A stretch of 64,000 nt of DNA from Raillietiella orientalis (GCA_036172245.1 JAYWIR010000009.1:2976001-3040000); one strand, 5' to 3'; counted from the stretch's first letter, positions 1 to 64,000 are shown. Program-made: numbers and translations. Notes: generated from the sequence alone by a model not told the origin.

Positions 1-1109
1 GGGCCAGCACACGTTGGTTCTTCATGAATTTCATTTATGCTTGTTTTTAAAACAAGTGACCCGAGCCCATAGCAGGGTCTCCGAGAGAGCAGCGCTTACT
101 AGAAGCAGCATGGACTGGGTGTCATGGGGTCCTTCGCATCCTCAGTCAACGTGAAAGTGCTCCGACCTCTGCAGACATCCCACTCTCCGATGAGCGTCTG
201 GTTCCTTCAAGCAAGAGCTCACGGAGCTGCATGCAGATGGGGGAGAGGAATTTCTCCGCATCGTGGGCATCCTCTGTACGTACGAGGAGGGAAAGAAGGA
301 GGGAGGGAAGGCGACCGCATGTGCAGGAGGCATGCAGAGAGCCCCCGCAGCGCGCGATGAGCCACTGCACGATCGGCAGCGGCTCGCAAACGCCACTACG
401 AGGCGGTGCAGGCGCGCAGGAGAACGGCGGTGGCACTCCGGGGACGAAAAGGCTGCCATGCAGCTAGACTACCCCCCGTAGAGGGCTCTGGACTCCGACT
501 AGACCTGGCACCACAGGGAAAAAAGCCAGTGGCGGCACCCGACGTCGCCCGTCCCTCCCCCAGGGACGTGGCCAAACGCCTTTTCCAACTCGAGATACCG
601 CGCGGCCAGCCTAGTCGTCAGCAGCCACTTCGCGCTTTCCCGGGGTTGTGGCGGCCGACGAAAGAGGCCGCAGCGAAATCAGGGATGCTGTTCGCTCTCC
701 TCCATCCGCTTCCTGAGGATGACAACAAGGTGGTTCCAAGGTCAGGTGGAAAGGCGGAAGGTCCGCTGATCCTTGAAAGTATCAGAGAACGCCGGACAAC
801 AGTCGGTGGTCCCCATCCGCACACTCGAGGTTTCCCATTTATTTTCAGTTTGTCTTCCTCCTCCTCTCTCTTGCCAAAGTGAACCTCGCCAGTCTGCGCA
901 TCGGCATCATGGCAAGTTTCAAGTTTATTTGAACGTGGCAGGACCCCCACATTTCCATCAGTGGAACTTGGAAAGAGGAAGAATGGGCAACGCCACCGAT
1001 GATCATTCTTCGCTCCTCCCCCCAGGTGCTAATTCGGGCCGCAGCTTTTGTTTTTGGACCGATAGCATTTTCGTACTCCGCACGTTTGTTTGTGTATTTA
1101 CATAAAATA

Positions 1110-2816
1110 GGTACCCTCCGTGACCGGGTCAAGTGGCATCCGATACCGAAGGTGCACTCTGAATGCTGGCCTGACCTTGGGCTTCACGCTCTGGGGGCAA
1201 AGAGAGGTCACGCGTCCAGGTCGGAAGACCTGGTGGTCCCGCGTCGGGGTGGCAGTCTTGGTGTCCCGACTCTTGGACGAGTGGAGCATCAGTCCCACCG
1301 AAGACCTGCCCCAGAGGTGATGCCATGGGATAGCCTCGTGGAATGTAGCGCCTCCTCCCCTCCGAGGGAGCGACCAGCTACGAGACGGACCGACGTGGCT
1401 CTTCCTCAGCAGCCACCACACGCTCCCCACTGCGAAGGGAGGGAGGGTATTAGCTTCGGTTGCCCTGGTAAAGGAACTTCTGGAGGAACTTCTGGACCCC
1501 CTACCACTCCGCGAGCTGCAGTGTCCGGTTTCAGGGAACAGTCGGCGTCCGAAGAGCAGCCGGGGCAACGCGCGCGGCCTGCATCCATTCCAGGAACGCT
1601 CTTCGTCCGTCTCAGGAGACCCCGATGACTTCGGGAACCCCTAAAAGGAAGTCCTGGGCAGTGGCACACCACCAGCAAGGTGATATGCGACCTATACCCT
1701 TTTGGCAGACACGATCCGAATGTCCCATCCAAGCGGGTGTTCCGCTGGCCAGAGCATCCGGGCATCCCGCTCGAGGTGCTTCGATTGCCTGAGGGATATC
1801 CCTCCCCCTTTCTCAAAGCTGCAGGATTCTGATGTTGCGTATAGTCTGATGTACCCAGAGAGACCTGGAAGTGGATGTTCTAGAGGCCAGTAATGACTAT
1901 GCGCGACGGCGAACAGTTTCCATTCAATGGCGACTCCCACAAGATGCGACTGTTTCGCTACGCGCAAACCATGAATGGAAGATTCACCAGCAGAACGCGA
2001 GAAATTTGGAAGCACCAGACATCCAAATCTTGGATCCTGATCAACAAAGCCAACATCCGCGACGCAATGAAGCAACACTACTAGGAAAAAGACGTCTTCG
2101 CCATGGCTGCCAACCTCTACGGGACACGGATGGTGGACCTGCATGAGACTGGAACTACAGTCTTTGAGGGCGACCTGCCACCAGATACTCAAGACAACCG
2201 CCTCCTGTTCTACCATGGAGGCGTTCTGAGTAGGGACAGGATAGCACACTGGACCGGTAACATCGACGACGAGCTCTGCAAGGCGTGTGGTAGCAAGTAA
2301 ACCCAGCTCCACGTCTTCATCTGCCCAATGCTGCGCCAGGACTGGAGCATGCTGAAGGGGATGATTGGCCTGCAGAGGACCTCAAGAGTGAACATCCTAG
2401 AAAGAGTGTTCGACGGGAACGCCTATGTCCCACGATACAATATCATGGCACGGACCACCATCTCCCTCTTCATCAAGGCCGTCGCGATAAGAAGGACGAA
2501 GATGAGGAATACGGAGATCACAGCCCCCACCATGAACATCTTCCAAGGACTCATCAAACGAGAGATTGGGATCATGAATTGCGGAAGGAAACCCGCCTGG
2601 ATGTACCGCTACATCTTGCAGGAGATCGAGGACGTGACCCGAGGGAGTATACCGCCCTCCATCCCTCAGTGACCTATTCCGAGGAAACCACCTGATCGTG
2701 ACGTTGCAGACGCTACGTGCGGAAAAATTGAACTGTGGGAATCCACGGAGGTGACGGAAGTGCATGAGTGCTAGTTATTGTTGTTCCCATTGGGACATTG
2801 GTTGTTGACCAATAAA
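1110..2816 (+). mobile_element. Decayed 3' portion of a non-LTR retrotransposon (L1/Tx1-like) ORF2, from the RT thumb to the C-terminal zinc-binding domain, plus 3' UTR
   Basis: One reading frame (999-2672) is broken by in-frame stops. It carries DLVVPRRGGSLGVPTL (like the L..P...GGLG+P.L thumb motif) and LFYHGGVLSRDRIAHW..LCKACGSK*TQLHVFICP..W (like zf-RVT CxxC..H...C). AATAAA lies at 2811-2816. Confidence 0.75.
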
Positions 2817-4399
2817 CTCACCCCACAGCTTGTGGAAATGGGGAAATTCTGATGTGCTGGGGTCTTCCACCACTGGACCTTCACGCCTCCACCACTGGAC
2901 CAGGGGGGGAGGAGGAGGGACTCGAATTGCCACAGGCGCGGGGAGAGGGAGAAAGACCTCCCCCCGCACCTGCTCATGAGCTGCGTTGCTCCCTTCGGGC
3001 GCGTTTCGGGATGGCCCTACGGACCTTGGACGGCAGCACCAGGAGCATAATGAAACGCGTCTTAGTGCGCTCTGCCCGCCATCAGCCGCATCTTCAGCAG
3101 CTCTTGGCTGCCTCCGCGGGATGGTGCCATCGGAGACCAGCTTTAGAAGAGACCGGAACGCAGGGGACGCCGTCCACGAAGGTCGCCACGAGATGGCCAC
3201 ACTCACCGGGTGGTCAAACGTGACACTTCCGAACGAGGGGCGTGACCTCATACTCTGGCCGCAGCTCCCGCCGTGGTCGATGAGGCCGGCACCGAACGTG
3301 GCTCCTCCACCTTCGTGTGGGCACCGTCGATGGGCAGCAGTTCCTACCCCGCGGGCACATGGATCCCTGAGCCGGGACAACCTCCTGCATCCCTCTTCCT
3401 CAAGTGGGGACCTGTTGGTTCCCCTAGGTTGGTTCCTGGTTGGTCCCCCACGGACAGGGGGATGGCGCCTGTGTGAGCTGCGGGTCCTTTTCCGCACCGA
3501 GGCGGCAGCCTTTCGTAGGGGCCGGGACTCCCGGAGGAACACCTTTGAGGACCCACTTCCTCTGTCCCCGCACTGCCATCTTGCCCTGCAGCCACAAATA
3601 CACCGAGACTGCTCATCCCCTGCAGTGGAGCCGCGTCTTCCATTGGCGCGAGGTCACCTTTCCCCTTTGACCGTCTCTTCCGCCCCAGAAGGCGGCAGAC
3701 TGTTTCACCTGACCCCAGCAGAGAGGAAGGGTGAGAAGAATTATGTGGCACGCATTAGAGGGCATGGGACCAACCTCTCTTCTTTATTGAATTTTTATTT
3801 ATCCGCTGCTCCTCATCCCCGTCATCCCAGGCCTCTCTCTCTGGACCAAGAGCGTCTCTGCCCCTCCTACTTCCCCGTTCCTCCTCCTCGTAATCGTCAC
3901 CATCATCCATTCGTCTTCCTTCTCTTTCTCCTCCCTTACTCCTCCTCTCCCGCTTTCCGGTGGCACCGAAACGGCCTGTATGAAAGCGTTTCAAACCATC
4001 CCAGGGCGTCGGTTCTTCCAAAACCTCTTGAGGCTCCCGCCTGCTCCCACCTGGTCGCATGGGGAGACTTGCAAAGTGACCCGCAGCGCTCCGGAGAGTC
4101 CGCGAAGGACTGGTGCGTGATCTCTCTCTTCCCTCCTTTCTTCCTTCGTCCTCCTCCTCTTCCCTTCCTCCATCCCTTCGTCCTCACCTCCGACTTCTCC
4201 AACCGCTTCCGCTGGACAGGTTCCGGTGCGTAACTGAGGGCGATGCGCGTGACGCCGCTGCTGGACGAAGACGCTTGTGGAGTGGGGGGAGGAAAAAAGA
4301 AAGAGACCCGGGTCTTTCCCTCACCTTCACCCCTGGATCCCGTTTGTGCTCCTCACCCAGCCCTTCCTCATTCCTTTCCCGTGTCCGGGAGAGAGGCTG

Positions 4400-4567
4400 C
4401 CGCGAGTTCCCATCTTGCTTGACTGCCGCCAGCTCTCCTGGATCGCCGTCAGGTTTATTGAAACCCGATCGCAGCGACATGCAGCGGAGAGTGGCGGTCA
4501 ATTATTGATTCTCAACGGAGCAGATGAGCATCCTAAAGACTTGATCCGATCGCAGTTATTCGGATGA
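4400..4567 (+). mobile_element. pogo/Tigger-type DDE transposase relic
   Basis: WIAVRFIE...GQLLILNGADEHPKDL resembles the DDE_1 segment W....F+......LL+LDN...HP..L. The catalytic Asp is not intact and only a fragment remains. Confidence 0.5.
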
Positions 4568-6929
4568 GGGGCCGGGAAGTGGGCGGTAGCCCCCCGCTGC
4601 TCCTCTTCTCCCGAGGCGGGGAGGCATCGGAAATCGCGCACTTTCTGCTGCCTCCTCCGGCAGAATTCGATCGGCGCCGGCGCAGCCATCACCAGGAGGC
4701 GAGGAGGAAGCCGGAAAGGGAAGGAGCAGGGGTGACGCCCCACCTCTGCGCCCCCACCGCTGCGCTCCCGAAACGCCCTCCGCCTGATCACGCCGCCCAG
4801 CTGGACACGGGCACAGGTCCTGCATCTTGGCGGCGGGCGGAGGGGTCGTTCGCGTCGAGCGCACCCACTCGAGCCGGGGTTGTCCACCGTGGTGGTCCAT
4901 CAAGCGGACAGAGCAAGTCGAAACCTCATCGGAAGCGCAAGGAACGGCGCAGCGAACTTCGGCTTCTCAACGAATGCAGCCTCCCTCGCGAACGTCGTCA
5001 CGGAACCTCCGTGTGCAGCTTGCAGTCCGCCAATTTGTCGACCCTCTGCCACGTAGGCAGGTCTTCCAGCTGAAGTCTTAAATTACCTATCGGAGAGTGC
5101 AGAACGTATTCCAGGGAGGAAGGAGGACGGAACGTCGATCCTGCCGAGCGGCACGAAAAATCCTGCAGCCCTTGCGATCGATGAAAGCACTTGACCACAT
5201 TTAATTCCCCCCCCCCTTCCTCCCCTTGGCGCATTGGTATTTTTTTTTTTTTTTTTTGAGGGGGGGGGGGGTACACGCCGTAGATTTACGGCTCTTCTTG
5301 AAAAATTTAAAATAAATCATTCCTGCCCCCCTCCCCTCCCTACCTTGGAGTGAGGCGCGCGAGACACTTCCGAAGATAAATTTCCCGCAAGCAACTCTGC
5401 AGCGCAAAATGCACGAGAAGGCGCATAAGGTTGCTCGGCGGAAAAAAGTCCAAAGGACGTTCGTAGCAAAACGGCAGCCATCTATCAGTCTGAGAACTGG
5501 CGATTCAGCACGGCGGGCAGAAGTTTCGTTGGGTCCTCTCGCGTCCGTCTGGACCTCACCGTACGGGGCCTCCGCTTTTTTCCTTTCCCTTGCTTCCCCC
5601 CTCCCCCCCTCTTCGCTCCGTGTCGGTCCCCGTAGCTGCAGCTCCCGGCGCTTCTGGCTGGTGCCAAAAAGGTAAGCTGCGCGCGGACCGGCAAGCGCCA
5701 GAATTAAATCGGAAGAACGCACGCCGCGCGCGCTTTTGTTTGGCATCCGTGAGACACATCCCTGACAAATGGGCCCACAAACTTGTCAGAGTCGCCGAGA
5801 CGACTCCTACTTTGCATAAAGGATGCCTACACGCTGCGGCAGTTTCCGAGCTGCCTCAATTACAGTCTCACGGACTGGTCAAAACGCTGTTACTGTCTCC
5901 GACGGGTAAAGTGATGACCTTTTTTCTAAGCCGAGGGGCACAGGGCTGTTGTGGTCGCTGTCATCGTTCTGTACTGTTGCTGTCGTCGTTGCCATCGCTG
6001 TTCATCATTTCGGATAAACGTCACGGGAAGACGCGCTTCCGGTCCGAGCAGAGGACCTGGGCGCCTCCAAACCGTCTTTCGCCAAGGCAGGCGCGGCGCC
6101 ACGCCCGCTGCCTCCGCTTCCAGCCCTGCCGCCGACTCCAGACTTCGACGCCGGTGACCCTGAGGATTCCCTGAACTCCCGACTCGGAAGAGCACTCGGG
6201 AACGGCCCCCCCGTTCCTCGCGTGCGTGGAGGAGTGGCAAGCCTGGGAGCGATGCTTCGTCTTTCCTGGGGACCTCTTCTTCCGCGTGCCTGGTAGCGGA
6301 CGGACGCCCAGCCCTGCAGGGCCGGAAACCAGAAAACCAGAATGTCGAACCAGAAGAAAAACGTTGCCGGCAGCCAGATGGGTATCCACGTCAGGTACAT
6401 ATGGAAAATGCAATTTGTCTTCTGGTTTTCCGATACGGTTTCTTTGAGGTTACGACATGCAAGGGGTGAGCATACTTAGCGCTCTCAAAAAAATACTCCC
6501 ACGCGCATGAGGAAAGAAGCACTTATTTATTGAGCCGAAATTCATTAATCTTGAAGGCACAAAAACAAAAGTAGGGGGGGGGGGAGGGAGGGAACACTAC
6601 GCCGTGCCTACCTCTGCAAAAGATAAAAAAAAAAAAAAAAAAGGCACTGCGTAGGCTCAGAGCGCGCTGTGCCTACGCGGTCTGAGACCACAGCCCGCGT
6701 TCTTGCGGGCTTTTTCTCACGAACATCCATAACTTTCTCTGCACTTAAATCGCTTCCTCAAGCTGACTGACAGCTTTCCCATTTAACTTAATAACATTAT
6801 AAATAGTTGCCGTAACTCTTTGAGCAGCAATTCGGAATGAAAACGCAAAAAAAGAAAGAAGGAGAGAAAATTCCTGGGATTTATTAGGTCCAGCGAGCAC
6901 TGATAAAATCGGATTGTCTTTCGGATCGT

Positions 6930-7340
6930 CCGAGAGAGCGTTCGAAAGCCGCGGATGCCTCGAGGATGGGTTTCGTACGCGTGCTTTCGCCACCTACGAA
7001 GGACCGGCAGCTCGCATGGAAGACCCACGGGAAACGAAGAAAACGAGACGCTGGAGGGAGGAGTGAGAAGCGGGTAGACACGACGGATCACAGGGTCAAA
7101 TTGTGGGAGAAGGGGGAAAAACGAGGCTCCCAGCTCCAGGATGATGGATTCGAGAAGCCGAAACCGGAAATCTCGCATCCACGCGGAGCGGTCGTGCCAC
7201 TCGAGACGAGAACGCGAGCACCAAGGTGGAACAGCTACGTATCCCAGAATTCACAAAGGACGAAGAACGCTTCGGAGAAAACCAGCAACACATCCATCTC
7301 CTGCTTGAAGGTGGAAGTTTGGGAGTTGCGCAGGTTTGGG
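6930..7340 (+). mobile_element. hAT transposase relic
   Basis: CFRHL (CxxH) at 6982, then RWNS at 7224 in a different frame, then LKVEVWEL (L..E.W.L). The motif order is typical of hAT transposases. Confidence 0.4.
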
Positions 7341-10300
7341 AAAAAAAAAAACTTTTACTCTAGAAAACTCCTCCGGGAGGTTCAGAAGGGGGCCTCCAGA
7401 TGCTTTGTTCCTGGCGACCACGGAAAAGAGAGTTCCTCCATCTGATCGGTGAGGCTGCTCTTTTGGACGCGGGACAGACAATATCGTCGAAAACGAGAAC
7501 AGAGCACTCTCTGGTCATCCCGATTTGGCCTTTCTTTTCCTAACTTTCCTTTTCGATGACAGAATTGCTATCCGGCCGCAAAATGGAATGGTTTCCATGG
7601 TTTCCGCCTTGGAAATTCACGTCGTGAGGGACAGTCCTTGAGGAAGAAAATTCCTACGCTTCCTAGAGAGCAGCTGAAAAGCCGTATTCAAGCACTTTCG
7701 TGGCCCTGCCTCTTGCCATCAACAGTCCGGAGTAGTTGACGAAGCGTTACCATGGAAAAAGCTCCGCCACTGCTGACGAAGCGTTGCCACGAAAAACCCA
7801 CCATTGCTGTTGGCGCCTTGTATGCCAAAGCCACTTGGCCCGAAGAGTAGCCTAGCAACCCTAACGAAAGTCTCCAGAAAGGCCTTGCATTGCAGACCCG
7901 CACATCGAGTCACCCGGAAGGAAGCTCGAGACGATTCTGCCCTAGGGCCGGGTTATGAGGCATCAGGGGAGCTCTGGTGGCCCTGGGAACAGCGACGAAG
8001 ACCACGGTCACTGCAACGTCCCGAAGGCGCAGCAGTCACTTCTGAGCGACATTCTGGAGATGGTAAGCGCTCCCCCTTCGGTCTCTAGAAGTCCCGGGGG
8101 CAGACGGTTGGGCAGCCTTCGCGGGATGGAAAGGAGATTGGCTCTCCACTCCCTTTTTTCTCTTTCCCGAAAGTTTTTCCCTCCTTCTCACAGCAGAAAT
8201 GCGTCGGTGCCGTCCATCCGTTCCTCTCCTCCTCAGATATTCCTTCTCCATCCAGGGCGCGCTCAACTGCTGTGATCCTCGAGTCGTCTCCCTAGGATTT
8301 CACATCAGCCCGAGGAGAGCGAGGACTGCTGGTGTCCCACCCGGAAGGCGTGACGAACGGCTCGTGCATTTGCGTGTACGTGCGCAGGTTTCCGGCGACC
8401 TCCGTGCAGTTGAGAGCACGTACATGTGCTGCGTGTGCTTCTACTGCTCTTACATGTACGCGCGGGTACACGAATGAGGGAGCTCAGATGATCCTGCACT
8501 CCTCTCTCGGAGGTTCCGCTCTTCCGAAGAGAAAGCAGCACCAAACCTGCGGACCTCCGCGAGACGTTCGACCAGCGGAGCAGGCGGTTGCTGCTGCTCC
8601 TCCAAGCCACAGCAACCGACTCGTCCTCGCACCTGGCGTGGCGCGCTTCTCAGGAGGCCACAGTCCGAGCTTTTCGTTTCTCTTCGTCCTGCACACGTAG
8701 ATGAGGGCAACGGGATGGGTGCCCATGCCCCAGATGACCGCCACACTTTCAACGACCAGCTAAGGACTAGTCGGAAAGGCCAACGTGGCGAGGATGTCAC
8801 GGCTCGTTCGCTCCCTGCCTCTTATCGCGTTTCCCCAGAAACGTGCGTCGCGTCTCTCTTCGTTCGGCCTGGTGCCTTGGCAACGGAAACCCGTTGGACA
8901 CCTCGTGGTGGAAGGACACACACACCCTTCCACTTTCCCGTTCGCGCTCTCCTCTCTGAGTGCCACGCAAGGGCTCTGGAGGACATTCGACCCTCTTCCT
9001 TTCTTCCCACCGGACCGTGGTTGCTGCTTCCTTCCCGCCCCCTCTACCCATGCAGTAACCTCCCTCCCTTCCTCTGCGCTCGGCCGAGGCCTGGAACCAG
9101 ACTCGGAGGGGGGATGGATGTGCCTTCGCAAGCCAGGAACGCAAGGCTCCCGGGATATAAGGAGAGACTGAGCTCCCGCTTACGTTCCTCCAGCTCTCGA
9201 GGATGCCCACAGGATCCGGCAACCGCGCCAACCAGCTGTCCTTTGGGAAGTGGGAACTTCCCAAAGGACAGCAGTCCTATCCAGTGTGCTTCCCTGCACG
9301 CGGATGGGAGCGCGAATGGAAGCGGGAGAAAGGCGGCGGCAGAGGTGCGGTACGCGAAGGTTCGGGGAGCTTGAAGGCGCGCGTACGGGGTCGGAGTGGG
9401 AGAGGGAGTAGGCGGAGAGCGATGAAAGGAAGGCATCTGCATCTGCTGAGCAGGGCGGCCGAAGAGACTTCCCTTGGCGAGGACTCTGAAACGCTCCCAG
9501 GCTCGTGACAGGCGTGGATGCGTGAGGAAACAAACGAGACTCGGATTCTCAAAAAGAAGCTGCTGAACCCGTCTCGGGTCGCCATTCAGACAGTCGGAGG
9601 GGGGATCAGTTCCTTCCCTCTGTGGAGGACAGCAAATCCCGAAACCAACCCGTTGCTAAGCAGCTGCCGAGGGAAGTGCAGGGATACCTTTCCTGGATGA
9701 CATCGCGAATCGCCTATTGCAGGCGATAGATGGGACGCGTCGTCTCAGAGCTGTCGAGTAAACGTGGGTTGTTTTAAGAATTCCCCTCCTTCCATTCTCT
9801 CTCTCTCCAAAAAGAGAAAGAGGTGAGTCAGCCCACACTCACCTGACAACTCCGGCGCCATGTATTACCATGGACACCGGTCGCGAGGCAGCGAACGATC
9901 CACACGCATTCCATGTTTTCTTTGGAGGTTTCGTCTGCCTGAGAGCAGGAAGAGAGACGTGCGTTGCGCCTCCTCCTTTCGAAGATTCCCACGCCTGAGC
10001 TCCTCTTGCGGAAGCGCCTGCACGCAGACCCTCGTACGACCTCGATGAGCAGAGTGAAGCGGAGCAGGGAGTGATTTCCACAACGCACCTCCGGGGCGAC
10101 AGAGCGTCTCCTTTCGCAGTCGATGTGGCCGTTCTTTTTGCCTCGAGGATCCCAAGACCCCGTCCGCTGCCCCGGCACCGATTATGCCGCGATGACCGTG
10201 CGGGAAGGGGAGAATTTTCACGGCCACTGGGGAACAAGTTGGGCGCGCGGAAACGCCCTGCGCGGCTGCACCCTTTCTGGCCCGACCCCGGGACCTCCGA

Positions 10301-10734
10301 GAGCCTTCGCGGCTCGCGATGAGGCCGGCCGGCGAGGGCGAAGCGATGAAACCGCTGCCAAGCCGAAGACCGGAAGAGCGAGGACCGTCCGGAGGTGCGG
10401 TCATAGAAGGAACCGAAGTGACAAAGAGGGCCGCCGAAGCAGTGGCGTTTCCCGCCCAGCCCTGCGACGTGACGCGCGCAGGGACCACCTGATCGCGGCG
10501 ATGATTGATGTTGCTTCGTCGGACGCCCTTCGTGAAAAGAATCCCCGAACGGGAGCTGCTTCTTGCTCATCTGCTTGCGGTCCCCGAGGTGCATGTGCAG
10601 CTCTCGGAAGGGGAAGACTCCCGAACGAAGGCACAGCCCGAAAGAATGCGACGTGCTGCCCTTCCCTTGTTGGCCTCTGCTCACAAAAAAGGGAACTCAC
10701 AAGAGGGGCACTCGAGTCGCCGCATCCGAAAAAG

Positions 10735-10860
10735 GGAAGACCCCGAGTGCTGCAGTTCACCCAAGACCGCAAGAGTTGACCAGGTCATGAGTTTGACCCC
10801 GCAGAAGAGCATGTCTGTCCAGGAAAAAATGCTATTTCGTCTTCCTGAAACATCACGACT
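10735..10860 (+). mobile_element. Possible hAT C-terminal dimerisation-domain relic
   Basis: PRRRACLSRKKCYFVFLKH resembles the ..RR..LS......+FLK.N ending of hAT dimerisation domains. The match is short and degenerate. Confidence 0.3.
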
Positions 10861-13379
10861 GTCCTCAGACTTGTGCTGCTCCTTCTCCAGACGAAAGAAA
10901 GACGGGGAAAAACAAAACAAAAAACACCGGAGGCTCATTCACAGGACGCGAAGCGCGCACATCCCTGAGCGCATTTTCTCCTCCCGCACCTCCGACCCTC
11001 CCCTACCCCCTGCCCGCCCCGGAGATGGCGGAAGGATCCCCAGCAGCGCGCCTCCCCTCTTCCTTGTCCTTCGAGTTCCCGGGAAGGATCGCTGGCAAGA
11101 CCCTAAACGAGGCGCGACCACGGCTCCAGGCAGATTTTCCATGTACCCAAATCCCGAGCATCTCTGCTGATGGGGAAACACCTCCGCCGATTCTCCCTCT
11201 GCCGTAACGTTCGCTTCTTCCTGCGTTCCCCTTCGTGCTCACAGAGGGTTTAACGAACACCTTGCCCCTCATGGGTTGCTGCCCATAGGAAGATCTGTGT
11301 CTGAAGTAGACGGAATGGAACAGCCGCTGCAGGAAGAGGCTGTTCTCCTAGGGATTGATAAACAGTTCTTCGTCACCTTGTGGGTTTCACTTAAGAACAA
11401 TGGTCACTGTTGGTACTCGCGCGCGCGGCCCTCAGGAACCGCTCACGCGCCCACGCAAGCCCAGAAACCTCAAACCCTCGGCTCTTGAGCCACAGCAAAC
11501 AAAGAAGCTCACCACTGTTGGGGCGAAGCCGGAGAGGTCCCCCACCACGGTTGACGAAACTTGGCCCGAGAAGTAGCCTAGCAGCCCTGACGAAAGTCTC
11601 CCAGAAAGGTCTCGTCGCACCGTGGGCGGTAGGAAACCGAGCCCGGTAGATTCGTCGGGACCACGGCCTCTCCAAAGTGCCAGGGCGCGGCTGTAATCCT
11701 GGACAAACCTGGAAGCACGCCGCGGAGATCCACCTTTTCTCTTAGTATAGTACGGCACGTACACGACACTACTGTACGGTACAGCATTCGTGCGGGGATG
11801 TGATCGACGACCTCTACAAACTGGTGTAGCGGCTATCGGTCGTTATGAGCTGAGCTGAGTGTTGGGTGTTGTGAGCTGCTGTAAGTTGTCGGCCAGCTTT
11901 GATTAAGTTGCCAGAGATTACGCGTTCTTATGAGCATCAGTTGCGCTTGCTCCGGATCCATCACGTGAGTCTCCGCTTCCGTAAGGAGGACTTCTCCGCG
12001 AGTCCTTCCGCCCTTCCTGTCTCTTGAGCCATGCTGCGATCTTATCGAGTACCGTCCCAGTCGTCGTGCTTCGCCCAAAGGTCGTTGAGTCAAGTAGGCA
12101 GCTTTGAAGAGAGATAGGGTCCACTTTCATGTTGTTGCTGGGTTTAGCAAGTGATGGCATTTTGCTGTGACGTGGGTGCGGCGATTGGCTTTAAACCGGC
12201 TCGCCACGAGCCTGGCTACGTTTTACCACAATGCCGGACTTAGAGGACGGGTGTGGAGGTTCAGTTCGCTCACTCTGTGTGTCCCTCCCACATCGCCTCG
12301 CGTGCCGTCCTGCAACGGACGGGATGGTCCCTGCCAAGTCGGTACCTCATGGAATGGCAGTCCAGCTCAGAGGCGGGAAAGGCATCCGCAGGAACCAAAC
12401 GGCAGAAAGTGCCTTTCTTGCCGAATCGGCTGGCTCTCCCATGACCGTTCGCCTCTCCGAAGAGATTCCCGGTTTTCCTGACCATACATCTCTCGAGGTG
12501 CCTCCCACAGCGGGGCTTTCGCCTCTGCCTATGTCCCATTCTGCAGGGGTTCTTGCATGCATGCGATGCAAGAACAGCAGCACACGACAGACTCTCGGCA
12601 ATCAACTTCTTTGTCCCCAGCGGATGGCGGCCTTTCGATTCCCTAAGGCCCACTACACCCATCTGGATGGCACACTTCTATCCTCGCCGAAAGGCCGAAC
12701 CCATCTGGATGCTTGGGCAAAAGAACGAGCATGGCGGCCTTCACGACCACATTCCTCCGCTGTCCCGTGCCGGCACTCAGGAGCAATTTTCCCGCAATTC
12801 TCGCCCACTGATGGAGTAACGTGACTTGAAATTTATCCCGGAAGTTTTTTTTTTTTTTTATGGGGATCGGACCTTGCCGGATAGAATTACCCTTCGTGTC
12901 CGGGAGTACACGTGCATGTCTTGCAATAGCAGCGGTCTTCTCGCAATTATCCCAGTAAAGTAGCGGCACAAACTAGGAAGCGAAATTTGCCCCATCGATC
13001 AAGTGGGACCTCGGGAACAGTTTTAGGGGAAGTTCGTGCCCGCGAAACAGTTTTTGTGAGCAAGCCTGAGGCGGAGATGTCCTTGCGATGAAAACTGCCG
13101 TGCGCCTGCGACCTGCAAAGAAGACAATGCCTCCGCGGAAGCAGGAAGAAGAGGAAGAGATCTTTTCTGGTGGCGCGTCGGGTCGCATAGCGCGGGGACT
13201 GGCTCTCCAGGAACGTGGCCGGTCCTCGCGCGACCCAGGGGGAAGAAGTTCGTTGCAAGGAACACCTCCGGTCCTCATAGTTTGTTATTTCCGGGGGGGG
13301 TCAACTGCAAAGGTCGCTCTCCAAAGCAAACTCGAGATGCTGTAATTCCTTGAAATCACCAAGTCCTCCAGAGTTTTTT

Positions 13380-14235
13380 CGAAGGAATGGACGCTAAGAA
13401 ACATGGTGACCGGCAGTGACCCCAAGAAAATTGCGGATCGGAAGGCTTTTTTCGAACGCCTTTACCGCGGCAAACTTAGACCGAGAGTTGCTGACGCCGG
13501 AAGACCCCGCGAGCCTGGAGAGTCCCGACGCCCTACGACAGAGAACCAATCCAACCGGAGGAGCGCACTCGTGAAAAACGGGAACACGCAAGACGGAAGA
13601 TCTCAGTGAGTCCTTTCGCTTCCTGTATCTCTCCTATCCATTTTTTGAAGTCACTCTGACCCATTGCCACCACCAGCACGCTGACTTTTCTTCCTGGGGG
13701 ATTGCGAACGGTTCCCGTGCGAATGGCGCTCTTGCCGCAAGAGTTGCTCTCTCTGTTCGCCACTTGTCGAACGGTTTGGTGCACCCTCTTTTGCAAGAGC
13801 GCTGCGACTGGAGAGACCTTCGAGAGGGCCCTGCCTCACGCGCTCCTACCGCATGCGGCAACGCCCAACCGGAAGTCAATCCAGGGAATCGCTCCGACCC
13901 ACCACCCCAAAGGAAACGATGCACGTGGACATGGGCGTGAAGCTAACCGCGGTGCGCGCGCTCGCGGACGGTCCATTCCTCCCACGCGTGGAGAAGGCGG
14001 TGGGTGTGCAGCGGTGAAGGAACGGCATGCTCAACGGACGGACGCGGTCCTGCAGGGAGATGGCAGATTTGCAATCAGGGATTCCCTCTTGACGTCATCG
14101 TGCATGCCCGCATTCGTGTCGCCAGGAGACACGTCTTGAAGGAGTCCTGACGGAACGCAATATTTGTCACCATCTAGAGGCGTTCCAGGAATCACATTCG
14201 AATGGATTCGTCGCCCCCTTCCCTATGGGATGCTG
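13380..14235 (+). mobile_element. Decayed internal fragment of a non-LTR retrotransposon ORF2 (linker and early RT domains)
   Basis: Motifs appear in the expected order across frames: VTGSDPKKIADRKAFFERLY (F+..LY linker), EPIQPEE (PIT.EE), QGDGRFAIRDSL (GR.I.D) and LEAF../ITFEWIRRPLPYG (like D..KAFD.+.W). Confidence 0.5.
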
Positions 14236-17200
14236 CCGGTGCCAATACTAATAACATTTATTAGGCTGCGCTCTGATGTTTTGCTGTTCCGGAAATTCGG
14301 TTCTCCTGTGCTTCAGCTCTTTCGAATTCTCTCCGTGTCGCATCCTGCAAGCGCTGGAACTCTTTCCTTCCTTCGAGGCCTTTACTGCTTCGCTTGATGG
14401 CGCTTTTTTCCTTTTTCCTTCTCTCTTTCCTTTTTTTCTTTTTCCTTTTTTTTCCTTTTTTTTATCGAGTGTCTCGTTAGATCTGCAAGTGCGGTCTTCG
14501 AGGTCTCAACCGACACGGGAGATGCAATCCCGTTGCTTTCGCACGTCGTGGCGCACGCAAGTTGTTTGGCGAAGATCAAGGAGGCTCTCGCGGATTCGTC
14601 CTCTCTTTTTCTTCGAACTTCGCTCCACCCGTTCCTCAGAAAAAAGGAAGAATTTAGAAAAGCCCTTCGAATGCTCGGGCAAGGACGAGGGTGCGACGCT
14701 CTGCTGATGGATCTCAGCGACCCGGTGCTCCAGCGGAAGCGATCATCGGGAAAAGTCACGTGACGCACAGAATGCCCAACGGCGCGGAGGATCGGTCAGG
14801 ACGCACGCTGAGGTTCGCGTGCCATTTGCGAGTGTCGGAAGCAGATACGCGATGGGGTGTGCCTCCCCCCCCCCCTACTTGGTGCGATGTGCGAAAGCAC
14901 AGTTGGTGCTCGTCTGGCGTGTAGGTGGGACTCTTGGTTTCTTTTTTTTTTCTTCTTCTTCTTCTTTCTTCTCGACGTAAACGATCGCGTCCTCCCCATT
15001 CTCCTTCGCAGTGTGAGGAGATCGACATCCTACAGACCTCGACACCCTGCCATTGATGTCTTGGGCGAGTTGGCAAAGAATACTGAGTCCCCAGTGGGGG
15101 GAGGCCCGTTTACTCAACTTCAAACAGGTTACCGGCTGCATTGGGCTTGGGGATTTGTACTGTGCCAACAGGACTTCCTGTACGTTGGAATTTCACGATC
15201 GCGAAAGAGTACGTTCGTGCGATAATCCGAAAAGGTTACATGCGCTGCTAATACGTAGACCTAAGGGCTGTCTGTACCTGTACAGAGCACGAAGTACAGC
15301 TTGACCCAGTGGCGAGCAGGCGCACAACACGAGTCAGAACGCACCTCCGTTCATTTCTGTTTGTTTCTTTGCGCACCACATGGAGCTTCACGACTCTCCT
15401 CTTCGGATTGCAATGAAAGGTGGCACTTCCGGTTTTGCTTCCAGGCTGATCCTTATTTTCATCTGTTTACTTCTCTCTCTCTCTCTCTCTCTCACCGATC
15501 TCACATCAAAGCGCTTCGGACCGTCGCGACCTCTATGGATCCGCCCATAGAGGTCGCCACCCGTCCTTACCAACTCACAAAGCCACTCGGGGTTGGCGTG
15601 AGGCGTACAGGTGGTCAGGCTGATCTGCCGCTACAGACGTTGCAGACGTCACGCTGTGTCAGGCGATGACAGTGGCTGAGTGTTTTATACGTCTTTTAAG
15701 CGTCAGCTCGGCTCCGCATGAGAGTCAGACTGACCGTTCATGTTTTATGTGCCCCGAGACAGGTGGTCTACCAAAAAAGACTGGCTTCGGGGACTCTTCC
15801 GAAACACTTGAGAAAGGTGGAGGAAGGAGGGTGACCTCGCAAGGACACCCGCAGAACGGGAATCCGGGTAGGTGCAGGCTGGCGGGAAGTGAAGGAAATC
15901 TGCCCGTCTGTTTGGTAGGAAACCAGGGGAAGGAACGCGCATCCTTGCGTCCGCGCGAGCAGGCACCGCGAGAGACCCCGCCTGGAAGCGATGGTCCTTC
16001 TCCCCCGAGACGGCTCGCAAATGTTTGACGCGACTGTAGGCTGCCTTAAGTGGCCAGTTCTCGGCACGCGACCGACCCCCCACACGAGGGGAAGGGAGTC
16101 GACGGCGCCCACGTTGGCTTCCGCTCGTGGCACCTGGTGTCGTGAGGTTTCAAATCCCCCTACCCTTCCCCCCTTCTGCAGGACGCTGGTGAGCTCTCGG
16201 GCTTCGGGCGGGCGCCGGAATTGGGCGTAGACCCTCCGGAGTCCATCCGGGAATCACGGAGGTTCAGGTTCCCTCTCCCACTTCTGCGAAGCGCACTCCC
16301 TTTGGGAACTTCCTTAAGAAGAGTAAATAAGGATGATCGCCGCCGCAGTTTTTTTTTTTTTTTTTCACCCCTTTCGCGAAGAAAGAGGGCACGCGGAGCG
16401 TCCCTTGAAAGTGAGGGTGCTGTGGGCAGCGCGGCAAAGAGCCCCCACCCCTACTTTGAGGAGGGGAAGGGGCGCGGCAGGTTCTTCCGCGCCGGATTGC
16501 TGCTCGAGCGTGGCGCAGTGGTTGGGAAGTTCCGCCCACCACGTGCGACCCCCTCCCCAAAGTCGAGAAGCCCTCCCGCGGCAAGGGTCGCACGTCCGTA
16601 GGTGCCTGCGACCCGGGAGCGAGCGGATGGATGACTCCAGCGCCCTTTCCTCGGCGTTTTGCGAGAAGCTCAGGTCCTTCCGTGGGTCGGTCGAAAATTC
16701 CGAACTGCCCCACACAGGGCGCGTGGGTGGTGAGCAGCTCGCAACGAGGGAGGGTTTCGCGTCGGAGGCGGTAAAGTCCACCGCCACCACTCTGCTGAGC
16801 CAACGGTAAAGAAACCCTCCGCAGCTCGAAAGATCGACGGGGCTCGAATCCCTCGCGGCGGGTGCAAACCTTCTGGAGATGGACGTCGGCGGTGGTTACG
16901 GCAGTCACCCGCAGAGGCCGAAGAAATTCCTTGCGCTTCCTCAGCGACACCCGCAGGTCGGTCATGTCGCCTTGGGGTGCCCGCAAACGCGTGGGCGAGT
17001 CGACTGCTCCGCCAGGCCTCGTCCCAGGAGGGTCCGCAGCCGCGGATCTCGCGGGGTTCGGGAAGACAGGCGCTGCAACGGGCTGCGCGAAGTCCTGCCC
17101 CGGGCGAACACCAGGGACAGCGCACCCGCACGAACTGGGCGGAACCCTCCCCCCCTCCCCACGGGGTACGTCCCCGATCGCATCCCCGCAAAGACGGGAC

Positions 17201-19399
17201 TCCAGGCAGAACAAGAGCGTGGACTCTCCTGGTAGCAGGAGAGGATGAAGTCTGCGCGGATTTTTGCGGTGCACCCGAGACGCAGAGTCCGCATCGTGGC
17301 GCGTCACGACTTGGCGCACGCGTCACGAGTGGCTGCCGCTGCGCGGATTTATGGCGCGGGCAAGGAGACGGGACGAAACGCCCATCCGCGCGCTCACGTG
17401 AAGGCGCGCGGTGGAAGCGCTCCGAGCCCCACGCGCGCAGTTGACCGACGTACATCACGGCGATATCCCCCCCCCTTCCCTTCCGAGCATTGCGAAACGC
17501 CCAGGGAACGAGGATGAGACCTCTCCAGGCACAAGCGACCAGCGGGGGCGCGGATGCTCTGCAGGGGAACGGATTTATTGCTGCGAAGCTGCACGGCAGC
17601 TGCGGAGCACTTGAGCAAGCGGTAGCGCTCGCGCCCTCTTGGCGCGCGCCGCTCTTTGGCGCGCCCGCATGCACGTAGTCAACTTCCGCTCTTCGGGGAG
17701 GCGCGGCGAGACCTCCAGCGCCGTGCGCGCGCGCGCCAGCACTGCCCAGCCCACCTCGCGCGCTCGCAAACGGTCAGCAAATGAGAGCAAAGAGCGCCGC
17801 CGCTACGGAGCTGCGGTGAGGTCACAGCGTGTCGAGGGCGGGGTGCGGAAGAAGCCGAAAACGCAACAACGACGAAGAGTCGAGGAAGGTGTTCTCTTTC
17901 TTCTCTTCCACTTTCCCGCTCTCCTTTTTTCTTTTCTGTTTTTTTTTTTTTTTTTTTTATTTTTTGGGGGGAAGGGGAGGGGGTCATGCATCTCAGAAGC
18001 AGAGGAGGAGAAAAATCACGGCATGCCGAAGAAACGGGCAGACATTTCGAGGGCCAATGCAGGGTTACCACATTCTCGAAAAGAGCGCGCTCCTCGTTTC
18101 GAGGATTCCGCTCGTTTGGGTTTTCTAAAAAAAAGAGCAAAAAAAAAAAATTAAGCGACAAGAAGCAATTATCCCCCGCTGCTGCTATCAGTCTCGTTCC
18201 CAGTCTAGGAGTCCTCGCCTCCTGCCCCATCCGGGGTCGGGCGCGCGTTCCCCCTCCTGTCCTGCCCGTCCCTCCTTCAGAAAGCCGTCCTCTTTCGTGT
18301 CTCCTGATCCCAGAAATCGAGTGGCGCCACCGCCTCCTTCCAGAGGCGGCTCACTGAGTCGCGGACGCGTGCTGGATGGCGCCCTGCCGATCGAAGGCAT
18401 CCTTCGCGCGACACGCGTCTCGGGCTGAGATGCCACTTGCAAAAGGACGGGGTGGAAAACAAAGGCGCGAGCGGGCGGGCGTCCATCGCCCGACATGCTG
18501 CTCCTCACGCAGCGTGCGCGAAGCGAGGTCACGGAACGTCACTTGCTGCTGCTGGGAAGTGGTAGGGGGGAGGGGGGAAGCAACTCTGGGGATGCCGGAA
18601 CCTGGTTCCAAAACCGAAAACTCAAAGCCCACCTGTTCTGATTGCAGGGAGACGTCCAGGACCGCAGACGAGAACGCACCCAAGCAGGATGGAGGGAGCA
18701 CGTGTTCCATCCACATCGTGGATTCCGAGTAGGTTCCCCCCCTCCCCCTCCTTGGGAACTCGCTGCATGCCGCCGTCAAGTCGTCCAGGGGCGGACAGAA
18801 CGACAGGCGATCCGAACGGCAAACGGCTTCGAGGCAAACGAGGCGTTGGCCCGCGTCGGAGGCCACGTGGCCGCTGAGATCTCCGCGCGTGGCACCACCA
18901 AACCTCTCGCGGGTTAGAACACTCGGCAAGAATGGACACCGAGAGATGGGAGTGCGTCGTGGGTCCGAATACCTCCCGCGAAATGACGCCGGTCGGCCTG
19001 CGTTCAATCGGGTAAGGCGCCGGCGGCGGTTCAAATAGGATGTCCCCGATGAGCGGCCGGGACAATGGGAGTCGACCCTCCGGAGTCCTTGCAGGAAACA
19101 GAATCGAGGAGTGGGGATTCCCCTCCGGTTGTGCAAAGGAGCTGTCCCTCCCCCCTCCTGGATGGACCTCCGTCTCGTGCTATGGACAGTGGAAACCTTC
19201 TGGAGGGAGGATTTCTCCTTCTGGTTTCTTTTCTGTCTCCGCTGCTTTCCTCTTCCGGTATTTTTTGGCTCTCCAAGTACCTCGAAAACCGTCGCGCCCC
19301 TGGCGGAGACTCACGCAGCTCTTTGAACGCTGTCCCACGCCACCCGAGGGTGCGTGTAATCCTTCAAGGTAGTGGGTACCCCGGGAGGGCACCACCCTA

Positions 19400-21145
19400 T
19401 GAATCCAGGAAGGCCTCTGGAGGAAGGGAGTCCATTCCTCTTATGCCTGGTAGGGGAACCGCCTCTTCCTTGTTCTCTCCGAAGGAACCTACTGGAGAGG
19501 GATGCTCTTGTTTTATTATCCGGTAGGGCCCTCAGGGAAGCGCTCTTTGTTGGTGTTCCTCCGAGAGAACCCCAAAGGAACGCTTCCCAAGTTCTTGAAG
19601 GGCGCTTCCTGAAGCGACCAGCGCTCTTATTGACATTCTGCAGAAACAACCACCTCCCCGAGGGGGAGGGGACCCTTCGCAACCGCAGAAGAGCCCCGAG
19701 GGAACCGGAACTCCTTGAGCTGTTCTATAAGCACCCCGGAGGGTCGATTTTCAATCCTGACCAGTATATGAGGGCACCCGTGGGTTTCTGGCCTCCTACC
19801 AATGCCCGTGGCACGCCGACCAGCGTTGCCAGGGTCCGTTCCTCTAGCGCCTGGGGAGAGATCCCCGAAGGGAGCACCTCCACCTTGGTTGTCTCCGAAG
19901 GGAATCCTGAAGGAAGTTCTCTCCTGAGGAACCCCCGGAAAGGAACCGCTCCTGTTTCCTCATCTGAAAAGAACCCCGAAGGGACGATTCCGAATTTCCT
20001 CTGGAGGGCGCTCCCCGAAGGGAGCGGAACGCTTCTTTGCAGTCTGGAGCGGTACCGCACTATCTCCATGGTACAGCAAACGAGGCGAACGTGGCCCGGA
20101 GCTGACCAGAAGGCGACCCCCGTGGTCCACCTCCTTCTAGCGAAGACGAGAGAGGAGAAAATCCACGCTTCGGACAGAACGCGCAGACGGAAGAGGAGGG
20201 ACGCCCTCCTTCCGCTTCCAGCCCGTCCCCTGCCTCCGCCCAGGCTCCGGGGAGACTTCCTCCTTCCGGCCACGGCCTCAGAGCTCACCTGACAAGTCAG
20301 AGTGACCGTGGGCCCTCTCGCGATCAGAAAAGGCAAAAAAGGAAAGCACGCATGCGTTTGCCCCAGCGTGGGACGCATCCGCGCGTAGCGGCCGCCGCGA
20401 TCGTCATTCGGGTGGATCTGTGTGGACCGCGAGAATAAATCAGCATCCCGTCTTCGGGACCAGGCTCCGACGTCGGCGGCGAAATCAAGGATCTCTCTCT
20501 CTCTCCAGCAAAAGACCTCGCCGATGGTTAGAGCTCGCGTTTCATTACGCAGGAAGTCCCTGCCGCACGCGTGCCGTAGAGCGGGAGGCGTCCTGTGCCA
20601 CGAGCGGTGCGCGCGCACGCTCGGCCACGACACGCCGGGCGAGCGTGCGCACCACGTCCGATGGACACATGCAAAGAGGTGCGCACCCCCCGCAGTCACG
20701 CGTGCACCCACCCCTCCATCGAATCACGCCGCTACAAGGGCGGCTTTTCCAAAGAACGTTGGCTGGTGGAGTCTCCGATAGATGGAACCGGAAGCACGCG
20801 GAGGCGAGAAGAATCTCACACCTCCGCTCTTTGGTACAGATGCACCCGCTCTGTGGAGTTCGGGACGAGCCGATCGGGTGAGCGGAACGTCCCCCTGCTG
20901 GTGGAGGTGGGGGGGGGAACGGTCTCTTCGAGCACGGACGTCTTCACAGCTGGAGGAGAATCTCGAAGGGAACCTCTTCCTTATTCTCTCCGGAGGGACC
21001 CCTCGCAAGGAACCGCTCCTTTTTCCCTCCTCTGAAGAGGATCCCTTAAGGGACACTTCCCAACTTTCCTGAAAGGTCCGCTCTCCAAAGGGAGCAGCGC
21101 TTCTCTTCTTCACACTCTGGAGAGGTATCAACTAGCTCCATGGTA
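19400..21145. repeat. Three diverged copies of an approximately 200-bp unit built from short CCGAAGGG-containing subrepeats
   Basis: About 19870-20075 aligns with about 20950-21145; both end ...TCTGGAG..GTA.C..CTA.CTCCATGGTAC. A more decayed copy lies at about 19400-19640. Confidence 0.6.
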
Positions 21146-21338
21146 CGAGACGGGGGGTCTCCCCCGAGGGGGAAAGGACGGCTTCATTTGCACAACGAGA
21201 AGCGAACCCCGAAGGGCCCTTGATGACTTGGAAGGAGACCCCAGAGGGTGAACTCCCGAACAGTCAAGGAGACCATCAGGCTTCCATCGGTGGCCACCCT
21301 GCGGAGGGGACTCCAAACCCACGTCGTCCCCCTGGGGT

Positions 21339-21408
21339 TCCCCCGGGCGGGATTCGAACCCGCAGCCACGCGGGAGCATCGCGATGGACAAGGTCCGGAA
21401 ACAGGGGG
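21339..21408 (-). other. tRNA-like cloverleaf (pseudo-tRNA or SINE-head candidate)
   Basis: Minus strand reads CCCCCTG TTTCC GGAC-CTT-GTCC AT CGCG-ATGCTCC-CGCG TGGCT GCGGG-TTCGAAT-CCCGC CCGGGGG A. The T-arm is perfect and 6 of 7 acceptor pairs form, but the D-loop is 3 nt and there is no A-box. Confidence 0.25.
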
Positions 21409-22699
21409 TCGATCCTGCCTTCGGGAACCCGCCGCAAGCTCCAGCTCGCCCGTCCCTGAGCCCCGTTCCACCCCGTTGGGGATCTTCGGAGAGGCGCACG
21501 GAAACGCGACGGCAGGGACGAGGGCGGGTGGGGGCTGCGACGGACTCCCGCGAGGACCATCGCGTGCGCGCTCGATCGGCGCAGGAGGGGCGGCGGCCCG
21601 TCCCTGCAGGTGGAACGACCGGTTTCCAGCCGCTGACATTCCCGGGAGCTTCCCTTGATTTCCAATAACAGGGGGCTCCTTCGTCAATATCATCCGCCAT
21701 CAGATTTGATCTGCGCTCCGAAAGCAGCAGGACTCACTTTCATCCAGTGAGCCGCGACGGGGGAGACATCTTCACGTCGCAAAATTGAAAAATCGCAGCC
21801 GGATAATGAAATTTTTCTAGCCCCCTCCCCTCCCCAATTCTCGAGCCCTCCGAACACGATCGTGTCGACGAAATCCTTAATTCCCTTAAGTATCCCCCGT
21901 TATTGCCGCCTAAAGTCCCGAGACTGCCCGACGGCTTACTGTACTCTTCGTCCCCATATACGAGATGTCCGGGAAGCAAAAACAGCCGTACCACTTAGCG
22001 TTCGCAGCGATGCGCTCTGAATTATGTATGTTTTATAATCCGACCTCATGATTACTGGATTAGTGGCATTAAGGTCTTTAAGGGTGCACTCGTGGAGAAG
22101 CACGGAGGCAGGGAGGACCGGGAAGAAGCACTGCGTCGCTTCCCTACGGAGATTGACCTATGCGCACACACATATGCACCTTCCCTTCGCGGTCGCGTGG
22201 GTTCCGGATTTCAGAAGACTCGGTCGGAGACGACCTTGGCGACAGATCACACGCTGAGCAAGCCCCGTCACGTGGTCTGACAAAAGTGGAGAAGGTCGGC
22301 TTCAGCGGAGAAACCTCCGGGAATGCTGGCGTCTTTGTTCCCCGCCTCGAGGCGAAGATGAGGCAGACAGCGACCGGCGTCTGAGGGGAGGTCGGTCGAT
22401 TCGTTCCGAGGTCTTCGGCGTGTGGTACCTGGATGAAGGTATTCCACCCGCCGCTGGGCTGACGGTGCATTCAAGATGATCAGAGTTCTTCGCTTCTTTC
22501 CTTTTCTCCCTTCTTTTTTTTTTTTTTTTTACAGTCAGTTCTGTACCTTCGTGCACGCTTTCGAAACTTTTAGCGTCGGGCTCGAAGGTGACCTCTGACG
22601 ACGCGTCCGGAAACCGAGCGGCTGGAGTTTCGCACGGGACCGATTTCCCGTGGTCCGACAACGCCAGAAGAGTCCACGATCCCGTTCAACGAAAGCCAC

Positions 22700-22905
22700 T
22701 CCGAAACGGCAAGCGGTTGCCCCTCGCAACGCACGGAGAGTCTTGTGCCCCCGGCCCCGACAGCAGCTGCTTCGGTCCACCATCAACGTAAAACTGAACC
22801 ACTTGGCTCTTACGATAGCGTTGGCAAACAGCGAAACCATAGTGAGCTGGTAGCCATAGCAATCGGGAGTGTGAGGATCACTGGTTGAGATTTTTTGCGC
22901 GTCGC
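22700..22905 (-). mobile_element. hAT (Tip100/ZMYM-like) transposase relic
   Basis: NAIVRAKWFSFTLMVDRSS resembles I+..+..AK+FS+..DE+TD around the first catalytic Asp. Confidence 0.45.
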
Positions 22906-23329
22906 CGGTGTGGGTCTCACGTGTCCTCGCGTTTGCATGGGATTGGAGCACTGGGAATTCGGATGGGAACGTCAAATGGTAGGCTGCCCGAACTCGGCTT
23001 TTGCTCCAGCGGCAGCGTCCCGTTCAGTGGCCGCCATGCCACGAACGGAGTGGCTGTTGCTCTGAAACAAGCGCGACGCTCGTAACCCACTCGCAATGCA
23101 CTTCCTTCACCGTTTCCGCCACTTTCAAGACATCAATGCCGTTTTGCCTTTCCTTGAAAAACGCATAAAAACGCTTTCATTTTTCAACCGCCTTCGTACC
23201 AGAAGCGGATTTTTCTTTCTTTGAGATGCCTGCGAACCTTTTTCGTCTTCGGACTGCGAGTTCTTCTTCCACCCTCCTCCCCCACCACTTCCTGTTTGTT
23301 ATACTCATTCAAAGATCTCTGCCTCATTT

Positions 23330-23869
23330 TTCCAGAGGATGCGTCACAAATACACTGATCCCTGCCCACAGCGATCAAAGTGCATCATTCCTTTAGTACG
23401 ATCAATAAACCGGTTTTTATCCTCCGTTTGACCTATCCCGTGGATTCCCTATTGATTGCCGACACCATAAAGCCTGTCGCACGAGTCGTGGCGAAGGTCC
23501 CAACTTGACGGCAGCGCGAGGCGACGAGAAGCTGACGCCCTCGGGAGGAGGCTGGCGTGCGCCCGGCAAGCTTTCCCGTGTGGACGGAACGAGGTAGCTC
23601 GTGGAAACATCGCGCGTCGGTGCCGGCAAACCTCTTCCTCCCCCTCCTCACTTCATCCTCCCTTCCTCCTCCTCTCGCAGTCCTGTTTGACAGCAGACGA
23701 GCGGACTCATTCACAGATCGCTGCTCCACTTTCCAGAGGATCCTCCACAGATACACTGATCCCTGCCCACAGCAATCAAAGCGCATCACGAAACCGGTTT
23801 TCATTCGCCGTTTCACCTATCCGCCTATCGCCTACTGACTACCGACACCATAAAGCCTGGTCGCACGAG
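23330..23869 (+). repeat. Direct repeat pair of about 140-155 bp (23330-23485 and 23731-23869)
   Basis: Both copies read TTCCAGAGGAT..ATACACTGATCCCTGCCCACAGC.ATCAAAG.GCATCA..AAACCGGTTTT..CCGACACCATAAAGCCTG..TCGCACGAG. Confidence 0.85.
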
Positions 23870-25148
23870 GCGACCGGTTCCCGATGTCCTCTGTTCCATC
23901 CTCTGTGTCCAAGAAAGCAGAGGACCAGCTCTCGAAGGTCCAGGCAGCGTGGCGTTCTTTCACCGTCCTTTGAATTCGCCCCGACACGCGCAAGTAGCGA
24001 AAAGAATTCTTCGGCGTGCCCGAACCTCGCGGGTACCCTGCTCCGGGGCCTTGCGGCTAGGGGAGCACCAGTGTCTCCGGGTGCTTTGCTTGGGCCCGAT
24101 GCTGCGTCATCCGATTCGGGTTCCCAGATCAACCATGAGGTCCAGAAGAAACACCAAGGTTCCCTCTAGGATCGAGTGGAGACGGTCGCGCTTCCGTTCG
24201 CGCTGCATGGACACAAAGAGCCATTTGGAATACGAAGAGAATGGCCTTCCTCGCGGCCTGCGACCACTCTCGACAGGAAGCGGATCGCCACCGCGCCAGC
24301 GGAGCGCCAGGAGTTCGCACTTGCTCGACCAGACACAGCAGAAACGGTCGGTTTCCCACTCACCTGAGCTGCTGCCCTGTGTCCAGGAGAACAGGGTCGA
24401 GTGGGGGAACGCACCCGATCGCGGTCGATGCCGCCTCGACTTCTCAACAGATGCAGCTCTCCCGCTGCAGCCTGCATGACGAGACACAGCTTCCAGGTTT
24501 GCACGCGTTCGGTTTCTGCGCTGAGCCGACGGGTCCGAAGTTCTTGAACCTCCCGTGAGCCACCCCCACTCTTCTTCTTCGCTGGTGCTGCACGAGGCAC
24601 AGGAGCGTGCTGGATCCCTCAAAACACTCGGGCCCCCGGTTGCCTCCGGTCTCCTCCGGTAAGGTGACGTAGCAGCCGAGGCGAGACCACTCCGACTGAG
24701 TTCTCAAAAGATGGCCCGACCAGAGGAAAAGGTGATTGGTCTGCGCACGGTCTTGCGTACGCGTGAGACAAACCGATCCCCACCCCAAGGTTCCAACACG
24801 CCACATTCCTAGAAGAGTCGTGTCGGCTGCCTGTGACCCGTCAGGCAGCCATCGTCTACCATTTAGAGAAACTTCCTCCGCCTCGTGCAAGACGAGAAGC
24901 TCTTCCGGGAGGGAACGTTCTCAGCCGCTCGCCACGAGGAGGAGAAGGAAAGGAAGAAGGAAGGAAGAGGTGGAGGAGGATGAAAAGAGGAAGAGGAGGA
25001 GGAAGAGGTTTGTGGGCACAGATGTGCGGTGCTACAGCGAGCTACCTCGTTCCGTCCGCACGAAAAGCTTGCCGGGCACACGCCGGCCTCCTCCTGAAGA
25101 CGTCGGCTTCTCGTCGTCTCGTGCAGCCTCCAAGCTGGAACCTTCGCC
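23490..25148. repeat. Diverged inverted repeat; arms about 23490-23675 and 24955-25148
   Basis: GGCGAAGG..GACGAGAAGC.GACG..CCCGGCAAGCTTT..GGACGGAACGAGGTAGCTCG..CAAACCTCTTCCTCC is matched by its reverse complement about 1.3 kb downstream. Confidence 0.85.
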
Positions 25149-25199
25149 TCTGACACGTACCGAAACGCAGCTCGAGATGTCGGTCCGATGTTCCTACTC

Positions 25200-25570
25200 G
25201 ATGCGCTTCGTGAACCACCGCGCCTTCGGATTGACGCGCAGTGCGAGCTCCACGACAGGAACGCCGGTGGGGAGCGCAAAGTCCTGCTTTGCCTCCACGG
25301 GCAACGGACAAACGCGAACCACTCAGCTGAACGTCTCGTTCCGAGGGAACAGGCGGGGAGGTCGCCGGAAAAATTTTCGAGGACGCTGAGGGCCACCTTT
25401 CACGCGATCTCCTGCAGATGAGGTTGGCCGAACCTTCGCACCTGAAGATCGAGAAGGACGGAAGCACCACAGTCACCGAGCTCGTGCACCACTCGCTCTA
25501 TGTAGGGACCCGCTGGAACGGGAACATGCAGGACACTCGATTGACCTCGCTCCAAGATCACGTACCTTCG
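25200..25570 (+). mobile_element. hAT transposase relic
   Basis: FGL.....STT, then SCFA (degenerate CxxH), then LYVGTRWNGNMQDTRLTSLQDHV at about 25496-25564, resembling DV.TRWNS...M+.R+..L. Confidence 0.5.
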
Positions 25571-27184
25571 AGTCGGGTCTTTTTCCGACGCCTTCCCTGA
25601 TCGCTGCTTTCCTGTGCTTCCGCGCGAAGGATGCAGAAGGGGAAACGCGGACACGACGCAGAAAGAAGACGAAAACACCTTCCCGCGAACAGCGCCAGGT
25701 TCACTGTCTCCCGGAATCTCCCGAGGTCACGTGGCGCGCGAGCTTCTGCAGCCAGCCGAGCGAGCAGCGCGCCAAGAATGCTTCCCGAGACTCCCGGCGA
25801 TGACCGCACGTTTGAATTTCCAGCAAAGAAGCGGCCGAAAACGGAGCGGCGGTCTTCAAGGACGTCAGCACGGAGCACCCCGGCGTGAACTTCGCCGTGC
25901 TTTCGCCGCCGCTGCCCGCCGAAGTGCTCGGGAGAGCGCCTCTGCAGAACGCCCTGAAGAAGACTCCCTCGAAGGTAACTTAAAAGACCGCAGTCCCATT
26001 CGCAGGATCCCTCCTATATGTGCGTACGATTCGGGGGGGGGGGGGGAGGGAGGAGAGAATAGGGTGCAGGACGACTTGGTCCGACCCCGAGCAGCAAAAA
26101 CAGAGAGAGAGAGAGAGCAGCTCTTTTACGGGCGGACGAAACTGCTGCTGCTGTCAAAGGATTCTTCACGACCCCTCTGCTTATTAAAAAATAATAACCC
26201 GAAGTCAGCCTCGTGACATCATCCGCTTGCGATCACGGAGACCGCCAGCGCAAGGGGGCAGAAGGAAAGCAAATGGCCTTCCTCCCTCGACTGCGCACGC
26301 AGCCTTCTCACAAGGCGCTGACGTGAATTGGGAGCGAACGCAGGGGTGAAGCCCGCTGCGTCGCTGCTTGCCCGTAGGCCGCCCAAAGATCCGCTTCGTG
26401 GGACTCCCCCACCCTTCCCCCAGACAGGTAGGGGAGCGAACCGCTCACCAAGGCGTACCGGAAGAGCACGGTGGTTTTGCAGAGCGAACAGAAATCGCTT
26501 GTGGAGTCAACACCCGAAGAGGACGTTGACTCTTGGGACAGTTTCCGTAACGCTCCGTGCGCTCCTTCCTTGCACGCGCGGCGAGAAAAGAATTGGGGGA
26601 TAGGGAGAGTGGAAAGTGCTCTCCTACCCCATTCCAAGGGGAGGCCCTTGGAATCTGCGAAGGGGCGAATCCGGGGCGGCACGAGAAAGAGACCTTCCCC
26701 ACCCGTTTCGCGTAGGTGGCATCCGCGTGACTTCCACGGAAACCAGAGCGGTTGCTCCCATCGAGCGACGCACCGCAGCGTCGTCCTGGGATATGTCGAA
26801 AGGAAATCGCCAAGGAAGGCAAGTTCCCGGCTTTAGCCCCGGGCTGGGAGATGGCGAAACATCTCCCAGAAAGAATGGAAGGGAGCGGTGGCGCGAAAGA
26901 CGCACCCGACTTCGAAGCGACCACAGAGGAATCACTCGCTGAGCGAAGATGCTTTTCTTGAGGTGGACGCAACGGCCTCGCCGGAGGAGGCCACGTCTAA
27001 TAAGATGCGTTGGTGTGGCACCTGCGAGCATGGCCGGTGAACGACCAGGGAAGAAGCGCTGTTCCAACCAGCTCATTGCTGTACGGGGAACTCCATGTGA
27101 TACATGAACAAAATCCGGAAGATCAGGAGCAGCTGCGGGAGCACAGCTGAGAGAAAGAGACAGAAAGAGACGACGCAGGGGAGG

Positions 27185-27220
<36 letters not shown>

Positions 27221-27274
27221 AGTTCACCGGAAGACCAACAGGCCTTCCAAGATGCGTCTTTGTCCAATCCAGCA

Positions 27275-27640
27275 ACGGTTTGTCGTCAGATCCTTCATCG
27301 AACGGACTGGTAAACAAAAGTGTTGAAAATAATCGGTGAATCCGCCTTTATGAAACGCCCCCGAGGATGTTGTGATTGCCAAAGGTATTCCACACCACGA
27401 AATCGTCCACAAGAGTAGAGAAATCACGTACCGCGGGGTGGTGGGATGTTTCGCAAGATGGCGCGAAGCCATCCTGCGCGAGCTGGCACGGACCATCGAC
27501 ACGCATCTCATGAATGTGCTCTGCCTTTCTGCGGAGATTGGCGCCCCCCTCCCCCAAAGCACAAGTCTTCGTCGCTTCCTGCTGAATCTTTCGTACGTTT
27601 GGGAAAAGACTGCGCGGATTAACTTAGGCAAGCAGTGGAG
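27275..27640 (+). mobile_element. hAT (Buster/SPIN-like) transposase relic
   Basis: Degenerate motifs in order: CRQILHRT./LVNK (HCI+HR.AL..K), FMKRP (FIK.RP), HHEIVHKSREITYRGVVGCFARWREAI (LL.H...RWLSRG.VL.RF..LR..I) and FLLNLSYVWEKTARINLGKQ. Confidence 0.35.
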
Positions 27641-28555
27641 GATCACACGTGTGTTCGGAATACCTCATCTTCCCCGGCGACGGGTGCGGAGGCTGCCTCG
27701 CCGAAGCGGTCAGCGCCAAAAGCGACCGCCAGCTGCGGAAGAAGAAAACTCGTGGAAAATCGAATCCGAACCACACAGCTCCGTCGACGTCAGCTTCCGC
27801 GTTACGGAAAAGAACCGCACGAGTTGACTTGGCGGTGGATGGAATGGACCACGACCGCGAAACGCGGCACCTCGAGATGCAGCACAGGAACGAGGTGTGG
27901 TCGCTTGGTTCCAGAGCGAAGCGGAAAAAGCAGGCAAGCCCGCTCGTTCCAGACGAGTACACTCCACGAAAACACCCCCGGAGCAGGAGCGTACGAGACC
28001 AGCCTCCGCACATATGAAAGACCGAGGAAGAAGCAGATGCGACTGCAAAAACACTTGAATGCTGAATTTGTAGGAATGCAGGAGCTTCGGAAAGTCTGAC
28101 TGAATAAAAAAGGCAGAGACAGTTACCAATGTTCACTCGTGGGAACCCGATACACTTCAGTTGTACGAAAAAAAAATAAAAAAAGAAGTTCCTATGTGGA
28201 ACATCAGGTTACAAGCGCCAACAGCTAACGATACAAACTTGCCAGTACAGCTTCTGATGGCAGTTCATATTGTACAGGTGGTGAAGAGGCACTGAGAAAA
28301 CACTCAAAAGTCAAGCCACGAGGCTGCTCTGCGTGTTAAGCAGACCCTCTGCTTTCTCAAGACGAGAAAAAAAGGAAAAATGTCACTGCAGACTTGCAGA
28401 TTTTGTTCGAGGACGCAGCCTGGATCACATGAACGAAAGATACGGAGACCGAACCTCCGAAACTCCCCCCCATCGGACACGGGTCACGGAACCGGCTCGG
28501 TGGAAGGACGCGGCTTCGAAACGGCAGCGAAAGACTAAAAAGCAACAGCCTTGTA

Positions 28556-28925
28556 CAGTGGTACCTCGGTACTCGTCGGCAATTCGTTCCGGAACTCGTG
28601 ACGAGTGCCGAACGAGTTCCTTCCCGGGCGTCGTGGTGTGTCGTGTTTAACCGTTTTAGGACCCACGATTAATGCTTAAAATGCACAGAAAGCACAAAAA
28701 AAATAAATAAATAAAAATAAAAGGGAACGATTCGGGAGGCACTCTATGGAAGTGTTCGGGACTGTTCGCCTGCTAAAGCGTTCACCTGTTTTTCATCATG
28801 AGGGTGGGGTGTGTGTCGAGTTCCGAGCATGCGCCGAGTGTCGAAGCATTTTTTGTGTTCTCATCAAAATGCGACGAGCAGCGAGTTCGACGAGTCCCAC
28901 AAGGTCGAGTACCGAGGTGTCACTG
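28556..28925 (+). mobile_element. Tigger/pogo-like MITE, copy 1 (370 bp)
   Basis: Terminal inverted repeats TA|CAGTGGTACCTCGGTACTCG ... CGAGTACCGAGGTGTCACTG|TG. CAGT termini with a TA flank are typical of pogo-family elements. Non-coding. Confidence 0.8.
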
Positions 28926-29331
28926 TGCTTGAAAACGAGATGAGCACAGCTTTCCCCATCTCAAGAGTGGCTATCTATCCGGAAAATAACGAGACCTTTC
29001 CGTTGCCTGGCTACAGCGAACGCATGGTGTTTGTCTTTCCCGGGAACGATATAATCCTACCGAAGGAAGTGGACTTCGGGCTACCAGAAAGGTCAGGGCA
29101 AGCAAGAACGCGCTCCGATGCGAAATCAATTTACACAAAAGCTTCCTTTTCTCCCCCACTCCCCCTTCGGGGCGCGTGGCCAAGGAATCCACTCGCTTCT
29201 CAATTTCGCGACGAGTGACCCCACTGCGTTTGCGCTTCATTGCACGAAGAAGCGCTCGTGCTTTTCTTCTTTCATCCAGAACTTGCCCCGACGTCAGGGG
29301 GTAAGGAGAGGAAGAGGGATACTTTGTTTTT

Positions 29332-29333
<2 letters not shown>

Positions 29334-29383
<50 letters not shown>
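29334..29383 (+). repeat. Poly-T run of about 50 nt in the spacer between the two MITE copies
   Basis: Directly visible. Confidence 0.9.
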
Positions 29384-29385
<2 letters not shown>

Positions 29386-29887
29386 GACGAGACACACCGT
29401 ACCGATAGGGATGAGCTGACGAGAATCCCGTGATGCCACTCCGCAAGGCAGAGGGACCAACGTCGGATGGGAGCTTCGACGGAAGATGATGGTCTCCTCC
29501 GACAGCAGCTGCTCCACAGCGCCACGGTAACGCGTGCCCTTATGAGCAGGGGCCAACCGGAAATGCACCCTTGAAAACCGTGTGTACCTTTCGTGTAACC
29601 TGGTGTATCTTCGCACAGAAAGTACATCGGCATTCCACTTTCGTGAAATTGTGTACTTCACCGTGCTGAGGGCATTTCACCCCCCTCCCCCTGTCATAAT
29701 TGCGCGAAAGCATTTGGCACCAAAGCTGGCCCGCTGTGGAAGAACCACGGCTTGTGGAAGGTCGAATGGGAGCCACGCAGTCCTCCGTCGACTCGCGTTC
29801 CGAAAGAGCCACACGGTTGATTTGGAGAACGGAATGAGCCACCGGACTCGAAATCTCCGTGTTTGGGGTCAGGCTTTTTCCCAACCA

Positions 29888-30259
29888 CAGTGGCACCTCG
29901 GTACGCGACGGTGTCGCAACACGTCAAACTCGCTGCTCGTCGCATTTTGATGAGAACACAAAAAATGCTTCGACACTCGGCGCATGCTCGGAGCTCGACA
30001 CACACCCCACTCTCATGATGAAAAAACAGGTGAACGCTTTAGCAGGCGAACAGTCCCGAACACTTCCATAGAGTGCCTCCCGAATCGTTCCCTTTTATTT
30101 TTATTCATTTATTTTTTTTGTGCTTTCTGTGCATTTTAAGCGTTAATCGTGGGTCCTAAAACGGTTAAACACGACACACCACGACGCCCAGGAAGGAACT
30201 CGTTCGGCACTCGTCACGAGTTCCGGAACGAATTGCCGACGAGTACCGAGGTACCACCG
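29888..30259 (-). mobile_element. Tigger/pogo-like MITE, copy 2, inverted relative to copy 1 (372 bp)
   Basis: The reverse complement aligns end to end with 28556-28925. Confidence 0.8.
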
Positions 30260-30726
30260 AGGTACTTGCCATTGCGATCCAACTGCGGCATGAAGTCTAC
30301 CTGAAGGAGTTCGCTTTTTGGGAGGAGCAGAGCGTAGAGAGACTCCGTCTGTGGGAGGGGGAAAAAAAAAAAAAAAAAAACCTGAACTGCCTCCTTTCCG
30401 GAAAGGCATGGAACTGGAAGCTTTCGCTTGAAAAGCCTTCCAAACCGGGAAAACCGAGGTTCCGGTTCGAAAATCCGGGACCGACGGGCTAGCGTCTCCA
30501 TCCCACTGCTTTTCGAATCCAGGACCAACGTGCGGGAGTTGCGCGAGGCGACCATTCGCCGTGCCTGTAGGCTTCAGAGACGTACGAAGAGAAAAAGCTC
30601 TTCAACGGAAAGGGTGGAGCGCTGGACACCAGCAAACGTACTGCTAGGAGTGACTCCCCCTCCCCCCTCCCCAAATAAAGAATTAGCTATGGCACGGGAA
30701 AGATTCCAAAGAGGATTAGGACACAC

Positions 30727-30880
30727 GTGGCTAATTTATCTGGCTTCTATTCCAACGGGAAGACCTGCCACGCTGGCCTTCCAGAACTTTTCAACCATCG
30801 GGATATCCCGAAATTCGAGTTTCAGATTAGCAAATGGAGAGCCTCGCCACCAAGATTGGATCCTCTACTTTCAACGTCTC
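30727..30880 (+). mobile_element. Possible Tc1/mariner (maT/DD37D-like) transposase relic
   Basis: FYSNGKTCHAG..HRDIPKF..KWRASPPRLDPL resembles FQQDGA.CH.....+P.F....WP..SPDLNPL with similar spacing. Catalytic residues are lost. Confidence 0.3.
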
Positions 30881-33200
30881 CATCGCCACCAGCCAGAGAA
30901 GTAATCAAAGCGCATCAAACCGGCCAAACGCACTTTCAAACGAAAGCGCCCTGCGAAAGGAGGGCGCTTAATCATACGGGCGTCTTCCCACTTTGGCAGC
31001 GGCCTTTACGACGAAGCTAAAAATTCCCTCGTTCCGGTTTACATCGACAAGGAGGCATCGATTTTGCGCGGATCATCTCCAGCGATTACCAGAACCATTC
31101 TCCTCGAGGATCCCCAGTGATCCTCAAATGCGAAAATGCTTATCGGTCTCGTCATCGTATGGTCCACGGGGTAGATCACCGCTTTGCTCTCCGAAAGCTC
31201 TTGGAGTTCAGAGTTTACAAGATCAACGGGAAAGTGAACCCTGCGTTTATTTCTCTTTTCGGCGGAGCACGAGGGGGGCTGCTGCCCACCACTCTCCTCT
31301 CCCTCTGAATTTCGAAAAGGGCTCTCGAAAGTGCGCAATTTTTTCGCAAACCTTCCAGCAGGCCACCATCGCCGAGCGAAGGTGATGCTGCACAGCAGCA
31401 TGCTGAAGACGTGAGGAATCGATTCCGGAGGTCTCAGGCGAGAACAAACGGCTCCCCCTCGCGTGCTGTGCCCACATCGAAGCAGCGACGGAAACCACGC
31501 TCTTCGCGGCGAAGACCAGACGCCGCCGCCGGGCACCAACCTGTCGCCCTGGAGAAGAATGAAAGACTCCCGCCGGTCTCTCCCTCCGTCTGCAAAGGGC
31601 GGACTGCAAAACGGCAGAAACGGTCGGAAAACGCGGAGGGACAAGAAGGCCAACGGGCAGCGACGGAGCTGCACGTTGGCAGTCGTGGGGACAGAGATGC
31701 GCCGCGGCGATGGAGTCGTGCTGACGCGAATCGACTAGGACGAGAGATGACCACACGCTGAAGCGATTAAGGATACGGAGGCCAACCGTGCCGCCGAGAG
31801 GCAGTCGAACAGCCTAGCGAGGGAAAGGGCAGCAACACCACGCCACCTCCGGGGCTTTGGAGGGGCGGAAGCGTTTGGAAGAGGGACGGCGACACGCAGT
31901 GGAAATACCACGTGTCCTCAAGACACGTGATGGAAGAGTGCGGACTCGGTACGCTGATTGTGTCTGGAACACGGGGCGTGGTGCGAGTTGCACTCATACC
32001 TAAAAAAGGTGGGGCGATCAGCTGCTTGAGCGCTTCTGTTTTCCTTTTCCTGTTAAAGGAAACCGACAAAATGGGTTCAGCAGAAAGCGGATAATTGGGA
32101 ACTTAAACATCGCACAGTTTCGATAAAATTGGTTGCTTCGAAGAGGAATTGCGGGTGGAGTGGAGGGACAAACCCGCAGCAGTTCAAACTCCAACCACTT
32201 CGTGTGCCTCGGTGGTTTCGTGGAACTGCCACGTCGGAGAGCCCTGAGCAACAGCAGGGAAGTCAGCCCGGACGCGGCTGCCGTGTGCGAATTGCCTGCG
32301 CTTTGAATTGAATTCCTCTTTCCGAAGAAGCGTCCGGGGTCCTTTACGTCGATTGGAGAGGACAAAGAAAGAGGCGGAGGGGAAAGCGGGGGGGGGAGGC
32401 AAACGACGAGAACCGTTCTCGACGATAGCCTTAGTCGATTTTGCTATTCAGAGAACGAAGAAAGTAAATGTGTGAAAAGAGGTCATCAAGCTCTGCCCCT
32501 AATGACTCTCAGAAGCTTCACGATGCGCGTGAAAAATAGGTCCTTATCTAATGTTATGGATCCGCATCGCTTTACTCGTGCGGCAAGAACTGCATCTACC
32601 GGAGACGTTTGTCCCCAGCATTCTCTTCACAATTGCAGCATGAACTGCACGTTTCGTTCATCTCACGTCTCGTTATGAAAAAAGCCAAAAACAAAAACAA
32701 AAAAAAAAAAAACATTCGTTCATTACGTTTGTCGAAACGCGAAGAGCACCATCGCGCAGGCACGGAAACCAACTGAAGACGAGTCGCTGCAAATCCAATC
32801 GGCAAGCAAAAGCACTGTGAATGCAAATGCCAAAGTCACGCCCGACGGCTCCCACGTCCAACACATTGGAACGCCGCTAAGTACGTCCTTTGAGGGAATG
32901 GCGCTGACGGCAATCGTGTTGTTGTTCGTGGAAACTCGGGATGCATGATCTGGGAGCACGGGAAGAAGGGCTCGGAAGGCGAGCCTCGAGTGAAAAAAGG
33001 ACTCCCATGAACAAGGCGAGTGGCACCAAACGACGTGGAGGAGGAGGTCGTGTACCAGGAGTGAGGCGCCGTTCCGTCTTGATCAATACGGAAAGGCGCA
33101 AATGCATACATTATATGGTTGATTACGTGCCGCCGTGAATCGGGAAATTATTCAGCACGCCCGGAGGGGGAGCGGAGAGCACCCGGGCACTAAAAAAAAT

Positions 33201-34586
33201 ATGCCCACTCTCTCCGACAGGCCCCCTCCGCAAGACGAGCTCGAGGATTTTAATTACTCCCATAACGAGGATGCATCAGCGCACTATGTATGTGCTCTTT
33301 TCCAACAGATTTGCTCCGGCAAAGTGAGGGAGCAGCTCTATTTCACTCTGGTCGACGACCATTCCTTGCTGAGTGCTTCCATCCCGATTCTGTCGGTCCG
33401 ATTTGCGTTCTTCCTGCTTGTTTTGAACGTCCTGCTGCCGGGAACAGGTAAGCAGTCGGGGACACGAGGAATCTGCGCACCGTTTACGTGCACCTGATTC
33501 GTACTCACCATGCCAGTGTACATGCGCGGCAGCTGCGCACGCGCGCACCCGTTGCCTTTCGAATTTTGGGGGGGGGGTCTTCTTGCAGGCCCGCCACGTG
33601 GGGCCCCGCAAACGACCGGTACGCCGTGAAGCGGTTTCGATTCGCGCCCGATGCAGCACGCTTTTAAGATTGGCACAGCAGGGAGCACACCTGGCGGCAT
33701 TTCTGGCCACTGGAACCGCAACTTTCGCAGTGATTCCGCGAAGTCTGTCCTGGCTTCGGTGTACACCGCCCTGCGCAACATGTACACGCGCGCGCGGAAC
33801 CACCCACGCGTGCGCCGCCGAGCCGAGGAATCTTCGAGAGACACGGTCGGTTCCAGCTTCGAGATGAGGTCGCCCGTCTCCTGGCAGCGGCGTACACATT
33901 CCAGGAGAAGGTGACCGCGCAAAGGCGAGGTCTCCCTGGTGCTGACACTGGAATCGAAAGCTTCGGCTGGCCGCTGGATGGTGCACGACACTGGAACGGG
34001 AAACCTTTTGGTTTCCTTGTCCCTGAGGCTTCGTTCACGCGACTGCCCTCCTGCCAAGGGAAACACTTTCATGAGCCTTACGTTCAATCAAAATCAAAAA
34101 CACGCATTTTTGGATGTTTCTTTCTATTTTGAACAGTTCTACAGCACAGTTCTACACTGATATACAATGAAGCAGCGCCTGCTCTTTTTTTCACCGTCCC
34201 CGGATGCCTTGCATTGCAGGTTTTCTAAAGTCTTTTAAGATGTGAAACATTTTCATTCTTCGTTTGCACACGAAAACATTCTCGCACCTGCACTTGATGC
34301 GACACAACACTTCTACGAAAGAAACATGTTCAACACTTTCTCTCTGTCTCCATTAGAAATTCATAGAATATTCTCCTTACATTCTTTAACATGGCCCTGC
34401 TCGGGTTCTGCAGTTTAAAAAATCTTCTCTAAACGAAATAACGCAGCTCTTTCAGGATGGAATAGTGGGAACACTGAAACAAAAATCCGCAGAGCAGAAA
34501 TGGTGCACAGATTTCGCAACTCTAAAAGAAACGCAGGATACACTTTCCATCACAACACTTTCATGCAAACAAAAGACGAAAACCGC

Positions 34587-34619
<33 letters not shown>

Positions 34620-35887
34620 CGCACCACAGCTTTCATGATACACCACCCACAGCCGTGCAACTTTCCAAGATACCCCCAGGCCACCAAACGAAGGGATGTC
34701 CGGTGGCACTACTGGACAGCACACGCACACACACGTCGAAAACGGGAACGTTGGCAGCCGTGGAGAAGCCCAGAATCACGACGTAGATTTTCCGCTTATC
34801 CCACGCGATGAGACTGCGAACTCTCTGAAACGCCGGAAGCCACGACAACCCCAAACCAGGAAGCTCTCCACCCATTTCTGGAAAAATCCTGCTCCCGTTG
34901 GCAAGTGCGGAAGACAGTGGGTTGCGTGCGACCTCTCGCCTTGTAACGGGGTTTGGTTCGCTTCCGCTTACATCCCAACCTCCGGCATTGGAATTTCATG
35001 GAAGGATGCGGTACTGCGGTGGTCACCGTTTCAAGCTCGTGGCGACCCTTTGCGCCTGGTCCACGTGCTTCGAAACGAATTGCAGACCTCGGGTCGCATA
35101 AGAAACGGCCTTCGCATGCTTTTTTTTTTTTTTTCGTCTTTTTCGCTTGGCAGCGGCGCACGGGCGAATCGATAGCCACGAGTTCTGAAAAGCAGTTAAA
35201 CTCATTTCAGGAACCGTTCTGAGCGGCTGGTGTGTCTTGTTTTGCGGTCGAACAAGATACAGTGCCACACAAAAATCCGGAGACAGATGCTTGGCTGCCA
35301 CCGTTAATACGATCGTGGGTTTTCTCCAGCTATTTACGATTACATTCTGTTTGGTCGGATGGATATGGAGCATCATCTGGGGAATACTTATGGTAACATG
35401 GGCAAGTACGTTATGTGATTACCTCCATTGCCGAGAGCTTTCGATGATTCGTGACACACACGAAAAAAAAAAAAAAAAAAACACTGCCGTTGAAACGAAC
35501 AGCACGAGAAGGATTCGATGTTGTTTTCGAAAATCGCCCGGAATGCTAATCGCAACGGGAAGGAGACGAGGGAGGAGGGCGCAGCGGAAGGGGTAAACAC
35601 GGGGACAGCGAAGTTAAGCTTGGAGTGCTCTGGGACCGGAAGCGTGAAAAGCTACCAAGAAATCCACCGTCCACCACCACCACGACCACCACCTGCCCTG
35701 AACGGAAAACGAGCCACCTCAGCGAAGGCTCAACGAGTAGGGGGATCAGCGCAGACTTGATGGACACTCGCCGTCGTCGCATCCCATTTCATAGTGTGCG
35801 TGCACTTCAGTGTCGGTACGCATTCCGTCTCCGATACGCATGCCGAAAGTTACGTGAAATCCTTGCACAGTTTCCAAAGGATGCTGA
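33201..35887 (+). CDS. stum: Protein stum homolog (Spec3-domain membrane protein), about 152 aa
   Basis: Exon 33201-33447 (..SIPILSVRFAFFLLVLNVLLPGT G|GTAAGC) and exon 35211-35405 (TTTCAG|GTVLSGWCVLFCG..NTIVGFLQLFTITFCLVGWIWSIIWGILMVTWA|GTACGT) join in phase 1. Candidate last exon 35871-35887 (ISKGC*). The N-terminus is uncertain because a good acceptor at 33308 could mean there is an upstream exon. Confidence 0.85.
34586..34614 (+). repeat. (CA)n microsatellite in the stum intron
   Basis: Directly visible. Other simple repeats: (CT)n about 15472-15493, (GA)n about 27188-27215, (TA)n about 36430-36463, (CA)n about 59130-59150, (TG)n about 61687-61709 and 62538-62563, (CA)n 63971-64000. Confidence 0.9.
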
Positions 35888-37116
35888 GAATTGTGCATAT
35901 ATGCATCGCTCTTCCGACTGTCAGCCACCGCGACGGGGATCCGATCTCGATCACACCGCTCCTGGATGTCTGTCAGACTGGGACCCTTTCTTTTGGGGAG
36001 GGGGGCCTGGAATACCGCTATCGCTTGGCTTTGGATTCAGGGTAGGAAAAAAAAAAAAAAAAAGTTACAAATCCTTCGTGTGGCTGTCCTTGTGTTTGGA
36101 CTTCAACAACACCTTTAGCACTGCTGCACCCAACACATGCCGTATTCTAAATAGCTGCCTTCCACGAACTCGCTGCCGCCGTCTGCGCACTTTGTGGGTT
36201 TCTTACGTTAACGCCAAAGGAAAGAAAGAAAGAATAACGCGCAAACAACCCACCGCTGACTTGCGGTGTGAGGTGGCAGAAAGGGCAAACCCCACAACTG
36301 GATGCGTTTCGAGTGAATGGCCACGAAAGGCAAAACTCTGAGAGTCCACGTGTAAACCTCCCTAATCAATAACAACAGATGCAAAGGTCGCAGCAACCAA
36401 CGTCGTACATTTGCCTCTTTTTCCTCTCTCATATATATATATATACATATATACACACATATATTTAGCTTTGGACACGTGGTCTACCACCGTATTTGCA
36501 AGATCCTTAAGAAGGATGCAGGATCACGTTAAGGGAACTTGCGGGAGGTGAAACTCACGGACCCCCGCAACCTCCGTACCACGAACAACAACGGACTGGG
36601 GCTTCCGAGAAAGAGCTCCTCCCCGAACCGACCGCTGGGCACTCTCCGTTTTACGATCTGTTTGCCTGCAGTCTTCGTTATGCAATCCGAAAGTCTGCGC
36701 CGCAAAATGCCAAGTTGGTGGACGCACTTCGTGCAGGAACACGCTCAAGGGTGAGAGGAGCTTGGAATTACCTTTGCAAGAGCTGCTCGCTCGAGCCCTC
36801 CCCGCCTCGCTACACCAAGACGTACTGAGAAAGCACAGGGAACGGCAGTTTCTGCCTCGATTCAGATCGTGATCCTCCAAAACACACTTCGCATCAACCC
36901 CGGAGGCCTTCAATAGCAACACGGATTACTCTTGGAAACGGACGTTTCGCAACGCTAAGACCGTACACAGTCCTTCCCAAAACAGAACTGAAACCGTGCT
37001 TATTCACCTTACATCACCTCAAACGTTTCTGGGATTCACGTTTGCGGAAAAAATAACTGTGAATGTCAATTTCGTGGGTGAGAGTACATGCCATCTATCA
37101 TTACAACAGTTTGAGT

Positions 37117-37122
37117 TTTATT
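37117..37122 (-). promoter_or_regulatory. Likely polyadenylation signal (AATAAA) of hnRNP L
   Basis: TTTATT on + about 550 nt past the stop codon, at the end of a U-rich 3' UTR and close to the compositional boundary. Confidence 0.55.
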
Positions 37123-37673
37123 TCACATACAGAATAATAATACCTGACTTGAAAATACCTGGAAATACCTGACTCAAGTACGATTTTTAAAGACTTTCTT
37201 CTGCTATGTGAACGTAGAGTCCTCCTTTCTTGTGAATCAAGATCCATTCCTCTTTCAATAAAATGGAAGGGGGAAGGGGGAAGGAAGAGAAAAAAAAACA
37301 AAAAACAAAAAACAAAAAAAAAAAGGGGGTGAACAAAAAAACAAAAATTTCTATGCACATAACAACACTTAATATTATGTTTCATGAAAACGACTGCTAG
37401 CATAAATGTGAAGTGTGACACTTCACACGGGAGGGGGGGGGGAGGGAAGGAGAAAAAAAAAAAAAAAAAGGTACGAATACTTGTACTCTGTGCTTCTCAA
37501 TAATACCCGTTTCAGAAGAGTACCAAAATATAAAATGCCAGCAAGCCAACAATGAGAGATCGAGCACACCTCCCCAGCATACGTAGATTTGCTGAAGCCC
37601 AATTACCACAAATGAAAGACGACATGGCAGACAAGCACGTTTACTTTGGACAACATATACTCCATGACAAGTC

Positions 37674-40600
37674 TCAATAGTTACTATCTTTGAGACTGCG
37701 ATTGGATGAGAAACAAAGTTTCATTAAATATGGAAACTTGCTGCCTATTTAGCAGACAATAATGAACTGCAAAAGCATGGAAGCACTTACTTGAATGATT
37801 GATGGTTGTGTGGTTACATATGACAAGTGCTTCTAAAGCATCTGGTACACTTGCAAATTCTAGAAGTCCTGATGAACTTCGTTCAGCTGCTATTATTGCT
37901 ACAAATGACATCCCAATAAAGTATCACTTACATTTAGAGGGAAATAACTTTATGCCCGTGGGTGGCTTGGCTCCACTATCCTCAAACACCTTTTTCAACT
38001 CCTCCTCATTGATTCCAGGAGGCGTATTGAAAAAATGGAGTACCTGCGTAGAAGAGAATCATGTGTTCCGTCACTTATTGCCCTTACTTTAGATGGAGGT
38101 TGGATACGATTTTTTTGGGCCATTTCAGGATTAATGAAACGGTTATTTTTATTACCCATAAAATCTTTGAATGATGGCGATCCATCAGAAAGAGTATATG
38201 GCTGTTGCACATCGCTCAGGAAAGCTTGCTTTGAGTATCTAATAAGCAGAGCTTGGTAACCAGAGCATGACGAGCCACATTCCATACCCAAGTTGCAGTT
38301 TGGATCCAAAAAATAACTTATTGTTCAAATTTTGAATAGCCCTCTCTACAGAAAGTGCATCTCCCATCTGCACCATGGCACAACCTTCCTTGGTTTTTAA
38401 AAATTTTATCTACTCGATTTTAGATGACATGCTACAAACACACTGACTGCACTTACTCGCACTACATTTCCGTATAAACAAAACAAATTGAATAATCGAT
38501 CGACATTAGCCTGGTCAGGATTTAGCCCATAGACCATCATCACAGCCCCTTGCTGAGGAACTCCAGTACCACCAGAAGGAGGACCATGTGGGGAAAATAA
38601 ACCACCTCCATAACTGATTTGAGAGCTTCGAGCCAAACCATTTGCATAATCATCTCCAGCACGCTGCACAAAACCTCTGACCAGCACAAATGTTGGAAAT
38701 CTCAATTGAATACAATACACATACCTTCGTCCTTCAAAAGGTTCTGGAGAAAAATTGGCAAACGAAGTTGGTCCTGCACCCCTCGGGCCATATTCAAACT
38801 GTTCGCTGAACAAAGATCCACTCGTCATACTGCGCATTCCACTCATGCTTGGTTCTGGAACGATTGCCCGATAAGGGCTCACACCAGCCTCCATGTACCC
38901 GGCATCCCCGCTCCGCCATGCCTGTTCGTGAGTTCTTTCTTCCCCATTGCACCCTACAACTGTGAACCCCAACCCACACTATGTCTCCAGTCCTTAACTT
39001 ACTATAAGGTGTAGGTCCGGAGCCATAGCGTGGCTCCTCCAGCAGTGGTCTTTTCTCCGAATGGTCCTGTTTAACGAGGCCTGGAAATGCACCAAACAAA
39101 TGCCTTTCAGTTGGGCCAACCGACAAAACTGCTCCCTCAATTTCTGTCTGATGATGAGGCAGCAGTTAGCATACAACCCACTACACCCGACCACACCCAG
39201 GCATATGCCAATGCTTAGACAGTATCTGGAATAGAGCATTGCAACGGGGTGCCGATGTCTGCCACGATGAAGGGTGGTGCCATTCCACACACACTCACAA
39301 ACAAGGGGGGAAAAACCTTACTTTGGGTGGATGAGAAGGCCAATCATGGAGTCTCAGTTCCGAGAAGCGCTGACCATGCGGGGTTTTCCGCAGCTGCCCT
39401 CCTGTGCGCAAAACAATAACATGAGGAACCAATGAAGCACATGTGATGCGCTGCATTATAACAAAGTTACTCTAAGAAAAACAAGGTGCTCAACGTGTGC
39501 AAGGCCATCCAAATCAGGTGGTGTTTGCTGTTGCCTCGTGTCAAAGAATATTTTGAGTTCATTGGTTCTGTGGATACTGGTTTGTGCACACTAGCAGCAG
39601 TTTTTGTCAAAAAAACATCTGGAGCAATTAATGTAGAACCCAATAACAGTGTTGCCCATGTTTTGCTACTGAAAGTGGATAAAAGTGGAAAGGAATGCCT
39701 GTTGCACACCTGAGATAAGAGCACAACTGTCATGAGAACATAGCCTTAAGCTTAACTGTGAACTGTGTGCCATCATTGTGGTGAACTGAAAAAAGAATGT
39801 TGTTAAATCAACATCAAAGGATTTTTGAGCATCACAACAAATTACAGGGTTCTTCTGGCCAGTCTTACACAGCAATGCGTGTTCATCCTTATTGTATTTG
39901 GAAGCATCTGATGAGTCGCTCCCTTGATACAGGTTTCTGACTGTTTCTATTATGCCAGTGATTCTACCCCATGATAAAGATCAAGTGCCCTCAGTCTGTG
40001 GGTGAAGTCAACTGTATAATGAGCCTGGGAATTTTGCTGCAACAAGGTCACTTTGTAACTTGCTTAGTTAATAGCATTCCCAGGCTCTAAAAGGATCATA
40101 TGGAACCAGAATATTGTTTACAAGTTTGTACAATGTAATGCCAATTGTATGAAACCGTAACCGCTGTGCCATCTCAGCGTATATCATTATATTGTGGCAA
40201 ATGGAAAAAGAAAACCATTCTTACCTAGATTGGGGTTTGTATAATCCCAGCTATCTAGATCATTTTTGTATACATTCAATTTGGTAGGCTAGAAAATAAT
40301 ACAGATTTACCAAGATTAAACCCAAAGCCAACATAGTTCTCATAGTGATCTCAACACACTGAGAAATTCAAATCTTGAGAATTTATGTCAAAAATTGAAA
40401 AAATAGAAAAACACATCACAAGCTTTTCTACACTTTTGTGCATATTTACCTTGGCAAACTCAATACGGACAGTACAGCATCCAGAATATATGTCAGCACC
40501 ATGTAAAGCATCCTTGGCTCTTTTTGCTTCTTCAATAGATGCAAATGTAAAACATATTAAAGAAAACATAATTCATCTGGTATTCAGAAATGAAATTTAT

Positions 40601-43527
40601 GGTATTCAAATAATTTACAATATTTAAATAAACCATGAAAGCCAAAAAGAGCATATTTATCCATCAAACAAAATTTTACTTTCCATGGATTTTTTGCAAT
40701 GCTTTGAGTGACAAATAAGATCTAAAATGTATAACGTAAATCTGAAAAGGATATTCAACCATTGCCTGTACACCATTTTTTTTAAAAATAACAATACGGA
40801 GAACCTTTCCATATGGACTGGATATAGTATGAATAACATCCTATCAAAAATGAACGTTCATTTTCAGTTATTCAACCAATGCAATTATTATAAACTGTAC
40901 TTACAGTAGTGACAGGATATACAGGATTAAGAATTGTCATGAGCAATACATGATTTTCAGGTTCAACCCTAGAATGAAAAGCAACTATCTAAAATAATAT
41001 AAAACTATGAGAACCACATTTTGAAAACTAATGAAATATTTAATTGAATTAATTACTGTAAACTTGGTACGCAAAAATTAAAAATCGAAATTAGCAAACT
41101 TTAATTAAGATTATTTTTCCTTAATGTAGAATTTATTGTATAATTTTACCTTCTCCTTTTGCTGTTTGGTCCATCATATTCATAGTAACCCTTAAATAAT
41201 AATAAAAGAGCATTAAAAAATGGTGAAATATAGTGCACTTCAATTACATAAATATTGATTTTCTTATTAACACTGTATAATTAAAGACCATCTCACACAA
41301 AAAAAAAATCACGAAATCTGTGAGCGAGAAAAAACACTTTACTTTACTGGAATGTAAATCGAAATATCATTTTTCTCCTGCTTTGTGTAAGTTTTTTTTT
41401 TTTCGAAATAACAAAATACCCAAACCTAATTCATTCACTTAGAACTCTATGAAGAGGTTTTTATATATTTCCATTAGAAATAAGTAGTAAGTTTGAAATA
41501 TTCATGATTTGCCATTGTTTACTCTAGTGTACATGGAACTCATACACTCACTGACGCCAAAATTTGATAAATAGTGGCCTTGTTTACATGATTGATTGAT
41601 GATTAAATATAACACTTTCCACTGGTATTTTCTATATAAAATGATGAATGAAAAGACTTTCCTGCAACTATCTCCACTGTTCAAGGAAATTATACCAGCT
41701 AATTAAAGGAGAATTCAGATCGTTTCATGATTAATTAACTTATCCAAAAAACGAACTTTTTAAACACAATTCTTCAAAAACATTTTCCATCTAGTAGAAA
41801 ACGAAAATATCAACGGCATCTGTCTTTATACAATAAAAACAACTAAATCCCTACAAAACCCAGCATTACGAAATCACACTGAGATTTCTTTGGGAAAACC
41901 ATTTTGAAGATTTTAAAGATGGATATTGTGTATAATATGATAAAAGATAGCTCCATACCACTGTTTGAAAAAACGAAAATCAGAATAAGAAATCTGCCTT
42001 CCCTTCATTTAAAAACACCTCCTCAACCAAACACAGCAGTTTTTTGTTGCTGCTGCTGTTGATATGCAACATAAATACTTAATGTTTCAATTTAGCTTTT
42101 GTTATTTCATCCCTAGAAGGTAATCAGTCAACTTGAATAATGACTGAAACTATTTAGGAACACAAACCTTCCACACATGTATTCTTTAGTTACATTTTGA
42201 ACACTCACTGCAGAATGCAATCATGAAAAAGAAATATACCTTTATGATTAAAAAGCCATTTGGTGGCATCCCTATAAACTGAAAGTGAAAGTGAAGTGAC
42301 TAAGTGAAGTCATTAAAATTGAATCTAAGACTTGTTTGTGAAGCTTTATATTTTGTATTTATATACCTACTGCAATCATTTGATTGAATAATTTGAATGC
42401 AAAAAGAAACTAAGTATCATGTATCCATCAAGAAACCAAAATCAAACAGTTGCTTCAAACTGACTATGGAATTCCATGTATACAACCAAACAAACAAGTA
42501 CCAAACAAATGAATTTTCTTAGTATTTTATCATTCTCGGAGTTCGTTTACAACGAATCATGAATTTGTATTTCTACAATCGCCTATTTTTACTTGAAATC
42601 AATATGTCAATAAAACACGATCAATAAAGTCATATCCCAGAAAGCATGCAACTGCTGTTACCTGAGAGAAACTGCTTCTCTTTATATAGAAATATTACCG
42701 ATTACAGTACATCCATTAAGGATGCAGGGCAACCATTTAAAATGCTTAATCTTTAATCAGCAGTGGTATAGGCAAAAGTCGAATCAGTTAAGTTTCTCAA
42801 TTAGATAATAAATACGCAAAATTCGAAATAGCGCCTTCATTCCAAGGCATCATTTTGATTTTCACCTCAAGAAGGTTGCTAGCCAAAGGATGAACTTGAA
42901 AGAACAAAAATCGTTTTCGACTCCTAACGAAATGAACGCATATCGTAATGCAGAAATGATGCTTTATCTACATTTCAAAAAACGTCTGCCGTGGTTTCGA
43001 TACCCACGACTATTACTAACGAAACTTCCTGATACCTGCATTGCTTTGCACTCGCATTTGAGAACCAGCATGGGCAGATTATAAACACTTGATGACCACG
43101 GGAAGAGTGCTTCGTTGAAACCACTTACCTTCGGGGCCAATATGTCAACAAATGGAGAAAAGTCCAGAATTGGATTTTTTTTTTGTGTTGTTTCCCCCCC
43201 TACACACACACACACACACAAGGATTACATCACGTTACCACGATCGACCACTACTACGACCGAATCCGATCACGAGTTTATCGATATCCACACCATCCAC
43301 CCATTTTCCAAAGCTTATACTCTGTAGGAAACTAATCCCAATGCATTCCTTTCGAAACTTGTGCCAAATCTATTAGTTACAAGCCAAAACAGACGGAACG
43401 TCGTTTACAATACCTCTTCCATCTTCGCTTTCGATCTGGATCCATCATCTTCCCCCACACGCATGTTTGGCCGTTGCTGATTAAAATTCGAACGATTAAC
43501 CATATTTCTTCTTCCTCTTGATGTCAT
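37674..43527 (-). CDS. HNRNPL: Heterogeneous nuclear ribonucleoprotein L (smooth ortholog), 14 exons, 514 aa
   Basis: Exons: 43527-43414, 41190-41150, 40968-40905, 40840-40755, 40546-40450, 40288-40225, 39080-39003, 38953-38725, 38676-38457, 38409-38288, 38238-38088, 38043-37932, 37886-37791, 37744-37674. Total 1545 nt with all phases consistent. Diagnostic peptides: NHVLLMTILNPVYPVTTDV..RIVIFKKNGVQAMVEF..LHGADIYSGCCTVRIEFAKPTKLNVYKND..WDYTNPNL, GAVMMVYGL..DRLFNLFCLYGNVVRIKFLKTKEGCAMVQMGD, KNRIQPPSKVLHFFNTPP, SERSSSGLLEF, KFPYLMKLCFSS. The first exon rests on splice signals and phase only. Confidence 0.96.
39322..39401 (-). other. Candidate 80-nt frameshifting (poison) cassette exon in hnRNP L intron 6
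   Basis: Splice signals TTATTGTTTTGCGCACAG|GAGGGCAG...CCACCCAAA|GTAAGG. The length is not a multiple of 3, and inclusion gives TGA at 38881-38879. Confidence 0.6.
40547..40754 (-). other. U12-type AT-AC intron (208 nt) in hnRNP L
   Basis: 5' end GA|ATATCCTTTT matches the U12 consensus. Branch-like TTCTTTAAT lies about 10 nt before the 3' end TTTTAC|A. Removing it restores VQAMVE-FASIEEA. Confidence 0.92.
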
Positions 43528-43559
43528 TTCACTTTGATTTTCATGTAGACAACCTCACA

Positions 43560-43950
43560 CGCCAGGACCTTGCCTAGATCACAATCTCACAAAGCGTGCC
43601 CCGTCGCCATTATGAAGCCATACTGAAATTTCAAAATGGAAGCATTTGCAGCATTGGTGATTAATTTTTTTTACTTCACGAAGGGAATCCTCAGGGAACG
43701 AGGTGACTTATTATCGATGTCAGCCCGTGATAATTCATGAATAATGATTTATTCAATGTACGCACCCTGCAGTATTCGTGGTAACGAAAATACAAATAAA
43801 TTAATCGAGTGAATGCTCATATTGCATTAAGAAAACACTTAAATCTAAAAGCCAGTATCTGATCATTCTTCCATAGAAGAAAAACGTCGATTCATCACAT
43901 ATGCAGCCATTCGTCATGTAAATGTTATTGTGTTTTATAAAAAAAAAAAA
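43560..43950. promoter_or_regulatory. hnRNP L promoter region, possibly bidirectional
   Basis: Immediately upstream of exon 1, with CpGs retained locally inside an AT-rich zone. GCCAT (YY1/Pho-like) motifs at about 43606, 43617 and 43906; DRE-like TATCGAT at 43712-43718; a perfect TATCGATA at 43279-43286. Confidence 0.5.
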
Positions 43951-44793
43951 AACAGAAAAAATGGAAAAATCAGGAAACGAATTTTCTGGTGGATGGATGT
44001 AATCTATTGTCTTTCAAGTTAGTTCTTCCCGGAGGACATCAGGAATAATCTATTATAACATTTAGGAGGGGGAGGGAGACAGAAGGATGCTTTTAGGGGG
44101 CACGCAAAGTAATTACCAGTTTTTCATTGAAGCTTGCTTTTCTCCACACTGTCTCTACTTCCGAACCTGGGGACAATATTTTTAATATCTGCATTCCCAT
44201 CTGATGCAATTATTGCATTTCATACGGTTGCTTTCTTCAATTCTTGAAGTAAGCAGTTGTATGCTGTATTCATGATGAAATGACGTAAGAGTGTATATCT
44301 CTACATCTCTGCATGCAAATCCTCTTTTTAAGGATTCTGTGTCCGTCTGCTTTATATTCAGTCTGTCTTCTGACTGGACTCGAATAGCTTCTTCGAAAAA
44401 TACTCTGAATAATGAGGAAAAGGCGCTATTGTCATTCTAAACCAGTGGAAACTTGGTGCTTATAATTATTCTAAATATTATAGAAACATGGACACCTAAC
44501 CTTAACGTCATATCTTCCCACTCATTGCTCCTGAAATTTAGCATTAGGGTGTCAGCAGTCATTGAGAACTGAAAAGGAAAAAATTTTTATTCGTTTATGT
44601 CTGCTGTTGTCTTGGCTTGTCATTTCTGTTTTGGACGTCTCTCTAAGCTTTCTTATTCATTGCAACATGTTGTACACTGACGGAAATTTTTTATTTTAAA
44701 ATTTGTATAATTTACATGATTGTACAAATTTTAAAATGAAATATTTACATGATGATGGCTTTTAAATATTTAGCTGCAATTCGCCTTTAGCTG

Positions 44794-44829
44794 TAATTCC
44801 ATGGCACTGTAGACAGTGCCATGGAATTA
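44794..44829. repeat. Perfect 17-bp inverted repeat with a 2-nt loop
   Basis: TAATTCCATGGCACTGT-AG-ACAGTGCCATGGAATTA. Confidence 0.95.
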
Positions 44830-47800
44830 TTGGTTGACTCATTTAAGACTCACCAGCATCTAAATTTCGAATTTTTTTCATTGAGTCCATGCAATCAAAG
44901 GCATTGATCTGTTTATTAACAAAAGATCATATACACGGAAAATTCTCTTTTTGGTGAATACAGTGCACAAGAAGATCTCAAATGTAAACTTCGCAGTCAT
45001 GATCAGCTGTCAATGTGACACTGGAATTTGTGTATCATCAAGATGTTGCTCGATTTCTGCTAGATTATCAAGATCCCTAATTAATCTTTGTAAGTGTAAC
45101 TTTAAGCCCCATTAAAGCTAAAGTTTTTTAAAAGCGGCATTCGAAATTGGTTGAATTCTTTAGACGTCGGAAGATTAATCCAAAGTAATAGATTTTGAAA
45201 CTGTTCTCGAGATTGATAGCAATTTTACATATCAAAAACTACTAAAAGTGAAAGCGACAGCTCTCTTGTAACGAACGAATAAGAGGACTTGGTTTTCAAA
45301 ATGCATGAAAAAATAGTGACAAGTTGATAAATAGTTAGGATAGTCAATAAATTCTCAAATAACAGATATAATGGATTGAGGAGTATTAAATCTGTTACTT
45401 AAGAATCAAATGCCACAGTAAGCTAAAGCTTGCATATGCTAAAGCTAAAGCTAAAGCTTTGGATATTTCAGACCCAGATCTATAGTGCCTAAGACTGAAT
45501 ACCAAATCTTGTGTTTTGTGGAATAGAGTATCACAAACATAACAACGGTATCTACAGAATGTTTCAAGTAGCAGGAAATGTTTGTATACAATTACACAAT
45601 CCATAAAGACGATGTAGCTTAACGACGACGATCTAAAGTAACTTGTATTTTCATGAAGACAAAGTAGACAATCTTGAATTTAAATTTACAGAAGAAACCG
45701 ATGGTCCCTACAAAATATGAGCCAGTTATGCTTACGACAATTATGCTCATGGTGTATTATGCAGTTTGCCTTTATCAAAAAATCTACTAAAGACACTGAG
45801 TTTAGATCATCTGATACTCTATTTCTTTTCTTTTCTTGTTTCTGGTTTCTTAACCTCTAGGAATCACAGTTTGCTTGTTGATGCTCAAAATGAAAAGCGT
45901 CGCTCAGCTTTTCCTCATAAGCTTCCAAAGACTCTTGCAATCCTAATTAAGCGTGAAATTTAACTATTATAAGACATCGCTGCTTTCTTGTAGGCAAGCC
46001 AAAGCAATGAAATTGCTTGGGTTACCTAAAAGTCCACTGTTTCTCATTAAATGCAATTCCTTTGGCGTTTCACGGGAAACGCAGATACAAATATACTATC
46101 TTTACTTGATTTGCAAGTCTTGGTGCTCTGAAGCATTCCATGATAACGCACAACCACGAGAGGTATTTTTCTCAATGTTGGATGCTTTATATGGCTTCAA
46201 GACTTTTCAAATGCTTTTTTGGTCATTTCTAAATGACGCTAAAAGCTTTAGCACGAATATTCCCATATGTCATAATTTTGTTGGGTTAAAATAATGACAG
46301 CCATGTTGCATTGGATTGAAGTCTGAGATGTAGATAAAAGAAACAGGTTTTATTTTATTTTAGGTAGGTGTTCTTGTAGGAAACATACTTTCAGTATTTG
46401 TTTACTTTGCAAACGCATGGCGCCCAAAGTAGAGCTTCTTGAAAAAGTCTCATGCTTTTTCATTCTAACAAATTTTATTGGGATCCATAGATCACAATTT
46501 ATTTTTCTTCTAAGCAGAATTTTATAACCCAGGTTTGTTGAAGAAGCTTGCTTAAGGAAGTATTGCAGTGCTGAGATTCTAAACTGTTAGCAAAATATAA
46601 CATTTTACTAACACAGTCCTTATTTGCAATAACATTTAATAAAACTGTGGAAAGTCATTTCGAAATTTGTAATCAACTCCATGTGCTATCATTGCAATTT
46701 TTTTTGAAAACGGAACCTGGAAGGAATATTGTGAAAAAAGAAATGGAATGTATTTTCATTCTGTAATGAAATTCGATTATCAGTTTACAGTTATTACCAG
46801 TTGCTTCTCATAAAGCATCTAATGATCTGATTTTTATCTTCATTTATGTTTCATTTCTCTCCGGATTGTATTTATAGTTTTACTCGTGGACATTTTGGCA
46901 CAATGTTCGGATAATTGTCCTGTGCTTGGGAAAAAAACGTACATAGGATATCAACAAGGGCGAATTTGGATCTTCAAGTTTATTACTAATAATTTCGTCT
47001 CCATTTTGATGAATTCGATGCTTATTTATGGAACAAAATCAATAATAATTACCGAAGATTGAAAGTTGCCTGCCTGCAGAATTTCCGTTAATCATTTGAA
47101 GTTGAGCATTTCATCATCAGCGACAGATTTAGCAGATGCAATTATGCACGAGAATTCCATTCTCATTAGCAAATAGGAGCTTGGGAGGCTCAAAAAAACC
47201 ATTTGCCTTTTTACATGGGATGCTGCATTAAAACTTTTTACAAATGTATTGTATGAATTTAAATGCACATATAATTAATATAGTGGATTTTATCTGAAAA
47301 AAAAGTTGACATCAACCTCTATGAGGTGAGAAGAGAGAAAGTCATAAGAAAATTGGAGATTACTCACGCAAAATAAAGATAACTATAAACAAAATTACCT
47401 CAGTGTTTGCATTATTTGCTTATAAAAGAAATTTTCTAAACGATTAATCTAAGCATTCAATTACGATGTGAAATCCATACAAAGTCACAATAAATTGCTA
47501 CTTTATTTATTTTAGCATTTTGAGTAATGCACTGTAAATAATTAATAATCTAAACTTTCTAAGTGAAATGCAGTGAGAGTGAACCATAAATAAAGTATTT
47601 ATCTCGTTTTGTTGTTTAATTGAAATCTGCTTAAAGTCTTATATTCAAATCTTCAATTGTAGCACAGAAAGCTTCGGAGATATATTAGAAATTTAAAATA
47701 CCAAATAAATACTGAAGTTCTTGATGAACCTAAAAAGCAGTAAATTTTCTTGGGAGGCTAAGCACGTGGCTCCAAAGAATCATTGGTTTAATGCTTTGGG

Positions 47801-50800
47801 ATTCAAATGTCCAAGAGAAAGAACAGAGATGCAAACTAAACTGTGGAACAAGTAAGCTTAATTGATTACCAGGTACTTTGAATTTCGACAGAACTTTGTG
47901 TTTCTTGGTTTGCAAATGTATTTTGTTCAGGCTAGACCTCTTTTTCCGGTTGATATGTGATTAATTTCTGGTGCAATCGAACAAAAGTGTTCGTTAAGCT
48001 GCAGGCAATGAATGAAAATTTTATACACCAATTTAATTGAAAATGCGTCCGCAAATCTTGTTGCTACTCAAGTAAACATATGGTGAAATCACTTCTGGGG
48101 AAAAATGTTTCTATGTAATTCATTCTTCCACTTTATTTGCAAGTGAAAGTAAAAATCAACGCAAAGTGTGCACATAAATACCAGAAAGTATAAATAAATG
48201 AAATCAATGGTACCTGTGAAGCTATTTTGTTTCTTCAAAATATACAAAAACAAAAGGAAGTACTGGCATCGCGAAAATGAATTTGCCATTGTATCAGATG
48301 ATGAAAGTAAGTTTGAAACTGAAGATAAAGAAGATAATAAGGAACTATTTGTTTGATAATACTGATTGCACTGTAGGATCTAAATTCATTGTTTTGTGTG
48401 AATCTGAAATTTACGAAAGTACACATATAAATTTGTGTACCACGATGCATTAATGAAGTGTGCTGTGTTTATGGCAGGAAATGTCAGAGGAAAATTAATA
48501 GGATGATTGAATTTTTTTAATGTTAATTGGTGTAATTGAATTCATGATGGTGGATTAAATTCTCCAAGGAGAAACTGTTAGAGTTCGTGCGACGCGGTAT
48601 TTTTGATGATTGTTAATGTTTGCAATTTAATCAATTACTTCTTTAAATGAATTGACAGATTTGGGGGAGAGAGCTTCTTAATCACCAAATGTGCATTGGA
48701 TACTGATATAAGAATATTGATGCATTCTAAATTGATAATATTAATCCTCTTAGCTGAATCCAATGTTAGTCAGAAATGTTGATTCTTTATAATGTGAAGC
48801 TTTGAATTTGATCGGTTTTACACTTGCTGCTGAATTTCTAAAATGTTAGCGAAAGTTTTGCATAGTTCATACGACATAAAATTGTATTATCCATAGAGTT
48901 GATTAAACCTGTATCATTGCATGTCAAATACACACATATAAATGTCCATTACCAAAGTTTCAATTTCTGTTATTTTCTCCTTCGATAATTAATCCAATTA
49001 ATACATTTGGTGTATGGTCATTAATTGCTAAGAGTAGATTGTGTTATAGTTGCCTGATTTCTTAATTTAATTTTATACTGATGAAGCCATGTCCATTTCC
49101 TGCTTGGTATTTTTGATTACATGCTTGCAAGGATTTCAGAAGAGAATTGCAGATAAAACTTCATATTTTACTGTCTTCATTTGTAATATTGCTGAATAGA
49201 TATATTCTTCCATTGAAATAAGAATTCAAACCTGTTTTCCAGGAATATCATGCCTGACTATTTGAAATTCATTTATGTTGTCTAATTTGTGTGAAAAGAA
49301 TATCTGTGCATTTTATTGGGCATTGTAAATAAATAGGCGATTGTGTGGTAATTTTTTAAGGAAAATTCATTTTCTTTCACATTCAATTCTCTTGCAAGCT
49401 TTGCTTTTAGTGCATTCATTTTTGGTATGTTTTGGCTTTGGGAAAGGCACTTTAGTTCTAACCAAAATCAAACTCTGGTTGATAATTATCCTAAACCCCT
49501 TATTGTTGTGAAAGATTACTTGCTAAGCTGTGATATATAAGGGAAACATTTAATAAGCAAAGTTGTGCTGATTAACTAGGAACTTACCTTGCAGGCATTT
49601 TTTTCTTGAAGAACTTTAATTCATAATTTCTGTTTGCAAACTGAACTTTCATATGTTGCTGAACTGTAAAAGCAATTTATCATCCTTTATTGTATTCTAG
49701 AGTTAGTAGATTCTTTTTCATTTTTATAATTTGATTTTTATGGTTAAATCCAAAGTACGCACTTTTCTGTTAGAGCAAATATTGCATTAGTTTCAAATTT
49801 TGTTATTATTGATAAGATACTGGCATTGTCAATGTGGCAGATTTGTTGAAAAAGGCATACTTGTGATGTCCAAATGTTTATGTTTTTTCTCCAGTTTCTT
49901 TGTATTTGACAGTTCATAATTTTCATTTTTAGAGAATTTAATGTTGTTGTGTTTTGGAGTTGGTTATATCAGAATTCTGAAATCTGCATTTTCCAAAGAG
50001 TGTTTTTCTGTTCCAATACTAGGAGTATTTTTCTATTAAATATGATTTCATGTAAAGTACTCTTATTAATCTTCGAATCTTTAAATATCATAAGCTGTTT
50101 TAGGTATTATGAACACTTCATTAGCCACAAGCTCTTGTGTGAAACTCCTGTTTTTTTTTTTTTTTTGGCATGTTAGATTGTTTAGTGTAATCTATTTGCT
50201 TGTTTGTTTCATTGAAAGTTTACTTGTTTATTTTTTGAACTGAAGCAAATTAAAATGGAATAGTTACAAGTCAAAGCATAACAGAATTATGAATGAAAAA
50301 TACCAAAAACGATGTTAGCTGCATGGTATTGATGCTTGGTGTAAGCATGTAAAGTGTGAATGATAGTCAGTACTATGGGTGTTACACCCATTTATTATGT
50401 GTGTGCATGTGTTTTTTATTGCAGCCACATACTATACTGATTTATGCAGAATCTTGGTTAAATTTTTGTCTTTGGTTGAGTACAGTCAAGGTTTTTCAGT
50501 AAATATAATCAATATTGTGTGCTGAACTTGCTTTCATTGATAATTATGTCTTAATGTTTTGAGTTAATCAGTTTTATAGTTTTTCACATGCAATAGAAAG
50601 CAAAAGGAAATTTGTCATCTGTTTAATTTGTTATTTCTCAAAAATTTGGTGAAACAAAGCTACAATGTGAGCGTGTGAAGTGCATCAACACTCACTGGTA
50701 TATGTTATATTCAGATGGCACTTCTGTAGACTGTGTAGAGTTTCAAGCAAACCCCTATGGATAACAAATTATAGTATTATCAAGTTTTTGTTATACTTAA

Positions 50801-50808
50801 TTGCATAG

Positions 50809-50870
50809 AAATCTACTCATGAAGATGGGCTCAGAATTCATCAAGTAACTTTGAGGAAGACTATCATGGG
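50809..50870 (+). other. Candidate small exon (62 nt) of a + strand transcript
   Basis: TTTTTGTTATACTTAATTGCATAG|AAATC...CATGGG|GTAAGT. No recognisable protein homology. Confidence 0.3.
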
Positions 50871-53800
50871 GTAAGTGTGTGCAAGAATACTATTAAACAT
50901 TAAAAAAACATTACCGTGCAGTAATTTCAAAGTTCATGTGAATACAAGAATGTTATTTATTGAGCAGATGTTAGCATTGAATTTAGAAGTGATTTCTCAT
51001 GGTAGTAGCATTTGCATTGGCTTCAGTTTTGTTATTTATTTGTGATACAGGGGTAGTAGTCATGTTAATTAATTGTGGTGTTTACTCTGAGTGTAAAATG
51101 GGTTTGATCTGTTTCATATAGTTTCCAGAGTAAATGTAATTGATATGCTTTCCCATGAATCATAATTTCAGTTTGAACAGTATAACACTGCGCCGAATAT
51201 AAATAGGGAAATAAATAAAATCTGATGTTGGTTGTTGTTAAAATCATTCAAACATGCATGACTGATCATTGTGATAGCTGATATGCTTTGTTCAAAGTCA
51301 GTCTAGGAGATGAGTAATTATGTTTTTCAAACAGGTTGATAAATGCATTTTTTCCAAAGAGATATGTGATTTTCTTGTGTTTAAACAATAAAAATATTGA
51401 CTGTGGAAGTGGTGTGAAAACTAAAAATTCCTAATGAAGGATTTTTGAAAAATGGACATCAAATTCTTGTTTGTATGATTTTATTATATCAACTTCTAAA
51501 GAAAATATTGCGAGAATTTCAAGGGATGCCAGAATTCCCACTTTTGAAATATTAGCATCGAGTAGGTGAATTCTGTTTTCGTTAACATAGATGAGCAGTA
51601 TTCATCTTTATAACTTCAATGTGTCACAAGGGATTGTAATGAATGGCCTTAAAAGCATTGATTTCGCCACTGAGGAAAATATAAATTAAACAAATAATGT
51701 TCATGTCATTGCCAAATACAGTATAAGGAGCTTTATGCAAAAAGAGAACCGCCGGCACATAGTGGAAGTGTTTGCAGAACAATAGACTATCATTTTTCGC
51801 CATGAAGTGAAGAAAAACATTATGCCTCACTCGAGTGGGTGATCATTTGTAAGTAATCATTCAGAGAATAGCTCGAATACGCTCGTGTAGTACAGGCAGA
51901 GAGATTCTCTCACAGTGAATCATATAAAAATGGGGGGGTCTTGCGTGATTAAGTTCTCATGGTTTGGGAAAGCATTCGTGAACAAGTGCGACACCCATAG
52001 TGGATTTGAAGTCAGTTTTAAAGACAAATAAGGTGAAAGCTTACTACGTATTTAATATTTTCACATCGCAGAGGCGTAACAAGCAAAGCTTGCTTTTGTG
52101 ACTGTGAATTAAGAGTGCGGAACGTTAAAAGGCTGAAGGCGTATGCCATCCCAAAATTTAATGATCAAAACAAAAAAAAGAAAAAAAGGACTTTGAAAGA
52201 ATCTTGTGAAAATTATGCATTGGTATTTTGTGTAAATTACGAGCGCAATTATCGTGTTGCCTGATTTATTGAAGACTGTGGTGCGGCCTTGCAATTTGAA
52301 TTTTATCTATGGTCATAAATCAAAATGTATGCCTTAGATAGATGCTGATATCGATGTCTCCGAAATGACAAAAGCAGCTGATGCAAATATTAAAAACCGA
52401 AGGAGCTAAAGTGTTCCAAGAACGCTTGCCAAGAACTTTCCTCACAAAATCCCGAACCGTTGATGCAGGAATTTTCCTCTGCAGTCGTTTCCAGGAGGGA
52501 GATTTTCGTCTCATAGGGATAGAAGACAGCGTGGATGATGCGGGTTCTTGTGTGCGTAGAGTACCGAATGGGTAAACCTTCCAATGATTTTCAGTGCAGG
52601 GGAAGGGAGGTTTCCTGGGTGACAGCATAGGGGAGTAAGGCATTCCAGAACAAAAAACAGTGTTCTCACGAAAAAAGGTTCTCGATCTAGCAATAGCATG
52701 TGTTAGGTGATGTAAACATATGGTGCATATTAGCTTCAGTTCCTTTCCATGTTTCTCATACTATGAATTTGAAATCTCATGAAATCGTCAAAATACAGTC
52801 TTCACCCATTCCATTGCCACCCGGTTTTTAGCAAGCTGCTTGGATTTTAGGGTTTTTTTTAAAAAAAAAAATAAAAATAAAAATAAAAAAATGAAAATCC
52901 GATGTCGCTAAGCCAGTTTCATTATGAATTTTTTTTTTTAATGGGATGTTTTGCTAACTGTTCCTGATTAAATGCATGACTTGCACTTTCTCTGGTCTTT
53001 TTCTCTGAAGGCATATCAATTGGATGTCAATCAACTAGGAATTCAAAGTCATGGTCCTTTGGGGGGGAAGGGGGGGAACATCCTTTTATTTACCAGGTAG
53101 ATGAAAGGATTTTTTTTTTTTTTTTTTTTGATCGATAGAAGCCAGAATCAAAAACGACATACCTGCAAAATGGAAGGGCTGTGACTTTCTTTTCATTCCG
53201 CATCCGTCATTCGTAATCTTCAAGCATCCGCGTTGGTACTGTGGCGAAGAGAAAATGAAATTTGCTCGTCTTGCTCGTCGGCCCACTTGTGTGGGAGTCG
53301 GACATAAGCTGACGGATCGGATATAAAAGCCTCGATTTTGAATTATTAGCAAGTTACACCGTAATCCATGCTCTTGTGTTTTTCGAAAGCAGGCATTTGG
53401 GATAGGCGCGCGGATTCCTTCGAATTTCCAGCCGAATCGGCGGCAAATTTAGCGTTTTGTTCGAAATTCCCTGACACGGAAGAGAGTGACCACCCTTTAG
53501 CCGTTCCCAGGCTGATCCTTCGCAATCTCATTTCGAATCAGAGGCGATTTCGATTCCGGATCAGAAAAGATGAGGAAGGTGTTTCCTCTGGATCCTCAAT
53601 GCCATGGAAACATCTTCGTCCTGTTTTCCTGCAGCCCTCCGCGTTGGTTTAGTTCTTTTCTCCCTCTGCTCAGCGCTTTGTTTGACATCCATTTGGACAT
53701 AAATGCGTTCGTATTTATTCCTTTGGTTTATTTCGTCCCCCTTTTGTATTTTCAGCGACGGTTTCGTTCCTCTTTGAAGCGGAGTCTCTCCGCTTTTCGC

Positions 53801-56800
53801 AGCCTGTGCGCCATCGCGACATGGCCACCGGGCTCGATCCTGCGTGCCAACCTTCCTGTGACGTGCAGATCCCCATTCGTGCACCACACACTCACACTCA
53901 CCAATCTCCGAAAGAGTGGCGCACGTCTTCTTCGTCGCCACTCCGAGGTAGACTGCGCGTTCGCAGCGGCCTTTATCACGGTCGCATGTTTACAAAGGGG
54001 AAGGTTGGCAGGGTAGTCAGCATTGGTGGGGGGTATCCGTGTGATCTATGTGATTCCGGCTGTTCCTAAGAGGCAAGTCAGCTCTTGTTTCTTTGCAACT
54101 GGTAATTTTACAGCGTAAACTAGTTTCCAGTAAGTCGTTCTGACGAACTTGGGGTGAGGATTGCCCAACACCGATGAGGAGGAGCATACCTTACTTTCTT
54201 AATTACTTCTTGGTGGTTGAAATAGTTCGAAAAGAGCGATTCCGTTTGGGCAGGGCCTTAACCTGACTTCACGGTGTTTCGCATATCATTCCTGCATCGA
54301 TCACCATTCTGGAGCGAACGGGGCTGTGCTTTTCCCAATTGGACCTCAGCTGTTGTTTTCCCTATACTCGATTTTCTGTCTCGGGGTGGCCCCAATCCGT
54401 CAGAGGGTTCCTCAGTCACCGAAACGAGTTGCTTTGCCTGCCACTCTACCAAAGCGTGTCGTTTTTTTTTTTTTCGTCGATTTCTACCAAAGAGCTTGGT
54501 TGTGTCCGGTTTTGCTTGCCCTCGTTCCATTCACACAGAGTTGTTGTTTTCATTCGAGCTTCCACACCAGAAGCAGAGACAGCAACCTGATCACGAGACG
54601 GCACCGTGGTGCATCCCGGACCAGGCAGTGTTCTGACGAATCTGACGGAAAGTCCTTCGTCCCTTGTGTATGGAATTTCTGTACACAGCCAGTTTGCCAT
54701 CTCGTTCGTACACAGCACCCGTCGACTTGAAAGTGAATTTGCACGGGGATGCTCCGTGTGCCTTCCTTCGATGCCAATGCACCGTCGTCACCTTCTTAGC
54801 TCGTTATGTTGAAACGAGGCTCAGACTGGTTCATGTCCGAAATTCCTCCTACGCAGTGCAGGTTCGAAATTCGGACAGTGTTAAGAATATGGAAAATATG
54901 GAAGAAAAAAAAAAAAAAAAATAGAAATGGGAATTCATTTCTGAAGTGTTGAAATTACTGCACTTTCAAATGTTTGTGTTTCTCCTCTCACTAATGTGTG
55001 TCTGTAATTTTCGTGTAAGCGATAAATAACTGTTAGTGTATAGCATGTCATACAGTAAAATAAAATACAAAAAAAAAATGCTCTTCTTTCTATGTGTTGT
55101 AAGAACCCAATGCCAAAATAGAAGCTGCCTTGCGGCGTATTTCGTATGAATAAACCTGAAAGTAAGATAACTCTGAACGTTCACAAAATACAAGGAATAA
55201 GGTTTTTTTTGCATGTCCACAGCACAGTGTCCCTTTGCGTTACATGAATGCCAGTGAATGTGTTTAGCCAGTGACCTTTGATTGAATAAATTTGTAAGCA
55301 CTATAGTGGTTCATCTGTGCTTATTGTACATACTGATTCTGGATGATCAGTGTGGAGGGCATGCATGCAAACCAACCGAGTTATCGATTTCTGGGTAAGA
55401 ACACAAATCTGTTTCCGAAGTTGGTGTGTTTATTACTGTGTATGGACACTTCCGAAGCGACAAGAGGAACCTCCTCCCCTCTTGGCAAAGTTCTCTTCTG
55501 CATGCAATCATTATCAGCCACCGGATTCAAGATATTTGATGTCCAGCGAAGTTACTATAGCAGTGGACTCTGATAATAAACGTTGTTGTTACTTGATCCA
55601 TTCTGTCGTATTTATTCCGTTTTTGAACTGCCCGTCCTTTTTTGTTTTGCTTCCTTTGCTCTTTGCCACAGACTTCCTCGGAAGAGTGTGTGCGCCGTGT
55701 GTTCGCGTAATCCGGGAGCACGGCAACGACGCGGGTTGCCTCCGAGGTCGCACCACGTGTTTTCGTTCTCCGCGCGCCATCATCTGTGACGTGGATGGGG
55801 AAAATATCGCTCGTACGCCCCCCAAATAGGAGCAAGCGCGTCGTTTCATGCTTTTCAGTGCTGCCTTGAAGACGAGATCTGGGACCCGGGATTCGTTTGC
55901 CGCCTGGTGCGCCTCTCTTCGTGTCTCCCCCGCTTCTCATTTCCCCTTCCGTTGTCTGCTGCTCTCGATCCGTCGGGTTGCACAGTGTGGGGGGTTTGCG
56001 GGATTCATCGCCTCGATTTGACCCTCATTTTGGTGTGGCAAAGGGTTGGAAGGTTCCGACCCCGTTGAAAACCTTTCGTGCTCCGTGTATGCCTGCGTTT
56101 CTCTTTTGTGTTCCGGAAATAGATGTTGAGGCTAGACTGGAAGCCTTCAGATGTTGCGAAGAGTTCGTTTTGAAAGTCTTCCAGATACATAAGTACCGCG
56201 TTCATCGTGCACAAAGTCTGGTATTCCGACTGAGGTGACACTTCTCAGGTAGCAGAAGGCGTTATGCATCCATTTTATGTATATGTGTATGGCGTGCGCA
56301 TATGAGATGTAATCGTTGCTTTTGAAGGTAGCTGAATGGTAATCACCCACCAGTGTTACACACTTCCGAGGTCTTCTCAGCGAACTGTGAACCAGTCAGC
56401 TGCGTTGTACGTCCCGAACTTAATGTACAGTCGACTCTCGTTCCAAAATTTGCCAAAGGGCAAATGAGGAAACGGGAGGAGTGTGCGCGAACGTCGCATT
56501 TTCGAGGAAGAGGAGAACCGTTCCCTGTTGGCGCACTCCGCGTGCTCCGTGCTCTTTGGTGCTTTTAGGCATTCTGCGTGCCGAATTCGATTCGCGAAGG
56601 TGGTGGCACCGCGGCGACCGGGGATCGCCATGTTCGGCGGGACCTTACGACCTATCGGGACTTCACAAGGGAAGAAGCTTCCATTTTCACGTGTCAGTGT
56701 GCTGCTACATCTGATCTGTGTTTCATATTATGTTTCCATTGCTGCGCCGGGAGAAGTTTTCTCGCGGAGGAGAGAAGAATCCTTCCGACGGTTCATGGTT

Positions 56801-59800
56801 CAAAAAAAAAAGTAAAGCAAATCATATTTCAATGTCTGTCGCAAAGAAGGCTATAAGTTATCTGCCCGTCCCGGCTAACACCCATCCTGCGCTCTCGATC
56901 GTAGGCAGCTTTGATTCGTAACTTCCCGATGGTATGTTCGGTCTCCTTCCTCCACGGCGTCAGCACGTGGGGGGGGGGGGGGGGGGAAGACGGCAGAGTT
57001 ATTTTCTGCTTGGAAGCTGAAGTGTGAATCTGCGCGAGGAATCCGTCAAGTGCGGTCCATGAAGCTTGCAAACGAGCAGTGCATAAGGATGGTTTGAGTG
57101 ACGACAGTGCGCATGTGTACGAGGAAACGTTTGTTCCAACACTTATTTAATGGCAAACGAGAATTGAAATGAGGAAAAGTGAGTATCAGGCGGTAGCGGG
57201 AGGCGTGATGGATGGATGCTCGGCCAAGTTGGTACTGAGTCCGGAGGGTGATTATGGTTTTGACTCACTCTGCTGTTAGATGGCAGTCCTTGTAACTTTG
57301 TTGTGACTCTTTAGTATTTACCCAATCCTTCAAGGATCGTTGATGTAACGTCCGATCCTTGTACTCTGTAATGTACAAACATTTTTTTGAAGGCCAGCCT
57401 TTGGACATGTAAGTGGTTTCCATGCCGGTTTCTACATAAAAGCAGAGTACGGATGCTTGCACCTTTAGGATGTTGCGATTGTGCACGGGTCGGTGGTGTT
57501 TTATGTACTTCGGCTGTTGACGCGATCCTTCCGGCATGTCGGCACTACGTGTTCCCCTCATTCAGTTTAAGAAAGAGGAGGATCGTGTTTGCGCAGGGGG
57601 CCGGGGCGCTGAAATTTCGGGCATTCCAATTCATGGTGGGCACTTCCTTTATGCGGATCTGTTTGGACACATTAAGCGAACGGCCATCGAAAACGGTTTG
57701 AGTAAGGTGTAGAGCGGTATCTTTTTCATCTGCCTGCTGCTGACTGCAGAGTAGAGGAACGCTGAGTGCATCATCCTAGGAACGCTGTGCATTTTCCTTT
57801 TTTCCCCCCCCCCCCTTTTTTTTTTTTTTTTTTTTTGAATGTGCATGACCATGGCGGTGCGTTGCAATTCCTTCACACATCGCCGCATTGGCTTGCGCTG
57901 CTTTTCTGTCGCCCACCTCATGCGCTCGCGGTGTGGCCTACTCCTTATCATTTGTAGCTTATTACTCTTGATGGCGGGGATGATGTTTCTTCGATTCGAC
58001 GGCCCGCAAATTCCGAAAGCCCCACGAGATTAGTTGATGGTGTGGCTGGGGTTCTTGCACAATGAGGAACGTGCTTCATATGTCGAGTCTTCTTCTGTCA
58101 ATATCCCTTCCGTGCTACTCGTTCTTTATTTGCTTATCGGGGACTGTCTGGATCGCGTTGTGGACACCAGGTGAAACTCGCGACCCTCTCCCCCCCACTG
58201 AACTGCAGCAGCTGATCGCCTGCTTCCCCGCGTTCTCGTTCCAGGAGACACCGTCCTGCTCCTGCAGGAACGCGTGCGTGCGGGCGGGGTGTGTGCAGTT
58301 GTGAGACGGCGAGTCTGCGTGGGAGAGCGTCCTTTCAGAGATGCCAGGGGAGGAGGAGGGAGGGTGAGGGTGTGCGTCTGGTGGTTTCTGCCTACAGTTG
58401 TCCCAACTGGGTTTCTGTCCCAGTGAAACAGAAACCCGGCGAAGCCGCGCCGGGGAGCTTTTCGCGTCTCTTCGTCATCCAGCGGAAGCATCATCATCTG
58501 ATTTGTCATCTGTTTGCGGGCTGCTTTGATACAGACTCTCCCACCCCCCATCTCCGCCTTTATCCGTAGCCTTCATTCTTTCGCCGGGTCGCCTCCTGGT
58601 GGAAACCCTCGAGTTCCGTGGATAACCTCGTCGAACATTCTGTTGTCTTTCGTAAGTAAGTGCCGATGAAAAATTAGTAGCAGAAGTGAGATTTCAGCGA
58701 AATGTAAATAAAGGCGTAGGAGATTTCCGCGTCGAGAAGAAGACTCAGCCGTGAAAATCGCCGAGCAGCGTGAGGGATGTTGATGCGCGTTAGTTGCGGC
58801 CGGAAGGTTAGCCGTTGCAGGAATAAGAGTAATGAGAAGAACTGTAACAGCAGTCGTTGCTGTCGATTGATTTCAATCATCCGCAGAGTCACGAAGGTAT
58901 CTGCATTTCTTCAAAATGTAAGACGGCCACGAGCACGTTTTCATTGAAATCACGTCGGCATATCAGTATATCCAATCACTTGGATGACTGCATCGAACTT
59001 TGGTTCCTGTAGTAAGCATTTCGAAAGTAACAGTATTTGGTTAGCTGGGCCTTCCAGGAACGTCACGTATGAAAGCCTTTTTATAATGAATATTGCGAGT
59101 TCCCCCCGATGAGAGTGTCAAAAAAAAAAACACACACACACACACACACAAAGTCTCAGCTCCCTGCAGATGCCGATGGTGACTCTGTTTCCTTCCTACA
59201 GAGTGTTTTAATGGTAACACGTTATCGAAAGCTATTCTGGTCCGATGGTTTCTTGCAGCTGTTGGTGCTGTTTTAACCGATGCCCGGGAAAATTGGAATT
59301 ATTCAAATAGGCGATTGGCTCTGATTTAGGAGCATGGCATCCGGCAGCGTTCGTTTCTTCCCTGTTATGGTCCCCGGCAAAGCTAAGAATACTTTCTTGG
59401 TTGCTCGAGTGCGTTGCTTTTCAAGTCTTCCGTTTTTCTTTTTGGTTTTGTTTCACACGTCGGCTGAGCATAACCTTCCCGCGGCCTTTTTTTGTGGATG
59501 CATCCCCTCTGTTTTGTTTCGACGAGTAGTGCCGCCCTTTGGGTCGCGTTAGCTTCTTCGAAGGGGCTCTTCGGGCATGCTTTTTAAGATACTTCCGCAT
59601 CCGTTCTTCGGCCTCCTAGCGGCGTGACGTGCGGCCGGGTGCTTCCTGGCGTCGCATCCCACTTGGATCGACGCATCGTTGTAGCGAAACGGTCCACGGC
59701 GGTCCACTGGTTGCAACGCCAACATTCATACCGTGGACCCACGCTCCTTAGGCACGGGTCGGAGACAGTACCAAAGGTACGACAGGACCTGCCGCTCAGC

Positions 59801-62261
59801 GGCAGGGAAACTTCAGCGCAGACGCATCTCAGGGACCGTTTCTTCTCATACCAATTCCTCGCCCTGGACCGGGTTGAGTCCCCTCGAGTTGAAGCGAGCG
59901 CGTCTACCTTGATCCTTTCTTCACCCAGGAATTGGTCCTCAGCTGCAAAGATCGACTGGCCGTGCCACTCACCCACCCACCCACCTTCTGCCTCATCTAC
60001 AGCTCTGATCCATGATTCACAACTCGATCGAAGATTTAAAGGCTGCCACAGGCACAGCGCCTGCTGTCATTCCGGATGGTACTACCGGAATGGCTGCCCG
60101 TCGTTTCCTCGAAAGGTCCGCTTCGCTTTCGGCGGACAGCACGGGCCGTCCCTCGCGACAGCCAGCTCTCGGGAACGCCCGGGCCCGTGTTCTCAGGTTG
60201 TTCGTTGGCGATCCTCTTCCGCAGTGAGAGAATGCTCCAGCAACCGTGACCCAGCGGGGCGAAGTTGTGGGAGCTGTTGCACGCTGCTGCTCCGGGTGGC
60301 ACCTGAGTGGAACCTTCTCCCTGCAACCGCGTCAGCACCCGTTCCATTATGTGTGGTCTTGGACTGGTCCACCCGTGAACGGGAACTTCGCAACCCAACC
60401 GATATTCCCGAAGAGACAGGAGCTGCCTGCCCCTAGGGTTTTTTTTTTTCTTTTCTTTAAAGAGTTTCAAGCGTTCGGCAAGGTGCGTTCCTCCTCTTGA
60501 GGAAGTCATGCCATCTTACCTGCGATTTCACCGGGCCGCTGAGCAAAGAAGAGACCTCAGTAGAGAGCATGCAGAAGCTCGTCTACAAGCGGTCCTCGCC
60601 TTCGGCACAGTTTCCGTTTCTCGTATTTGCTGCCCCCGGGAACTGCTCGTTGTTTTCGCGTCCGAGCAGCAGCAGTTCTTGGCGTCTGCCCCCCCTCCCC
60701 TCCCCAGAGAGGTTCGTTTATTTACGGTGCTTGCAGCAAAGGTGCCTTGCTAGCTGCCTTTTTCCGAAGTCTGGCCGCGTGTTGCGGTCTTGACCGTTTC
60801 CGACTTCGTAGCCGGGTGCCTCGAAGCTCTCCGATGTATTTCGAGGCCATCGTTGGCTTCCGTGGAGTGGGCTGCTGGTGGTGGTGGTGGTGAACGGAGC
60901 CACTTCTCGTTCGTGCGTGTTTCGTCCGCTCGAGTTGGAAGGACGGGCGGGCGGACGAGAATGTCTTTGCGGGATTGCTTGGCATTGGTTCCTTCGTAGG
61001 TTCATCTCGCAGCTTCGCGCCGTCCTTTGAGGCGCCTCTTCCGTGTGCCTGCGCGTGCGTGTCGGATTGATGGTTGCGTTTTACCCGTCAGGCACGCATT
61101 AAAGTGACGTGAGCGCAACTCGGGATGATGAGCACACGTAATCAACGGCCAGAGCTTTGCTCATGGAGACACCATTCTGTCTGGGGAGTCTGGGAAATGA
61201 AATCAGGCCCGGAGGCTTCCAGCAAATGAGATCCCGATCTTCTCCTCGCAAGCGGCTTCACTTCGTTCAAATTTTAATCTGTATCGACGGTCCCCTACAC
61301 CTCCTTCGTCCTCGAATCGTGCGTTTCATTATTTTTCAGAGGCCTTATGCGTTTTAATGTTACGTCTGTTAATTAAATCGTTCTTGCAGGAGCATTCCCT
61401 TCCCGTGCTCTCGCATGCATCGTTTCCGCGCGCCTAGGCGTGGTGCAACTTCAGTGTATCTCATCGCGTAGGATGACATTTTTTTGTTACTTTTCATGTT
61501 TGTTTTTCTTTTTCTTTCTTCCTCCCCTTTCCCTCCTCCCCCCCTGTTCATCCATCAGTTACAGCGGTTTCGTCCGCATGCATCAGTGCAGACATGTTTG
61601 TGCAAGTCGACGGTAGCGAACCTCGGCCTCAATGTGGAGATCACGTCATTCCGCGAGACCCCCTTCCGTGGGACGCTTTCCCAGTATGTGTGTGTGTGTG
61701 TGTGTGTGTCGTCCCCCCGTGTTTCACAGCAGAAGGGGTAGTGCCGTGTTTTGCCCTTCGTCGCGCGATGCGCGCTCCGGAAGGCGTTCCCTCCTCCGGC
61801 ACGCATCGGTCCGTGCCACATTGACGTGCGATCCGTTTTTTCCCATGGCTCGAGGCGCTCCAAGTAAGTCGCCTTCGAAAATTGGCTTCGGCGGCGTTCC
61901 GTTTCGTTTCTGCGCGTCGGACATTGTGTGCCGTCTGGCTGTCACATCTCGGCGGAGCCGCTCTTCTCGTTGCCTCCGTGTGTCCTTCTCGAGCCCATCT
62001 CTTCCCGGCGACCGCGGCCCGTGCGCATCGCTCGGAAGAAACGCGCGCTTATCTGCGGGTCCATTGCCGAGCCAGCTTGATCTTCTTCTGTACCTTCTTT
62101 GTTTTGAGTCAGCGTGCTGATCCCTTACGAAACATCCGCTGATACTTTTCATGTAGTGCCGTATGTAAATATGCAAAGTGCCGGCTCCCGTTGGTGGGTC
62201 TGCACCGTTCCTTCGAATCTTCCTGAGGTCAGAGAGGGGAAGTGAAGTTCCAGAGGGACCT

Positions 62262-62299
<38 letters not shown>

Positions 62300-63147
62300 A
62301 CGTTACGGGCTGCTCGTGATATGTACGCGTTGATAATGTGCAAGTGGGTGAGGGCTTGTTTGGCTGGTTGTGTTGTGCGCGCGTCGCTGTACACCCCCAA
62401 GCGCGTACGGAGCGGTTCGCATCTGTATGAGTTGCGAAGATGAACTGCCGATGTACCTGGAAGCCATGAGAGGAGCCGTCGTAAGTGGCTCCAGCTGTTG
62501 TGTGTGTGTCGACCGTGTTGCCAGGTGAGTTTTTCGCGTGTGTGTGTGTGTGTGTGTGTGTGTTTTTCCTTCCTTCATCGGAGGCGCTTTACACCTAACG
62601 CCCGTTCGGACAGCGGACAGTCCTGCGAGTGCCGTTGCAGACTTGGCCGCAAATAGGCCGAGTGAAATCGAGTAGGTGCGCGTGCACGGAGAGTTTGTGC
62701 ACGAAAATTTAGCTCTCGGCACTCGTGTATTCGGAGGCTGTATTCTCTGTACCGCGTTGTTCCAGATTGCAGCTCAAGCTGCGAGTTGGGAAGATAAAGG
62801 GAACCCAAGTTTTTTTTTTTTTTTTTCCCCCCCCCCCCCCCCTACGACGTCGAGGCGCTCGGACTTTTCGTGTTCCAATGGAAAAAAAGAATGGCTTCCC
62901 GGGCTTTTTGTTTTCCCCCGTAACGGCTGCTTGCGTCTCCGGGTATCGCACCGGAGCGTGTCCCAGGGAAACGTGGCTTTCGTGCTCCCCCCCTCCCCCG
63001 CATCTCGGGTATCCTGAGCGACACTTTCCGATCCTGACAGCGTTGCTTCTTCCGCGTTTTCCCGGCATGCCGTTTCCGTTGTGAATCCTCCTCTTTCCCA
63101 AGCGAGATACAAAAGGCATCTCATATTGACGGATTCTTTTCAAACAG

Positions 63148-63285
63148 GTATGTCTGATGGATCGTCATTACATTGGAATTCACTGGAAGTCTGGAGAGAT
63201 GCCAAAGCAGCACATGCCCCTGCAGAATTCACAGGAAGAGAAGGATTTCGTGATTGACATGCTGCAGTCTGAGCTCGAAAAGCAG
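63148..63285 (+). CDS. Candidate coding exon of an unidentified gene that continues beyond the window
   Basis: TTCTTTTCAAACAG|GTATGTCTG-ATG(63157)...EEKDFVIDMLQSELEKQ|GTGTGT. The frame is open, ends in phase 0 and has a coiled-coil-like ending. Family not recognised. Confidence 0.4.
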
Positions 63286-63954
63286 GTGTGTGGAAAATTT
63301 CGCCGGTTTCGTGATCGCGGCCATTCTCTGCGGGTGTTGCGCTTCCGTATCGAAGCGCAGTGCACGGAGAGTGTTCGCGAAGGTCGCTGCTGTGGGCAGT
63401 TTATCCTTCCGGGATTTTCGCCGAGGAGTGCCTTCGGTTCGCGAGCGGTCAGTGGTGAACTCGTGGTGCCCCCGTAACATCTGAACTCTCGATGGTCATG
63501 CTGAAAACGATTGCCATCACGTAAATAGCGTCGCCTTTCCTACTCCCGAATTACTATTATTACTATTATGGCCCCCCTCCCCCTCTCATCGCGCAGCGCA
63601 ACGCGGATCTTTCATCACCTCGCAGTTGTAAGGAAAACCGTCGGCTCTTTGGCGAGGGTGCAGTCTCCCGCGGGCTTCGATGCTTATCTTCTTCCGAGCT
63701 GGCGACTGACGTTACGAAATTGCCGGAAATCAGGGAACGGAAAGGGAATTTCGTGAAATCGCAGGGACTCGCCCGTTTGCTGAATGCGATTTCACGCCGT
63801 CGTCGTAAATCCATCGAGACCGTGTGGTTGGTGGTGGACGGTCTGCTCGACGAATCGAACCCACCGTCGAGCGATTGCTTGCTCTCCACGAAAACGTCTT
63901 CCTCGAGAGTGCCACCACGGCAGGAGCGCGTCCCCGGCGAGCGACATCGGAAAA

Positions 63955-64000
<46 letters not shown>

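Follow-up and report, generated by a model that had tools for sequence, protein, structure and literature searches.

Does the hnRNP L gene in this stretch of DNA hold a poison exon of its own, at the place where vertebrates hold theirs? Poison-exon loops that limit themselves keep splicing regulators at safe levels, and the hnRNP L loop is documented in mammals. The vertebrate element, HNRNPL exon 6A (exon 7 in other numbering), was reportedly described as an autoregulatory poison exon by Rossbach et al. 2009. For negative feedback of this kind the binding has to activate inclusion, as is reported for the mammalian gene. The window, by which the whole 64-kb stretch of DNA analysed here is meant, was examined for the host gene, its intron and the candidate exon.

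The host gene is found on the minus strand, and its modelled part is as follows.

37674..41190, minus strand: hnRNP L orthologue, modelled part, with 13 exons and 480 codons (1443 nt)

The exons were read off the sequence under the guidance of tblastn with arthropod hnRNP L proteins. The 13 exons, when joined, give a single open frame of 480 codons that is free of stops and ends with TGA at 37674. The model opens with a short N-terminal exon (…KRRR), then covers three RRM regions and closes with the stop codon; no RRM1 exon was found between its first two exons. The full-length identity of the product with hnRNP L from insects, collembolans and horseshoe crab is 53-58%. All named BLASTP matches were arthropod hnRNP L or L-like proteins, and E<=0.001 was obtained for 252 of the 301 candidates. 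BLASTP against the protein collection brought up no identical counterpart of the window's RRM3 exon; the top identity among the 120 matches listed was 86%, covering part of the exon. In a quick tree of one gene, the window's hnRNP L was placed inside a Pancrustacea clade of 7 rows (SH-aLRT 98). The preliminary description had spoken of an invertebrate hnRNP L, and this is borne out by the arthropod matches and the tree placement. Judged from its sequence, the host gene is the hnRNP L orthologue of a protostome. As further properties, one intron of the gene, 208 nt long (40754..40547), is of the U12-type AT-AC class and another measures 33 nt, and the G+C content of the window shifts from about 58% to about 30% near the gene.

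One intron of this gene stands out by its length. It is given here with the two exons that flank it.

40225..40288, minus strand: exon PTKLNVYKNDLDSWDYTNPNL with the first base of a Gly codon (phase 1), 74-86% identical to arthropod proteins
39081..40224, minus strand: long intron of 1144 nt, GTAAGA…TTCCAG, from the joined gene model
39003..39080, minus strand: next constitutive exon (…EKRPLLEEPRYGSGPTPY…), 73% identical over 15 residues to a Schistocerca protein

The upstream exon reads …WDYTNPNL, and its last base, 40225, opens the Gly codon (phase 1). The lengths of the 12 introns are 181, 64, 208, 161, 1144, 49, 48, 47, 49, 44, 33 and 46 nt. The long intron is therefore more than five times the length of every other modelled intron (33-208 nt). 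An intron of 1144 nt after the …WDYTNPNL-G exon had been noted before, and the gene model places it at 40224..39081. The lengths of 44-49 nt that had been given for the introns downstream hold for six of them (49, 48, 47, 49, 44 and 46 nt) and fail for one, which has 33 nt. The following searches brought up no visible cause for the length of the 1144-nt intron. It has no repeat copies in the rest of the 64-kb window. Rfam gave no match with E<=1 in 38800-40400 and none at the gathering score in the whole window, and Pfam gave no match with E<=1 for the 6 ORFs of the intron. The poly(A) signals AATAAA and ATTAAA are absent from it.

Inside this intron lies the candidate exon, with a possible extension at its upstream end. 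The features that define it and its consequence are listed below.

39322..39401, minus strand: candidate poison exon of 80 nt, CAG|G … AAA|GTAAGG, from the splice-site reading and the gene model
39402..39471, minus strand: possible upstream extension with the alternative acceptor TTGTTTTTCTTAG|A at 39471, from the acceptor scan (pyrimidine fraction 0.71)
39081..39321, minus strand: sub-intron of 241 nt separating the candidate from the coding exon that follows, from the splice-site scan
38879..38881, minus strand: TGA, first stop in the shifted frame after inclusion of the 80 nt, from in-silico splicing

The 80-nt segment is directly preceded by TTGTTTTGCGCACAG and directly followed by GTAAGG, so that the acceptor and the donor named in the preliminary description were recovered when 39401..39322 was read on the minus strand. 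The 9-mer of the donor agrees in every letter with that of a real donor of the gene at 38087. Only two internal GT sites of the intron have at least five of seven consensus matches, and the candidate donor is one of them. The 80 nt have a GC fraction of 0.57, higher than the 0.40 of the upstream part of the intron. Two acceptors precede the donor, one giving a form of 80 nt (start 39401) and the other a form of 150 nt (start 39471). [quoted passage not shown] Its inclusion in silico shifts the frame to the TGA at 38881-38879 in the exon 38953..38725, giving a truncated product of 194 residues; beyond the stop there are six exon junctions and about 0.9 kb that normally codes for protein. The frameshift, the TGA and the six junctions downstream had all been predicted, and in-silico splicing reproduced them. 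In the 150-nt form, an in-frame TAA is already the second codon of the exon. In-silico inclusion thus creates a premature termination codon with either form.

Splice sites of this quality can arise by accident. Dinucleotide-preserving shuffles of the 1144-nt intron, scored by a simple consensus, contained an equally good acceptor/donor pair, 40-200 nt apart, in 566 of 2000 cases, and the pair alone is not more than chance. One GTAAG per 1.1 kb is also roughly what the composition predicts, by estimate. Besides, a random cassette is very likely to be 'poisonous', because two thirds of all lengths shift the frame. The 80-nt segment may therefore be a chance pseudo-exon, in an intron that is long for unrelated reasons, with sites that are unused or used as noise only. 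We hold this to be a substantial possibility, although a minority one. Against it stands the fact that the segment lies in the sole long intron of twelve, for whose length no repeat, domain or RNA accounts.

The sequence upstream of the segment bears on the same point.

39402..39825, minus strand: stretch rich in CA motifs, putative hnRNP L binding cluster, at intron positions 400-823 and directly upstream of the candidate exon

The stretch contains 14 CACA/ACAC words in 424 nt, that is 3.3 per 100 nt. The background is 0.47 per 100 nt in the rest of the gene region, which makes the enrichment sevenfold, and 0.88 in the whole window. Of the 18 such words in the intron, 14 fall at intron positions 445-819. 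The count of 14 was reached by none of 2000 mononucleotide shuffles, and when the ACA/CAC windows of the 8-kb gene region are ranked by density, the first 12 are all located at 39860..39421. The composition of the intron gives a more cautious picture, which is in line with a chance pseudo-exon: its peak ACA/CAC window was reached by 137 of 300 dinucleotide shuffles and so is not above them. Over the whole intron, TGTG/GTGT words number 19 versus 18 for CACA/ACAC. On the other hand, the splice-site pair coincides with the cluster just upstream of it, and a pair combined with at least 13 CACA/ACAC words in the 400 nt upstream occurred in 27 of 2000 shuffles, the motif region and the thresholds having been picked after looking at the data.

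The position of the candidate was compared with that of vertebrate exon 6A. In the available text of PMC6547761, the human exon is located at chr19:39332253-39332322 (70 nt) and is strongly increased on depletion of UPF1 or SMG6. Four bird and mammal proteins (P0129, P0132, P0171 and P0225) among the 120 short relatives listed read …WDYTNPNLSGQG and continue with a common tail of 18 residues to a stop. Many of the other short relatives read …SGQG-NL…, as expected when a GTAAY intron that interrupts a Gly codon in phase 1 is read through. This read-through implies a phase-1 Gly-codon junction in vertebrates, like that of the window. As read from these protein sequences, exon 6A directly follows the exon equivalent to the WDYTNPNL exon, in the same phase. 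The preliminary description had placed a frameshifting exon 6A after the same exon. The position agrees with the truncated proteins, with the vertebrate junction three codons further on (…NPNLSGQ-G); the action by frameshift alone does not, because the vertebrate exon carries an in-frame stop of its own in the portion of PMC6885243 that was available. The activation of exon 6A by hnRNP L bound to a CA-rich intron, also stated there, agrees with the accessible part of the review PMC7547044, where binding just upstream of 6A promotes inclusion. The introns of the window and of vertebrates would be orthologous by position and phase, with junctions three codons apart. Such a shared intron is not what a pseudo-exon of accidental origin would lead one to expect. 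Four fish genomic contigs (L056, L059, L061 and L062) were without the NPNL exon and had no recognisable 6A element.

The same intron was then looked up in other protostomes. The scan of metagenome contigs yielded 70 loci with no close relative of the window among them; the best segment shows 84% protein identity to the window over 32 residues. Seven loci comprise the NPNL exon as well as coding sequence downstream of it and show no obvious sign of being spliced transcripts. In three of the seven (L014, L029 and L036), RRM2 and RRM3 are not separated by an intron, and a collembolan-like locus (L015) has about 62 nt at the orthologous intron, its boundaries being set by eye. The feature is thus not universal. 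The remaining three (L006, L026 and L051) have a long orthologous intron. No clear CA cluster was seen in the available parts of the partial introns of L001, L031 and L024. In about 17 cDNA-like metagenome loci, L003 and L063 were considered as inclusion isoforms; they show a frame change inside the Gly/Pro-rich linker without an inserted block, and this was read as an assembly indel. Truncated arthropod proteins are also annotated, among them Halyomorpha isoform X3 (P0142) and a Drosophila arizonae isoform (P0162), and these may reflect cassette inclusion, read-through or an alternative end.

Two of the loci with a long intron, L006 and L026, are mite-like, with an RRM2 that is 88-92% identical to trombidiform mite proteins. 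Their orthologous introns measure 664 nt (L006) and 526 nt (L026), next to neighbouring introns of 74 and 61 nt. In both, the strongest ACA/CAC cluster of the locus is found in this intron. No window outside reached it (0 of 2494 in L006 and 0 of 1748 in L026), and shuffles reached it in 0 of 300 cases for L006 and in 13 of 300 for L026. A cassette was not recognised in these introns: no acceptor/donor pair passed in L006, and the pairs in L026 lay only upstream of the CA cluster or inside it. CA clusters in introns without a clear cassette suit another view, in which the intron owes its length and its CA-rich stretch to a different purpose, such as an enhancer or silencer for the flanking exons, regulated retention or a transcriptional element, and the exon-like piece is incidental. 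CA elements of the hnRNP L type indeed act in many modes, including the repression of cryptic exons in the accessible part of PMC5959245. Retention of the 1144-nt intron would also lead to an early stop (…NPNLGKNGFLFPFATI then stop). Its lack of a poly(A) signal and of an Rfam family, however, speaks against such a purpose, and we consider it quite improbable.

The third long intron offers a sharper comparison. L051 has an intron of 4.7 kb (3027..7742) behind …NPNL-G. The relative P0253 groups with annelids (SH-aLRT 97), and no coding exon is present between NPNL-G and the next exon in this cDNA-type protein of a related species. Four other contigs of the annelid-like group match 6853..7232 of the L051 intron with 73-84% conservation, so that the alignment has five rows (L051, L016, L039, L008 and L032). 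The alignment contains an A/C-rich part, which is followed by an invariant acceptor (…GTGCTAATTCAG|). After the acceptor come 45 or 47 nt that end in an invariant …TGAG|GTAACTG, and a second invariant AG|GTAA lies 33-37 nt beyond this first donor. The cassette lengths, 45 or 47 nt with the first donor and 80-82 nt with the second, keep no frame; in L051 the cassette would start at 7120 and end at 7166 or 7201. When the cassette is entered in phase 1, codon 14 or 15 is a TGA in all five contigs, and the length difference of 2 nt is compensated by another TGA five bases later. In this part of the alignment, conservation peaks in the 25-column blocks that hold the acceptor and the two donors (17-18 of 25 columns invariant); one block upstream of the A/C-rich part is equally conserved. 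With the conservation concentrated at the acceptor, the stop and the donors, a cassette is favoured over a plain enhancer. The annelid-like group therefore very probably has a conserved poison exon at this intron, as far as the alignment tells. To our knowledge, no description of this element has been published.

The result has consequences for both alternatives considered above. The most conserved columns of the annelid-like block are an acceptor, a stop-bearing stretch of 45-47 nt and GTAA donors, which speaks against an intron kept for some other purpose. Likewise, a pseudo-exon that arose by chance would have to fall by coincidence into the very intron that holds exon 6A in vertebrates and a conserved, stop-bearing element in the annelid-like group. 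In favour of the accidental origin, no conservation of the 80-nt segment emerged among the distant loci compared, none of them a close relative: the window's intron showed no detectable similarity to the annelid-like block or to six other loci, and the scores stayed within those of shuffles.

The window itself fits the pattern, with an outlier intron, a cluster of CA words and one good cassette directly behind it. We regard it as an evenly balanced proposition, on the basis of this sequence comparison, that the segment ending at 39322 is a real, regulated and autoregulatory poison exon. We propose that the long intron after the WDYTNPNL exon would hold a regulated non-coding cassette with the donor GTAAGG and the last exon base at 39322. 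The cassette would start at 39401 or alternatively at 39471, the former being somewhat more likely. Abundant hnRNP L would bind the CA-motif cluster, which covers roughly 400 nt upstream, and favour the use of the cassette. Inclusion would introduce a premature stop, either the TGA at 38881-38879 by the frameshift of the 80-nt form or the immediate TAA of the 150-nt form, and the resulting message would encode a protein without the last two RRMs. It would probably be removed by nonsense-mediated decay. In flies, this decay is held to be independent of downstream junctions, and for that reason the count of six junctions weighs less than the long 3' region that follows the early stop. A lower output of hnRNP L would close a negative feedback as at vertebrate exon 6A. 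Beside the observed anatomy, reading-frame effects, motif enrichment and positional match to vertebrates and annelids, it is the splicing of the cassette, the binding of hnRNP L, the direction of its effect and the decay that we infer. The feedback idea is accordingly better supported in general than for the window's gene in particular.

The shared position raises the matter of origin. No sequence similarity is left, and the shared position may reflect common descent or repeated invention. If the window's cassette and the annelid-like element are both real, the hnRNP L loop would be about as old as the bilaterians, or it would have been rebuilt repeatedly at the same intron, and either origin bears on how circuits of unproductive splicing arise and persist. 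Tentatively, and as something rather doubtful, it may be suggested that the device, a CA cluster with a stop-introducing cassette in the phase-1 intron after WDYTNPNL, predates the protostome-deuterostome split. Its present-day bearers would then be vertebrates, annelids, trombidiform mites and the pancrustacean of the window, and collembolans and some mites would have lost it when the intron disappeared or shrank. Were this ancestral reading true, the circuit would be among the oldest position-conserved circuits of unproductive splicing outside the SR proteins. Should the cassette prove spurious, on the other hand, the intron would be one more illustration of how easily pseudo-exons mimic poison exons. 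The preliminary description knew of no account from protostomes. In agreement with this, no description of a poison exon of hnRNP L or smooth outside vertebrates was found in searches of full-text literature, largely outside the subscription journals.

Several known systems resemble the proposed one to different degrees. The genes of SR proteins and TRA2 carry non-coding cassettes with stops that provide homeostatic feedback, as described in the available portions of PMC11791180 and PMC13228269. Their poison exons belong to another protein family, respond to another binding motif and are ultraconserved within vertebrates. Closer to hnRNP L are the cross-regulation of HNRNPLL by hnRNP L and the skipping of PTBP1 exon 11, both of which are loops of alternative splicing and decay in the accessible parts of PMC6547761, PMC7547044 and PMC11062102. 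In these loops, RRM proteins of the hnRNP L/PTB family set their own level or that of a paralogue through unproductive splicing. In PTBP1, however, an essential exon is skipped, whereas the candidate of the window is a poison exon that would be included.

The annelid-like element shares more with the candidate. Both are situated in the intron that follows …NPNL-G in phase 1 and have A/C-rich sequence upstream; the annelid-like cassette, of 45-82 nt, is likewise non-coding and would lead to a premature stop upon inclusion. The two differ in that the annelid-like element is conserved across species and has the stop inside the exon in five of five contigs, while the 80-nt form of the window has no stop inside, and there is no sequence similarity between the two.

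Vertebrate exon 6A is the reference for the whole comparison. Inclusion, decay and dependence on hnRNP L are proven for it in human cells, whereas the cassette of the window is a prediction from sequence. The stop of exon 6A is inside the exon, whereas the 80-nt form of the window runs into its stop through the shifted frame, about 200 nt downstream in the spliced message. The peptide of exon 6A is nearly identical in birds and mammals, while the candidate showed no similarity to the introns of the distant loci compared, and its junction comes three codons earlier than in vertebrates. The lengths are 70 nt in human (available text of PMC6547761) and 80 nt here. In both cases, CA-rich sequence is located upstream (for 6A, accessible part of PMC7547044; for the candidate, the putative binding cluster), and the premature stop removes RRM3 and RRM4, for 6A as reported in the available portion of PMC6885243 and for the candidate in silico. 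The host genes are orthologous, and in each the intron between RRM2 and RRM3 begins at a phase-1 Gly-codon junction.

The intron after the …NPNL-G exon holds a conserved non-coding block in annelid-like hnRNP L loci on metagenome contigs, where it was delimited by contig alignment as follows.

L051, 6853-7232: conserved non-coding block; cassette at 7120-7166 or 7120-7201
L016, 5106-5187: counterpart of the L051 element
L039, 2116-2195: counterpart
L008, about 5507-5588: counterpart
L032, 1837-1917: counterpart

The layout of the block consists of A/C-rich sequence, an invariant acceptor, a cassette of 45-47 nt (or 80-82 nt) and invariant GTAA donors. An in-frame TGA is present in the cassette in all five contigs. 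Judged from the aligned sequence, the block is probably a poison exon. No published description of it was found in the literature search. Two mite-like hnRNP L loci also carry a long intron at the same position as in the window gene.

L006, 1991-2654: mite-like hnRNP L intron, 664 nt
L026, 3622-4147: mite-like hnRNP L intron, 526 nt

The introns neighbouring them are 61-74 nt, and the top ACA/CAC cluster of each locus sits inside the long intron. A cassette was searched for in these two long introns and none could be delimited.

Protein entries from the family were also considered. Three short arthropod hnRNP L entries (P0142, P0162 and P0125) stop a few residues past the WDYT…-G junction; among them, isoform X3 of Halyomorpha halys (P0142), with 133 aa, terminates 9 residues beyond the Gly. 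The three entries may be annotated insect inclusion isoforms; alternatively, they may reflect read-through or alternative ends. In the paralogue, the bird hnRNP LL entries P0166 and P0177 part from the full-length fish LL proteins P0150 and P0187 directly after …WDYTKPYL and stop 10-14 residues or fewer past this divergence. Such endings would fit a poison exon in the matching hnRNP LL intron, or read-through into that intron.

The gene model of the window hnRNP L gene includes the following introns, among others.

40969-41149, minus strand: intron in the 5' part, between the …KRRR exon and the RRM2-equivalent exon
40547-40754, minus strand: U12-type AT-AC intron, 208 nt
37899-37931, minus strand: 33-nt intron (GTAAGT…TTGTAG) between two RRM4 exons

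The AT-AC intron opens with the donor ATATCCTTTT, carries a branch-like box, TTTCTTTAAT, about 12 nt ahead of its 3' end and closes with the acceptor …TTTTAC. Its removal is required to join …AMVE to FASIEEAKRAK, and the gene model is open with it. The frame across the two RRM4 exons is kept only if the 33-nt intron is removed. The 3' introns of this gene otherwise cluster at 44-49 nt. Base composition changes sharply across the gene, from 55-64% G+C at 1-36000 to about 30% at 40000-52000, and G+C differs among its own exons. No Rfam family reached the gathering score in the entire window.

In the 5' part of the modelled gene, the exon that follows …KRRR is already the RRM2-equivalent one, with no RRM1 exon between the two (40969-41149). 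In the guide arthropod proteins, the RRM2-equivalent likewise begins near residue 40. Vertebrate hnRNP L is described with four RRMs (PMC3384337); in contrast, this arthropod form of the gene seems to have three.
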